Shown: positions 1 to 64,000 of the stretch, piece after piece
Numbering within the stretch: the stretch's first letter is position 1
Layout of the letters: the number at the start of each line of letters is the position of its first letter
The notes under the pieces: model-generated
What the model was told of the DNA's origin: nothing
Database searches by the model: none
Seen by the model: only the letters and a program-made list of their open reading frames with translations
Position numbers and translations under genes: made by a program
NCBI GenBank assembly: GCA_037379345.1
Contig: CM074517.1
Coordinates: forward strand, 3,968,001-4,032,000
Reading direction: 5' to 3'
Length of the DNA stretch: 64,000 bases
Source: Perna viridis
Lineage: Eukaryota

Positions 1-1956
1 TCATTTGTGCGCTTTATATATCATATGTTTCGTTCCCTTTAATTTCATTCATATTCATTCTTTTCAACGCCTGTTGATTTTTTTTAATTAGTCCAATACA
101 AACCTTAGAAATACGACATAAACTGAATATTTTATCAAAATGTAATAATAAAGGAAATTGGTTAGGAACCGGCATATTAAAAAGCTAACACAAAACTCAC
201 ACTGCATGTAATGTCGTGAAGTCTCAATCTACAATGTTCAATTATCAATACAATGATCACTAAATATATCTTTGAATTGTAGTTTGTATGATAATCGTGG
301 TCTCAGTATGTATGTTATCAGGATATATTAGCAAATAGTTATCAATAGCAAAGCTATATTCAGAAAATGGAATTATATTTATTTGGATTTGTTTAATCAA
401 TAATATAAAACCTTCATATATTCAGTACAGGAACCATTATTTATATGATTTAAAGATAAACCATTATGTCAAAAGGCATAAAAAGTGCACATATAGTATC
501 AATTAAGCATATTCTAGTTTCTAATTTCCATGATACTATTAAGAGGTAGTAAATGGAAGAACAAGGCAGTGCGTGCATGTGACAAGTGTTGTTTTCAAAA
601 TTTGTTCATTCATTTCATATCCCAAATGGATCCTTTCTCAAAATTGAATGTTAATTTGTGATTTGCTGCTATGGTAGATATGAATAAATTACATAGAAAA
701 AAAACTAAAAGTCATTGAAAAAGGGGGATTGCTCCTTCCTCTTTGCAAAATATAGTTGCTTTGTTAGGAAACACACGCATGATATGAACACAAAAAGAAC
801 AGTGGGATAAATTAACAATGGGCAACCCATATCAAATGAATCGCCTGGTTTCTACATGGACAGTCTCTTAAAGCTGTATTAGCTGCCAAATTTGTTCAGG
901 TTTGATTCTACAGAATTTTGCTGATTCAATGAAAAAGTTAGTAGTAATGCAATTGAAGCAATAAATGTCGATAATATCTTCAGAATATTGTGAAAACATC
1001 GTTTTTTTTAAATAAGAGAATATCGATAGCTCTGATCTAATCATTTTTTGCCATTACTTTCGAAGATTACCGATAGGACATTCATCTGGGTTAAAACTAC
1101 TTTAACCATGTTTAAAAATATAATAATAAGGGATACACAGGTACGTTTGTAAGCACGTGTCTTGTTTTCATTTCATTTCATATATTTCTTGATTAGTTTT
1201 CAAATAAATATTGACCGTATTTGAGTCAAATTATATCACAATACACAAATATCAAAAGGATCCTTGCGTTGTATTTGAACTTTTTTTGTTTCACTGCTTT
1301 AATCCGTCGGTCTTCCATGCCGTTCAATACAAGTAAACATTTTCGCTTTGCAATCAGATTTGCTATTAGAGAAGCGATCCTTACAGCACATGCGCGGATT
1401 AAGGTCACCAGAAGTCGTATGCATACGAATTTATCCGGTCGATTTTTTGTCTTGCAAGGAAATAAATATAAAGACACCTATTTCATCTATTTTACGCATT
1501 TTATTTTTGGATGAAATTATGCAGGAAATGTACAATTTTAGTAGAAATAATTCAAAGTTAAGGTATATTTTAATAGGAACAAAAATTTACAAAAATGACA
1601 GCTAATGCACTTTAATTTTTATTATTCTAAATTTAGAAATTTTACGTTGTCGACATTTTATGCCTGTGTACTAATACGCTATATTCTATAAACATAAACT
1701 ACCATATTTAATGGTTTACGTTTTGGTTTTGTCACTTTAATTAATTTAATGCATTTAATAATATTTTTTGGGGAAAGAAGCTTTATTTTTTGAAAGTTTA
1801 GCATACTGGAATTTTCTATATATCAATATTAATGATAGAGTACTCCAGGGAACCATGATATTTTGTATTTATGTAAGGGCTCCCTTATTTCATTTTTTTA
1901 TCTGGTAGTCAAGTTGATTTCTGTGTTCTTGTCATTTTTTGTTTATTTATGTTTAA

Positions 1957-2168
1957 CAGAGAACGCTTACCCTACCGGTGCACCTGGCGCATGCTCCCAG
2001 TTTTTAGTGGAGTCCGAGTTGCTCATTTGCTTTCGTTACTTTGTATGTATGATTTTAGTTACTTTATGTTCTTTGTTATGTATGTCTGTTTTCCATGTCT
2101 GGTCTTTGTCCCTGGATTACATTCTTTTGATTACCGCTATAACCTTGGTTCCCTTGATTATTCTTTTA
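1957..2168 (+). repeat. Dispersed repeat family A (probable Penelope-like 3' end)
   Basis: cttaccctaccggtgcacctg...gtcccTggattacattcttttgattaccgctataaccttggttcccttgatta; near-identical copies elsewhere in the window. Confidence 0.85.
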
Positions 2169-4169
2169 ATTGTTTTCCATCTCTGGGATGCCTTGCTTGT
2201 ATTGCATATCCGTTTTTAAGGCACAACGATGAAATGCCTTTTACAAAAATAAATGATAACAATATGAAAAACAAATAAATACAATAATGCAGATCATTGC
2301 AAATTTTAATACGGTAAACACTTGTTTCAAGGAGTTTCATCAGTAGCATTGGAATTATATTTACAGGACGAAAGAAATCAAAAAAAAAATAATTGCATAC
2401 AAAAGTACTTAAGACCCAAACTATCGAAATAAAAATCCACTTCCATCACCGAGAGATCTACTATGCGCGATTCAAGGAATGAAGGCTAAGTGTTTTAGGT
2501 ATTTTGAATTTTTAATACTGCAAATTTTGACATATACGGTAGATAAATAACTGCTATAAGTCGGGGTCAGACAAATCTGACCATTGGGGTAGTGAATACC
2601 CTCGGGACCTTAGTTTGTACCACAGTGGCAATCGCTCAAGTGGTTATTAGATAATTGATGAAATCAACAAAGGCAAACAGGCTATGTATATGGATAACAT
2701 GGAGAATATATAAGACTCCGTTGGTCAGGCTTGTTTAAAAAGTTTTTTTTTTGTCAAATCAGCGCACTGATAGATTCTTTCAATAAATAATCAGGAGTAA
2801 GACACTTAAAATAAAAACTGCAAAAACTTTGAATGAAAAGTACAATTCAATCGGTAGACGGAACGGTTGCTGTTAAAGTATATGTAAATAAAAATAACAT
2901 ACATCACGCAAATATATTTTAATGATAGGAATATGAATCTTAAACATGATAAATATAAATTTAGTTGTATTATTATTTCAAAGAAACCTAGAGGACACCA
3001 GAATTATCTTCGTATTATCATTTAAATTACTGCTTTCATTTCAACTAAAACAAACAGACCACCTATCTATCAGTCATTTATCCTTCTTCTTGGAGGTAAA
3101 AATATTCATTAGCGTCATGATAATTTTTACTTATTGGTTTATCATCAGAAATAAAATTAATAGTCGTCCAAAACTAGAATAGCTCAGAATTACAAGTTCT
3201 AAAGCAAGATTTGTGGGTATGTATACGTGTCAAAGAAAATAGTAATTATAAGATCTTATTGACCAAACAAACTATTCGGACATACAAGAAGTCTATATAA
3301 TTAATAATGAATTCTACAAAAATAATGTATCAAAAGTTTTTTTCAGCTTTAATCAAGATTAATTGATTGAAGAAATTCAACTGAACCAGTTTTGTCAAAT
3401 TACATGGATAATTTGATTATGTACCACCACGTAACATTGAATCTGCTGATTCATGTCTTTAATAACGTTCTTTTCTCTATTTATTAGTAGATCTTTTCGG
3501 TAAACAATGCTCCTAACTGAACCACATCTATGAATTAACCTTTAATTATTACTGCTTTATTTGTTATATCATATTGTGCTCGAAGATGCATAGCTAGCGT
3601 TTTGTGATTTTTATATATTTCCTGTTTTTTCGTGCATTAAAAATGATACATACATCGATACTTTTTAATTTCTATTTTCGAGCTCTTTCATAAGTTGCTT
3701 GTATTGTTTTTACTTTTTTAAAGCTCAATTTGTAGTGCCATTCAAAAAAGTTGTTACAAGTGAAATGAAGTAATTAACAAAGATAAATTGGTTTGCTACA
3801 AAACCAAAGTACAAGTTTTGTGGAGAAAATATAAAGCTCCGTCGGTTCGGCGAATTCTTAAGAAAATGTTAATGTCAAATCATTGCGCTTTAAGATTCTA
3901 CACTTCAATCCAGAATTTAGAAGGATAACATTCAAGAGGCTGTCCATGTGAAAATCAGGCAGATCCTATTATGTGGTTGGCACACAGTAAATTTTATTCT
4001 ACTGTTTTCCCCCCAATGTAATGTATATGTCATATGCATGTCACACAGTATAACTTTTGTTCTAAACTGACAATGGATGGCTCAGAAAATAATTCTGAAG
4101 TTCCCGAACAACGGAACCAAATTTCGCTAAAATTATGAATTTCAGTGCTTTCTCTGTAATTCATTTCTA

Positions 4170-4490
4170 TATTAGTAGCAATCCAGATAGAATCAAGCAA
4201 AATGTGATTCATAGTTGGAAAGCTTATATATATATGTATTTTGATATTTTGTTTAAAATGTTGGAGTAAACAGAAATAAGCATGTAGCTTTTCATACAAC
4301 CCTTGTTCGTAGAGGATAAAAGTTACATAGAATGTACTGTAGAATTCAAAATTAAGGGAGATAACTCTGTAAATGACACTACAATACAAAAGAAACTGTC
4401 ATATTTTAATTGTAGATTATCTCCTAAAAGTAGCCAGATTGAAATGAATTATTATATACTTCATCCTATAGATCAATAAAGCAACTTAAG
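4170..4490 (+). repeat. Family B copy, diverged
   Basis: Colinear with 24688-24998. Confidence 0.65.
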
Positions 4491-5794
4491 TAGAAGTCCC
4501 TGTAAGAATCAAACAGTCGGGGAAACATGGTATGAGAAAATCCATCGTTTTGCTAGTGTAATTTGAACATTTGAAAGGCCGATTATTCTGTCAAAAAACT
4601 CAATTTTCTAAGATTCTGTTGAAATATTTCTGCGCGAAGCCAGTAATGCCGAGATCAGATAATGATCTTTTCAAATAGAGAAAGTATCCTTGAGTGATAT
4701 TACATTGTCAGATTGGTGGGATTTTAACGTGCATGTTTCTGATTTTTCCCATTTCGCTTGATTTTTACAAATATTTATCTTAATAACAAAAATAACAACG
4801 TGTACCTTTTTTAGGGTGTACCACATATCAGAGAATTTGCATGATTCTAACAGTGTGTTCCACTATTTGCTGTAAATACATAAAGATGGTGAGCACTACA
4901 CCTCATTAATGAAGATCTGACCAAGGCGAGTAATAGCATAGCGCACAGAGCTCGCCAGCTCAAAAAAAGTCTCTGTCGCAAACATGGACAATAGACGGGA
5001 AAATTGTCATTTTTTCAAAAAGTTTCAAAGTGGGAAAATCCTCACGGTAACAATTGACAATGCTTTGGAAAGAATCATCGCCGAAAACTTTCCAGAGGAA
5101 CTTGCGATATTTTACCCACCACAAAAATCAGAAACAGTCACTCAGTCGTTCGCAGATGCAAGTTGAATATGTAAATTAAATAAACTGTTTCCTTATACTT
5201 TAAATTCATACGTCTACCGTTACTTTTTTTTATTAGTTTTCATTATTTATATATTTACTAATTTACTATGTCGTAGTAAAATCAGTTAATCAAGCGTAAC
5301 TTATCCTTCCCTAGTCACGTGACATTTACTTCTTTCCATTCAAGGTATTCAAAAATTTGTACACTGTATTATATACCTGTAATTAGATTTATTGATAGGT
5401 CTGTGACATACATGTAGGTCAACGGTAAACTTGTTATTATTATCTTTTAAGGTAAATCTTCTAACTTAATTTATGATAAAGACTTTTAGTACTTACAAAT
5501 TATTTATATGAACGTATTTTTATTCCAGTTTTCAATTTTTTATTGAATTACATACCATTATCCTGAGATGACATCTCTGGGGTGTTGATTTTGCCTTTTG
5601 CTATACAACCAAGATGCCAATTTTCTTACTCTGCTTCATTATATTTTGTACATTCACTTTCTCTTCTTTTAATAGAAACTATCTTACACATGACTATGAC
5701 TTGCCTCTTTTTTATCTATACTTATCCTTCACAACTCCTTTATCTGAGGTGCAATTATTGTATATATATCCAATATTTCACTCCTTGAGACTTT

Positions 5795-6255
5795 AAGGTT
5801 TACCGCACGCACGATACCCAAAAGCACGATAAACGAACTCTTCTATACGAACGCTCCTAGCGTGCGTTTAAACGCACGATAAACGAACGCTCTTAGTGTG
5901 CGTTTAAACGCACGATAGACGAACGCTCATATCGTACTTTAAAACACACGATAGACAAACGACGAAAAAAAATTATATTGACATTTAATGAAGACAGAAA
6001 AAATAGAAAATAAAATTAATGAAATTATATAAATTAATAATAGCAAAAAATATAAAAATAACAGTTAATCAAGGAAATAATCAAAGTACAAAAATAAAAG
6101 AACACATCTATCGTGCGTTTAAACGAACGCTCCCAGTGTGCGTTTAAACGAACGCTTCTATCTTGCGTTTATAATGCGTTTAAACGAACGCAAAAAGATG
6201 TGTAAACGTACGATAAACGATGCACGATCGCTAAAATGGGAAACGTACAGGTCTA
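5795..6255. mobile_element. Non-autonomous element with arrays of GCGTTTAAACGCACGATAAACGAACGCT sub-repeats in both arms
   Basis: Repeats at 5810-5965 and 6108-6230, partly inverted, around an A-rich spacer. Confidence 0.6.
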
Positions 6256-6499
6256 AAGTAGTGTACATGTATTATTTTTGAACTTGTATAAAACATGTAA
6301 AACATCACCGAATTATACAAAATGTGTAAGTAAAACCCACTATCCCTATTTTTTCACACCTTTTGGTGTTACATAATTAATCATGGGCATATGTGTAGAG
6401 CAATACCACATCAGAGTGGGTAATTTTGTGATGACCCATAAAATTGATCCAAAAATTTCATTGACTGCAAATAAAGTGCTGTTTGTGTACATAGCATTT

Positions 6500-9400
6500 A
6501 TTAGTATAGATAAAAACCATGCACTTAGACTTTTGTTATATTGTTATATTGTTATATTGTTATTGAGAGAGCCATTTGTAATTCGGTAAACAATTTTTGT
6601 TCTGAGTATGCGGACCCGACCAATATTGTAAACATTTCCTTTGTCAGTTTTATTATTCAAATGCTACTCTTATATCGGGACGTGAAACTAATCCTGGTCC
6701 ATTTATTGACGGTAGTGAGACTGCCTCGCAAGGTGATATCTCTGAATTCTAAGATATTTCAAGCTTATTTGAGACATTTTCCACCTCGTTATCTTTTTTG
6801 ACATTTAAACATCCAAAGTATAGTTCCAAAGCTAGATGTAATAACTGCTAAATATTCTGAATTCGATATTTAATCATTCACTGAAACTTGGTTGAATACT
6901 TCTGTTGCCGATGACGAGTTATTACTCTTAAATTATCATAAGCCTTTAAGGTCAATATTCGTACCAACAAATTTTTGTATGGGACTTTTTTTTACATTCC
7001 TCCTGGCAGTCCTGCTGGCATTTGGAGGATGATATAAATTGTGATCATATAATTATTACAGGCGATTTTAATGACAATCATTTCTTATAAACCTCAAAAT
7101 AAAAAGAGTGCACCAGGTTTAGTCTGCAACAACTGGTTGAAGAGCCTACAAATTTTACGGAACATTCTTCCTCACTCATTGACTTGATAATTACAGATGA
7201 TCAGTATTTTTACCATATGTTACTGTTGGTCCTCCATTTCTCGAACAAATTCGTCATCACTGCTCTGTCATTGGCTTTATAAATTCCCCCAAACCAGTTA
7301 AAAAGACGTATAAACGTAAAGTTTGGATTTATAACAAGGGCAATTTTGATAAGTATAGGCATAGGTCGACTAATAAGGATTGGGACAATATTCTGAACTC
7401 TAATGATATAGCCAAGATTATTAGCGATATAACCAGACATATTTTACATGCAGCGGACTCGTGTATTCCGAATCGTTTTGTAACTATTCGGAAAATAGTC
7501 CTGCATGGCTTACAGATGATCTAAAAAAAACTCATTCTGTCGAAAACCCGTATTCTTGCTAAAGCAAAACGTTCTGGTAGACCGGCTGACTGGAACAAAT
7601 TTAAGAAAATAAAGAAATAATGTAACGTAAAAAGATCGTGATAAATATCGTTCAGATTTACTTAATCGTTTATCAGCCGATAGATGCTCAGCCAAATCTT
7701 GGTGGACAATCTGCAAGAAGATATCTGGTATCAAACCGTTACATTTAGACGTACCACCATAACTAATTGGAGATAGATTAGTAGTCGACGACGTCGACAG
7801 AACAAATTGTCTTAATCACTGCTTTGCTTTGCAGACACAACTAGATGACAAAAGAGCTACACTATCTGACATTACAATCAATCGAGAACATAAACTAAAA
7901 ATATCGTTTTAGATTAAACTGATGTCGGAGATGTACTTTCTATTTTGAATATTAATAAAGCCTCTGGACCTGACTTCATAAATCCTCGAATTCTATTTTA
8001 AAATACCCATTTTGTAAACTATTTAATATATCATTACCTTCGTTTTACTTCCGGAATGAATGGAAAAATGGTTCTCCGGACGAAGTAAAAAACTAACGAC
8101 CTATCTCACTACTTAGCGTTATTTCAAAATGCATGGAGAGACGTATATACAAACATGTACATGACTTTTTAATACATAATAAAGTAATTACTCCCAGCCA
8201 ATCGGCTGGCGACTCTGCCATTAACCAGTTAATATGTATATCCGACGCTATCGGGAAAGCTCTAGATAATGGGAAAGAAATAGGAGTTGTCTTTTGTGAC
8301 ATAAGTAAGGCATTCAAGCGCGTATGGCATAGAGGTCTCTTATTTAAACTCTAAGACTACGGTATTGTGGGGATCTGCTACACTGTTTCAAAAATTATCT
8401 TTCTGGAAGGGTACAAAGGGTGATTCTTATTGGTGGAAGTTCTGACTGGATATATGTTGAAGCTGGTGTTCCCCACGGCTCCATATTAGGACCCTTGCTG
8501 TTTTTGTTATTTATTAATGATTTTGTAGAATGATAATAATGCCAGTGTTAAACTGTTTGCAGATGCCACGAACATTTATATAATAGTAGAAAATTCCGCA
8601 ATCGCCGCTGACATATTAAATAGAGATCTTGAGAAGACTCATAATTAGTCATATAAGTGGCTAGTTAAATTTAACCCACAAAAGACGGACACAATAACCA
8701 TATCCCGTAAAACCATTATCTAAGATGCCTGACAAAGTAAAACTAACAGTTGGCGGTAAGGACCACAGTTTAATTTATACAAAGCAATATTCAATTAAAA
8801 TATCAAAATCAATTCAATCAGTCATTATCAATCAATATCAAATATCTGCAAATCGCAAGATGAAAATGTCCAAATGGTTACCGCAAAATGCTGGTATGGC
8901 AACCAATTCAAATAAATATTCATCACCAAAAATCACGGTAATGTAAAAATAAGATTTTGATCACCGTGGGAAACACAAGTGAGATATCCAAACCCCTTAA
9001 ACAAGCTGTTAGCACAGCACGAAGTCTATAACATGCAGCGAATGTGACTGTACACCATACACAATGAGCGAGTCCATCTTTATTATGAAAATTGTCGAGT
9101 CCTTTTGCGATTAACTGATCGAGTCCTCAAGGGATGAAATATACTGAAACTTCATTTCTGGAATCCAATCTTCATATTAAACTGTGGCCGAATTTTTGAT
9201 AATAGTTGATAACTGAACATTTGATGATATACAAATGAGAGGATCACTGATAAATCAGAAATGACAAACAAAAAACAGCATAAACCAGGAAAAATTCAAG
9301 AGTTCTCTTTCTTTGGGCACTATTTTAATGATACATGTAATATGTTAAAATGTGGCATATCTTTAAGTGTGGCGAGGTGGGAGGGACTTCAAAAATCGTC

Positions 9401-10829
9401 AGATCCACACTATATTTTTGATCAGGAAATGGTCAACGCAAGTGACGTCACTATTCAGATAAAAAACTCCGGCACATCGATAACCGAATTTAAGCTGAAT
9501 ATTGAATTCTATTAAGCCAATACATCCGCCCATTTCTATGAATGGCCATAACAAGTCAAGTCAAGAGGTTGCTTCTCATAAACACCTGAGCATTTATTTT
9601 TCAATTAATGGTTCTTGGCATGATCACATTGAAAATATTGCTAAGAGAGCTTTTATGAGAGTAAATGTCTTGCGTCAGGTACGTTTTGTCCTTGACAGAT
9701 ATGTCTTGGAGAAAATGTACTTTTCTTATATCAGACCTATCCTTAAATATGGCGACGTCATTTGGCAAAACCACACCTAATATCTAGTTAACAAGTTACA
9801 GAGTGTTCAGTTAGAAGCTATTCGCATCATCACGGGAGGGACAAAATTAACGTCATTAAAAAAACTTTATCAAGATACAGGTTGGGAGACACTTTCATCC
9901 AGGAGGAACAAACAAAGACTTATTTTGTTATATAAGATTATAAACAAGGAATCCCCAAGTTATTCATGTGACCTTGATCCTTGTTCAGTTGGTGATCGAC
10001 ACGGTCACTTCACTCGTCAAGTTTATAACACTGTTAATTTTCGTACACGCACAAACTTGTAATCTGAATACTTTCTGCCGTCTACAATCCGCTGTGGAAT
10101 AATTCGTCATTGGAAACACGAATAACTGGTTCATTATGTATATTTAAGAGAAAACTAGAGACACATAAAAATACATGTCCAAAATATTATTATACAGGGA
10201 CAAGGCAAGGACAGATTCTACATGCAAGGCTTCGCATGAACAGCATCTCCATTAACGAACATCTGTTCATGCGAAATCTTGCGACTCTCTGTTCCTACGA
10301 AATGTTACATAGACTCTTCAAATGTTCATGTGGATGTGGTCATGTCGAATCAACCTATCATTTTCTTTTTCAGTGTCATAAGTATGACAAGCTTCGTACT
10401 TTAACTTTAAATACACTTAGTTATCCTATCGATATAAACTTGTTATTGTATCAGTCAGACATTCTAACATTTGATGAAAATATTTATATATTTAAACTTG
10501 TTAAAAAATACACTGTCCAGAGCAAACGCTTCTTTTGAACTGTATTTCAATACTCCTTTCTTTCCTCCCATCATGATCATATATATATAATTATTTTTTT
10601 TTAATTTAATTTAATTTCTTTTAATGATCAATATCTATATTGTATTACATACTAGTACATGTACATGATGTTTCTTATTTCCAAAGCATACTTGTTGTAT
10701 GTTTAAATGTATAAATTGTCAGTATTGATAAGGAGGTGGATCAATAAAAGCATAGTGCTTGTTTCCGAATCCTGTTTGTCTATCTTATACATATGTGTAA
10801 TATTAATGAATAAAATATGTTTAAACTAA
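6500..10829 (+). mobile_element. Decayed CR1/L2-group LINE ORF2 (APE endonuclease + reverse transcriptase), interrupted by an insertion
   Basis: Fragments FTETWL, RPISLLSVISKCMER, VFCDISKAFKRVWH, GVPHGSILGPLLF, LFADA, HARLRM...CSCG...ESTYHFLFQC; many stops/frameshifts; AATAAA near 10809; 5' boundary approximate. Confidence 0.9.
8719..9510. mobile_element. 792-bp unclassified insertion within the LINE
   Basis: Removing it restores RKTIKPIHPP; flanked by ATTA at 8715-8718 and 9511-9514. Confidence 0.7.
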
Positions 10830-11329
10830 GTTCAATCGAAATATCGATGTCGTAAGCATCGATTATGGTCACGTCTCTTTCAAAATGGACTTAAAGGTCA
10901 ATCATGATTTTAAAGAAAAAATGTTGTATCATTTTTGTATGACTTACTTCCCTTTGCTGTTAAGAAAATTCCAATCTTTTTACATTAGATCACTTCAAAT
11001 TCCATCTCATACAAGAATCAATAGCTATATTTAAGTAAAAACTAGTAAACAATGCTGTTTGCATCAGGTTTTGGTAAACATGGTAAAAAATTTAGCAGTT
11101 CAGAATAAAAGCCCGGCCTTGACCTTTGAGGTATCGAAATGAAAAATTAGAAAGTAAATATTTAGTAAAAATTCTGAAATTATTTTTTAATATCTAACAT
11201 TTGCAGTAAAATATCGAATTTTCTATTTAAAAAGCAGGTTTGAAAGTGTCATTTCTCCATTAGTTCAAATATAAGTTCCCAATTGGTCCATTTTCTGAAT
11301 ATTTCGTATATTTGCAAAGATAAGCATTA

Positions 11330-11685
11330 ATTATATAGATAGCAATGTTTTATTGATGTTCCCAGTGTAATAAATTTAGATAATTCACACTGAAGTAAAT
11401 TCGGTGATTCCACTCTCGGAATTTCATACATATCAATCCGCCAATCACAAAATTTATAATACATGTTGAAAATATCGATAAAGTATGAAGAAAATCTATA
11501 TAATAAATAGGATAATCAATTGGTGATCGTGAATAACTAAAATATGATCACTCGTGTCAAGAACGCTTGAGGATTTAACTCATGCGTGGAACAAGTTCCG
11601 TACACCCGTTAAATCTTGGCGTTCTTCGGCACTCTTTTTTTAGGTTATTAACTCTTTCCAATTAATTATCCTATTGATAATACTA
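11330..11685 (+). repeat. Dispersed repeat family C
   Basis: Reverse complement of 59680-60055; diverged copy at 41285-41610. Confidence 0.75.
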
Positions 11686-11848
11686 AGTAAAAACTGTTTA
11701 GTACGTTTAAGTTTTATATAATCTTCTCAGTTTTGACAAAATTTGAGATAAACATGAAGTCTTAATAACTCAAAAGAGCACCAGCAAACCTGCCTATAAT
11801 TTCTTGTTGTCATGGCTACAACCAAAACTTGCATTTTGTTGAAGAGTA

Positions 11849-12021
11849 ATCCCAGTTTTTAGTGGAGTCCGAGTTGCTCATTTGCTTCTGTTACTTTGTA
11901 TGTTTGATTTTAGTTACTTTATGTTCTTTTTTGTGTTTGCCTTTTTTCCATGTCTGGTCTTTGTCCCTGGATTACATTCATTGGATTACCGCTATAATCT
12001 TGGTTCCCTTGATTACTCTTT
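11849..12021 (+). repeat. Family A copy, 5'-truncated
   Basis: Direct similarity to 1995-2168. Confidence 0.85.
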
Positions 12022-13729
12022 TGAATAAAACCATAACTTCTTTTAATAGTACCCAGGTGTCGAAAGAACAGGTTCTTAACAAAGCTAACTTGTCGTAAAT
12101 TAAAAGCTAGTAAAAATATTGAACATTCTGGCAGGTAATTCTTAGTTAGTTTGTCTTTACGTGTTCAGTTTATATTCCCTTTGAATCTGAATGAACAATG
12201 CTCCTAATTGATCCCCGTCTATTGATAAACCTTCGGCTATTACTACTTATTTTAGCTGTTTTTATTTGTAGTGCAATAAAGTTACATAAACATCGAAACA
12301 TTCTTTTTCATTTCTATTTTCGAGTTATACGTTGCTTCAAATGCTTTCTATTTCAAAGCTGTTATGCCATTTACAAAAATTCTTAAAACGTATTTACCAA
12401 ATCATTGCATTGTTCACATTTTTCACTTGAATAAAGAATTCAGAGGGACAATATTTAAAGTAATAACTGCAAAGACTTAATAGTACTCTAAAATCGGGTC
12501 GATAGACTGAATGATTACTTTTTAAGTAAATAAACATAATATACATCATGCAAAGATATTTTAATAATGAACCTTAAACATAATAGATATACATTTAGTC
12601 GATACATTATTTTAAAAACGCCTAGAGATGGCCACCAGACTAACCTAATCATCATTTTCATAACTGTAATGAAAGCAAACCATTTATCTAACAGGCTTTT
12701 ATCCTTTTTTATTTTGATCAAATATCCATAATATAAATCTAAGCAATTTAGCAGGTGTTTCCAGAAAAGCAGATAGCGCTTTCCCTGCCCGTGCACCTTT
12801 GTTCCCTGATTATTTTTGTACTTATTGGAAGTTCTTCGGAAATGAAATCGAAAGTCAGTTAATACTTGGTTAGTTCAGAATTAAAAGCTCTTAAACAAGA
12901 CAACGGAGTACTTGTACATTTCAAAGAAAACATTAATTAAAATACCGTAAAGCCGGAAATCAAATTTCAGGATAAGAAAAAAAATTTTTATTATCAATAC
13001 TGAATTCTTTAAATATAACATGAAAGCCCAGGAAGTTTAAGATATTAATGATCGCCAGTACCATCAACCACATGTGGTTTAGTCCATATGACATATTTCA
13101 AACATCATCGAGCTAATAAACGCAAGATACTTGTCAAACTCACAGTTACAACTTATAACCGATTATTTATTTGATGAACATGCCCTCCGATTTCTTTTGA
13201 ATTAAATCATACCAACTACTTACCTATAAATTCTCAATTTTATCAGGCAAAATTTAAAGCAGACCTTGTAAAAAAAGATCGAAATTTAGTTTATACTTTC
13301 TGTTTGTTTTTTTGTGTTTCTGGAAAACTCAAAGATGTATATTCAGTAATGAGTTTTAGAAACCCTGACACGAACCTATTAAATTGCAGTTTTGATGAAT
13401 TAGAACTACAATTTTTAGTTATCAAGTTGAAAACAACATAAGATTTAATGATTGTTTAAAATACAAGTAAAAATAATCGATTTTAGGCAATTATTTGAAA
13501 TCGCAGGGCGAAAATCAGATAAATGTCTAAGATTCGATATGTGCCTTTTTTAAAAAGAAAAACATGCTATAATTTAATGTTTTATACCATGAAACTATGC
13601 TTCTATCTTCAAATTGAACTTAATTCTTGTTAAGAAAGATGTGGTCTTAATAATTCTAACAAAGGAGGGAAGGATGTTGGCAGACCTTGGGTTATTAAAA
13701 ATGTAATTGTGATTTACAGTGATTAATTA

Positions 13730-13859
13730 AAAGAGTAATCAAGGGAACCAAGGCCATAGCGGTAATCAAAAGAATGTAATCCAGGGACAAAGACCAGAAA
13801 TGGAAAACAGACATACACAACAAAGAACATAACGTAACTAAAATCATACATACAAAAGT
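13730..13859 (-). repeat. Family A copy directly downstream of the Penelope-like RT
   Basis: Reverse complement of the family A 3' end. Confidence 0.85.
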
Positions 13860-13879
13860 AGAAGAAACTAAGTTTTTTT

Positions 13880-14495
13880 TTCAACAAAAGACTGGTTATC
13901 TAAAAAAAGAATTTGGAAAGAGATCTTTTGAAAGACATTTCCACTGATTCAGGAGTCAGATATATGGCGCGCAAAGAAATCAGAATAGTTAGTACTTCTC
14001 TAGCATAGCGAATTAATAGTGAAAATTGTGAAACACCGTATGCAGGAAATGGAGGTATATCGCTGCACAGGTAAGGAAAATTTATTCCTTTATAAAAAAG
14101 ACTCTCTAGATCTATTATCATAAATCTTAATATTGAGTAGTTGACCGCTGTTGTTGAATTTGAGAATTTTATGTCCAAAAAAGCGAACAAGCTGTTTCTG
14201 TAGTCTCCTTCTAGAGCTCTGGTGGATATTGTAGAGATAACCATTTACAAAGACAAAGTTGTTAATTGACAATACATCATCAATATATCTGTATGTAAAA
14301 ATCAACGGAGTAAGCATCTTTATATTTTTAGTCTTTACAAGATTCAGTAGAAATTCAGTCTCGTATGAATACAAAACAAGTCGGCTAATAGGGGAGCACA
14401 ATTAGTGCCCATTGGACTGCCAATTTGTTGCTGAAAAAAGCTTCTCCAAATATGACAAATATGTTAAAAATGAGGAAATCAAGCAGGCTACAAAC
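13880..14495 (-). mobile_element. Decayed Penelope-like reverse transcriptase fragment
   Basis: Minus-strand QQIGSPMGTNCAP, LYSYETEF, YRYIDDVLSINN, INFPYLCSDIP..PAYGV, LIRYAR; frameshifted. Confidence 0.8.
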
Positions 14496-15457
14496 TAGAA
14501 ATGATAAAAATACAAATAACTATAAAAATGGCATAGATTGAAATACATTTTTCGTGGAGATTGAAAAAATGCATATTTCTTAACATCATTTGATATTCGC
14601 TGCGAAAAATGAAGACTTCAGAGTATAGTCTTAACATAAACAATTTTAGGTTGTATTGATAATGTATTATGACATTATCTTCGGGTTCAAATATACTAGT
14701 TCCTCAGGAATTTATAACAAATGTCTGGTACCTCAAAGGAAATCCAACAAAATAATGCAATCATAAAATCTGGCGAGACTGAAATACTACTACTCAGCTG
14801 TATTCCCAAGTTCTAGTTCTCCTATATGATAGTGCTTATCTATTTAAAGTGCTGATTAATGTATCACCCAAAATAGATATAGTATTCATTCTAGTCGAAA
14901 ACATAATAACTTAAATACATTTTAGTTTTTGTTGCTGATATTTTTTCGATAACAATGTGTAAATGTTTAAATGTCATTTTGGAAATACATATTTCAGTAT
15001 TTATTTATTTGTCACAAAATTACAAATATTAAAGGAAAATGTTCGAATAAGGTTCTTATTGGCCTAAAATACAACTAAACATTAATCAAAAAGTGTTGAA
15101 AAAATTATTATGAATTTGGAGACTTCAATCCATCACAAAGGAGAAAACAAAAAAACTTGCATTTAAAGGACACAAAGATTGCAGTTGAAGTTGACCAAAA
15201 TTAAGATATTCTGTCAAATGTTTTACCTTTTGGTCACTTTCTGGTCATGCATATTTTGGCCTGAAAATGGTGTTCACACACAAGAAACAAATTCATATTT
15301 AATAAATACATTCATTATTATATGGTTTATTGTATGTAAGAATATAAAGTTGTTTCTTTACTCATTGCATCCAAAAATTTTCAATAATAAAAGGCTAGCA
15401 CAGGTCTATGGGATTGAGGATTTCTAGTTCTAGGCTAAATCACCCGATTGTACTTGT

Positions 15458-16640
15458 AAAGAGTAATCAAGGGAACCAAGGATATAGCGGTAATCAAAAG
15501 AATGTAATCCAGGGACACAGACCAGACATGGAAAACAGACATACACAACAAAGAACATAAAGTAACTAAAAATCATACATATGTTGTGAAATACGTTTTC
15601 ACATATATTAATTATCCTGAAGTATTTTTGGAATTATTACAGTTTTGGGAAGACAAAAATATACTTAGGGATAATGGTCTAGCATTGTCTTACCATTTAA
15701 GTTATTAATTATTATCATTTTAACAGTAAGTCTGTCGCTGTGTTGACGTCTACATTTTCCGCCAAAGTAGAGTTATCGTTCTTTTGGCGTACGTTAATTT
15801 TTATACCAAGACTAGTTAGATACGGGTTTGAGTTCCATGTTTTGAGTAAATTAGTCTTGTTATAACATATTGTTGTATATAGTTATGTTTTATTCGTTCT
15901 GCATATTTGTCAGTCGCGTCAGGGTTATGAACGTCTTTTATTCCGCGAAATTAGTGTATTGCGGGAAATTTCATGCGTTGTCATCAACAATCTGACGTTG
16001 GTGTTTCTACTGAAAACAAAGTTGGTAAGTTCTAAATTCGACTGTCCCAGGGATCGGCTATGTCGTTCCCTTGACCTGTTTATTTGCCACGTTTGGACTT
16101 GTGGATATTTATACAGTCAACGATAAGCTTTATAGCTCGTTCTATACACATCTTCCTGTATTTCAAGTGTTTTAGACGGTGAATTCCGTAACGCTTTTAC
16201 TTGAAGGTGCTGTTTTTGTTTAGCCCAACCCCGGCCTAGTTTTGATATTTTATTATTATCACTGATAATTATTTAGTGTTATATGGATACTCTTGGCTAA
16301 ATTACTGACATTATGCAGGTTTTTTGACTTGGGTAATGGAATTTGAATATTGTTTTTGGATTGTCAAAATTATATTCCTGCATAGTAAACTATTCATTTT
16401 CATACGTGTTACATGCAGCTTCTACGCCCATCAGTTTTTGATTATTTCGTAGATTTCCGCTCGGTTTCTTAGTTTTACAATACATACAAAGTAACAAAAG
16501 CAAATGAGTAACTCGGACTCCACTAAAAACTGGAAGCATGGACCAGGTGCACCGGTAGGGTAAGCGTCCTCTGCTTTTCTAGAAACACCCGCTCATAAAA
16601 AGTCAAGTCCGGGGTAGTCGAAAGAGGAAAGGAAAACTGC
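15458..16640 (-). repeat. Family A copy split by a solo-LTR-like insertion
   Basis: 15458-15581 and 16483-16640 rejoin to the intact family A sequence. Confidence 0.85.
15582..16482. mobile_element. Probable solo LTR (about 900 bp)
   Basis: Begins TGTTGTGAAA, ends TTTTACAATA (8/10 inverted match), CATA target duplication; right end ambiguous by about 3 nt; no ORF. Confidence 0.7.
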
Positions 16641-17931
16641 GAAAAGCATATCATAAAATGTATAAGAAAAACAAATTCTTCGTGCAAATGCCAAGTTAAA
16701 ATGTATTGACAGTAAGAAGCACGGAATGTAATAAAGTAAATTAAGACTTAATTTTTGAACAGGATAGTCAAAATCAATATTAGAACCAAGTTAATATCAA
16801 ACATCAAAGATTTAACAATGATACGGTGAAGATATTCCTTACAGATAAGTTTGTTCAAATATTTTCCAGGTGAGATGATTCTGTTGAAACTTTCGATCTT
16901 TATTTATTATATTACCATAAAAACTATGATGTGAAATCCTTTTTTGATAAAGTTATGACAAGTACAACCAAACTTCAGCATCAAATTATATATTTTTGAA
17001 AGAATTTAGTAAAAGTCAAACTACTTACCAATTACCGGAAATTCAGAGATTATGATCATTAAAGTGCAAAATACCGCTGGATACACAAGCAAATCGAACT
17101 ACTTGAGAAATATATGCACCGTATGACGAAGGAGCCAAAGGACCGTTTTAAGAAAACGTCAGGATTATTAAGCGCAAAAGTAACATCAAGGTGGCGATAA
17201 GTATTATGAATTTTTAGAACCTGCCGATAAATTAAGAATTAAGTATGTCCTTACAGGTTCAGTAAGTTAATTTTTATTTTTTTCTATTTCGTCTGAGACA
17301 AACTAAACATTTATTTATTACAGCAAAATTTTTTTTCGAAACACCATTTGATAAGATATTCAAAGCATGTAATTTTGGATTTTTCTATATATCTTAACGT
17401 CAACACTCATATGGGTCCGTATTGCTCGCCGAGTAATATTATATTGTTATTTTAAAGAAGCAAATAAACAGTATTCAATTTAATAATGATAGTTTTGATG
17501 ACTATCTGCTCAAATATCTCGATAGCATAGTATTGAGACGACTGTAACCATCCATTATTCAAAATTCATATTAACTTTTATTATATTAAGATATATTTTG
17601 ATATTTAAATTAAACAATATATCTTAAAATTATTGTGTATTATATATATCGACAAACTATCAAATGACATCATAAAGTTTTGAAATGTCTGTTACCATTA
17701 CACGTAAATAATATAGCGATCTTATATATCCAAAGTTCAAAGGAAAACTAAAACAAATTAGTGGTCACTATAAAAATTGTATTATTTGACATCTAACTAA
17801 TTGGAAGGGACAAAACACATGATATTTAAAGAGAGAAAATGATAAAAAAATATTTCAATTTATGAAATATTTTTCTAAAGGAGGTGTACACAGTAAATTC
17901 TTCAAGTGGCATACTCTTATAGTGCTCTACA

Positions 17932-18957
17932 ATGGAAAATAGTAAGAAGAAGAGATTAGCAACATTCTACACAGTGCTGCTTGTATTATCTTATATACAG
18001 AGATCAGAAATGTCTATAAAGGAGTTTTACACGACACATTTGCAGCAAAACTCAATGAATACATCAAACCATTATTTAACGGAAAATAATTCCTTTACTT
18101 TCACACAGTCGACAATTACATATAACAGAGCTGAAATGGACCAAACGGAGCAGGGGGTGAGGAATGAAGTATCAGATCAAACAATAACAAAATTTGATGA
18201 AGGACATTTCATGCCTGATACGTGTAATCGTTATGGCTCATGCTATTATCAATCAAAAGTAGAGAAAAGATTAAGATATTGTCAATGTGATGATGTATGC
18301 TTTAAATACAATGACTGCTGCTATGACGCAAATGTTACATACATTGATGTTAATGGACCTTATGAGTGCGCATCGCCAAAAACACATTCTAACCAGCTTT
18401 ATGGCTACTTCATTGTGCGTCAATGTCTATCACAATATAAATCGTCTAAAGCCTATTATTTGTGCAAATCAAAAAACATCACATCAACAGGTCCATGGGT
18501 AATAAGTAAGGAAAATGTCATTTATCAGAACAGGTTTTGTGCTGAATGTAATGGCGTAACTACGTTTACGCAATTTGCAATGAATATATCGAATGTAAGT
18601 CCAACAGCATTAACAACAATATCTGATGGTAAAATATCTTTTAATAATTTGATAAACAGCAGCACGAAAGTAAATACTGAAATGATTCCACCACCGGATG
18701 TATTTATAAGAAGTTGTTTGCTTTACCAGCTCCCGAACTCTGAATACGCGGACAAGTGCAATAGCTATTCAATTAGTGCAATAAAAATTTATCATTCTGA
18801 ACAAATACCTATGAGAAACAAATTTTGCGCCCATGTCACTCACGATAGTATGTGTTTTGACCCTTTGAGTGATGATACCACTGTTGCAAAAGATTTACAA
18901 TTATACCCACTGTCTATTGTCTTTTCCTTTGGCAATGAAAGAACATGTGGCGGGGAG
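17932..18957 (+). CDS. GPCR exon 1 (signal/SMB-like ectodomain, 342 codons)
   Basis: Long ORF; phase-0 donor; ORF read-through beyond 18957 is low-complexity intron. Confidence 0.88.
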
Positions 18958-21900
18958 GTAATTATAATTAAATTGTTATTCACTAACATCTCACAAAACA
19001 CTGTTTTATTCTACATTCTTTTTTTATTAAGTAGCAGTCTTCATAAAACTCAGACAGAAAGTGATTCGTGCATATCAAAAACCCACCGAATTCAATTTTA
19101 TTTCATATTCAGACAAAGTAACTGATCACATGACCAGTCTTATTTTTTATTTGGTTATTGTGATTTTAGAAAAAGAAAATATAGATTGTACATGACATTT
19201 GCGGCATTGCAAGAGTCATCATTCTTGATTTGGCTACATTTGGTTAATTTAAGTAGGAGGTGAATGTATGACTGCTCCCAGTTTTTAGTGGAGTCCGAGT
19301 TACTCATTTGCTGTTGTTACTTTGTATGTTTGATTTTAGTTACTTTATGTTCTTTGTTGTGTATGTCTGTTTTCCATGTCTGGTCTTTGTCCCTGGATTG
19401 CATTCTTTTGATTACCGCTATAACCTTGGTTCCCTTGATAACTCTTTCTAAAAAAATGCGGATCTGAATGCATATCTATATGTGAAAGTATCGTTTGTTT
19501 GGTGGATTTTTCTTCACATTGGATCACTTTACCATTGTCAGTGTCTGAATTTTATATAGACTGAAACTTAAAAAGTTGGCTATTTATTTCTACTTTGTGA
19601 CGAAGGATTTGACTGTAAACAAGATATATGTTCACTCTAGCAGTATTTTATCTTTACTCTTTAATGCTTTATCTTTAAAAATTGACTGTGAATGTTATTC
19701 GTTTTGTAATACAAGTTTTTGTTAGTTTTCTGACATTTTTACCATCATTGGTGATGCTGATCGTTCCCTCGGAGAGACTCGAACTTGTACCGCTGTGACT
19801 TCTATGGCAACATCGCCTTCACAAAGTCCAGCGCCCTAGACTACTCGGCCAGCTAGGCTATATAAGAATAGAGCTTTCGCTGGCCGGGTCATTCCTCCTC
19901 GTAGGATTACTCTAGTGCTGTAACATAGTATATGAAATGTGGTAGAACAGAACAGCTCATTCAGGTGTTGTTACATGACGATACATGTTATAACAAATCA
20001 ATATTATACAAACGTCTCACAATGTGACGACTCTATTCGATACAATGCTCCATCGGATCACATTGATACAGGGAAGACAATGTAAGCATAGAAGTGTCTG
20101 GAAAATACCCAATGATGTTATAAATTTTCCAAATTTGCAAAGCCAATCGTTTGGAATTTTCAGACCCTTCTATGCTTACATTATCTTCCTCGCATCAATG
20201 CTTTTTGCAAATTGGCTGAACCCGATTTAGAAAGATAAATCGTACGTCTGTATTTCATTTTCAACAGCTACAAATTGTGATTAAAGGCCAGTAACTATAA
20301 AAAAAACTTTAGTATAAACAAATGATAGTATTAAAAATATCACAATACTTCTTATGGTTTTAATAATCAACACTGATTGAATTTCTATTTATGACAACAA
20401 CTAGTTTTAATTAAGCCACCGACAAAGAAAACTGACTAGCTACCAGGCACATTTTGTATTCTAACTCGGGCTTTACCTTTAGATATAAAGCTTTTTATAT
20501 TATTAATTGAAAACCAAATGCCTCTACATAAATGTCAAACCCACTTATAATTGGAATAACATTTTTGTACAATTTAATTCAGTACAACTTGTACCTATAG
20601 CGAACACATAAAAGAAGTAGTGTTTATAGTGAAAACTTTTCGTCTTAAAGTTAACATTTAAAAAAGGTCATGATAACAGTAAAACCCTTTGTATTAAAGT
20701 GAAAATATTAAGGAGGTCACTTAGCAGGAAAACACTGTTCAAGATTCAAGGGCTAAATGTGACATGATGAAATCATTCTTTGTCAAGTGAGTATATCCTG
20801 GCAAAGTTTTGATCGAGCAATCATATTAGTTTCCCAGTTCTGAGTCTATGAAAAAGAGGATGAGAAACACCAGTGATCATGTCCCTTTTCGGCAACAGGA
20901 TAGACTAAGTTTTGATTTAATAATCAGTTAATTAAATGTGTTGAAAATCATAAACACTAATTTGTTACATTTGATTGAAATTGTAAAAGGACTTGCCATA
21001 TTCAAAATAAAGTAAAAAGGGCTTCGAATCAACTTTTAATGATACATAAATTCAAATTCACTCTTGGTAGACAAGACCGGGAAAAACTTTGTCTATATTG
21101 CACCATTGTTGAAATATTCTTGTGGACTTTCGCGTGGTTGTACAAAAGATGATACGAACAAAATTGAACGAGTGCAAAATGTGGCTGCAATTATTGTTAC
21201 TGGTCTTTAAAAATATGCAAATATTGACACCTTATATTTTGAAACTGGTTATGAAACCCTTCAATCTAGAAGAAACAAAAAGGAAACTTTGATATATGAA
21301 ATTCACCATCAAGACTATTGATCTTACCTAAATGACTGCTTATCAACGTATCAACGATGTGTAAGGCAAATAAACTTGCGAACTGACTATCGGTAACCTT
21401 ATATAAGATTATACTTATATACCAACTAGTCAGCAATTAGACTTAAGAACAATTTTGAATTAAATTTACCCAATCTTTCAACCATTTCTAAGTTAAAACA
21501 AATTAATCGATTTGAATTATAGCGAACTTCCTTCTTATTATTTCACAGGCTGTAGACTAAATAACATTCTAAAGACGAAACTTTGACATAAGTGTAGTGC
21601 TTTGATTTCAGATCTATTCCGTGTTAAATTTGTAAATGTTTAAGGTTGTGTTGAAGATTTCATATATTACTTATTGGAATGTCCATTATATTAAAAGGCA
21701 CGTCAAAATGATACTGCCTTTTTACTAGAAGGCAAAAAACAAATGAAACTTTGCTTTTTTTAATGACACTTTATCTAATGATTTAAACAAAGATATAATT
21801 AAATCAGGATAATTATTTATCAAACAATCAAAGCGTTTTGACAGGGGGTAATCATAGCAAGCAATTTTAACATTATTCTTCTTATATTTTCCTTGTTTTC

Positions 21901-22509
21901 TCTCTTTTATACTTTTTTTTAGCTCACTTGGCCATGTGAGATATTGCCATCACTTGGCATCCGTCATCGTCGTCACCGTCGTTAACAATTTCTTTATACA
22001 TCTTCTTCTCTGAAACTACTGAATGGATTTAAATTAAACTTAATATGATTGTTTCTTAGAGTATTCTGCACAAAATGACCGTTTGGAATTTTGATCTGTG
22101 AAAAACATGGCCGCCGTAACTAAAAATATAACAAAGGAAAACTATGACCCGTTGAATAAATCAGTTTTCATGGTGCAGATGGATACACCATAACGATCGA
22201 CGAGTTCATGATGACGACCATAAAACTTCTGTAGTGTAGAATTCAATCTTGTATTAACATAACCCTGTTCCAGAAGCCTATATATAACCTCAGGGCCTTT
22301 AACCACTCTGACAGAGAATCAATGTCTTCTTGTTCTCGTTATATATGGTTTTTAACAAAAACAAACAAACAAACAAACAAAATATTAATATATATATATA
22401 TATATACGTCTCAGAATGTGACCCACTCTATTCACTACACTGCTCCATCAGATCAAATTGATGCAGGGAAGATATGTGAACGTATAGAAAGGTCTGAAAA
22501 TTTCCCGTA

Positions 22510-22540
<31 letters not shown>

Positions 22541-24130
22541 CTTGATATTTTGTTTGTTTGTTTGTTTGTTTTTTGTTACAAACCCTATACTCGTTTTCTG
22601 TAGTGATACTTTGACAAGCTAATATTTCTGATACTTGATAGCTTAGTTTACATTGCAATGCCATATAAATATATTTTAAGATTTTTTATATAGAATTCCG
22701 GAGAATGTCAGAAGAACCCTCTATCAACTGGTTATCCATTAGAAGAAGACTATTATTTTTACCTCAAAGAACCGATTACCTCGGAATTATGTGACATTAT
22801 TGTAACTCTACTTGTATACTCTTTGTCAGACTTTGTACAAATTGCATTTGTATCTAAAATTCGTTTTTATGAGATCTGGATTGGCAACAACATACATTTC
22901 ATTCTTATGATTCGTATATATGGAAAAATAACATTGACATTAGAGATACCAGAAATGACATCATTGGTACAACGGATGTCGAATTTTAAATGGTTTTTTA
23001 GTATAAGAAGGTCCAACAAAATCATTCTTGAAATTAATAGCGTTGTAGATAATACCGATTTCAACGCTAAAGATCTAAAATGGGAGTATGCAATTGATCC
23101 ATTCTACTATCAAAAACAAATGAGCGATAAAGGAATTACAACAAAACAAGGATCAGCGACAGTACAGAACTTTAGATGTCAACAGCAACAAATAGAATGT
23201 TCTCTAAATGGTGAATCACGTGACACGTATCTAACAATAGATTCTATACAATGTTTAAAATTTGTAAGTTCTGAAAAATTCACGTCTGTTCTTGGTACAG
23301 TTAAGATTATTCTGACATACACGGGAATGTCAGTCTCTGTCGTAGCTCTAGGAGTTTCTATTGTAGTGTATAGAATCACCAATATGTACACATCCATTCC
23401 TGGTTCTATAGTTCAAAGCTTATTCATTTCTCTATTCGTATCAAATATTTTGTTTATGACTGGGATTGGTGCAACTGATAACCAAGTAGCGTGTTACTGT
23501 ATTGGTGTATGTCTTCACTATTTTTGGCTTTTGGTTTTTGCATTCAAGTCCGTGGCACTCGTACACATGACTCATACTATAAGAACAGTGATGAATAATA
23601 GCGCCCATACGACGAGCCGAAGATCACAAACAAAGTTAAAACTTAATATTCTTTGCTTAACTCTTCCACTTATATTTGTTGCACCAGGTATTGTATTCGA
23701 TAACTTAAATTTCTATAATATAAGAGTTGAATACAATAACAAAGTATGTTTTCCCACTGGTTTTCCAGGAAATATATTCTTTGTTTCAATACCTATAGGC
23801 TTGTCTGTTGTGACAAATATGTTTTGTCTCGGAATCGTCGCTGCCACCATTAAACAGCAGTCTCTTGGGACTCAATTCGTCCGGAAATCTAACTCTTTCC
23901 GGTTTATTTCGGTATATGTTCGCATTAGTGTTGTAACAGGTATGTTTTGGATTTCCGGGATTTTGGGAAGTTTTTTTAATGACGTTGTAACCGAGCTCAT
24001 TTTTATAATACTTTGCAGTTTTCAGGGTCTATTTGTATCCCTTTCGTATGTGTCTTCGCAAAAAGTTGTAAAACAAATCCGAGAAAAATCGTCCTCCAAA
24101 ACCGTTGTCACAGCAACTGAGAAATTTTGA
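17932..24130 (+). CDS. Family-B (adhesion/Methuselah-like) 7TM GPCR with N-terminal somatomedin-B-like Cys-rich ectodomain, 820 aa, 2 exons
   Basis: Join 17932-18957 (GAG|GTAATT) and 22694-24130 (ttttttatatag|AAT, in frame with ORF 22823-24130). Hydrophobic N-terminal segment, CQCDDVCFKYNDCCYD, YQNRFCAECNG, then seven hydrophobic helices with CYCIGVCLHYFWL and CSFQGLFV. Confidence 0.88.
19270..19448 (+). repeat. Family A copy in GPCR intron
   Basis: Direct similarity to 1992-2168. Confidence 0.85.
19763..19859 (-). mobile_element. tRNA-derived SINE head (pol III A and B boxes); not an intact tRNA
   Basis: Minus: GCCTAGCTGGCCGAGTAGTCTAGGGCGCTGG...GTTCGAGTC; no clean anticodon arm or acceptor stem. 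Confidence 0.7.
21000..21850 (+). mobile_element. Highly decayed CR1-like LINE 3' fragment in GPCR intron
   Basis: KIERVQNVAAIIVTG, LYFETGYETLQSRR, YYLLECPLY, KQSKRF; parallels the 9800-10540 region. Confidence 0.7.
21917..22140 (+). mobile_element. Non-autonomous Helentron/HINE-like fragment
   Basis: TTTTTAGCTCAC start, (CGT)n microsatellite, then atcttcttctctgaaactact core; architecture recalled from bivalve repeats. Confidence 0.55.
22694..24130 (+). CDS. GPCR exon 2 (stalk + 7TM + short C-tail)
   Basis: Open from acceptor to TGA; family-B 7TM motifs. Confidence 0.9.
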   Translation, partial: NSGECQKNPLSTGYPLEEDYYFYLKEPITSELCDIIVTLLVYSLSDFVQIAFVSKIRFYEIWIGNNIHFILMIRIYGKITLTLEIPEMTSLVQRMSNFKWFFSIRRSNKIILEINSVVDNTDFNAKDLKWEYAIDPFYYQKQMSDKGITTKQGSATVQNFRCQQQQIECSLNGESRDTYLTIDSIQCLKFVSSEKFTSVLGTVKIILTYTGMSVSVVALGVSIVVYRITNMYTSIPGSIVQSLFISLFVSNILFMTGIGATDNQVACYCIGVCLHYFWLLVFAFKSVALVHMTHTIRTVMNNSAHTTSRRSQTKLKLNILCLTLPLIFVAPGIVFDNLNFYNIRVEYNNKVCFPTGFPGNIFFVSIPIGLSVVTNMFCLGIVAATIKQQSLGTQFVRKSNSFRFISVYVRISVVTGMFWISGILGSFFNDVVTELIFIILCSFQGLFVSLSYVSSQKVVKQIREKSSSKTVVTATEKF

Positions 24131-24204
24131 AAACATATTTTATTTTAGACAGACATCAGGAAACCGCTCTTTAGCCGTTTTTTTACGCTATTTGATGATA
24201 ACTT

Positions 24205-24300
24205 AAAAAAACAAAACAAAACAAAAAACAAAAAAACAAAACAAAACAAAAAAAAATAATAAAAAATGAATAAATAAAACAAAACAAAACAGAAAAATAA
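24205..24300 (+). repeat. A-rich (CAAAA)n low-complexity tract in GPCR 3' region containing AATAAA hexamers
   Basis: Direct reading. Confidence 0.7.
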
Positions 24301-24616
24301 ATCTCTTTTATCCGCGTTTATCTTGTCGCTTCGTAGTTTTCATTTTCTATTAATATGTGATATGATGTAAAACAAGCAGTCATTTGTTACTTATTGTGTC
24401 TTTTTCATGAATCACCATTAAAGATTATTGGGTGTATGAGATGACAAAGTTTATTGCGAAAACAGATGTCATTATAATAATATTTTGGGAATCAATCACG
24501 GGTACAAATATTTTTGAAGTGATGACTAATATAAACTTAAAATTTGTCATTATGTGACTTGCATTATAGTATTAAAGTTTGTGAAAAGGAAGATTTTCAA
24601 AACTTACCAGTTACTT

Positions 24617-25172
24617 AAGAAATAATTCGTGGAGGGGGTAGATTTGTACTCATTTTAACATGGGTTTGGCATTTCTATTCTCATTTAAGTAGCACTCCAG
24701 CTAAGGATCGTGCAAAATGTAATTCATGGGTAAAAAGCCTACATATTTTTATTTTTTATATATTGTTTGAAATGTCATAGTAAACAGAAATAAACATGTG
24801 GTTTTTCATATAACCCGTGCTCTTAGGAGATAAAAAATAATATGGAATGCACTGTAGATTTCAAAATTAAGGGAGATAGCTGGCGCTCAAATACAATAGA
24901 ATCTACTGTATTTTCAATGCCGATTATCTCCTTAGAGCAGGCAGATTTGAATGAATAATTACACATTTCATAGTATAGACCCATGAAACAACTTAATTAC
25001 AAAAATAAAACTATGTAGCTTTTGGGTGTGTATCACATTTTTCAGATTTTGCATGATTCTTACAAAGACATCTACTTAACACCTCGCTGTCGCTTGGTGT
25101 TAAATAATTGAATATAAATGCCGTACCTATATTAGATGAGTACAAATCTACCCCCTCCACGAAATATTTCTT
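24617..25172. mobile_element. MITE with long terminal inverted repeats, containing a family B segment
   Basis: Perfect 28-bp inverted pair 24626-24653 / 25136-25163, extending imperfectly both ways. Confidence 0.8.
24688..24998 (+). repeat. Dispersed repeat family B (DNA-transposon end, Kolobok-like by terminus)
   Basis: AGTAGCACTCCAGCTAA start; core ttcaaaattaagggagata shared with 4170-4490 and 33228-33533. Confidence 0.7.
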
Positions 25173-25493
25173 TTCTAATATGACAAATACGGTAATTTGT
25201 GTGACAAAAATTTCTATAGGCGTAGCCAAAAGAACGACTGTATTGTTTAACCTCCCCTGTATGGAAGTTGGATTAATTAATTAAGATAAAACCCCATATC
25301 CATATCCAAGTAAACCATCTATTGAATAATTGTATAAATTCTCTAAGTTTGGAATTCAAAAAACAGTTTTTTTGCTATTTATTTACAGCCTTATTGGTCC
25401 CGTCACAATATATAATGTGTGTTTACGAGTATAACTTATGAATGGAAAGCTAACAAACAACAGATCAATGTCCAAGATTTCAGTTGAAAGTTA

Positions 25494-25617
25494 AAAACTT
25501 GGAGCGTAGACCAGTTGCTCTGGTAGAGTAAGCGTCCTCTGTTTTTTTTCTAGAAACACCTGCCAAGTTGCTAATAAAAAGTGCAGTACGGGGTAGACGA
25601 AGGAGGAAAGGGAAACT
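25494..25617 (-). repeat. Family A upstream-part fragment
   Basis: Similar to 16525-16638. Confidence 0.7.
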
Positions 25618-26754
25618 ATGACCAAACTAGATTTCGTGAAGATGGATACACCTAAATAAACAAACAGAAATACAACTAGAGTTTATCAATTTGGTAATTT
25701 TGCTTAAGCCTTCATAGACACAGTATTAGATATCATTGAATCTATCTTCCGAAGTTGTCAGCCAAGAATTTAGTACCATGGTTCCAGCAATATCATGTCT
25801 CGATTTGTTGATCTTTTCTCGCCTTTCCTAGTGAATAAAGGATAATGGACAAGTGTCATATTTTGGTTTATTTGTACACAATCGAACGAAGATTAATTTG
25901 GTATTTGTAGTTAAAGTCTGGTTTTTTTTTCGATTCTAGGCATAAAATCAAAACGTCTCAGTTTTTCATTTAAAGTGCGCGAAATCCTGGCAATTTCATA
26001 TTAGAAATTTAAAGATTCTATTAAAAACCTGGATTATATTCATATTTCTAATAGTTGAAGACGTCCGACAAAAAAAATCAAACTATTTTTTTTTACGAAG
26101 TCATATTTTATAGATTCTCAGAAGTTTCTTGACATGATTTTTGTCAATTATTTCGATTCGATTCATTGTTAGCGTTACCATATTTCTGCAATCTCGAATG
26201 TATTAAATTAAAGAGTTATTTATTCTGAGAAAATCTGTTTATAGTTTCTCCTAGTTGCAGTTGTTTCTTAAAACTTAACGGAGTTTTCCACCTTTATTAT
26301 TATATAGCATTTAACGTTAAATCATAATTATGACAAGAAAATAATACTTTTTGTATGTTGGACTCATAGACAATTCTGATATTTATTTATGTGAGAGGAG
26401 GGCCAAAATTAGGTCCTCGTGAACCTCCTGTAAAATTTAAAACATGAATGGTTTGTAAGAATGAGACAACCTGTTAATATTTTGTATGACCATTTTCCCG
26501 TTATAAGTATGAAATAACTTTGAAGAATCAATTATATAACTTTAATTATTCAAAATAAGCAAAATTGTAAATAAATTAACGATTTTACGGCCAATATCAG
26601 TACTTACTGTTCTCCCTGGCGCGCTTTGGGGAAAAGTAATTAGTATTCAAATATAATGTTGTTGAAGTTTGCGAAAGTGACTGAATATTTTGCGGGGTTC
26701 TTGATAGTCGTGACCGTTTATATGTTTCTCTGGGAATTGTCGTGGGTTTCCTGA

Positions 26755-27188
26755 CTTAAATGTCATCCCTTCTAAAGTCTAACATGTTAGGTACTCTTGG
26801 AACTGTCCGGAATTAACCGACCTGGGTGTCATCCCTTCTTGCGTCTATCATGTTTGGTCTTCTTGAGACTGCCTGGGGTTAACCGACCTGGATATTATTC
26901 CTATTAACGTCTGATATGTTTGGTTCTCTGGAGAATGTTGGGGGTTAACCGATCTGGATATTATTTCTATTAACGTCTGATATGTTTGGTTCTCATGAGA
27001 CTGTTGGGGATTAACCGATCTGGATACTATTTCTATTAACGTCTGATATGTTTGGTTCTCCGGAAACCGTTGGGGGAATACCGACCTAGATGTTATTCCT
27101 TCTTACGTCTAACATGTTTGATTCTCTGGGAACTGTAGAGGGTTTACCGACCTGGATGGCATCCCTTCTTACTCCTATCACATTTGAC
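26755..27188. repeat. 66-bp minisatellite, about 6.5 copies
   Basis: CCGA anchor recurs at 26817, 26883, 26949, 27015, 27081, 27147. Confidence 0.9.
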
Positions 27189-29089
27189 ATTTTCAAATTT
27201 CTTTTTGAGCTTAAGTAATGGTTTGAAAAGGAATTACATGCGTTTTTGCTAAATTAATTTGGGATAATAGTTACCAAGGTATGAATTTACATGGTTCAAT
27301 TTAATGAAACTATTTACAATTCAGTAACAGCAACAGTAACAAATACAAATGATAATAATTAAAGTTGAAATCAGATCACCCTTGTTGGTACATTGAAAAT
27401 AAAAGTAAATTGCAGTTTTTCTTATTGAAGTTTATTAAGACCTTTTGTTCTGATTTTGTCTTTTTGTCCTCTTTGATATTTATTTTTTGATATCTACTTT
27501 CATGTTTGTTTTTAAAGGACTGTAATTATGAGTAATTCTTAATCTAAGATGATACACATTTTTATAAAACTTATGAAATTATGTTTTACTTATTTCTATT
27601 AAGAAATGCGCTTAAACTTCTGCAGTGTTGAAGAATCCATACTTTTCATTAATAAGTATTATTATTTATAAATAATTTATCATTAACAGATAATTTAATT
27701 ATTTGTACCTTCATCTGCTTAAAGTAGAAGCGTTCTGATGTCAAGTTATATGGATGGCCCGTATGTCTCAAGAGTAAATACCGGAATGTATGAAATAACC
27801 AGAGGTCAAAGTCGGTCAAATCGGAAGTTAAAACAGTATAGAAGATATGAACAATAAATAGGTGAACATTAAAAACGAAGAATTATCAGTAAATACATTA
27901 AAAGTATGAAAAACCAAGCCCCGAGTTTCAAAAAGTCTTGTGGGGAAGTTTGGTGAATTTTAAAATTAAATAATGATATACAAATAAAAACTACAGAAAA
28001 TTAATTTGTAGACAATATGAAATCCATCACTAATAATCTGTTTTTTAGAAACATATATTTTTTTCGAATAAGATATGGATATAAGAAATGAATTACTTTT
28101 AGGTGGAGTATGAGACGTTATTTCTTACAACCTTGGTCCAAAAGCTGTCTTCATAGCAACGGTGTCGTCTTAAGATTAAGAAGTCAGATTAGTCGCTTCT
28201 AGCTGTGACATACTTTATCAACTGAGAAATATAAACGCCATATGCTGGAGAAGCTGATATATTACAGTACAAGAAAGGGAAATTGATATTTCTAAAATCA
28301 TATCGACTCGATAATAATATACTTGTGTACTGAGTTGACTACTGACGTCAATATGGCAATCTTTATAGAGAAAACATTGAACTATAAGCTTATTGACAAA
28401 TTTGATGATGATGAACAGAGAATAGTATTAGCGAATATTGAATAGACAATGATATAATAACATTAATGTGCCTTAAGGTTACAGACCACCAATTCAACCA
28501 ATGAGCATTTGGAACGTACGCAAAAATAGTCCTACGCAGAAATTACCCCTGTTCCTCATAGTGCTGTGAAAAAAGTTCTCATCTTATTTAAAAAAAAATC
28601 AAACAGTTTCTGAAAGGAAAAACATTTCTGTACATTTTATAGGTGCATTTTGCTTCTTGTGATGTGAAGCCTAATCTCCATAATGATTTTTAAATATACC
28701 CCTATCTTGTGAAAACACTGGGATTTCCCATGCTATTTATAGACCCTTCACTTCCGGTGACCAGTACTGCACTGCAAGTCTGCTAACCCCACATGCCATT
28801 CTGAGGATTGTGAGCTGACATATGTAGAATCATGCTGATATATAGTCCTCTGCAGGTTAAAGTTAAGATAAAGTCCAGAGAAGCCATTGAATATTGTGAA
28901 ATTAGCATAGAAGCCTATGGGAAGTGGAATTAGTGGTTTTTAGCCTTAATGAATCACATTGTAGATCTGTGCGAAATAGTTTTTTTTTCTCAAAAAGGTT
29001 GATCGTATGATTAAAGGACACGGGGTAGGAATCCTGATAAAAGGGAGAGATTTTAATGATACACTGAAAACATGTTATTAACAAGAAAT

Positions 29090-30060
29090 TATTTTATCCC
29101 CTGATAGAATGCTGTAAAATAAAATCGGCTATTATAAACTCAACTGACCATCTCAGTGTGTTTATGAAATTCGAATCAAACTCTGTTGATGAAGGTGAAA
29201 GTTACTGGAAATTAAATAATTCAGTGATAAAAAAAATATATAATATAATAGACAATCTTATTTTAAAAGATTTTAATAACGATACTAACTTAGAAGATAT
29301 AACAACAAGGTGGCAATTTTTTAAACTTGAAGTGAAAGAACTAACTATAAAAAATTGCAAGGAAAAGGCAAAAAGATTAAGAAAAATATTGACAGATCTT
29401 GATAATGAACTTTATAAAGTTGTAAACTTAAAAGATAGGCAAAAACATAACGATCCTAACTTAGATAGGAAAATACAAGAAATGGAAACACGGATATGGA
29501 ATATTTACGGAAATAAAGCAGAAGTAGTACTGATTAGATCGAGGGAAAAATGTATAGAATTAGGAATGAAATAGCTCTTTTTTCTTGGATTTTAAAACAG
29601 AGACAGGTTAAATTCATAAATAAACTAAAAATGGAAGATGAGAATGTTATTACGGACCAAAACGAATTTTTAAAGATCAAGGAATACTTTCAGAACTTAT
29701 ATGCCATTAAAACTAAAAATCCCAACAAAACACTCAGTGGTAGGTGTATACAGGAAACGTCAATTGACCATAATAATGAACAAAAGTTGATTTGTGATGG
29801 TGTTATCAGTCGAAGAATGTACATTATCTGTTCGTGCTACGAAATTAAATAGATCTCCAAGATTTGATGGGATATCGCTAGAATTCCATAGAAAGTTTTG
29901 GGACAAACTTCAATATATATTGTAACAATTTTAAATAGAGGTTATATGGACCAGAAACTTCCTTACTCGCAAAGAACGTGTGTTCTCTTCTTAATTTTTT
30001 TATCATTAAACAATTGTCGTCCAATGTTTTGTTTTAATGTTGATCGTATGATCCTTTCAC
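29090..30060 (+). mobile_element. Decayed L1/Tx1-like LINE ORF2 fragment
   Basis: TDHLSV, GESYWKLNNS, WQFFKLEVKELTI, IRSREK, SPRFDGISLEF..KFW; endonuclease remnants may extend upstream to about 28100. Confidence 0.8.
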
Positions 30061-30199
30061 ATGTTCCATCTAATCTTGGAGATCTATTTAATTTCGTAGC
30101 AAGAACAGATAATGTACACTCTTCGACTGATATAAGACCATCACAAATCAACTTTTGTTCATTATTAAAAATGTTAAGAACTTTTATCACGAATAAAAA

Positions 30200-30286
30200 G
30201 TGTCTGTTTTCCATGTCCGGTTTTTTGTCCCTGGGTTACATCCTTTTGATTTCCGCTAGAATATTGGTTACCTTGATAACTTTTTT
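30200..30286 (+). repeat. Family A 3' fragment
   Basis: tgtctgttttccatgtccggtt...ccttgataactttt. Confidence 0.75.
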
Positions 30287-33227
30287 ATAATGATTTATCA
30301 AGCCTAAAGACGGCTTAAATTAAAATATAAACCTCAGTACTATCGATCATGGCAAAATATGAATTTTATCTTATTGTTAAAAAATACAAAGAAATCAGTA
30401 ATTTGTACTGTTGGTTGTCTGAAAGAAATTCAGTAACTTAATACTTGATATTGTCGGACTTGAGCATTTTATGTGTCATATAATGCGAGCTGCTTATTAT
30501 TTGATGTCATATTATACGATTTTTGCTATGTTTTGATAACTGTAATTCTGTTGTATACTAATGATATTATTATGTTACTTCTGTGGCATTTATGTGCTTA
30601 GTCAATAAAAAAAGATGTATCTTCCTATTAATCTAGTTGAATGCCACCCGAATGTGTAAAACAATTCAATTTATATGATAAGAACGGGTTAAAGAATTGA
30701 TACTTATATAAACTTACCTGTCTGAAGGACATAGCCGTTATATTGTGTGTTCCTAATATAAATGCACAAACACACGTTAATTGTCATCGTAAAGTTAAAA
30801 TAGTATAGTTACGCAAAAAAAAAAATTAAGAATATTTAAATCCAAATCTGCGTTTTCGAAACTATCTTAATTCCACTTTGTTACAGGTTTGAAATAATTA
30901 AATAACAATCGCTTCAATACATGGCCAAAAAGATCATATTTTATCATAAATTGCTGAATATCGGCAAAAAAAATGAAAATAGAAGGACATTTTCAATACA
31001 TTAAAATCCAAGTATATGACCAAAGCGCAAAAGCCGGAACACAGACGATCTACATACTCGCTCAAGTGAGCATAGATGATCTACATACACACAGTAGTCA
31101 ACAAAATCAAACATGTGCGGTTACAGAATATGAGTTTTCGGTTTCGCGCCAAGTATTTTAAGTGAGCTCAGTAATTCCGACACAGTCGGTATAGTTTCTC
31201 TTTTTACCCTTTGACCTTAAAGACGCTCTTCCGTGGAAACGCAAGTCACCTGATCGAAATTATGTTTCCCGATTGGCCATATACTGATAACTTAGAGGCG
31301 TTCCAAAAAACTGTATCGAAGATTAAAATTGCGTGCCATGTGTTATTTCATGGATGAAATGTAGAAAATTATGTTTCGCCTATGAAGTCACTAAACTGAA
31401 TATTCTTAGTTCCTATCATGTAAACTTGTATTCGGCTCGGTCACAAACGGTGCTTGTTTTATTCCCGACTTGCGGGCCAACATTTTGTCAACATTTATCT
31501 CCCTTTAGAGAAGGTGTCTATTCGGAACACGTAAAGTTTTACATCCGATATCTACGATACTTTAGAAAATCTCGAAAGTCAAAAGGGAATTTCTCGTTCT
31601 ACTGACCCTGCCTTACGTAACCTACCAACAAAATGAGACACCCTGTTGTGTTTGTCTGCTGGGTATTCCATTTTCATTCGAGTCGATTAGAGAGACTTCG
31701 AAATTACATCTGCTCTTACGGGAGGTAACTCTGCAAAAACGGGTAAAATATGGCTGCATCCCGAGCTCCTCAAGTAGGGAATATTTCATAAACTAAGCTG
31801 AAAATAAAGATGGCTAATCAATTGACCTATGGTATGACATATTCTTTGGGAAAGGGACAAATCATAAAAGATTATCTTTTTTGAATCTGTAGTTGCTATT
31901 CCAAAAATCATTTATTCATATCATTAGAAGAGTAGAGAAGTAAAAGTCAAGCCAGGGACCATGATTTTATGTTCGTTCTTGTGCAAAAGTTATTTCTGTA
32001 TTTGCCAACAAAATCCTGCAAAGAAAGATTTCTGGCTTGCTTGGGACAGGCACATAAAGTATGTGGCGGAGTTAAACATGTTTGTGATGATATTTCCCCC
32101 TAATCTGGAACCATGGGGGAAAAACCACTATAAAAATCTATTGAATGGGGATTTAACTCTTAAGAGCGACATAGATTACATATACAAACAATTTAACAAA
32201 TAGGACACATTACAGTAAGCTTCATCTACCTCTAAAAAGTACTCGCTTTCACTGTAAGCTTGTTCGAAATCCAAAGGCAACTAATCAGCTCACCTTGCTC
32301 ACTCAAACAAAAATATTAATTAAAACACGTCCAACATGCAGTTTTTTTTAGTGAAATTATATCATGAAATGTCAAAAAAGTAAAACAAGGTAGCTGGAAG
32401 AGGTTCATAAAAGCTTGACAGTACGTTAGCTTTAAAGGAACCCTCTTATTATTTTTCTTGGTTTTGTACCCCTATAAATATCATTACAGCTGATACTGTT
32501 ACCCCGTACAAATCCAACAATTTATGTCTGCTGGTTTTACTGTGAAAGTAAGTTTATATGCTACCATTTTAAACAAAATTAGTAGTATCAAAAAAGTTTT
32601 TTTTCTGTGTCAGAAATTTCATGAGTTAACTAAATTGATGGATGAGTGTTGTGAGCATGAGGATAAAATTCTCTAAATTCTGTTGTAACTCTTTTCATTT
32701 AATATCGACATCGATGAATCGAACCCAAGGGAGCTAGGGGTTTAGATAAGCTAGGAGGTGAAAATAATTTGAATTTCCAGTTTACCTAAGAAAGAGCTGT
32801 ATTCGTCCGATTAGTTTTACCGTTAACTTGTAGGTAGTCTTCATCGATGAAATTGAAGTTGTTACATTTCAAGACTGAAGTGAGTAGCTTAACTTGACAG
32901 TCAGAATGGGACCACAATTATTCCAAGTTCCAAGTTTCCTTACAAGATTCTATACATCATGGGGATATTATAATTGAGTGGATTGGCATTTAGAGAGACC
33001 AACAGTGTTTCAAGAGGAAGAGGATCCATATATTTCATTTTTCTCAAATAATCCGTGTTATCTTGTATATATGACAGGAGCTTTTAAACAACTAGTCTGT
33101 GATGGTAATAAACAAATTCAGATTGTTTTTTTTTTCGATTTTTGGTCTTTAGTAGCTGTCAAGAGAGCGTGAAAAATCTGAAAAAATGTGATACATCCGA
33201 AAAAAGGCTACACATTTTTATTTTTGA

Positions 33228-33533
33228 TATTAAGTTGTTTTATGGGTCTATATTATGAAATGTGTAATTATTCATTCCAATTTGTCTGCTCTTCGGAGAT
33301 AATTAACATTGAAAATCCGATAGATTCTCTTATATTTGAGTGTTATTTCCCTTAATTTTGAAATATACATTGCATTCTCTTTAATTTTTATCTACTAAGA
33401 GCACAGGTTATATGAAAAACCGAATGTTAATTTCTGTTTACTATGGCAATTTAAACAAAATATAAAAAATAAAAATATGCAGACTTTCCAGCCATGAATC
33501 ACATTTTGTATGATTCTTAGCTGGAGTGCTACT
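33228..33533 (-). repeat. Family B copy
   Basis: Reverse complement of 24688-24998; ends ttagctggagtgctact. Confidence 0.7.
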
Positions 33534-36116
33534 GAAGTATTCAAGCTAATCTTTCAGTTTTACTTCGATGCTTGCGCATTTTGTTCAGTTCCTAAGATCA
33601 ATTAAGAAGTTCCCATTGGAATGCCGACCGTTTTTGAATAACGCGTCTACCAAACTGGACAAACATGGAAAAAACTATAACATCTTGAAGACATAATCAT
33701 AAACTATATAAGGCAAAATCTGAGAAATCCCGAATGTCTTATAATTGTCTGATGTTCCGAAGGAAGGAAAAATGTCTTTACAGAGATTCCATGGCAAGAA
33801 CATCTGGACCTGTCATACAAACATTTTTCCTTTTTTTTTTCTTAAACACTTTGTAAAGAATTACTTGTTAATGACTAAAGTTATGTATAATAATTTGCCG
33901 TTCTTTTTTCGTGGAAGTTTTGATTGATATACAACATTTTTCTTGTATTTATTTTTTATTAGATATTTAATAGGATTACATTATTTTTTGACACTTACAA
34001 TATGATTTATAGTTATGTTGAAGTAAATCTAAAAATAATTCGACAGAATTCCGTACTATTCTGGCCGTCTCCAAAATAGCAATCATATGGAAATTGTAAC
34101 CCTGTGTTTAATACAAGAGACGAAAGTTTCCGTGTATTAGGGGTTTTCATTTTGATAGTTCGTGGTCAGCCTTTGGTAACCCCCCCCCCCCCACCGAACC
34201 AGCAGTGGCATCATCCCAGTGGTTTCTAAATTAAAAATGGCGAGTGATCAAACGAAATCCTGAATATGAGTATATATGATTCGAGTATTGCACAGAAAGC
34301 AGACAAGTGTTAATGGCCTATAACTATATGTAGTATTGCGGGATTATCGAACCAACTTCGTCGACAGTGCACTGCTACGCATTTACCAAGCATTTACTAT
34401 CATATTTATTGCTGCTTCTATCTCTTTTCTTCTCTGTCTTTTTGTTTTGTTCTAGTTTTATAATTCTTTTCTAATTCTAGATATGCAATGTATATTATTT
34501 TTTTTGTTCCATTGTTCCTAGTCAGTCTAAACGGGTGTGTTTGTGTGTTAAAATAAAGCAAAAAAAATATCCCATGGCTGTATAGAACGCAATAATATAG
34601 AAACATTCCTACCATAATTATCTAATGTATAAATCATATATTTCACAATGCATTTGAGTTATCATTTTTGAAACGATGTCAACATATCCAATCAATATTA
34701 TTGCATTTCATTTGCTGCATTGTCCATCTTCAAGTTCGTCACTCCTCTCTCGCTCTTCTTTTCAACAATGAATAACTGTTTCTTTAATTTTAACACCTGC
34801 ATGCCTTATGGCTGCTGCTTGTAATTTTAAAAATCATAATCACCTTTTAAAAAGAGTCAAATGCGTTGAAAATGTTACTATCAGCGACTATTTATCACTA
34901 AAACATCCTAAATAAGAAGATGTAATATGGTTCAAAAGCTATAAACTTTGTACATGTACGTATGTCTCACCATAATCTTGTAACTTCTATCCCTTTCAAG
35001 TATGTCAAATACTGAAACGAAAAAGGGTACGCGTTGTCAAATTATTGTTTAGTCAGCAACATAACATAGCAACACCCCCATCTATTTAAGAGATAACTGT
35101 TTTAATAGTACTTGATGCTTTGCGGACGTCCATCTGTAGTTTTATTGACGCAAATTGAGTTTACCTTGGCGACGCGTAGCCATGTAAACGGATATTTGCG
35201 ACAGAAAAACTACAGATTATGCACATGTTTACAAATATATATTAACATGTGTTACTAAATATCTACTGATATCAATAAATGGGAAAAAATTCCACAATGA
35301 CTTGCCACAACCATAAGACATGTCATATATATATTCTTCCTTGAAGGTGTACATGCATAGATGTGTTGAACGTGCTCTGTCATGTTAATAATTTTAAAAT
35401 GGTAGGGGTCATAAACTAAAAAATAAACAATAAATATGAGCAATTATTAATTAGTAGTTAGTAAAATCATATCAAAATTTCATAACAATTGATCAACCAT
35501 AACCATAAAGTCATCGCACGAAAATCAAGTGAATATGGACGACGACGACACGGACGCCGCCAACGATGACGTCGCTGTCAGCACCATTTTTCAACCTTAG
35601 GACCAAATTAGTAGTGTATGATTTGCTAAGAATTTACATTTATAATGTCTTTGTTTTTACATTAGTCCTAATTAAACAGTTCTTTAGCAAAGGAGAATAA
35701 AACTGCATAATTGCAAAATTTCCCACTTACAGTCATGTACTCAACGAAAAACATTCGAAATTCTTATGAAAACAAAAATACAATACCTGTATATAAAGGA
35801 CTTCAAGGCTAAACCCATCGGTACTGACCCACAATTAACACTTCAAAATCAATATTTCAACTAAATCTTGTATCAAATAATTCTATATATTTCTAAATAG
35901 TCACATACATTTGTAGCCTGAAAAATGTTCTCTTGAACAAAAACTGTTTACTTGTTTTTGCAGCTGTATAAAATATGTCAAGAGGCACTGCCACTATCAT
36001 TTGGTTTCAAAACCAACATAACGTGTATGTACATGAGAATCCAAGTCAGAAAAAGCTTGCCAAACAACCTCTTATAAGACTAGCACTACTGGAGTAATAA
36101 ATAGACCATCAGTTTA

Positions 36117-36559
36117 GGCCTAAAAAATGTTTCCGGTCACCCTACTGACCCTCCTTCAGACTCCCTACTCATAAGTTTTTATTTGAAATTTTCAAGAAAA
36201 TAAAATAACGTAAAAATTCTGCAGATTGTCTTTCAGAAAAAAAAGAAAATCGAAAACACACATGCCATGAGTGTGTTCTTGGTCGTGGATAATCCCTTTT
36301 TGGAATTCGGCACTTGAAATATTTTTTTGGTTTTACCACCTCCGTCAAAGCAAAAAAATACTCATGCGCCGAATCTCAAAAGGGATTAGGCTGTTGACTA
36401 AATGTATTACATGTTTAGTCTTTGGATATTTGGTTTTAATTGTATCTTTATGACTTATTTCATTTCAAAAATATTAAATGAAAATAAAAATTCCTACTTA
36501 CCAATCACTACAAAATTTTAGAGCAGTGCTCGGAAACATAACATTTTTTTTCTTCGGCC
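36117..36559. mobile_element. MITE, PIF/Harbinger-like
   Basis: GGCCtaaaaaatgtttccg ... cggaaacataacattttttttcttcGGCC imperfect TIRs; TTA on the left. Confidence 0.55.
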
Positions 36560-37924
36560 TTGGAAATTTCTCATCAATTGACTGGCACAATATCTGTCTT
36601 ACATGCACTAGGAAGTGTTGATTTTATTCCAAAAAGTATTTTGCTGTGTCAAAGATTCAGCAAATGCTGCTGTAGGCTATTCAACGCTGTATATAGCGTG
36701 CATATTATAAATCGAATCACTAGGTCGCTGATCGACATTAAATCACGTGATAATGCATTAATTTTAATTAATTTAACGAATGAACGTGGTCACATGACAT
36801 CTAATTTCCCCGAATACACAATGGCCCCCATTCACGGGTTTGACTGTCCGGGGACTGTGTAAACGCTTTGATCCTTTACACCGACCGTCCGTGAGAGGCC
36901 CCAAACCACAGCCAAGGACGTTAAGAAATATCCAGTCCGTCATATTACACAAACGATTGCAAACCGGGTCTATCAGTATTGAGTATGTTAGCACGAAAAC
37001 GAAAATTAAACCAAGCATGCGAACAGTCAGCTGATTGTCAGCGTCACTGATATCGTGCAAATGATTGGCTAACACTGTGTTACGAAAGTTTTTTTTTAGG
37101 ATTTTAGTGGTTTATACCCACAGACAGTCGAATTATCTCCTAGAAGCAACGATGTTCTAGCTTAATAATGAAGGAAATGAAGGATGTATAACGGATATAC
37201 GGAAAGTGCTATCATTTTCAACTTTATAGTTATTGTGTAATTTAACGATAAACACTCTCCAAAATCGTCATCATATTTGTTGTCAATTAGTAGGTCAGCC
37301 AATTTAAAAGTTATGCAAATTATCTTGACCGTAATATTCATACGTGCATAATTTGTGAATCGGCTCCGACAGGTATATTGAGAATTCTTATAATGACGTG
37401 CTTCAAAGCTCTTTACACTACAGCCATGGTAAAAGTGATAAATTTCGTGTAACACATAGGCTGCGTCTATTCAAAAATATGAAAAAATTAATCCAAGTAG
37501 AAATAAATCAATGAAACTCCATTTTATCATTATTTTACCATAAGCTATGATCGCTCGGGGTAAAACAATGCGACATCAATGGCAAACCCGTAATAAAAAA
37601 GTTTCCGTGATTTATTTCGTAATTTTACGCTCGAGTCGAGCCAATGAAAAGGCTTGTTAAATAATTATTGTATTGGAAGTTAGTACATACTCACTGCATG
37701 TGTTTAGTATTATCACCAATACCAATGTTTAACACAAGTATCATTCAAAACCTCTGTAATACACAATTAAATAATCAGGGGCGCATCCAAAATTTCAAGT
37801 TAGGAGTGTAAAAAGAAAAAAAGATTGGACGCGTTAGCCGGGTCGGCCCCTATGAATCCACGCTTGTTATCATCGTGAAATTATAAGTATGCCTAATGGT
37901 AATGACTTGAATGTGTTTGACAAT

Positions 37925-38415
37925 ATCAGGAAAAATGAATATGGTGAATATGTCAAAGAGACAACAACCAAACCGGGATGAAAATGGCAACCCATGGGTC
38001 TTCAATGAACAATGAGGAATTAAACCCTCACACCTGGATGCAGAGCAGGTTGCAGTTGGCCCTAGAACACATTATACTCGGGTATAGCGAAATAGTTAAT
38101 TGACTCTACATACTCCAGCAACGTAAAGTAAACTGAAAGTGAAATCTTTACAAGAAATACGGAGGCCAAAAATTCTTGGGACAGGTGCAAAAATACGGCG
38201 GGGTTAACATACTTAGGCGTGATCACAACCCTCCCTTTTAAAAACTGGCCACTGTAGAAAAAAATTCACAATTGAAAATACATAAAAATCAGTCCAAATT
38301 ATTAAAACAGGTATAAAGAAACTGACTATATGTTACAGGACTACTAGCAGTTAACAGATATGCCATATCCAGATCAGTTTACTATCAACCTCAATTCTTC
38401 CTTGATTACTCTTTC
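37925..38415. repeat. Decayed dispersed repeat; short related copy at 40040-40130
   Basis: gaatatgtcaaagagacaacaacc shared with 40054-40082; resembles common mussel-type repeats (recall only). Confidence 0.5.
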
Positions 38416-39067
38416 CCAAGCAGTAGGACTAGGACAACCGGAAGTGCATTTGAAACCAAAAAATGTGATCCATCCTAATCAGTGACCTTCCGCGATGTTT
38501 GCACTATTTCGTGTGTATTGGCCGTTCGGCAAATGACGTTGAAAATGACAATGTCATGTTTAAGCGATTACTGTGTTGCATCCACTTGACGGAAAGCTAT
38601 GATTTTTTTCGCCATGAAAAGTTTAGATCTTTTGAAAGTAGTCTTTCTACTTCCCTTGTCTAGATTTGAAAAAAAAATATGATTAAATATGATTAATTTT
38701 TTTTTTCGTGCAAAAAGATCAGACACTTCCCCACATGATCACAAGTAATTTACGCGAATTAGGCACAAAAAATGTTACCTCCTGGATTTTCTTGAAAGTT
38801 GGCGATAAGAAAACTGAAATTCCTGACTACATTTTCATATAAGTCAAAATGAGAGTCACGGTTGAACAAAAAAACGTACCTAATTTAAATGAGGGTTGTA
38901 TTTTTTGGTAGATTATCCTATGAAATTTTATATATCGGTTTAATGCTTCTCGTTGGCACTCTATTTGACATTTAAAAACTTAAAAAACTACTAATTTTTG
39001 GCACGAAATTTTAGTCAGATATTAAAAGATTATTCTTATGCTACTGAGTTTGAATCAAAATATATTA

Positions 39068-40546
39068 GGCACGAACCATTTTCTTATGGTGGTGGGGGCT
39101 GGGATTTCCTAATTTTAATTTTTTTTTTCAGACCAAAATAAAATTGGATTTTTTTTTACACTTTCAGCAGATATTTTTATTTATTTATTTAGAGAAACTA
39201 ATCTATTTTTTTTTTTTAATTTCCTGAAATGTATGCTTTTTGATCTCTGCAAGAGCAATATCCCAGCGTATGCTTATAGGAAAAATGCATATTATAAAGC
39301 ACATGGTTCAAGGTGATATTTTATTACGGTAATATAAAACAATTTTGTCTATAGCCTTGTCTTGGTTTTGGTGAGCATAGTTTCTGTAGGCCAGTTCCTG
39401 CACTATGGTACACCCTTAGACCATCATAGAGATACCAAGATCCTTGAATTTTCATGTTGCAATTAAAATGTCCTCCATTTCCGTATCTTAACGCGAGCAA
39501 GGAATACCTGAAAAAAATCATACGTAAATACATACGTCAACATCTTTTTGCATTATTTTTGTTTTGTTTCAGAGAATATCAGGTTTGAACTGTGACAACA
39601 AATGATCCCTAGAGATATTTAGCGTCACTATAATAATTCTATAATGTAAATTACACCACAATACATGTATACATGAATGAGTATAAAATGATATTAATAA
39701 AACATAGGTAAAAGCTACGTCATCTTAGCTAAACTTAACTATTTCAGATAGAGAAAATAGGATTGTATGAAAAACACACACATACACACACAAAAACAAG
39801 AAAAAAGTAGAGAAGAGGAAAGCTCGAGCAGTTTTAAAATGTGGTAGACCAGAAAAACAAAACAAAGTTCAAACAGACAATATTTCCCGCTTCCTAGTAA
39901 AAAAAAAAACCAACAGATAAAGAAAACGTTCAAAAAAATGTTTATGTTCCGCCATTGTCTTGCATTGCTTGGAAGACTATGTTTTAGACATTTAAAATAT
40001 AACAAAATAATCAAGAGATTACAAATCCAAGGTATAAAAAGAATGGAAATCGGGAATATGTCAAGGAGACAACCACTCAACCAGGAATGGAAAATCGACA
40101 GCCTAAGGCGACCTATTTATCTTCAATGAACGGTAGCCTGCAAATCAGATAAAACAACCAACATGCATATATACAAACGCATATAAAGCACACAAAAAAC
40201 TAATATCAACAAAGAACTAAGAAACATGGGTAACATGGACCCCTTTTGAAAATAGACGAAAAAAAGTTAACACATGGTAAATTTAATAACTATATTTAAT
40301 GCACTGAACACACTTCTTCTTCTTTTCCATTTTCTTCTTCCTCTCCTTCTTTTTCATTTTCTTCTTCCTCCTCTTCCTCTTTTTTTTCAGATTTTTCAAT
40401 TTTTTTTTTTTTTGGAAATTCTGAATTATTTAAATTTTTTCAGCTCTTTTCAAAATATATATATATATATATTTTTAATCAAAATTTGAATTAATTTTTT
40501 TTGAAAAAAATCCCAGGCCCCCCACCATTAGAAAATGGTTCGTGCC
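39068..40546. mobile_element. 1479-bp non-autonomous PIF/Harbinger-type DNA transposon
   Basis: TIR GGCACGAACCATTTTCT...GGGGGCTGGGATT / AATCCCAGGCCCCC...AGAAAATGGTTCGTGCC; TTA duplication at 39065-39067 and 40547-40549. Confidence 0.85.
39310..39507 (-). pseudogene. Exon remnant resembling a USP-type cysteine peptidase His box, inside the transposon
   Basis: tttttttcag| acceptor then YSLLALRYGNGGHFNCNMKIQGSWYLYDGL; shifted frame gives IVLYYRN. Confidence 0.5.
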
Positions 40547-40769
40547 TTATGTCGCAATTTGTTTCAGTAAAAGATTTAGTTTGACTGGATTATAATTTTA
40601 TGTATCCATTTATTATTTGACAACTAAGGCGAAATGGGAACAAGCCAAAAATATTGCCTAGTATTTAAGAACATAATTCTGAATAAATTGGATTTTTTTT
40701 TTTTTAAAGAAAAGTCAATAAAAAAATCGATTTATATTATAACCTAGCGAATTTAGCAATGCTGGAAAA

Positions 40770-40911
40770 GCTTGCGAAATTGTATGACCTTCACCTTTTC
40801 AGGTATCTTAGCCAATCGGAAAACAATAATCCCTTCAGTCCGGATGAGATAAACAGGAACTCGAAGCTTGGCAAGGGGTTGGGCCGGAATAATCAGATAC
40901 AATTTGCCGTC
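40770..40911 (+). promoter_or_regulatory. CpG-richer FLOT1 promoter/5' UTR region
   Basis: AGCCAATC (CCAAT at 40812-40816), GC-box-like GGGGTTGGGCCGG, local CpG retention contrasting with the CpG-poor gene body. Confidence 0.5.
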
Positions 40912-40957
40912 ATGGGTTTCGAAACATGTGGCCCGAACGAGGTGATGGTTGTTTCGG
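40912..40957 (+). CDS. FLOT1: FLOT1 coding exon 1 ([16 protein letters not shown])
   Basis: ATG in gccgtcATGG context; donor G|GTAAGT, phase 1. Confidence 0.95.
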
Positions 40958-43900
40958 GTAAGTTTACTTGTATTAATTTCTGTTGAGTGAGGTTGCACGC
41001 CGGGCAATGCTTTAGTTGTTGTCATGTAATTATATGTTAATTCAATAATTTATGCGACGAAGTTACATCCACAGCCACAGGCATGCCACTTGAAGTACCA
41101 AGCATTGATAGAAACAAGTGGCCGTTGTTAAATGAATACTTGGTGTTATGCCATAAGGTTATATGTTTGGAATAGGTGACTTTGAAGAACATCAGAGTTG
41201 AGGATAATTGAATTTCAACTTCTTCTCTCCTGACGTCCTGTAACTTGATATGCACTAGGGGGATCCAGCTACTATTTATACTGATATAGATAGTAGTGAT
41301 TTATCAATGTTCCATGTATAATGAATTTTGATTATTTACATTAAGATAGATTTGGTAAGAACAATTTTAAGACTTTCTCCCTCCAAAACAACACAAATCA
41401 TTCTGTCGATAACAAAAAAAATCATAATTTATGTTGAAATTAGCAATATACAATGTAAATTATGAAGAAAATCTATATTATAAGTTGGTAATCAATTGGT
41501 GAGTATGAATACCCAAAATATAATAATTTGTGCCAAGAATACTTGAAGATTTTTAAAACTTGTGCATGGAACAAGTTCTGCGACCCCCTTAAATTTGTGC
41601 ATTCTTTATCAGTCGTGATTGTACAGTGAAATCGGACAATTTGGCCTGCTGACAACTCAGCCCGTGTCTCTGGACCACTACGACTGTATATTCAGGAACT
41701 AGGACCATCATATAAGACAACTCTGACCATCATACAAGACAACTCAGCCCGTGTTGAATGAGTGCTATGACTGTATTTAAGGATTGTTTGGATACTACGT
41801 CCACATACCACATTCCAGACGCCTTCGCCAAACTATGTGTGGTAGTGTTTACAGCCTGACCATCTAGACAGTGACTTTATGATTTGATTGTGTAAATGTG
41901 TTTTAAATAAACTCAGTGCTTTGTTGTTACATATATTAATAATGTGAATGTTGATGTGCTTCAAATGAACTCAGTACTTTAGTTACTTTGTTTACATGTA
42001 TTGATTATGTGAATGTTATGCCTTATTTGTTGATCTTAATAAACATATCGGTAATTTGTAGCTTTACATATTTTTATTGTATGAAAAAAGTCTCAATATA
42101 ATAGCAGAGAAAATCCACACTGACTGAGCCAGTACCAAGAAAAAAAAATCCGCACAAACATGAAAAAAACTACACAGACAAATGGTTACACAGGTTAATA
42201 TTTCAATCAGGAAATAAACAGATCTATCCATGTAAACTGTTTTCACAGAATATTCCTACATGCATACACTTCAAAATAAGACCCAGTTCACTTAGAGGTC
42301 CTGTAACACGGTCCAAGTTGTCCTGTAACACAGTATTATTAGTCCTGTTACACGATCCAGTGGTCTTATAACATGGTCCGATTAGTCCAGAAACATGGGC
42401 CAAGTGGTCTGGAGAGACAGTCCGAGAGGTCGTGGGGAGTGTTCTGGGGGCTGAGATGTCTGTAATTCATGGTACAGTATTTTGGTATTCACTCTTCTCA
42501 CTTCATTATCCTATAAATTTGTACCTATTTAGTTAAAGGGGTTCAAACTCCTCTGGTTGCAAAAATTTACCAAGTTAAATAGGGAAAAAAAAGTGACGAA
42601 ACACATCTATTGGATGCTCTCACCACATCAAAGCTTAGTCATTCTATAAAATAAGCCTTTACTTGACCCTTTGATCTATTAGAATGCCTAAGTTATGGCA
42701 GTCATTTCTCAAATATTTAAGCATGACATTAGTTGACACAACCAAGTCTCATACATGTACATGTATGTGCCCAAGCCTTACTAGCAAGGAACTTAGTGTA
42801 CTTACTGAACAAAAGAAAAAAAAACGGATATGTTGAAATGTACATTTTTTGTAACAAATGCACTGGTGTATAATCTAAATACAAAATAGTTAATACCTTC
42901 AGAGACCACCAAAAGCTCTTCAATAAGTGTAAACACACCTTTAAGTAAGCTCTAGAAGACCCAACATCAAAATCCATGGCAATTGAAAGATGACAATTTT
43001 TATAATGACACAAAAACATCTTTATGACCGATATCTTCAGATTGTGGACAGGAGCATGGCCTTAATTATCCCCTTTAATGTAAGGTCAAAAATGAAATAA
43101 AAAAAAAACACACCTGTGACCATAAAATTTGTCTTTTTACATCAAAACTGATTCAAAAGTTACTGGTAAGCAAATTTTCCTTCCTGTCAGTGTTTGAAAG
43201 CCAGTAATTGTCTCATACAACACATTTTTTTCCTTCATTACAACCTTGACATGTTTGTTTGGTTTGAAGTTAAAGTAAAAATGAGTGTTCCAATTGGTTG
43301 GTATTTTTCAAGAAAAATTCCGCGTATTGGATTGCTTGTATAGAAGTGGGATACTCACAGACTATGCACTTGCAATGCAAATACCTAGGTTCATTGTGTT
43401 TTTGATATTACATCAACATTGAGGGTCATAAGACTCAGACCTTTGCATGCTTAATGAATAGTTTTTTTTCATTGACAGGTTGCTGTCATGCAAGATCAAT
43501 ATTTGTTCCTGGAGGTCGAGTGTTTGTCTGGCCAGTCATACAGAAATTACAAAGGTATATTTTATGCATTTATTGTTTACACAAAAAAATACAAGTTCAA
43601 AATACATTGTATATGGAGAAAAAATTATTAAAACAAATTCATTACATGCATATACAAATGTATGAATATGTGCAATGTACAAATGTACATTAGAAAAACA
43701 TTTTATTTTGATACTTGTCATTAACCAGGTATTAAAATTTCAGTAAAATCATTAGTCAAGATCTGTTTTCATTGAATACATGTATGTGTGGAAGCTCAGC
43801 AGCAGGATATTTATACATTTAAATATAAAAAGTAAACGATAAAATGCATTGGTGTATTTTCCAAATAAATTCCAATAATCACATGAACATTGAAGATGTT

Positions 43901-46900
43901 GTATGACTTTTATCCAAAATGCACACCAGAATGAACCTGAATACAATGACATTGTCAATAGAGAGTCCTCATGTTTACACCTCACATGGTGTGGCTGTAT
44001 CTGTCACAGGTGTGGCACAAGTAAGTCACCCCCCATGTACATACATTCTTCATGTACAGATACATGTATGATATAGTTTGGAAAAGAAGTTGAAATATTG
44101 AAAAAGAATTGATTTGGATCAGCTATCACTTCAGTGTATTAAATTTGAAAATTTTTATGGTATAACAAAAAAATAAAACAATTCAATTCCTGTTGAAGCA
44201 AGGATTGCATCCATACTTAATTTATACATGTACCTGTATACAAAGGTCCTCTTGATGTACTAAGGAATGGTTTAGTGTAGAACTCTTTGTACATGCGTAC
44301 TTGGTTTAAAGATTATATGTTAATGTACAACAAGGAATGTTTGTCGTTGCTGTTAACAGTAGTACAATGCTTATTGTTACTTTATTTTGCTGTCGCTATT
44401 CGGTCATTGTAGTTGGTTCTACTTACATGTAGTATCAGTTCATGTCTTTATTTAAGTCATTGCTGCATTCTTCCAACTACAAAGTACACTGTACAATTTG
44501 TACTTCCCCCCATTTTCTTATCAAAATGCTGTCTATTTTGCTTCTACATTAAGTTGTGGTAAACCATGCATATAATTGACTTGTTACTTTGCACAAGTAT
44601 AGAATGCAACTGCAATATTCATCAATGGTACATTTGCATGTACATGTAAATACATTTGTACCTTCTTGAAAGAAAAGAAGAATTTTACCACATTTGACTA
44701 CCTACACGTACATGTACATGATACACATAACTAATATACTTGTACATGCACATCATTTTCTGATATTTTGCAAGGTTTTATACATGTACATGTGTATTTA
44801 AAAATTGTACATTACTTTTTATTGTTCAAGAACATGGAAACTTTCTTTATAATTAAATGAATTTCACCCTCATTAAGACTCAATGGAACTATGTTTGAAA
44901 TTAGTTATCTTATTTTAGAAAAAAATAGGAATATATTGTCTAAAAATAGGAATATATTGTCTAAAAATAGGAATAAATTGTCTAAAAATAGGAATATATT
45001 GTCCAAAAAGAGTGTCCCTAACTAAGTATTTGTATTGTACCTTAAGATGTACCTTAAACTCTGAAACAACTTGAACAAAACAAGGGCTAATTATTTCTGA
45101 ACATTTAGTCAGGATGTACAGTTGCTGCACTTGCACATGATTTGGTACTCTTTAGTGAGGTACAAAATGTTAATTTGTAGTTTTAAATTTTGAGTATTAA
45201 GTTTTTACTTTTGTTTCAAAATGTGGTATAAAAAGTAAGCTTTAGTGTTGGCAATAAATTTCAATGTTTCCTGTTCTTTTGTTCATCAAGATATATTGTG
45301 AAGTTGCATGTTAGTAATTTTACCTAATTTCATATTATTTACATTGAAATAATTTGATTTTCAGACTATCCCTTAATACCATGACATTACACATAGAAAG
45401 CCCTAATGTGTATACACAATTTGGGGTAGCTATTTCTGTCACAGGTGTGGCTCAGGTGAGCAGAAATGATCTCTGACCTTTCTTTCTTTTCAAACTTATT
45501 CTTTACTATACCAACTAGAAGTTACATGCAATAGCAGACATTGATACAACTTTGTCTTTGTTAAATATTGTAAAAAAATTATATATTGTCAGTGGTGTTG
45601 CAAACTTCAAATAAATGGTGGGGAGGAGTCAAGCTTCACTTTAATCAGGTGGGTTTGTACGAGTGTGTGGTCATGTTACATTGAATGTATATTTCTAATA
45701 AATATTGTGTATTTTGGAAATTGGTCATGTTTGCTACATGTAGACTTCAAGGGTGAAGAATAAGTTAAATGTTCTGCATTTTAAAGCTGTTTGTCACTTT
45801 TGTAGTTCCATTCACTATATAACTTGTGCATGTTACATACTTCCATTGCTAGTTACATACATAAGTTGCTGGTAGATTGATAGAAATCTATGGAGTATGG
45901 TGTAGGAAATATATATACATGTACATGCTTCAAATTTGTAGTATATTTTGTAATATACACGTACATGTATGGACAGTATACATGTATATCAAAACACAAT
46001 TGTAACATTTGAATTAATCATTACATTTGCTCATTACACAAGAATTAAAAGAATCTTCCATAGTTTGGCAATTGCTTCTGCAAAAGTTAAAATTTATGCC
46101 ATTAGGATACGCTTGTAATAAATGAGAAGAGATTTCATTCAAGTGCATGTACATGTAGCTTGAAGGATAACCTTTTACTTGTTTAATGGATTGGAAATAA
46201 TATAGTCATACTGGTTAAAATTTCTCTACCTACGTCATGTACTCCATAGATTTCTGAATTTTGCATGTAATTCCATTATGAATAGAAGGAGGTTTGTTTT
46301 CAGGTTATCCTTAAATCTTCTGACATTACCAATAGATAGTGCTAATGTTTATACTCAGCTTGGTGTAGCTGTATCTATTAAAGGTATAGCTCAGGTAAGA
46401 TAAAGTGTTCTAGCTAACATACTGAGAAGCCATTTTAGGGGGGTTGGTGGTGATAGGTCTTGATGTCTCTTGCTAAAATAACAGGGTGGAAGGCCTTTGT
46501 TCAATGTGGATGAGTTGGAAATTCTTGATGTCCTTTACTAAGTGTTAAGGCTAATATGAATGAAGGTGGTCTTATCTCAGATAGGATAGGTTAGGTAAGA
46601 GGACTTGATACTCTCACAAGCCAACCTTTGATATGATAGGTCTTCCCCCCTTCTCACATTACAGTACTACAAAGGCATTTTTATTTACAAATGAGGTATC
46701 TCGTACAGTGTAATAATCAATGTCAAGGGAAAGAACTGCATGTGTAATAATCATCAGTACATTTTCTGCATTTCCTGTTATTTTTACATTATGAAGAAGT
46801 CTCCACTGAGTTGATAAGGTCACCCATTTGCCTGCCTTTTTTATTCACATGGTAACTTGTACATGTAAGTAGTATGTGTCATTGTAGCATAAGGATAAAT

Positions 46901-49900
46901 ACCAATTAAACTCAAATCTATGTTTCTATTGATTGTTTGGCATTGTATTTTTTATTCTTCCAAGCACTGGGAAAAATAGTAGTATTTCAACACAAATACA
47001 AACTACATATATGATAAATGTACATGTAGTGTCTGGTGAATACACTTTCTGTTTAAAGGAAAAGTGGTAGGAAAAGTATTGTGGCAAAAGGTCATTTTAT
47101 ATTAAATGACTTTATTAAACCTTTAACTCATTATCTATTCCTTTCTGAGCCAAGTTAAGTTCTTGATGTGGTGAAAAAGTTAGCTTGAATGCTTGTTGAT
47201 TCTAAACTTATATTAAGAGATACATATAGCTTACACATTCAGAGTTCAAATAGCCTTTCACAATGGCAAAGTTCATCCCACCTGCCCATAAGTTTGTTGT
47301 AAGGCCACCCCATTGAATTATTTTCTTTTGTCTAGGCAGGGTGGTTCTTAAATCAAACTCAAACTACTTCTATATACATGTACATAATTTTGTCTAAGGA
47401 AAAAGAAAACTGCTATAATCATATAAAATTATTAAATTTGATATATTATAGTGAAAATTCTCTCCCCAACCATTCAATTATTAAAACAATACATAAAGGA
47501 ACAATGTGGGAACCTATGTATTAAATATCAAATTATAGTGAATAGTACAAATTTATCTTGGATTAAACTGGTGTCTCCTTCATTCTTTTAAGTCAATCAA
47601 ATCCATAGATGATAAAGAGATAAATTCTAACATACACTTAAAAGCTTGACTATGAGTTATCCCCTCTAATTGATCAAGCCTCTTTTTCCTCCTAAATTGT
47701 CAACAAAGAGAGGAAATACAAGATATTATCCTAATAAGTCCTGGAAAGAAGATTAATTAGGAAACTTAATGATAGAGATATTCAGTTCTAATCCTGTTAT
47801 AAACATACGTGTAGAATATAAATGTCCTTAGTTGCAACTTATGCCAGTCTCCATACACGGTTCAGTGTAGTACAAAAAAAAAACATACATGTACATTTTG
47901 TAGTGCTTTTTTGCAGAGCTACTGTTTGAGTATTGTGTCATACACATGTATTATATGAACTTTAGTTAGAAAGCACTATAAGCACTTTATTCTATTTTAT
48001 GTAAGATTGTTTTTGTTTGTTGGGGTTTAACGCCTGAGCAGCAATATTTCAGCTATATTCAGGTGAATTTTTTAGTAAGAGACAATTCTCCTAGAAACTA
48101 AAATGCAATTTCAAACATTGTAAGGACAACAGTGCTAGTTAATTATATGATCATTTGATATCTTCAATATGCTTCCTATGAATCCTATGAAATTTGAACA
48201 TGTTTAAAAACATTGACCTAAGGCAGTTAGTCTGATTAAAGTAAAACTAGGTATGCTATGCTAAACATCTTGTCTTTTGGTAGTGTTTTCATTAATAGAA
48301 AGAAAGGGATTAAAGCTACTTATTTACATGATACTGTCAGGAATTAATTGAAATCCTTCACCAGCTATGCCTAATAACTACATTTGTTATAGAAACACTG
48401 GCTGGTCATGTGACTAATTTATTATATTTATATCATTTAATTAATCTGATCTTTTTATACATGTAGTACTGGGAAGCTCTTTATACATATAATACTGGGA
48501 AGCTCTTTATACATGTATAGAAATAAATAATACACACTGATATAATAAATTCCTTTTAGTAGAATTGCACAGTAAGAACTTATAAATTATATAATTTCAA
48601 TTTCTTGTTGATAAGTCAGATGCATCTCTATTATACATTCAATACAGTGTTTGTAACATATCTTACAGTTAATTTATATTTGTTAATGATTATAAATTCA
48701 GCTTCTGTTTCATTGTTACATGTACATTATACATGATAAATGCAAAAAAAAAAATTTTTGTTATATCTATGTCAGTTGTTTACTAAATTTCACCAAACCA
48801 ATGTAGTGATTGTCATAATGATGTTAATTTTTATTACCCATGTCAGGTGAAGATTCAAGGTTCCAACCAAGATATGTTAGCATCAGCGTGTGAACTTTTC
48901 TTAGGCAAGAATGACACTGAGATTAGAAAAGTTGCCCAAGAAACACTTGAAGGACATCAGAGGGCTATCATGGGAAATATGACTGTTGAGGTTCATATCA
49001 TTCGTATTTAGCACTTTCATACTGTAACCTTGTGGATAAACTACAAATGTACATATACAAGACTTTTGGTCATGTAGAAGTTATAAGTTTCTTTCAAGTT
49101 TAGTATTAGTTTCAACATTTGAGCCTGGGCAAGAAATAATTATTGAAATTAGCTGGATATTTTGAGATTTTCAAGTTTCATGAGTTATATAACCCTTTTC
49201 CCTATGATTCTGTCTGAATAATTAATTGCTTGACATTTGGCATGGCAGAAATTCTAGTGATCATCCATCTGTTTTAGGAAACCCACATAAGGAACATAGC
49301 ATACTTGTTTTTGATTGGTCAACTCAGTTCAAGGTCAAAAGAATGCAACACAATCACAAAACAACCAATTGTTATGACTACTTTTTCATATCATTTGTTT
49401 TTTGGTTTCACATCATCTGAGGGGTAATATAATTATAAGTATCTTACAATCCAAGAAGTGAGTAAAAGAACCAAATCATAGAGAATACAAACAAATACAG
49501 GTACATGTAGAAATGTATTTTATTAGGATTTCCAAGCTTAAATAAAGTAAATCTTTACAGATTTCTGTATGGCAGAAAAATGGAGGGTTTTGAGTATATT
49601 AAACTAAGAGAACTAGAGATCATTTAATGCTTACTACTGCATTCATGGTAGCATTTCGATATTCATGCTTTTTAAAGAGTAAAATATAAAGAGATACCAG
49701 TTTGCTAGGCATCTTATAGTTCTAGAAAATTTATGCTTTTGGCAGGAAATCTACAAAGACCGTAAGAAGTTTTCTAAAGCTGTTTTTGAAGTGGCATCGT
49801 CAGACTTGGTAAACATGGGTATCTTTGTAGTCAGTTATACCATTACAGATATTAGAGATAGCGAGGTATGTAGAAGAAACAAGAATTCTTTTTATTTAAA

Positions 49901-52900
49901 GATAGAATGTATGTTAAATGATTTTTCAACTGGAGAATAATGATATAATGGCTTGTATGATACTGCTAAGATTTCTACATACTAAGTACTATTGTACTTG
50001 TAAATTTGTTCTGTTTTAGAAATTTTACAAAACAAAACAGAATCACTATGGTTATATTTTAAAAGTGGTAATGTTTAGCACCTTATAAATGTATGTAGTG
50101 CCTAAGTGATGCATTGTGATTTTACGAAATCATTCTAAATGCATTGCGTATTCATTGTTTTTTTCTTTACAATTTCCCTGAAAGTAGGTGAGTAGTCACT
50201 TTAGATGACTATATGGTTGTTTTAACTTTTAGCAGCCCATCTAAGTATTGTATCTAGGATGTTGGAAATAAGCGTTGTAACCTGAGCAATTGGCTACAAC
50301 CTAAAAATTAATTGAATATTTAAGTAATTAATATAATTAAAGTAATTGTTGATCCCAATTTCATTTAAAATTATAAATTTCACAATAGAAAGGAGAACTG
50401 TTCAAATGTACAAGATAAAAAAAACCACTGTAATATTGAATTGGAATTACTTAGAATGAAAAAGTTTCATGATATTACTATGGTACAACTTTATCAACCT
50501 TAGTATAAAGTATCCATAAGAAAGATCCAGTGTTATTTGTATTGCGTTACGAATTTCAGGGATACTTGCATGCCTTGGGTATGAAACGTACTGCAGAGGT
50601 AAAACGTGATGCAAGAATCGGTGAAGCAGAGGCTCAAAGAGATGCTGGAATTAAGGTGAAGTTTTTATGTTTTTCAGGAACCTTGCAGCCTATTGTCACA
50701 GTGTTGATTCACTGCTTGCTGCTGGTTTATGTTGTATATTTAAACTGTTACTATTGATTCACTAACATTTATCATCAGGGGTATTTGAAGTCACTTGGTT
50801 TAGCCCGTACTGCACAAGTTAAAAGGGATGCTCGTATTGGTGAGGCTGAAGCCCAGAGGGATGCTGGTATTAAGGTACCCTGTACTAATATCACTGTTGT
50901 GTCTTATTATTTTAGTGTCACACAAATAACCATTTCATACATAAAATTGGGATGGGATTTTCCACAGATTCACTTATTTACTTTAGATTTTGTCAGTTTC
51001 GGCTTCCTTGTTGTTCCTTGTATCTCATCCCAGATTAAATAATATAGATAATATTCACATTCATCTCTCACATGTTTATTACCCAAATATATTCCATCCT
51101 GACCCTCTATGTCACCTTTTAAAACACTCTAGAGTCAACATTCTTTGTTGGATGTTGACTATACATGGTTTATTATTAGTCCTGAAGAAGATCTCAGTAC
51201 CCTAGCTTTACAAGATGATAGGTCAAATTCACAGGAAATTAAGACCTCTGGGATGTAACATTTTGTGTTGCTCTTATCATTTAATAAATAAGTTCTTTGA
51301 TCAATTTTACCTCAGAATTCATACATTAATGTTTCATTTATACCACAATCCTCATTATAACAGTTTCCAGTTTCATCCTTAAATCATTAAGCACTTATTG
51401 GGTATCAACCCTTCAAATGTATTTAATTTATATAATAATACTTGTCTGTGCTTTTTCTTTAAATTGTTCATTGACATTCGCATTGTTTTGTCTAAGTACA
51501 ACTGAAGAAGTTTTTTTATCTTTAAATAAATACAACACTGTATAACAAAACTGGCCTTTGTGTATGGAATGGATTACTGTGTATTATGGTAGTTAGCTGT
51601 ACCTTGCATTCTGAGACCCCTCCTTATTGAATTTTTCCTATGATTTCATTGGTTGAATATTTGATCCTGATTTGGTTTGCTTGGTATGTGAATGTAATGC
51701 TATTGTTATGTTTAAATACCATATTCTCATCTACTTTGATTTGCATGCACACCTTTGTTTAAGAACATATGTAAAAGTTTTTTTTTTTTTTGAAATTAAC
51801 GAATGATACTTAATCATGCGTATCAGGTTGAAAGTATAATGCAGGTTAAAAGTTGTTCAGGATGTTTTTTATTGAAATGCAACACGTAAGTTATCAATGC
51901 ATTCTCTTTTTATGATCAAAACTATCACTTTCAGTTGATCAGACTTCAAAGAAGATAGAATATTTCTGAAATTCAATTCAAATATACATACAAGCAGAAC
52001 TGCTGAATGTATTATTCAATGTTCACTCTGATTAGTCTGAATGTATCATTCAATGTTCACTCTGATTAGTCTGAATGTATTATTCAATGTTCACTCTGAT
52101 TAGTCACTGCTGAATGTATTATTCAATGTTCACTCTGATTAGTCTGAATGTATTATTCAATGTTCACTCTGATTAGTCTGAACGTATTACTCAATGTTCA
52201 CCCTGATTAGTCACTGCTGAATGTATTATTCAATGTTCACTCTGATTAGTCACTGCTGAATGTATTATTCAATGTTCACTCTGATTAGTCTGAATGTAAT
52301 ATTCAATGTTCACTCTGATTAGTCACTGCTGAATGTATTATTCAATGTTCACTCTGATTAGTCACTGCTGAATGTATTATTCAATGTTCACTCTGATTAG
52401 TCACTGCTGAATGTATTATTCAATGTTCACTCTGATTAGTCACTGCTGAATGTATTATTCAATATTCACTCTGATTAGTCTGAATGTATTATTCATTGTT
52501 CACTCTGATTAGTCACTGCTGAATGTATTAAGGCTAACCTTGGCTGGTATTGATATTTTTAAAACATACATGTATTACTAACCTTTTGTAAAACCATAAT
52601 GTAACAGCTTGGAAATTTCTACTTCAATTAAAAACGCTTGAATATGGAATGAAGTGGGTTTTCCCCTCCATTTTTATCATTATATGTTGTGAGCATGTAC
52701 TATATGTATTTTCATGTTTTTCATTCATAACAATATGAATCATTTGTGTTCCTTATATTCTTAGATTGTTCGATTTTTGACATGTTATAGGAAGCACAAA
52801 CCTGGTTCTAAATTTTACTAACACTAACTTGACAGTTCAGTAGAGATATGTAGAACAATATAGAGAGTGTATCAGAGACAGACTACTCTCTCTGGAATTA

Positions 52901-55900
52901 CTTACTTATTAATGCATTGTTCGGTATTGATTTGTTCCCTGATAGCAACTCTCATCTAAATATCAATAATTAATGATTTTATATGGTATTATGTAACCAG
53001 ACATGGCTTTAGTCAATAGGGTATAGAAACATGAGTTCCTGCCCTTAGTGGACAGTATTGGCTGTATGTGAAAAGCACATTATTGTTATTTTAGAAAGAT
53101 CAGTTTTTTAAGATGTAATTGTATTCCACTTAAAGGGTCAAGGTTTATTTCCTAATCATAGAAGTTTGGGGATGATTAGGAAACATTGTGTCTGTATGTC
53201 TGTTTACTTAATAATCAATTTAACCCTAACTTTGTACTCTCATTGGGCATTTCTATGTGTTTTCTTCAAATAGTTGTTGCCCACCTTTCATAGTATTTAG
53301 CTTTATTCTATATATCTACCCCCACAAAAAGTTACAGGAATAAAATGTCTTTGATCAGTCCTTTCATAGTATCTCCATTCCTGGATAGTGGTTTCATTTT
53401 TTGACAGATTTTCTCCAATCTTCATGGAATTTCAGTAGCAACATAAGCTTTATAGGAATCAATTTTTTTAGAGGATGTCCACTCCTTGATAGAGATACTT
53501 AGCTAAAAATGATTAATTAAGGCTTGTGGCTGAATTGGGCCTTTAAACTTTAGTGATTAATTAAGGCTTGTAACTGGATTGGGCCTTCAAACTCTACTGA
53601 ACGGTTAAGGCTTGTAGCTGAATTGGGCCTTCAAACTCCAGTGATTAATTAAGGCTTGTGGCCTTGATCGTGCATGTAAATGTGCACGATGGAATATAAT
53701 TACTGTTGGAAGACTCCAAAAGGAGGTCAAGAAGTGTTTTAAGGGGGTATTTTCTTTCTGAAATTGCTCACAGTATTTCTAGTTAAATTATATATTTATT
53801 ATTTTTACAACTCATAATTTCCATATAAATACAACACATTATTTATTGCATACTGTTGGAATGGTATAACAAAATGGAACCCAAAATGAGTAGTTTTTTT
53901 AAAAATTTAATTGTTTTGGGTATTTTTCAGTGTATAGTTATAAATTATAATGTTCAGATTTCATAAATTTATTCTAATTATTCATATCATTATACTATAT
54001 ATACTAATTTATTAATAATAATATCATAACAATTTGATATTTTGGATAAACAAAGTTTATTTTTAAATGCTTCCTACTATTAAGAATTAACTGTAAAATG
54101 GTTGTTTTCTCAACTGTGAATATTAAACAGTAGTTGCAGACCTTTTTAGCATGATAATCTTTCTTTGGTCAGATTGCATTTCACTTTTCCTATTATGTGG
54201 GGCTTTTTTTTAGGGGTATTGGAACTGGACTTTTCTTTATTGCACATATGAAGGAACATGGGATATCAATATGCTCATTTAAGCTTTTTTAATTGGTTTC
54301 TGCCACAAAAGTTTAGTTTAGCTCTGAACAGATTTGAAAGTTAAACTTGCACAGATGAAAGTATGAAAGAGAAGAAAGACAAATATTGATTTTAAAGTCT
54401 TTCAGTTTATGGTTAAGGTAACTAGTACTGAGTTTTTCCAGTTGGGACCTTTTGCATTGCTTGGTTTTCATAATGAGTTAAATAGTATTACTAAAAGTGA
54501 TAAAACATGTGTTGACTTTGTAGGAAGCCTTAGCTGAAGAGAAGAGAATGACAGCTCGCTACTCAAATGATGTTGACATTGCTCAATCCCAGAGAGACTT
54601 CGAGCTGAAGAAAGCCCAATATGACCAAGAAGTCTTCACCAAGAAAGCGACTTCAGAACTAGCTTATGATTTACAGGTAATAAAAAAATGGATCATTTGT
54701 AAATAGTTAAAATGATGGTTAATTACATTCCAAGTTCTTATTGACTTGTTAAAAAAATAACTTATCTGTGTATTTTAACTTGAGGAAGCCAAACACCTGG
54801 TTAATCCATAATTCCTTCATTGAAAATGGAAATTTTGTTATGAATTTTGACATAATTAATATTTTTCTTTTCAAAATGTAGTTATTTTCTAGGGAATCTT
54901 GGTTATTTTTATGTAATGTTGGTTTGTTTGTTCATTTCATACCTGCCCCATGCAGGTCCAGGTGTTAAAAGAATAGGCCTGCAGCAACACTAAGCTTGTC
55001 TTAAAAGGCGACTGAATTGTGCTCAGAAATCTAGCCGGGGGCCAGGCCCTCTGCCCACAGAGCAACTGGGATGTGTACCCCAGGTGGTGGAATGGGGTAC
55101 CCCTGGCATGTTACATGCTGGGCTTGTCAGGCTATAATACGGAAAACCTGACTGCAAACCATAGTGGTGCACTGTGTTGGGAAAGATGTCACGTTCCTCG
55201 CACGTTAAAGAACCCTACTGTGGTATTTGATGTCACAGGAGGCTAAATTGCCAGACCCTACCCATCCCCCCTTTTTCTAGTGGCAATTATCCTTGTGTCC
55301 CATCCTTTTTTTCATTTTATCATCATCATTTCATGTTCATTTTATCATCCCTTTCATGTTCATCACCTGAACATAGTTGAAATATCGCTGTTCAGGCATT
55401 AAACCCCAACAATCAATCAATCATTTCATACCTGGACAATTACTTGAGTATGAGAATAGATCTTAATGAAATAAAGGAAGGCTGGTATTGATTTTGGGGG
55501 TGTGACTTGAACCATTATAAAATTACCACTTTAATATGTCAGTTTGTGAAATAGTAAAAATACATTTTTGGAAGTATATATAAATTATTTTTCTATAGGC
55601 TGCTAAAACAAAACAGGCAATTAAAGAGGAACAAATGCAAATAAAAGTCATTGAAAGATCACAGCAGATTCAACTGCAAGAGCAGGAAATTACCCGACGT
55701 GAGCGCGAGCTTGATGCTCAAATCCGTAAACCAGCTGAAGCTGAGAAATTCAGACTGGAGAAAATTGCTGAAGCTAACAGGTAATCTTTAAACAATTGTG
55801 TTTGATATTATATGAATCTTCCTTCATGTTATTTAAATAGAATTCATAGTATACGAAAATCTCATAGATTAGCTTGTTTAACATCTGTCATATCACATGG

Positions 55901-58157
55901 TAATTTTGATTTTATAATTGTTTTTCACAGGAAGAGAATTATTTTGGAAGCTGAAGCAGAGGCTGAATCCATTAAGGTAAGAAAGAAAAGCACATCTTTT
56001 AGCCAGGCTACCCAGTAGTGGCAGATTCAGGGGTCATTGACCCTCTGTCTTCAAAATCTGTTGATCTAACCTGCTACCTGACTACTCAACATCATGCCAA
56101 TAAACCATGTTGCTGGATTTTGTAGAATAGTTGGTAGAGTTGCATATGATTTATGGTAATTGCATCTATTTGATGAATATTGTCTAGAGCATAGATTTTA
56201 TTGCACAAGCTTCAGTATGCAATATTATACTATGCACGTGATAATATTCATCAATATCCTCTTTACTATATAGTAACAAATTTATGACATCCTTTTGTGC
56301 TTGTGTGGAAACAATACATCATTAAAAAAAATGATTAAGATAGTGACCTAGTGTTATTACTGATCTGAAGGTTATATTGAAATTAGTGCTAATTCTATAT
56401 CCACTCTATCATTTTATTCCTGTATATTTGACTGGTCATTATCCATCATCTTGTCTTAACAAACGAACAAGTTAAAAACATAGAAAAAAATAAACCTTGT
56501 TGTCATTTGTACACCATGATCATCATAATTGACCATGACACTAGATATTTTTTTTATGAATGAGACAGTAGTAGCTAAGTTGCGTCAGTTGTGATTTGTG
56601 TTCTGTTTGAAACAACAAAGTTTAATTTTACAGCTGAGAGGTGATGCTGAAGCCTACTCCATTGAAGCTAAAGCTAAGGCCGAAGCTGAACAGATGGCCA
56701 AAAAAGCTGATGCATGGAAAGACTACCAGGATGCTGCTATGATTGATATGATCCTGGAAACTCTACCAAAGGTAGGTTGGAGGATGGTGACAGAGGGTTA
56801 TATAGGACTAGAAACTCTACCAAAGGTAAGTTGGAGGATGGTGACAGAGGGTTGTATAGGATTTCAAGAAACTTTACCAAACGTAAGTTGGAGGATGGTG
56901 GCAGAGGGTTATATAGGACTTCAAGAAACTTTACCAAAGGTAAGTTGGAGGATGATGGCAGATGGTATGTAGGACTTCTAGAAACTCTACCAAAGGTAAG
57001 TTGAAAGATGGTGACAGAGAGTTATATAGGACTTCAAGAAACTTTACCAAAGGTAGGTTGGAGGATGGTGACAGAGGGTTATATAGGACTTCAAGAAACT
57101 TTACCAAAGGTAAGTTGGAGGATGATAGCAGAGGATATGTAGGACTTCTAGAAACTCTACCAAAGGTAAGTTGGAGGATGGTGACAGAGGGTTATATAGG
57201 ACTTCTAAAAAACGTTACCAAAGGTAAGTTGGAGGATGGTGACAGAGGGTATGTAGGACTTCTAGAAACTTTACCAAAGGTAGGTTGGAGGTTGTATGGC
57301 TGAGGGTTATATAGGGCTATCTGGAAATTTTACCAAAGTTAGGTTGGAGGATGCGTGACTGAGAGTTTTATTGGACTTCTAGAAACTCTTATAGAACTGT
57401 AATAAGAAGCTGATGCTGAACAGCTTTAGCATGTTTTGTTGGAGAATACAAGTCAGGTGCATTTTTGCAGATATTTAGAGTAGGAAAAAACTAAAAATAC
57501 TTCTCTGGAAAAAAGAGGAAACTGTCAGTAATATAATATTTAACATTTCTTTTATAATTGTAGATTGCTGCTGAAATTTCTGCTCCTTTAAGCAGCACAA
57601 AGAAGATAACAATGGTATCATCTGGCAAAGGATCAGTTGGTGCAGCCAAGGTCACTGGAGAAGTCCTGGACATCATGGAAAAGATCCCATTAGTTGTAGA
57701 AAACCTTACAGGCATCAACATCTCAAAGGTACTCTTAATCATTTTTTTATAAGTTTTATGGTATCAGACCTGATGCATTGTTCAACAACTGATAAATGAA
57801 AATTGACAAAATTATAAGTATGTAACTAAAGTCTAAGCAGTGAATTACAAAAACGCAACGAAAATCAAGTTTGACTCTTACTGCATACCTCTTAGAAGGT
57901 TTGAATAAGTTACCGGTAGAGAAATAGTACGTAATGTGTAGTGAATTGATATAAAGGTTATCACTGCTGTACTGTTACTTTTGTGATGTGTGTTTATATA
58001 TGTTCATGCTTGTCTAATTTATAAGGCATTCAAAAAGTAGTACTGTACATAAAATTTATAATTTATACAGAGTTTTTTGATGCATGCTTCATGTTAGATT
58101 CTGTATTTGAGTTTTTGTCTTTTTTAGAACATCAAGGCTGCCACAAGGAGACCGTGA
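40912..58157 (+). CDS. FLOT1: Flotillin-1 (SPFH/band 7 family), 12 exon positions, 428 aa per isoform, with alternative exons 3a/3b/3c and 6a/6b
   Basis: Join 40912-40957, 43479-43554, [43930-44020 | 45365-45455 | 46304-46394], 48847-48990, 49746-49865, [50560-50655 | 50779-50874], 54524-54676, 55599-55780, 55931-55976, 56634-56771, 57564-57728, 58128-58157 = 1287 nt, all GT-AG with compatible phases. Motifs [58 protein letters not shown] match flotillin-1. Confidence 0.97.
41285..42530 (+). repeat. Family C copy in FLOT1 intron 1, interrupted at about 41620-42468 by a MITE-like insert with GACAACTCAGCCC sub-repeats
   Basis: 41285-41610 matches family C; its tail (cattatcctat) resumes at about 42475-42525; insert ends gggctgagatgtc, inverse of its left sub-repeats. 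Confidence 0.6.
43479..43554 (+). CDS. FLOT1: FLOT1 exon 2 ([25 protein letters not shown])
   Basis: ttttcattgacag| acceptor, AG|GTATAT donor, phase 1 to 2. Confidence 0.95.
43930..44020 (+). CDS. FLOT1: FLOT1 alternative exon 3a ([30 protein letters not shown])
   Basis: 91 nt, ccag| acceptor with weak pyrimidine tract, CAA|GTAAGT donor, open frame. Confidence 0.9.
44919..45005. repeat. 21-bp tandem repeat AAAAATAGGAATATATTGTCT x4
   Basis: Direct reading. Confidence 0.9.
45365..45455 (+). CDS. FLOT1: FLOT1 alternative exon 3b ([30 protein letters not shown])
   Basis: 91 nt, ttttcag| acceptor, CAG|GTGAGC donor, open frame. Confidence 0.92.
46304..46394 (+). CDS. FLOT1: FLOT1 alternative exon 3c ([30 protein letters not shown])
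   Basis: 91 nt, tttgttttcag| acceptor, CAG|GTAAGA donor, open frame. Confidence 0.9.
48007..48067 (-). mobile_element. 5'-truncated SINE tail (same family as 54946-55420)
   Basis: Reverse complement matches 55363-55415; imperfect tttta(t)gtaaga duplication on both sides. Confidence 0.75.
48847..48990 (+). CDS. FLOT1: FLOT1 exon 4 ([11 protein letters not shown]...[17 protein letters not shown])
   Basis: 144 nt, phase 0-0, weak donor GAG|GTTCAT. Confidence 0.95.
49746..49865 (+). CDS. FLOT1: FLOT1 exon 5 ([10 protein letters not shown]...[11 protein letters not shown])
   Basis: 120 nt, phase 0-0, GAG|GTATGT donor. Confidence 0.95.
50560..50655 (+). CDS. FLOT1: FLOT1 alternative exon 6a ([32 protein letters not shown])
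   Basis: 96 nt, tttcag| acceptor, AAG|GTGAAG donor. Confidence 0.92.
50779..50874 (+). CDS. FLOT1: FLOT1 alternative exon 6b ([32 protein letters not shown])
   Basis: 96 nt, consensus-like branch point CACTAAC at 50760-50766, catcag| acceptor, AAG|GTACCC donor. Confidence 0.92.
51999..52530. repeat. 34/39-bp dimorphic minisatellite, about 14 copies
   Basis: Unit CTGAATGTATTATTCAATGTTCACTCTGATTAGT with or without CACTG. Confidence 0.95.
53510..53662. repeat. 44-bp tandem repeat, about 3.5 copies
   Basis: TGATTAATTAAGGCTTGTGGCTGAATTGGGCCTTcAAACT... unit. Confidence 0.85.
54524..54676 (+). CDS. FLOT1: FLOT1 exon 7 (EALAEEKRM...SELAYDLQ)
   Basis: 153 nt, phase 0-0, QRDFELKKA motif. Confidence 0.95.
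54946..55420 (+). mobile_element. Full-length SINE-like retroposon in FLOT1 intron 7
   Basis: 14-bp target duplication TCATTTCATACCTG (54932-54945, 55421-55434); (CAAT)n tail; central GCACGTTAAAGAACCC motif. Confidence 0.85.
55599..55780 (+). CDS. FLOT1: FLOT1 exon 8 ([11 protein letters not shown]...[19 protein letters not shown])
   Basis: 182 nt, phase 0-2, coiled-coil flotillin region. Confidence 0.95.
55931..55976 (+). CDS. FLOT1: FLOT1 exon 9 ([15 protein letters not shown])
   Basis: 46 nt, phase 2-0, strong splice sites. Confidence 0.95.
56634..56771 (+). CDS. FLOT1: FLOT1 exon 10 (LRGDAEAY...MILETLPK)
   Basis: 138 nt to first donor AAG|GTAGGT; further donor copies lie downstream. 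Confidence 0.93.
56757..57390 (+). repeat. 54-59-bp minisatellite spanning the FLOT1 exon 10/intron 10 junction, about 11 copies
   Basis: Unit GAAACTYTACCAAAG|GTARGTTGGAGGATGGTGACAGAGGGTTATATAGGACTTCWA. Confidence 0.95.
57564..57728 (+). CDS. FLOT1: FLOT1 exon 11 (IAAEISAPL...LTGINISK)
   Basis: 165 nt, phase 0-0. Confidence 0.95.
58128..58157 (+). CDS. FLOT1: FLOT1 terminal coding exon (NIKAATRRP*)
   Basis: Strong pyrimidine tract acceptor tttttgtcttttttag|; gives total length expected for flotillin-1. Confidence 0.8.
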   Translation, partial: NIKAATRRP

Positions 58158-58984
58158 ACACTTTGATACTCTCTGTATTTAACCTTAATCTATCCACCAG
58201 AACTGGTTGTATATATAGTCATTCTGTCATCATATTGTTTATTTATTTTAACCTGTAGTGTGTGGACATTTTTAACTTTTAAAGCAATGTAAGTTTAACA
58301 CATAATGACATCAATATTTTAATTTATTTTTAGTGTTTTATGGATGTTTTAATCAGTACATTTTTTAGACTACGAGACAAGGTCAGTTAATAAGATTCTA
58401 CGAATGAAAAGATCTATATATGTTAGCAATACATATTTTGTAATAGGGGGATGATGTCATTACGCGATTGAATCTTGAAGAGTTTGACAAATCACACTGA
58501 GACATAACTCATTAGGACATGTTTTGACATAATGAGTCATCAGAAAAATCAGTGATGTTTTTTTTTCAAGCTAAATTAAAGTTAAGTTGAAAACCATCAT
58601 TCAATTCAATGGTAACAAATCATGATGCTTTTCAACTTTTATGGGAAGGACACATTATATATGTTGTTTTTGTATACAATGTATTAATACAGTGACAAAG
58701 TTCATTAGCTGTTACATATGTGGTAGTCTTTTGTGTATAGTATAATTAAGAAGGGAAGTAAATTTTGATTGTAAGGAAGATATGAACTGTGATTTACTGG
58801 CCATCATGCAGTTGTAAGATCAATAATCTGCTGATTCTGGTAAAGGTCTGATCTCATACAATTCTGTTGTTTTTATGATTTCTGTAATATGTGTAGAGAT
58901 CATCCTCTAATTTTAATTGTTACTTTTAAGCATTTTAAACTAGTCTATTTTTAAAATCATAACTTGTGTATTGCTTGTAAACAT

Positions 58985-58990
58985 AATAAA
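58985..58990 (+). terminator. Probable FLOT1 polyadenylation signal
   Basis: AATAAA about 830 nt after the stop, followed by T/GT-rich tgttttatttgt. Confidence 0.5.
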
Positions 58991-59679
58991 AAATTATGAA
59001 ATTAATGTTTTATTTGTCCAAAATTTGCTCTTGAAAAGGAAAGATATGTTTTTAAATATTTAAAAGTTTAAAAGGTTTTTAATTTTCTGGTTTTTATCTT
59101 TATGCAAATACAACTCGTGTCTTCTGAATGAGTTTACTTATTAGTAACAAAATGCATGCTAGTGTTATGTTAAAGATTGTTTCAGATACTACTGCAATTA
59201 TCTGTCTATTCATTTCATAAAATCTTTCTACTAATGTGTTGTTTTATCTCAGGGTTATTTTTTATTGTACTTGGTCATTTTCAACGGTAATTGATTTTTC
59301 AGTGATTTTGTATGAAAACTTCAGATTGAATATCACAAAATTATGTGCTGAAAAGGATGTTAAACTTAATATTTTATTGCTAGGCATTAGAACTGTTTTC
59401 TGTTTCTGAATAATAAAATACCAACAAAACAATAAATATTTCAGTATAAAACATAACAGTTGTACTTTGAAATCATCTGTATACTTCATAATAAAGTATT
59501 TACTCTTAATTAATTTTGTTCAGCCCTTTTTATCCATGTTATGTGTTGTCTTCATTTAAAAACGTAAGTCAACCATTGCCTTTAAAGTATGGAAAGCTAA
59601 GAATACATTAAAAGCATGTACTTTATTATTTTATGTACATTTACCTGAACTCTCATACAGTTATGGTGGTAATATTTAT

Positions 59680-60055
59680 AGGTTAATTAATTGGGGAGAG
59701 TGTAAAACAAAAATATGAGCATGAGTGCTGAAGAACGCCTAGATTTAACGAGTGTACAGAATTTGTTCTGTGCACGAGTAAAATCCTCAAGCGTTCTTAG
59801 CACAAGTGATAATATTTTGATTATCCACGATAACCGATTGATTATCCTATTTATTATATAGATTTTCTTCATAATTTATGGATGTTTTCAGTATGAATTT
59901 TAAATTCTGTGATGATGGATTGATATCAAAGTTATTCAGTTTTGGCAGGAGAAAGCGTGAGAGTGAAATTATCGAATTTATTTCAGTGTGAATTATCAAA
60001 ATTTATTACACTGGGAACATCCGATAAAACACTGCTATTTATATAATATTAGATA
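59680..60055 (-). repeat. Family C copy between the convergent FLOT1 and mucin genes
   Basis: Colinear reverse complement of 11330-11685. Confidence 0.75.
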
Positions 60056-60532
60056 TATGCATTTGGAGATTAAAAATTCCTCTTACTATATGCATATTGT
60101 TTTTGGTCAACAGTCTCATCATTTAATGCTGACAAAATCAATTTTTTTTCTATATTGTATGAGTATAGTTCATAAAAGGAAGCTCACTGATGGATGCATT
60201 ATCTCGTCTGGACATATGATTCACTTCACTTATATTAACTGTGTTGGTTCCGATTTCAAATACACTTTTCATTCATAATATTAGTCAGTTTTGCAAATAT
60301 AATTTCAATTTTAATTTCAAAAATTATTTTAATACTTTACGAGTACAAACATGATCATGATTACTGAAATCAGATTACATCTCTGTGGTAATTAAATTAT
60401 CTTTCAGAAACCCCATTTCATGCAATTAATGGTCAAAACTCATTATATTAAAAATACATTTTCCAGCAGACATATGACTTTAATCTACTTAAAGGGAATA
60501 CGAAAGGGCAAAGATGTAAAACCATTTTAATG

Positions 60533-60538
60533 TTTATT
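60533..60538 (-). terminator. Polyadenylation signal of mucin/LU gene
   Basis: AATAAA on minus strand about 60 nt after the TAG. Confidence 0.6.
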
Positions 60539-60599
60539 TTTTACACTTTAAACCCGTTCTGAACAGTAAATGTAGATTTCACTATCAGTGTTTTATAAA

Positions 60600-63497
60600 C
60601 TAGGTTTTTCTGACCAAGTCTGAAGGAACTGTGTCTATATTGCAATTGTCTCCCTTGCAACAGAAAGAACAGAAGAAATGGGAATCCACTAAATGTTGGA
60701 CATCGTACTTCAGACATTCATTTCTGTCTGCACTTTCGCTAATCCAGTCCTTTAAACATTCAGCCTGTGTTGCACACCTACAAAAGTCAGTAATTAATTG
60801 TATTACAATGTCTTGAATGTTAAATGTCGCTCAATATCTTGTGTACCTATGACTACATGTGAAGACAAAAGATAGTCACTCAAATATTTTTCTTTCTTTT
60901 GAAAAATAAGTTGGCGTTCAAGATTTATGTGTGTTTGCGTTTATTGTGAGTTGTTTAATTTAGATAACTAAAAATGGGTAATGGTAGATCTTCAGGAAAA
61001 CAGTGTGCGAAATCGTTAGTATCGTTACACCACCAGTAAATAAAAAAAATCCAAACGGACGTCTATATGCTGATGAAATATGTTACTCCTAATTTCCACA
61101 AAAAGTAGTTATCAATTTAGCATATAATGACAAATCAAATAGTTTTATTTCAAGCATTAAACTAGAATGACTTGTTTGATAAGATATTCCAGTGAGTTTA
61201 AGCTGAAAATGTGCAGCCTTAATAAATAACCTTGAAGTGCTATGATTCCCTTATCAATACTATGTTTCCAAATCTCAAGTCGATTGCATAGCCATGAAAG
61301 TTAAGCATTCCAAGCAAGAGTCGGAAGGAAATTGTGTATGCCTGTTTTTATGCCCATTAGACTGGCAGATTTGACAAAAGATGAATGCAAAATAGTACAT
61401 AGTATCTCATAAAACGCGAGAAATTCTATAAACTATTTTTCACATAATTAATAGGATAGTTGATTAAAACAATTCAATTCATCCATGACACAACCTTTCC
61501 CTTTTTACAATAATCCCTTGTATTTAAAAAGAAATTCAGAACAAGCCGAAGAGATTTCCGGGACAAGAAAAAAGTCTGAAAAAAGTAATTTGCATGTATG
61601 AATTGGAGGATATCACCCAAGTGTGAATTTCTACTTTGTTTTTTTTTTATGGAACCCATAAATGACTTCAGTCGGGGAACTGCATTGATGCCGGTGGATT
61701 AGGGCTTACCACTACAGAGGATCTGATGTTACTCCCGTTTTTTATTTACTGGAGTTCATATTGCTAATGATATTATATTTTTGGTTACATATTGTTTTCC
61801 TTATCTTCGCTACCTATACTTTATGTATTAAGATTTACTTTGTTTCTTGTTTGCATGCTCAGGCAAAACACTCGGATTTGGTGTATCTGCATTTTTTTTT
61901 TGGCAGATATGAAATTTAACTGGTTATAATTATTTTAATGCTTGTAGCATGTGTTACATCTCAGTTGCTTACATTTATTTAAAACCTTTGTCAAAGCTTC
62001 GCACTACATAAGCAAAGAAAACGAGTTAGCATGCATGCATACATCAAACGTAACGGAAACTTAGAAGAATCTTAAGTATACCATTATTTATCAAGGAGAA
62101 ACAAAATATCTGGATGGTTTGAAATAAAATCAAGAGTGAAGCTTGATTGTGCTATTTTAGATTTTCTATTCCTTCTAATCGTAAATTGGATAAAGCAATG
62201 GGGTCATATCTGTTTCGAAAATTTTGACTTTTCTTGGAAACGAAACACAAACAAAGATAGGAAAGTTGGAATATGACCAGGACAACAGAATAAAATAGAA
62301 AGGTAGTGTAATACATTATGGGTCCTTTGATGCAGAGAGAGCTATGGTAAAATTATATTCATCCTGTCTTTAGATGACATACTCTCTGGTGATATCTACA
62401 GTTAAAGTAAAATTCCACGCAAATGACGTACCGTCTAGTAACATATCTACTACCATCTCTGAGGTTTTCTATATCATTAATACAGTATTGGTGCTCTGGT
62501 TTGGTACACGTCTGGGAGCCATGACTTCTTTCACATATAAATTTAGGTCCACGACAGAGATGGCATGAAACTAAAATAAAATGAAGCTAAGAAAACCTCT
62601 GTTGTCTTTTTTATCATTGTAGACTCTTATCCTTATCTTTGAAAAGGAAAAAAAATGCGTTGTTTACTCCATGCACACACAAAATATTTATTTTTTTCAA
62701 GAGTTTTTTCACCTTACAAACATTTTAAGGCCACACAATATTACAAAAAAACAACATCTAACCAACTACTACTTTTTAAGAACTATGTTAAACACCCTTG
62801 AGATGGTTTCAAAAAGTTTTCCAATTACAGGTAAATTTCAAAAAATGTTTTTTTCTTAACAACATACTTGGGTTTGGAGGAAGTGTCGTTGTTGGTATAG
62901 TTGTGGTCGTTGGAGTTGTAGTCGTTGTCGGTGTTGTGGTTGTGGTTGGGGTTGTTGTAGGTGTCGGTGTTGTGGTTGTGGTTGGGGTTGTTGTAGTTGT
63001 CGGTGTTGTAGTGGTGGTCGGTATTGTGGTTGTGGTTGGGGTTGTTGTAGTGGTCGGTGTTGTGGTTGTGGTTGGAGTTGTTGTAGTGGTCGGTGTTGTA
63101 GTGGTGGTCGGCGTTATTGTAGTTGTCGGTGTTGTAGTGGTGGTCGGTATTGTTGTAGTTGTCGGTGTTGTAGTGGTGGTTGGTGTTGTAGTTGTTGTAG
63201 GTGTTGTTGTGGTCGGTGTTGTAGTTGTAAGTGTTGTTGTAGTTGTTGGTTTTGTGGTTGGTGTTGTTGCCGGCGTAGTTGAGGGGACCAGCATTGTTGT
63301 TTGTTTTGTAGTTGTTGGTGATGTTGTGGTTACAGATATCGTAATTGATGTGACTGTTGTTTTAACAGGGGTAGGCATTGTTGTGGTTGTTGTTGTAGTC
63401 GAAAGTGTGGTTGTTTCTAAAGTTGTTGGTGTGGTAGGTGTTGCTGTCGTCGGCGTTGATGTTGTGGTAGGGGTTGTAGTTGTAGTAGGTAAATTTG
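60600..63497 (-). CDS. 5'-partial gene: Thr/Pro-rich mucin-like protein with C-terminal Ly6/uPAR (three-finger)-like Cys domain
   Basis: Minus-strand exons 63497-62868 (PTTTTT repeats, phase 1-1), 62570-62432 (SCHLCRGPKFICERSHGSQTCTKPEHQYCINDIENLRDGSRYVTRR), 60777-60600 (CATQAEC...FCSFCCKGDNCNIDTVPSDLVRKT*); GT-AG sites and phases agree. Confidence 0.88.
62885..63300 (-). repeat. Coding 18-bp tandem repeat (PTTTTT)n
   Basis: Seen in ORF 62809-63378; GT-rich on + strand. Confidence 0.9.
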
Positions 63498-64000
63498 CTA
63501 TAGAAATGATATTTTATTTACATTACTTTGATCTATATTTTCTCCAATTTATTTTAAAAGTCAGAGTATTTTCATTGTTGGATAGAAATGTCCTAACATT
63601 CTGTGCAATTTAAAGGTTTTATGAACAGGAAATAAATACGTTTACAGTACACGAAAAAAAGTGTATCAAACTACCATTCGAGTTCCGGTAAGATTGTAGT
63701 GCTCTTCTTAGTGATTATAAAAGAGGTAATAAGTTTTTTTTTAAATGACCAAGAAAAAGGGAGCATTACATTAATGAAGTCATTTTGAACTAGAATGTCA
63801 GTTGTTTATCAAACAATTGAAAGGTCTTTCCCTTGAAAACTATCCCTTTGTAATATACACGTAATGACATTTGGTTTGATACATAACATGCTACCTTCTA
63901 CAAAAGTTTGGGTTTTTTTTGCACTTGGTAATGTAGTCAAATGCAATTGTCGATGTTTCCATCATGATTTTGGTAATGTAAGGTCGTAGTATTAACTCGA

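What the first reader, a model, noticed from the sequence alone, without database searches (positions are those of the whole stretch)
40912..58157. Combinatorial flotillin-1 isoform system: 3 x 2 exon choices, up to x4 with repeated donors
Two independent duplicated-exon clusters in one scaffold gene give 6 isoforms, and up to 24 if the in-frame repeated donors of exon 10 are used. Knowledge: flotillins form large hetero-oligomeric membrane-attached assemblies. Inference: modest isoform numbers could give large subunit-composition diversity, a small Dscam-like code for membrane microdomains. Whether this is already described for mollusc FLOT1 could not be checked here.
Basis: inference. Interest (0 to 1): 0.82.

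Follow-up and report, generated by a model that had tools for sequence, protein, structure and literature searches.

The report
Alternative exon clusters in mussel flotillin-1
A mussel flotillin-1 gene carries three interchangeable versions of exon 3 and two of exon 6, an old and real alternative-splicing system that genome annotations of related molluscs already show, while the proposed extra variety from repeated splice donors is probably not used.

Summary
Window 40912-58157 (+) is a 12-coding-exon flotillin-1 orthologue (428 codons) of a mytilid mussel. It has three tandem 91-nt copies of exon 3 and two tandem 96-nt copies of exon 6, all with intact AG/GT sites. A 57-nt minisatellite re-copies the exon-10 donor.

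Every exon copy has been kept as coding sequence, whether compared with its sister copies or with its Mytilus orthologue.

RNA contigs from four studies show E2-3b-E4 in all four runs. They show E5-6a-E7 in all four and E5-6b-E7 in one, with no 6a-6b joint. Exon 3c use was not seen. Exon 3a and the repeated donors could not be tested with reads.

The system is not new to databases. RefSeq lists same-length flotillin-1 isoforms differing only in these two blocks in Mytilus, Haliotis (5 x 2) and other gastropods and bivalves. The Mytilus loci hold 5 + 2 copies. The 3a-type exon is shared with gastropods and a chiton. I found no paper describing it.

The repeated donors match the human F7 intron-7 case, where only the first donor is used. 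The "Dscam-like code" reading has no support; regulated isoform switching is likelier. The scan had already noted donor-echo repeats elsewhere in this genome.

Verdict: real, ancient, modestly interesting.

The parts
40912..40957 (+). Exon 1 (coding part), ATG at 40912, donor CGG|gtaagt
43479..43554 (+). Exon 2 (76 nt), ends in phase 2
   Evidence: its last bases appear as the loose end spliced onto E3b in four RNA runs
43930..44020 (+). Exon 3a, 91 nt, the pan-molluscan 'RMNLN...' type
   Evidence: Orthologue of Mytilus copy 1. Sits in a clade with gastropod and chiton exons, support 97/89. pN 0.074 against pS 0.75 versus Mytilus. Not covered by the read stretch.
45365..45455 (+). Exon 3b, 91 nt, the form seen in the four RNA runs tested
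   Evidence: Joint 45455->48847 and an E2 loose end at 45363 in four RNA runs. Its 30 residues are identical to Mytilus copy 2 although pS is 0.76.
46304..46394 (+). Exon 3c, 91 nt, mytilid-specific type
   Evidence: Groups with Mytilus copies 4 and 5, support 96/89. pN 0.21 against pS 0.57. No 3c->E4 joint in four runs. One X10 contig, 46059-46395, ends at its donor.
48847..48990 (+). Exon 4 (144 nt), flotillin-1 residues 71-118
   Evidence: PDB 9bq2_B flotillin-1 E=2.4e-16, against flotillin-2 at about 1e-9. E4->E5 joint in four runs.
49746..49865 (+). Exon 5 (120 nt)
50560..50655 (+). Exon 6a, 96 nt, 'KRTAE' type; second residue corresponds to Tyr160 of flotillin-1
   Evidence: Joint 49865->50560 and an E7 loose end at 50656 in four runs. 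Aligns to flotillin-1 residues 160-190. pN 0.054 against pS 0.68.
50779..50874 (+). Exon 6b, 96 nt, 'ARTAQ' type, 123 nt downstream of 6a
   Evidence: Joint 49865->50779 and an E7 loose end at 50875 in run X9 only. pN 0.021 against pS 0.61.
54524..54676 (+). Exon 7 (153 nt)
55599..55780 (+). Exon 8 (182 nt)
55931..55976 (+). Exon 9 (46 nt)
56634..56771 (+). Exon 10 (138 nt), authentic donor AAG|gtaggt
   Evidence: The Mytilus alignment stops at this donor.
56757..57387 (+). 57-nt minisatellite (11.1 units). Its first unit spans the E10 end and donor. It adds nine echo donors, three of them in frame and open.
   Evidence: Only the query's own place was found in the 723-Mb genome. Absent from both Mytilus loci.
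57564..57728 (+). Exon 11 (165 nt)
58128..58157 (+). Exon 12 (last 9 codons plus TGA)
   Evidence: Matches the ...NIKAATRR end of mytilid proteins.

Best explanation
The locus is the flotillin-1 orthologue of a mytilid mussel. It has two clusters of mutually exclusive exons that arose by tandem exon duplication. One of exons 3a/3b/3c and one of exons 6a/6b enters each mRNA, so every isoform has 428 codons.

For exon 3 the reading frame enforces exclusivity. Each copy is 91 nt. Skipping all three puts a TGA at the second codon of exon 4. A second included copy is read out of frame and stops after 3 codons (3b) or 11 codons (3c). Such mRNAs would be removed by nonsense-mediated decay (inferred).

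Exon 6 has no frame barrier. The copies are 96 nt and the 123-nt intron between them is too long for steric exclusion. Its exclusivity is seen in RNA contigs but the mechanism is unknown.

Exon 3 encodes flotillin-1 residues 41-70, part of the membrane-inserted SPFH1 domain. Exon 6 encodes residues 159-190, the SPFH2-CC1 hinge that begins at the Fyn-target Tyr160. In the human cage structure V61/I63 (exon 3) and Y160/L161/L164 (exon 6) form one hydrophobic core. The mussel variants keep those core residues and differ around them. The likely function is therefore regulated tuning of membrane contact and of hinge or assembly behaviour (inferred, not shown).

The clusters are ancient and evolve by birth and death. 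The 3a-type exon is shared with gastropods and a chiton. The 6a/6b pair is shared with gastropods. Mytilus has five exon-3 copies, one of which is broken in M. californianus.

The exon-10 minisatellite is a young, local 'donor echo'. Its extra donors most likely stay silent.
For: - **Gene identity and model:**
- **Copies kept as coding sequence:** between paralogous copies pS is 0.49-0.80 against pN 0.15-0.25, and the flanks cannot be aligned. Against the Mytilus orthologues pS is 0.57-0.76, while pN is 0.074 (3a), 0 (3b), 0.21 (3c), 0.054 (6a) and 0.021 (6b). Constitutive exons give 0-0.108.
- **Frame barrier for exon 3:**
- **RNA evidence:** exon depth is about 1000 against intron depth of about 10. 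GT..AG joints E3b->E4, E4->E5 and E5->E6a occur in four runs from four studies. E5->E6b occurs in X9 (depth 420 against 822 for 6a). Loose ends show E2->3b, 6a->E7 and 6b->E7. No 6a->6b joint was seen.
- **Relatives:** RefSeq isoforms of equal length differ only in residues ~42-69 and ~160-188 in Mytilus, Haliotis, Biomphalaria, Littorina and Bradybaena. The Mytilus loci L003 and L004 hold 5 + 2 copies with intact sites, and copy 4 is frameshifted in L003.
- **Orthology:** blastn and the exon tree, with the 3a clade at 97/89.
- **Structure:** PMC11260169 and PMC13000311.
- **Donor echo:**. Precedent in PMC1557585.
Against: - Only exon 3b was seen spliced in this species. No 3c->E4 joint appeared in four runs.
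- Exon 3a lay outside the single 6-kb read stretch allowed.
- The runs are Logan contigs. They drop rare variants and cannot give proportions or link the exon-3 choice to the exon-6 choice.
- Exon 3c is clearly less constrained than the others (pN 0.21).
- No conserved docking or selector pairing was found for either cluster. How one exon is picked remains open.
- The functional reading rests on human structures, not on mussel data.
Confidence: 0.8

Rival explanations
1. One reading: the two clusters plus the in-frame echo donors act as a combinatorial, Dscam-like code. It would give up to 24 isoforms mixed stochastically into 44-mer cages to label membrane microdomains.
For: - Six combinations are possible, and four donors are in frame and open.
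- Flotillin cages hold 22 flotillin-1 subunits (PMC11260169).
- The flotillin-2 gene of this genome has no duplicated exons, so all variety would come from flotillin-1.
Against: - Four RNA runs from four studies show a single exon-3 form. Three of them show a single exon-6 form.
- The alternatives number 3 and 2, not tens.
- No docking or selector architecture was found.
- The donor array is absent from Mytilus and is not under coding constraint; its frame breaks at the fifth unit.
- In the F7 precedent the echo donors are silent (PMC1557585).
Confidence: 0.05
2. Exon 3c, and conceivably 3a, is a little-used or decaying relic in this species. In practice the gene would make only 3b with 6a or 6b.
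For: - No 3c->E4 joint was seen in four runs.
- Exon 3c has the highest pN (0.21).
- Exon copies do die in this cluster: Mytilus californianus copy 4 is frameshifted.
Against: - 3c keeps perfect AG/GT sites, an open frame and pN below pS.
- Its Mytilus orthologue is used in RefSeq isoform X4.
- 3a is as constrained as the constitutive exons (pN 0.074) and belongs to a clade kept since before the bivalve-gastropod-chiton split.
- Contigs drop rare variants.
- In X10 a contig ends exactly at the 3c donor, at five times the neighbouring intron depth.
Confidence: 0.2
3. The echo donors after exon 10 are used as alternative 5' splice sites. They would add 18, 37 or 56 residues before the C-terminal cap region, or trigger decay from the later out-of-frame donors, and so modulate protein form or level.
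For: - Six of the nine echo donors match the U1 consensus better than the authentic donor (8/9 against 7/9).
- Three echoes are in frame with no stop.
Against: - The F7 study showed that even stronger downstream pseudo-sites do not compete with the first donor (PMC1557585).
- Earlier notes of this scan report that similar arrays elsewhere in this genome use only the first donor (s1-751513, s1-757973; not checked here).
- All mytilid proteins found run ...ETLPK-IAAEIS without an insert.
- The array is absent from Mytilus.
Confidence: 0.1
4. Exons 6a and 6b are not strictly exclusive. Because both are multiples of three, transcripts with both or neither are made and translated.
For: - There is no frame barrier.
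- The 123-nt intron has a good branch-site-like CACTAAC before 6b.
- Some models without isoform labels include both copies: the 453-aa M. edulis and 460-aa Batillaria proteins.
Against: - No 6a->6b joint was seen in four runs, although both exons are used in X9.
- All RefSeq isoforms in about ten molluscs have one copy and constant length.
- A 32-residue insert at the hinge would shift the register of the helical wall of the cage (inference from PMC11260169).
Confidence: 0.1

Closest known systems
RefSeq flotillin-1-like isoform sets of other molluscs (Mytilus californianus X1-X4, M. trossulus X1-X3, Haliotis rufescens X1-X8, Biomphalaria, Littorina, Sinanodonta)
   Same: Same gene and the same two variable blocks (residues about 42-69 and 160-188), with constant protein length. 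Orthologous exon types: window 3a = Mytilus copy 1, 3b = copy 2 (30/30 residues), 3c = copy 5. The 6a type is 'KRTAE' and the 6b type 'ARTAQ'.
   Different: The cluster here is smaller: 3 exon-3 copies against 5 in the Mytilus loci and 5 annotated in Haliotis. The exon-10 donor minisatellite is found only here. Those sets are automatic annotations, and no paper describing them was found.
Classical mutually exclusive exon clusters derived from tandem exon duplication (for example muscle myosin heavy chain clusters across Metazoa, PMC3912159; insect nAChR alpha6, PMC5111602)
   Same: Tandem homologous exons of equal length and phase. A length that is not a multiple of three makes double inclusion or skipping nonsense. 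The clusters are old and the alternatives are few.
   Different: The host gene is a membrane-scaffold (SPFH) protein for which no such clusters have been discussed. The second cluster (exon 6) lacks the frame barrier.
Human F7 intron-7 37-bp minisatellite whose first unit spans the exon-intron boundary (PMC1557585)
   Same: The first unit includes the exon end and the donor, so the authentic donor is followed by a row of near-identical pseudo-donors.
   Different: The unit is 57 nt and a multiple of three, so the first three echoes stay in frame. The echoes are slightly stronger than the authentic donor. Whether they are used was not tested here.
Drosophila Dscam1 exon 4/6/9 clusters
   Same: Several independent clusters of mutually exclusive exons in one gene, with isoforms entering a multimeric or recognition assembly.
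   Different: Three and two alternatives rather than 12, 48 and 33. No docking-site or selector pairing was found. There is no evidence of stochastic choice or of isoform-specific recognition. RNA contigs show one dominant form.

Membership tests
Flotillin-1 (reggie-2) orthologue | Colinear match over the whole length of flotillin-1 (SPFH domain, coiled coil, C-terminal flotillin region) | tested here: met
   All 12 exons align in order to full-length flotillin-1 proteins. Full-length relatives carry PF01145 + PF15975. Single exons are too short for Pfam.
Flotillin-1 (reggie-2) orthologue | Closer to flotillin-1 than to flotillin-2, with a separate flotillin-2 gene in the genome | tested here: met
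   E4 scores 61 bits to flotillin-1 against 40 to flotillin-2. E6 scores 37 against 29 and E3 29 against 16. A second, flotillin-2-like gene lies on contig C9.
Flotillin-1 (reggie-2) orthologue | Hinge tyrosine (Tyr160) and the core residues L161, L164, R168, V172 | tested here: met
   Both 6a and 6b read G-Y-L-x-x-L-G-x-x-R-T-A-x-V.
Mutually exclusive exon cluster from tandem exon duplication | Adjacent homologous exons of equal length and phase with intact splice sites | tested here: met
   3 x 91 nt and 2 x 96 nt, all AG...GT.
Mutually exclusive exon cluster from tandem exon duplication | Each copy kept under purifying selection | tested here: met
   Constraint is weaker for 3c (pN 0.21 against pS 0.57).
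Mutually exclusive exon cluster from tandem exon duplication | Exactly one copy per mature mRNA | tested here: inconclusive
   Exon 6: E5-6a-E7 and E5-6b-E7 are seen and no 6a-6b joint. Exon 3: only 3b was seen, 3a was not covered and 3c was not seen. Contigs cannot exclude rare forms. Relatives' isoforms all carry one copy.
Mutually exclusive exon cluster from tandem exon duplication | A mechanism that enforces exclusivity | tested here: inconclusive
   Exon 3: the frame gives a stop within 1-12 codons on skipping or double inclusion. Exon 6: no frame barrier, the 123-nt intron rules out steric exclusion, and no conserved pairing was found.
Splice-donor-anchored minisatellite (F7 intron-7 type) | First repeat unit spans the exon end and the authentic donor, and later units carry donor consensus | tested here: met
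   The array starts 15 nt before the E10 donor. There are ten donor-like sites matching CAG|GTAAGT at 7-8 of 9 positions.
Splice-donor-anchored minisatellite (F7 intron-7 type) | Only the first donor is used | not tested
There is indirect support only: the precedent PMC1557585, and no insert in any mytilid protein.
Dscam-type stochastic isoform code | Many alternatives chosen stochastically per cell | tested here: not met
   There are three and two alternatives. One exon-3 form appears in four runs from four studies. Per-cell choice cannot be tested with these tools.
Dscam-type stochastic isoform code | Docking-site and selector RNA pairing conserved across species | tested here: not met
   No intronic block is conserved with Mytilus beyond the exon edges. 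Inverted repeats are not positionally shared.

The most novel reading that the evidence does not exclude
The two alternative blocks may be structurally coupled rather than independent. Exon 3 supplies V61/I63 and exon 6 supplies Y160/L161/L164 of one hydrophobic core at the SPFH2-CC1 hinge. Phosphorylation of that hinge switches cage assembly in the human complex. Molluscs would then have kept, for more than 500 million years, a splice-level way of setting how readily flotillin cages tilt, disassemble or bind membrane. Exon choice may be steered by Rbfox-type UGCAUG sites, which are enriched in the exon-3 cluster of all three mytilid loci examined.
Probability: 0.25. Interest if true: 0.55.

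Novelty: new member of a known kind. Interest (0 to 1): 0.38.

Why it matters
Flotillin cages have only recently been solved, and how cells vary their properties is an open question. Here, and across molluscs, evolution has kept alternative versions of two segments. One is a strand-and-loop segment of the membrane-inserted SPFH1 domain. The other is the hinge that starts at the regulatory Tyr160.

These natural variants could be swapped into recombinant cages to test what those segments control.

For genome annotation, the locus shows that ab initio models can wrongly string the copies together. It also shows that cluster size changes between related mussels (3 copies here, 5 in Mytilus).

It does not open a new kind of mechanism. 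Mutually exclusive exons and donor-echo minisatellites are both known.

Tried and rejected
- **Pfam exon by exon:** only sub-threshold hits, because the pieces are too short. Identity was settled with PDB sequences and full-length relatives instead.
- **PF15975 against the own genome:** found nothing, not even this gene, because the domain is split by introns. A single-exon protein query found the paralogue.
- **A fourth exon-3 copy or a third exon-6 copy:** none, even at E = 10.
- **The 374-nt stretch bounded by the perfect 16-nt inverted repeat as a MITE:** not supported; the search of the own genome found only its own place.
- **The exon-10 minisatellite as a dispersed satellite:** not supported; the search found only its own place.
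- **Conserved docking or selector pairings:** blastn of the whole gene against two Mytilus loci found nothing intronic beyond the exon edges. Inverted-repeat scans of the exon-6 region in three loci share nothing by position.
- **Transcript-derived peptides of this species carrying 3a or 3c:** only genomic ORFs of other species, plus the window's own 3b ORF.
- **Haliotis locus through the look-up of encoding contigs:** not on record.
- **Literature:** no paper on flotillin alternative exons in molluscs.
- All later work used coordinates only.
- the spliced protein was never assembled or sent to any search. Every search used single exons by reference, or database proteins.
Full report
**What is there**

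Stop-to-stop reading of the + strand and inspection of every AG/GT border give a 12-coding-exon gene from ATG 40912 to TGA 58157. With one exon 3 and one exon 6 the coding sequence is 1287 nt (428 codons).

Exon 4 matches human flotillin-1 residues 71-118 in PDB 9bq2_B (E = 2.4e-16), better than flotillin-2 at about 1e-9. Exon 3 maps to residues 41-70 and exon 6 to residues 160-190. tblastn with full-length Mytilus proteins reproduces every exon and finds exactly three exon-3 and two exon-6 copies, with no weaker extra copy. The protein is about 90% identical to Mytilus flotillin-1-like, so the genome (723 Mb, 46 contigs) is that of a mytilid mussel other than Mytilus.

Searches used single exons by reference or database proteins, and that joined step is left out.

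**The duplicated exons**

E3a (43930-44020), E3b (45365-45455) and E3c (46304-46394) are each 91 nt in the same phase. E6a (50560-50655) and E6b (50779-50874) are each 96 nt and lie 123 nt apart. All have AG...GT borders.

| Comparison | pS | pN |
|---|---|---|
| Between paralogous copies | 0.49-0.80 | 0.15-0.25 |
| 3a vs Mytilus orthologue (L004) | 0.75 | 0.074 |
| 3b vs Mytilus orthologue | 0.76 | 0 |
| 3c vs Mytilus orthologue | 0.57 | 0.21 |
| 6a vs Mytilus orthologue | 0.68 | 0.054 |
| 6b vs Mytilus orthologue | 0.61 | 0.021 |
| Constitutive exons vs Mytilus | 0.57-0.72 | 0-0.108 |

Between copies, synonymous sites are near saturation and the intron flanks do not align. Unused exons would not keep that pattern. 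Only 3c is visibly relaxed.

**Exclusivity**

For exon 3 the frame does the work:
- After an included copy, 3b read from its first base stops at codon 4 and 3c at codon 12.
- Skipping all copies puts TGA at the second codon of exon 4.

Exon 6 has no such barrier. The 123-nt intron, with a CACTAAC branch-like site before 6b that is conserved in Mytilus, is too long for steric exclusion.

**RNA evidence**

I laid Logan contigs of four runs from four studies on 45300-51100. Their record type is only guessed as RNA. Exon depth of about 1000 against intron depth of about 10, together with GT..AG joints, shows they are RNA.

| Junction | Runs |
|---|---|
| E2->3b (loose end at 45363) | all four |
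| 3b->E4 | all four |
| E4->E5 | all four |
| E5->6a | all four |
| 6a->E7 (loose end at 50656) | all four |
| E5->6b and 6b->E7 | X9 only (depth 420 against 822 for 6a) |
| 6a->6b | none |
| 3c->E4 | none |

One X10 contig (46059-46395) ends exactly at the 3c donor, at about five times the neighbouring intron depth. Exon 3a and the exon-10 donors lay outside the one stretch allowed. Contigs show presence, not absence or proportion.

**Relatives**

Because an exon-sized query cannot reach full-length kin in the word search, I used the one representative search with exon 4. I then ran word searches with an alignment of exon pieces and with the closest full-length hit.

- RefSeq lists flotillin-1-like isoforms of identical length in Mytilus californianus (X1-X4), M. 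trossulus and M. galloprovincialis.
- The same holds for Haliotis rufescens (X1-X8), H. cracherodii, Biomphalaria, Littorina and Bradybaena, and for the models of Sinanodonta.
- Within each of these species the isoforms differ only in the exon-3 block and/or the exon-6 block.
- Haliotis shows five exon-3 types and two exon-6 types.
- The brachiopod Lingula has three exon-3 variants combined with two exon-2 variants.
- Oysters instead vary a micro-insert between exons 5 and 6.

The two Mytilus loci (L003, L004) hold five exon-3 copies and two exon-6 copies in the same order. Copy 4 is frameshifted in M. californianus.

DNA-level orthology is 3a = copy 1, 3b = copy 2 and 3c = copy 5. A tree of the 30-residue blocks is weakly resolved overall. 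It does recover a 3a-type clade holding bivalves, gastropods and a chiton (97/89), and it places 3c with Mytilus copies 4 and 5 (96/89). The 'KRTAE' and 'ARTAQ' exon-6 types are shared by bivalves and gastropods.

The system therefore predates the split of those classes, and cluster size changes by birth and death. The flotillin-2-like gene of this genome (contig C9) has single, partly fused exons and no duplicates.

**What the variants may change (inference from human structures)**

- SPFH1 inserts into the inner leaflet.
- Tyr160 sits in the SPFH2-CC1 hinge.
- A Y160E mutation abolishes cage assembly.
- V61 and I63 (exon 3) pack with Y160, L161 and L164 (exon 6) in one hydrophobic core. R168 and V172 contact the neighbouring flotillin-2 (PMC11260169, PMC13000311).

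The mussel variants keep Y160, L161, L164, R168, V172 and V61. They differ at positions 162, 163, 166, 167 and 171, and at many exon-3 positions including 63, 65 and 66. Tuning of membrane contact and hinge behaviour is the most economical reading, but it is untested.

**Exon choice**

No conserved docking or selector pairing was found. TGCATG, the Rbfox-type motif, is enriched in the exon-3 cluster core of all three mytilid loci:

| Locus | Observed | Expected | Shuffles (of 500) reaching the count |
|---|---|---|---|
| Window | 5 | 1.4 | 8 |
| L003 | 7 | 2.1 | 4 |
| L004 | 6 | 2.3 | 10 |

Sites lie 42-60 nt upstream of 3b and 3c. This is a lead, not a result.

**The repeated donors**

The 57-nt x 11.1 array (56757-57387) begins 15 nt inside exon 10. 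It yields ten donor-like sites. The first four are in frame and open (+0, +54, +111, +168 nt), and the rest meet a stop.

The search of the own genome found only this copy, and the array is absent from both Mytilus loci. No mytilid protein carries an insert at that point.

The build is that of the human F7 intron-7 minisatellite. There the pseudo-donors are functional but never compete with the first donor, even when they are stronger (PMC1557585). Earlier notes of this scan report many such arrays elsewhere in this genome, with only the first donor used. I did not check those. I rate use of the echoes at about 0.1.

**Verdict**

The x 4 multiplier and the Dscam-like code are unsupported.

The feature is already visible in automatic annotations of related molluscs, though I found no paper on it. 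It is a new member of a known kind, with moderate interest for flotillin structure-function work.

Noticed in passing
window 44226-47898: The self-complementary motif ACATGTACATGT (one mismatch allowed) occurs 15 times in the window against 0.37 expected. Eleven of these lie between exon 3a and exon 4. Both Mytilus loci also have a copy 170-200 nt upstream of their last exon-3 copy. Any two copies could pair in the pre-mRNA. Its function is unknown.
   Followed up: partly
window 45882-45897 and 46240-46255: A perfect 16-nt inverted repeat lies between exons 3b and 3c, with its 3' arm 48 nt upstream of the 3c acceptor. The search of the own genome found only this copy of the 374-nt unit, so it is not a MITE. 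Run X2 carries A>G at 45882, the outermost pair of the stem.
   Followed up: partly
window 43630-46694; L003 4414-8754; L004 7545-11879: TGCATG (the Rbfox-type motif) is enriched on the sense strand in the exon-3 cluster of all three mytilid loci: 5, 7 and 6 observed against 1.4, 2.1 and 2.3 expected.
   Followed up: partly
window 48013-48066: A segment of about 50 nt in intron 3 collects a summed contig depth of about 9000 in all four RNA runs, with many different loose ends on both sides. It looks like a fragment of a dispersed, transcribed repeat.
   Followed up: no
window 55473-55501: A 29-nt intronic element matches, at 87-93%, several places in the introns of both Mytilus flotillin loci. 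It is probably the conserved core of a mussel interspersed repeat.
   Followed up: no
window 51999-52530: A 39-nt minisatellite (14.4 units, 90% matches) lies in intron 6 and is not anchored on an exon.
   Followed up: no
G000:C9 about 12402500-12411200 (L009, L008): A flotillin-2-like gene with fewer introns: the equivalents of exons 3+4 and of 5+6 are fused. It has no duplicated exons.
   Followed up: partly
L003 7855-7957 (Mytilus californianus): The fourth of five exon-3 copies carries a frameshift in M. californianus but is intact in L004. This is exon death inside the cluster.
   Followed up: yes
proteins P0318-P0332 (Lingula), P0287-P0310 (Crassostrea), Clunio protein P0169: Other lineages vary flotillin-1 differently. 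Lingula has three exon-3 variants times two exon-2 variants. Oysters have a variable micro-insert between exons 5 and 6. A midge model strings two copies of the exon-11 equivalent in tandem.
   Followed up: partly
window 40912-40957 and 43479-43490: The N-terminus reads MG...C followed by a Cys-Cys pair at residues 18-19. That pattern resembles the myristoylation and palmitoylation sites reported for human flotillin-2, not the flotillin-1 Cys34 site. This rests on the sequence and PMC13000311 and is an inference only.
   Followed up: no
window 46059-46395: In run X10 one contig covers 245 nt of intron plus exon 3c and stops exactly at the 3c donor, at depth 24.5 against about 5 nearby. It may be a low-level 3c-containing or partly processed transcript.
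   Followed up: no

Follow-up and report, generated by a model that had tools for sequence, protein, structure and literature searches.

Three tandem versions of exon 3 in Perna viridis flotillin-1 form a probable mutually exclusive exon cluster

Flotillins form 44-subunit cages on membranes. To our knowledge, work on these cages has taken every flotillin to be one protein and has not taken splice variants into account. A 64,000-nt stretch of the Perna viridis genome (assembly GCA_037379345.1, contig CM074517.1, positions 3,968,001 to 4,032,000 of the forward strand; hereafter the window) raises the question of whether a flotillin gene may carry alternative versions of one and the same coding segment—and if so, how these are used. 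Inspection of the sequence alone had led to the prediction that exon 3 of flotillin-1 exists here in three tandem copies, of which every productive mRNA must carry exactly one. We argue below that the locus is, with high probability, a flotillin-1 cluster of mutually exclusive exons that arose by tandem exon duplication, with one of three exon-3 versions included per mRNA.

The three copies, designated 3a, 3b, and 3c, reside between the constitutive exons 2 and 4 (Table 1), and their coordinates, splice sites, stop-free frames, phase (2-0), and peptide identities proved to be exactly as originally predicted. Exon 2 terminates in AG, the first two bases of the Arg-41 codon; each copy contributes the one nucleotide that finishes this codon (AGA, AGA, and AGG for 3a, 3b, and 3c, respectively), followed by 30 codons. 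The encoded peptides agree at 23 of 30 positions between 3a and 3b, at 20 of 30 between 3b and 3c, and at 17 of 30 between 3a and 3c, with 61–66 of 91 nucleotides being identical in the pairwise comparisons. Among the differences, Lys replaces Thr at exon position 26 of 3c. All three are adjacent, homologous exons of equal length and equal phase. When the 3b peptide was searched in six frames against the whole 723-Mb genome, only three matches were returned (with E-values of 1e-12, 8e-8, and 1e-5), which together account for 3a, 3b, and 3c themselves, arguing that the cluster is not a product of chance. Neither a fourth copy nor a relic of exon 3 emerged from a low-threshold scan of positions 43000-49000. 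Further downstream, the gene continues with more exons to about 57.7 kb, and pieces of it on the + strand are visible in the list of open reading frames.

Table 1. Flotillin-1 exons forming and flanking the exon-3 cluster (positions in the window)
Feature	Position	Strand	Description
Exon 1, coding part	40912..40957	+	From ATG to the last base before a GTAAGT donor
Exon 2, constitutive	43479..43554	+	76 nt; AG at 43477-78, GT at 43555-56
Exon 3a, M-type variant	43930..44020	+	91 nt, AG/GT-flanked, stop-free
Exon 3b, default variant	45365..45455	+	91 nt, AG/GT-flanked, stop-free
Exon 3c, regulated variant	46304..46394	+	91 nt, AG/GT-flanked, stop-free
Exon 4, constitutive	48847..48990	+	144 nt, phase 0-0; GT donor at 48991

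To which flotillin do these exons belong? Exon 4, used as a query, retrieved flotillin-1 proteins, and all three 30-residue peptides aligned to residues 41-70 of human flotillin-1 (for 3b, in two cryo-EM structures, 9bq2 and 9l3g, with E = 3e-6 for 9bq2_B), whereas flotillin-2 gave a poorer match in the PDB (E = 0.08–1.5). The exons in the window are moreover colinear with residues 1-419 of a 427-aa flotillin-1-like protein of Mytilus, and related proteins bear Band_7 and Flot domains. Given that its sequence resembles flotillin-1 more closely than flotillin-2 and follows the full-length protein in order, the gene is an orthologue of flotillin-1 (also known as reggie-2). When the Pfam Band_7 and Flot profiles were run across the genome, the short exons of the gene were missed, and one weak Flot match fell within the window. 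A search of the representative library with exon 4 returned mostly fragments.

As to the position of the variable segment in the protein, a 2025 review places the SPFH1 subdomain of flotillin-1 at aa 1–43 and SPFH2 at aa 43–160 (PMC11775717), and the membrane-inserted, lipidated part of flotillins is SPFH1 (PMC13000311, PMC11260169). Exons 1 and 2 encode SPFH1. Because the boundary between the two subdomains lies at residue 43 (PMC11775717), exon 3, which encodes residues 42-71, marks the start of SPFH2: it provides the first strands and loops of this subdomain, just past the membrane-inserted SPFH1. The prior expectation that exon 3 opens the second SPFH subdomain is hence in line with the published domain limits.

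The lengths of the exons impose a strict rule on how they can be combined. Because the last codon of exon 2 is left with just two of its bases and exon 4 begins in phase 0, whatever is spliced in between must add 1 (mod 3) base, and a 91-nt exon does precisely this (91 mod 3 = 1). Inclusion of zero, two, or three variants entails an early stop, within 1–12 codons: splicing of exon 2 straight to exon 4 produces AGG followed by TGA, and 3b or 3c, when read second after another variant, runs into a stop at codon 4 or codon 12, respectively—as seen when the exons were translated one at a time in the shifted frame, rather than in spliced models. These stops bear out the claim that the reading frame confines each productive mRNA to one variant. 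Since they arise within a few codons, wrongly combined transcripts would probably be cleared by nonsense-mediated decay.

Do actual transcripts comply with this rule? We consulted Logan contigs of four runs (X1, X2, X9, and X10) from four studies. The kind of these runs is not on record; they were taken as RNA because exon depth (roughly 350–1200x) greatly exceeded intron depth (≤10x) and every exon joint was of the GT..AG type in all four. Joints departing from the last base of exon 2 (43554) reached 3a, 3b, and 3c, those from 3b and 3c landed on the first base of exon 4 (48847), and a loose end of the contigs upstream of exon 2 corresponded to the end of the exon 1 sequence. The short side of each joint spanned 27–30 nt, which we take to reflect contigs that end where the paths of the variants part within exon 2. 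Two further joints (44189-48006 and 44800-46147) were not GT..AG and touched a dispersed repeat or ACATGT palindromes; these were taken as assembly artefacts.

Exon 3b was spliced to both of its neighbours in four of four runs, at a joint depth of about 750–2100. For 3c, both joints were present in run X10 only, where this exon reached a depth of 316 vs. 749 for 3b (about 30% of the summed 3b and 3c contig depth), and exon-like depth over 3c was absent from X1, X2, and X9. Judged by contig depth in the four runs, 3b is the default and 3c is turned on in a subset of samples, although Logan contigs lose rare variants and carry no tissue labels. Exon 3a had its upstream joint alone, at low depth: a single contig from run X2 (depth 9.6) connected exon 2 to 3a—hence, the 3a acceptor is used—and read through 3a into the downstream intron. 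The Logan contigs of the four runs contained no joint between 3a and exon 4 and no exon-like depth peak over 3a. The junctions predicted for each variant were therefore recovered in full for 3b and 3c, and not for 3a. Joints between two variants, or from exon 2 to exon 4, did not occur in the contigs of the four runs, from which rare forms could escape; all such forms would be unproductive. Taken together, exon 2-3b-exon 4 and exon 2-3c-exon 4 appear as alternatives, with neither a 3a-3b nor a 3b-3c joint in the contigs, in agreement with the mutually exclusive use that had been proposed.

This expression pattern could also be accommodated if 3b were the only functional copy and 3a, perhaps along with 3c, were relic duplicates that are spliced now and then as noise: 3b dominates in all four runs, 3c is missing from three of them, and 3a surfaces as one low-depth junction contig running into the intron. 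We nonetheless deem this explanation very unlikely. For 3c, it is countered by the depth share in X10, by the presence of both junctions, and by annotated orthologues in Mytilus. For 3a, the evidence against it comes from relatives, namely from their gene structures and from the substitutions separating them from P. viridis.

We examined exon order in the genomic loci of Mytilus californianus, M. galloprovincialis, Haliotis asinina, and Crassostrea angulata. Compared with the three copies of P. viridis, the 91-nt AG/GT exon is present in four copies in M. californianus (plus one partial relic at 7855-7908 of that locus), in five in M. galloprovincialis, in four in H. asinina, and in a single one in the oyster C. 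angulata; the Mytilus loci harbor an extra b-like copy that is missing from P. viridis. The first copy in the window, in Mytilus, and in H. asinina is of what we call the M-type, an exon that starts with Met, contains a ..YT-x-[HQ]-G motif, and is bordered by distinctive splice sites, namely a donor of the form CAA|GTAAGT and an acceptor, ..C(C/T)CAG, that lacks the U-run adjoining it in the other copies. Exon 3a, with its ..CCAG acceptor devoid of an adjacent U-run and its CAA|GTAAGT donor, shares this style with copy 1 of both Mytilus and Haliotis.

A maximum-likelihood tree was computed from 51 exon peptides, whose 30 columns leave most forks open, yet three groupings stood out. Exon 3a paired with Mytilus copy 1 (support 100/97) within an M-type clade (95/86) that further comprised sequences from Haliotis, Bradybaena, Liolophura, Sinanodonta, Mercenaria, Dreissena, and Mya—that is, the M-type exon is found in mussels, abalone, clams, a land snail, and a chiton—and 3c joined the last Mytilus copies (96/88). 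Both 3a and 3c thus have Mytilus orthologues, and the 3b peptide is identical to that of Mytilus copy 2. At the protein level, databases (mostly RefSeq) hold isoforms of the same length that differ only in residues 42-71 for M. californianus, M. trossulus, and M. galloprovincialis, and likewise for Haliotis rufescens, H. cracherodii, Bradybaena similaris, Sinanodonta woodiana, and the brachiopod Lingula anatina, in which three exon-3 versions are combined with two exon-2 versions. The M-type itself is present in annotated mRNAs of Haliotis, Bradybaena, Sinanodonta, Dreissena, Mercenaria, Mya, and Liolophura, as would not be expected of a relic.

The substitutions between species point in the same direction. 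Relative to Mytilus, synonymous sites are saturated and introns are unalignable, with matches reaching no more than about 13 bases past the exon edges. Under a binomial test against a 3:1 ratio of non-synonymous to synonymous sites, 3b and M. californianus copy 2 (30/30 aa identical; 0 non-synonymous and 13 synonymous differences; P = 1e-8), 3a and copy 1 (26/30 aa; 5 non-synonymous, 17 synonymous; P = 3e-7), and 3c and copy 4 (23/30 aa; 14 non-synonymous, 13 synonymous; P = 0.009) all departed in the direction of conserved peptides. Across the Mytilus comparisons, the identical 3b peptide is encoded with 13–17 synonymous differences, and dN/dS of 3c is about 0.23. These counts, together with the orthologous clades, indicate that 3a, 3b, and 3c have been maintained across species, that all are under purifying selection, and that 3a is not decaying: against the relic explanation, it has retained its frame, its splice sites, and 26 of 30 residues in spite of saturated synonymous sites. 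The outcome that was to speak against the prediction—other exons missing or decaying in related species—is accordingly not what we observed, given that 3a and 3c are conserved in Mytilus.

The near absence of 3a from the contigs might, alternatively, mean that this exon serves mainly as a regulatory 'poison' exon, which upon joining with 3b or 3c would introduce a premature stop and lower the output of flotillin-1. The stops at codon 4 of 3b and codon 12 of 3c upon double inclusion are compatible with such a role, as is the origin of the lone 3a junction from an incompletely spliced molecule. However, a poison exon could do without a conserved peptide, and it is the amino acids of 3a that are conserved while its synonymous sites are saturated; the contigs contained no joint of 3a with 3b or 3c; and annotated full-length isoforms of other molluscs carry the M-type as their only exon 3. 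We therefore regard a primarily regulatory 3a as extremely unlikely. With neither a 3a-exon 4 joint nor a depth peak in the contigs, it is from conservation that we infer productive use of 3a in P. viridis. Within the mutually exclusive cluster, 3a is the ancient, pan-molluscan M-type, which is rarely used in the material sampled and is presumably set aside for one specific stage or type of cell.

If one variant is included per mRNA, how is it chosen? In other clusters, such as those of Dscam or 14-3-3 xi, long-range RNA pairings between a docking site and selector sequences compete with each other, and comparable structures could enforce exclusivity in flotillin-1 in addition to the frame. 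One candidate is a perfect 16-bp inverted repeat between 3b and 3c (45882-45897 / 46240-46255) in single-copy DNA; as the region is single-copy, a MITE origin of this stem was ruled out. The many other inverted repeats found here are palindromic ACATGT sequences of low complexity. Between the window and Mytilus, no conserved intronic block extended beyond about 13 nt at the exon edges; in a comparison of five species, no conserved element was found 3′ of exon 2 or 5′ of exon 4; and duplex energies of candidate docking and selector regions resembled those of dinucleotide shuffles (z between -1.1 and +1.0). A conserved docking site complementary to selectors of the individual variants was hence not detected, with the compared species being either too diverged (saturated synonymous sites) or too close (the two Mytilus) for covariation to be informative. 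An Rfam scan of 43400-49100 gave just two sub-threshold miRNA-like matches. On balance, we consider competing RNA pairings unlikely. In place of conserved docking and selector structures, splice-site strength and trans-acting factors would set the choice within the cluster: the M-type acceptor, lacking an adjacent U-run, may keep 3a off unless an activator is present, and 3c may be turned on by sample-specific factors.

What would such a choice achieve? The variants are predicted to change loop and surface residues of SPFH2, with the Thr-to-Lys exchange in 3c as an example, and the altered residues might tune how flotillin-1 packs against flotillin-2, or against further partners, within the 44-subunit cage. 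If a regulated choice of the SPFH2 entry segment is true, one gene would give rise to chemically different cages; in this regard, 3c is undetected in some samples and makes up about 30% in another, 3a has persisted from early mollusc evolution onward, and human FLOT2 offers a parallel at the same exon. A possible, albeit rather doubtful, extension holds that flotillin cages have a recurrent 'tuning knob' in the strands and loops that open SPFH2. In this view, one and the same 91-nt exon would have been multiplied and retained in mutually exclusive form in flotillin-1 of molluscs and brachiopods and in FLOT2 of vertebrates, with a molluscan M-type/L-type split that predates the separation of chitons, gastropods, and bivalves, and the rarely used 3a would build a specialised cage restricted to a narrow stage or kind of cell.

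The cluster is not new to databases, as flotillin-1 triplets or larger clusters already figure in the automated annotation of relatives. Because of this, and because tandem mutually exclusive exons are well known, the finding comes as a modest surprise. Mildly new are how deep the M-type/L-type split goes within molluscs and the conserved, distinctive splice sites of the M-type, as is the absence of the M-type copy from retrievable isoform sets of Mytilus. The concern that annotation may overlook copies was justified in part: the four RefSeq isoforms returned for M. californianus use copies 2, 3, and 4, which are thus annotated, and none uses the 3a-type copy 1. It is in annotation that the practical value of the window lies, with the 3a-type copy missing from the retrievable Mytilus RefSeq isoforms. 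In the literature, we found no report of mutually exclusive exons in the flotillins of any invertebrate, and none for flotillins in general apart from what Hatje et al. (2017, Mol Syst Biol, PMC5740500) list for FLOT2 in their supplement. Flotillin is unmentioned in the main text of a study on human tandem duplicated exons (PMC9741552), and the words isoform and splicing are absent from the 2025 flotillin review (PMC11775717).

A close known counterpart is human FLOT2. The original prediction had pointed to a mutually exclusive pair at the homologous exon of vertebrate FLOT2, and such a pair is indeed listed for the human gene as cluster 1201 in the supplement of Hatje et al. (PMC5740500). There, two 91-nt exons of phase 2-0 encode 30 residues each and map to the initial strands of the SPFH domain (1WIN); one member was a new intronic candidate, and expression values are given by tissue and cell type. 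According to these supplementary data alone, the resemblance extends to the homologous exon of a paralogous gene, to exon length, to phase, and to the number of residues. Unlike this vertebrate flotillin-2 pair, P. viridis possesses a triplet, and it does so in a molluscan flotillin-1. Among relatives, the cluster is matched in that same-length isoforms differ only in residues 42-71 in the species listed above and 91-nt AG/GT exons are clustered in the genomes of Mytilus and H. asinina. In Lingula, the three versions group apart from the molluscan types, and a second pair exists at exon 2. More generally, the tandem arrangement of exons of equal length and equal phase is reminiscent of classical mutually exclusive clusters, including arthropod Dscam, 14-3-3 xi, and MRP1 and metazoan muscle myosin heavy chain (PMC3912159), and the inclusion of one of several tandem homologous exons per mRNA also characterizes tandem duplicated exon substitutions in humans (PMC9741552). 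The flotillin-1 cluster departs from the classical ones in that conserved docking and selector elements are undetectable and the frame alone renders other combinations unproductive, and it shares with them its antiquity and its maintenance under purifying selection.

Besides the exon-3 cluster, the flotillin-1 gene of the window appears to contain another set of homologous exons in tandem, the pair 6a and 6b (see table). Pairs of isoforms equal in length and distinguished by the 6a/6b segment alone are annotated for Mytilus (four species), Haliotis, Bradybaena, Biomphalaria, and Littorina.

Features in the P. viridis window and in the Mytilus californianus flotillin-1 locus (L001)
Feature	Position	Strand	Description
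Inverted repeat	45882-45897 / 46240-46255		perfect, 16 bp; arms 342 nt apart, between 3b and 3c
Short dispersed repeat	48012-48067		about 55-70 nt; intron upstream of exon 4
Putative exons 6a and 6b	50533-50655 and 50752-50874	+	tandem homologous pair; residues about 160-191
Tandem repeat	56757-57390		directly 3′ of exon ending near 56777
Long low-complexity open frame	62798-63613		Val/Gly-rich on +, Thr/Pro-rich on -
Exon-3-like partial relic	L001:7855-7908		18 residues; between copies 3 and 4

The 401 nt around the inverted repeat between 3b and 3c are single-copy in the genome, which excludes a dispersed MITE as its source. In X2—the only one of the four RNA runs to contain an exon 2-3a joint—position 45882 reads G instead of A, a change predicted to convert an A-U pair of the 16-bp stem into G-U. 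For the short repeat preceding exon 4, a first look at the genome gave more than 1200 candidates, some of them standing in tandem on contig C1; RNA-contig depth over it reached ~9000, with many loose ends diverging there, and it accounts for a false joint, 44189-48006. The tandem repeat keeps an open frame and its recurring units share a 10-letter peptide string. The long low-complexity frame, at the end of the window, is a simple-sequence repeat.

In the brachiopod Lingula anatina, three versions of exon 3 combine with two of exon 2 (residues 19-41), so that six flotillin-1 isoforms are annotated (P0171, P0172, P0175, P0176, P0182, and P0206 in our protein searches). In the exon-peptide tree, these exon-3 versions did not group with either molluscan type, be it M (3a-like, first in mussel and abalone clusters) or L.

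Within the molluscs, Crassostrea angulata has one exon 3 only (L003:3168-3258) and no M-type copy in its flotillin-1 locus, so this lineage either lost the cluster or never expanded it; oyster flotillin-1 isoforms differ in length at places other than exon 3. Copy number also varies among close relatives: where M. californianus carries the partial relic, M. galloprovincialis possesses an intact fifth copy, a difference suggesting that exon-3 copies have recently been gained or lost within Mytilus.
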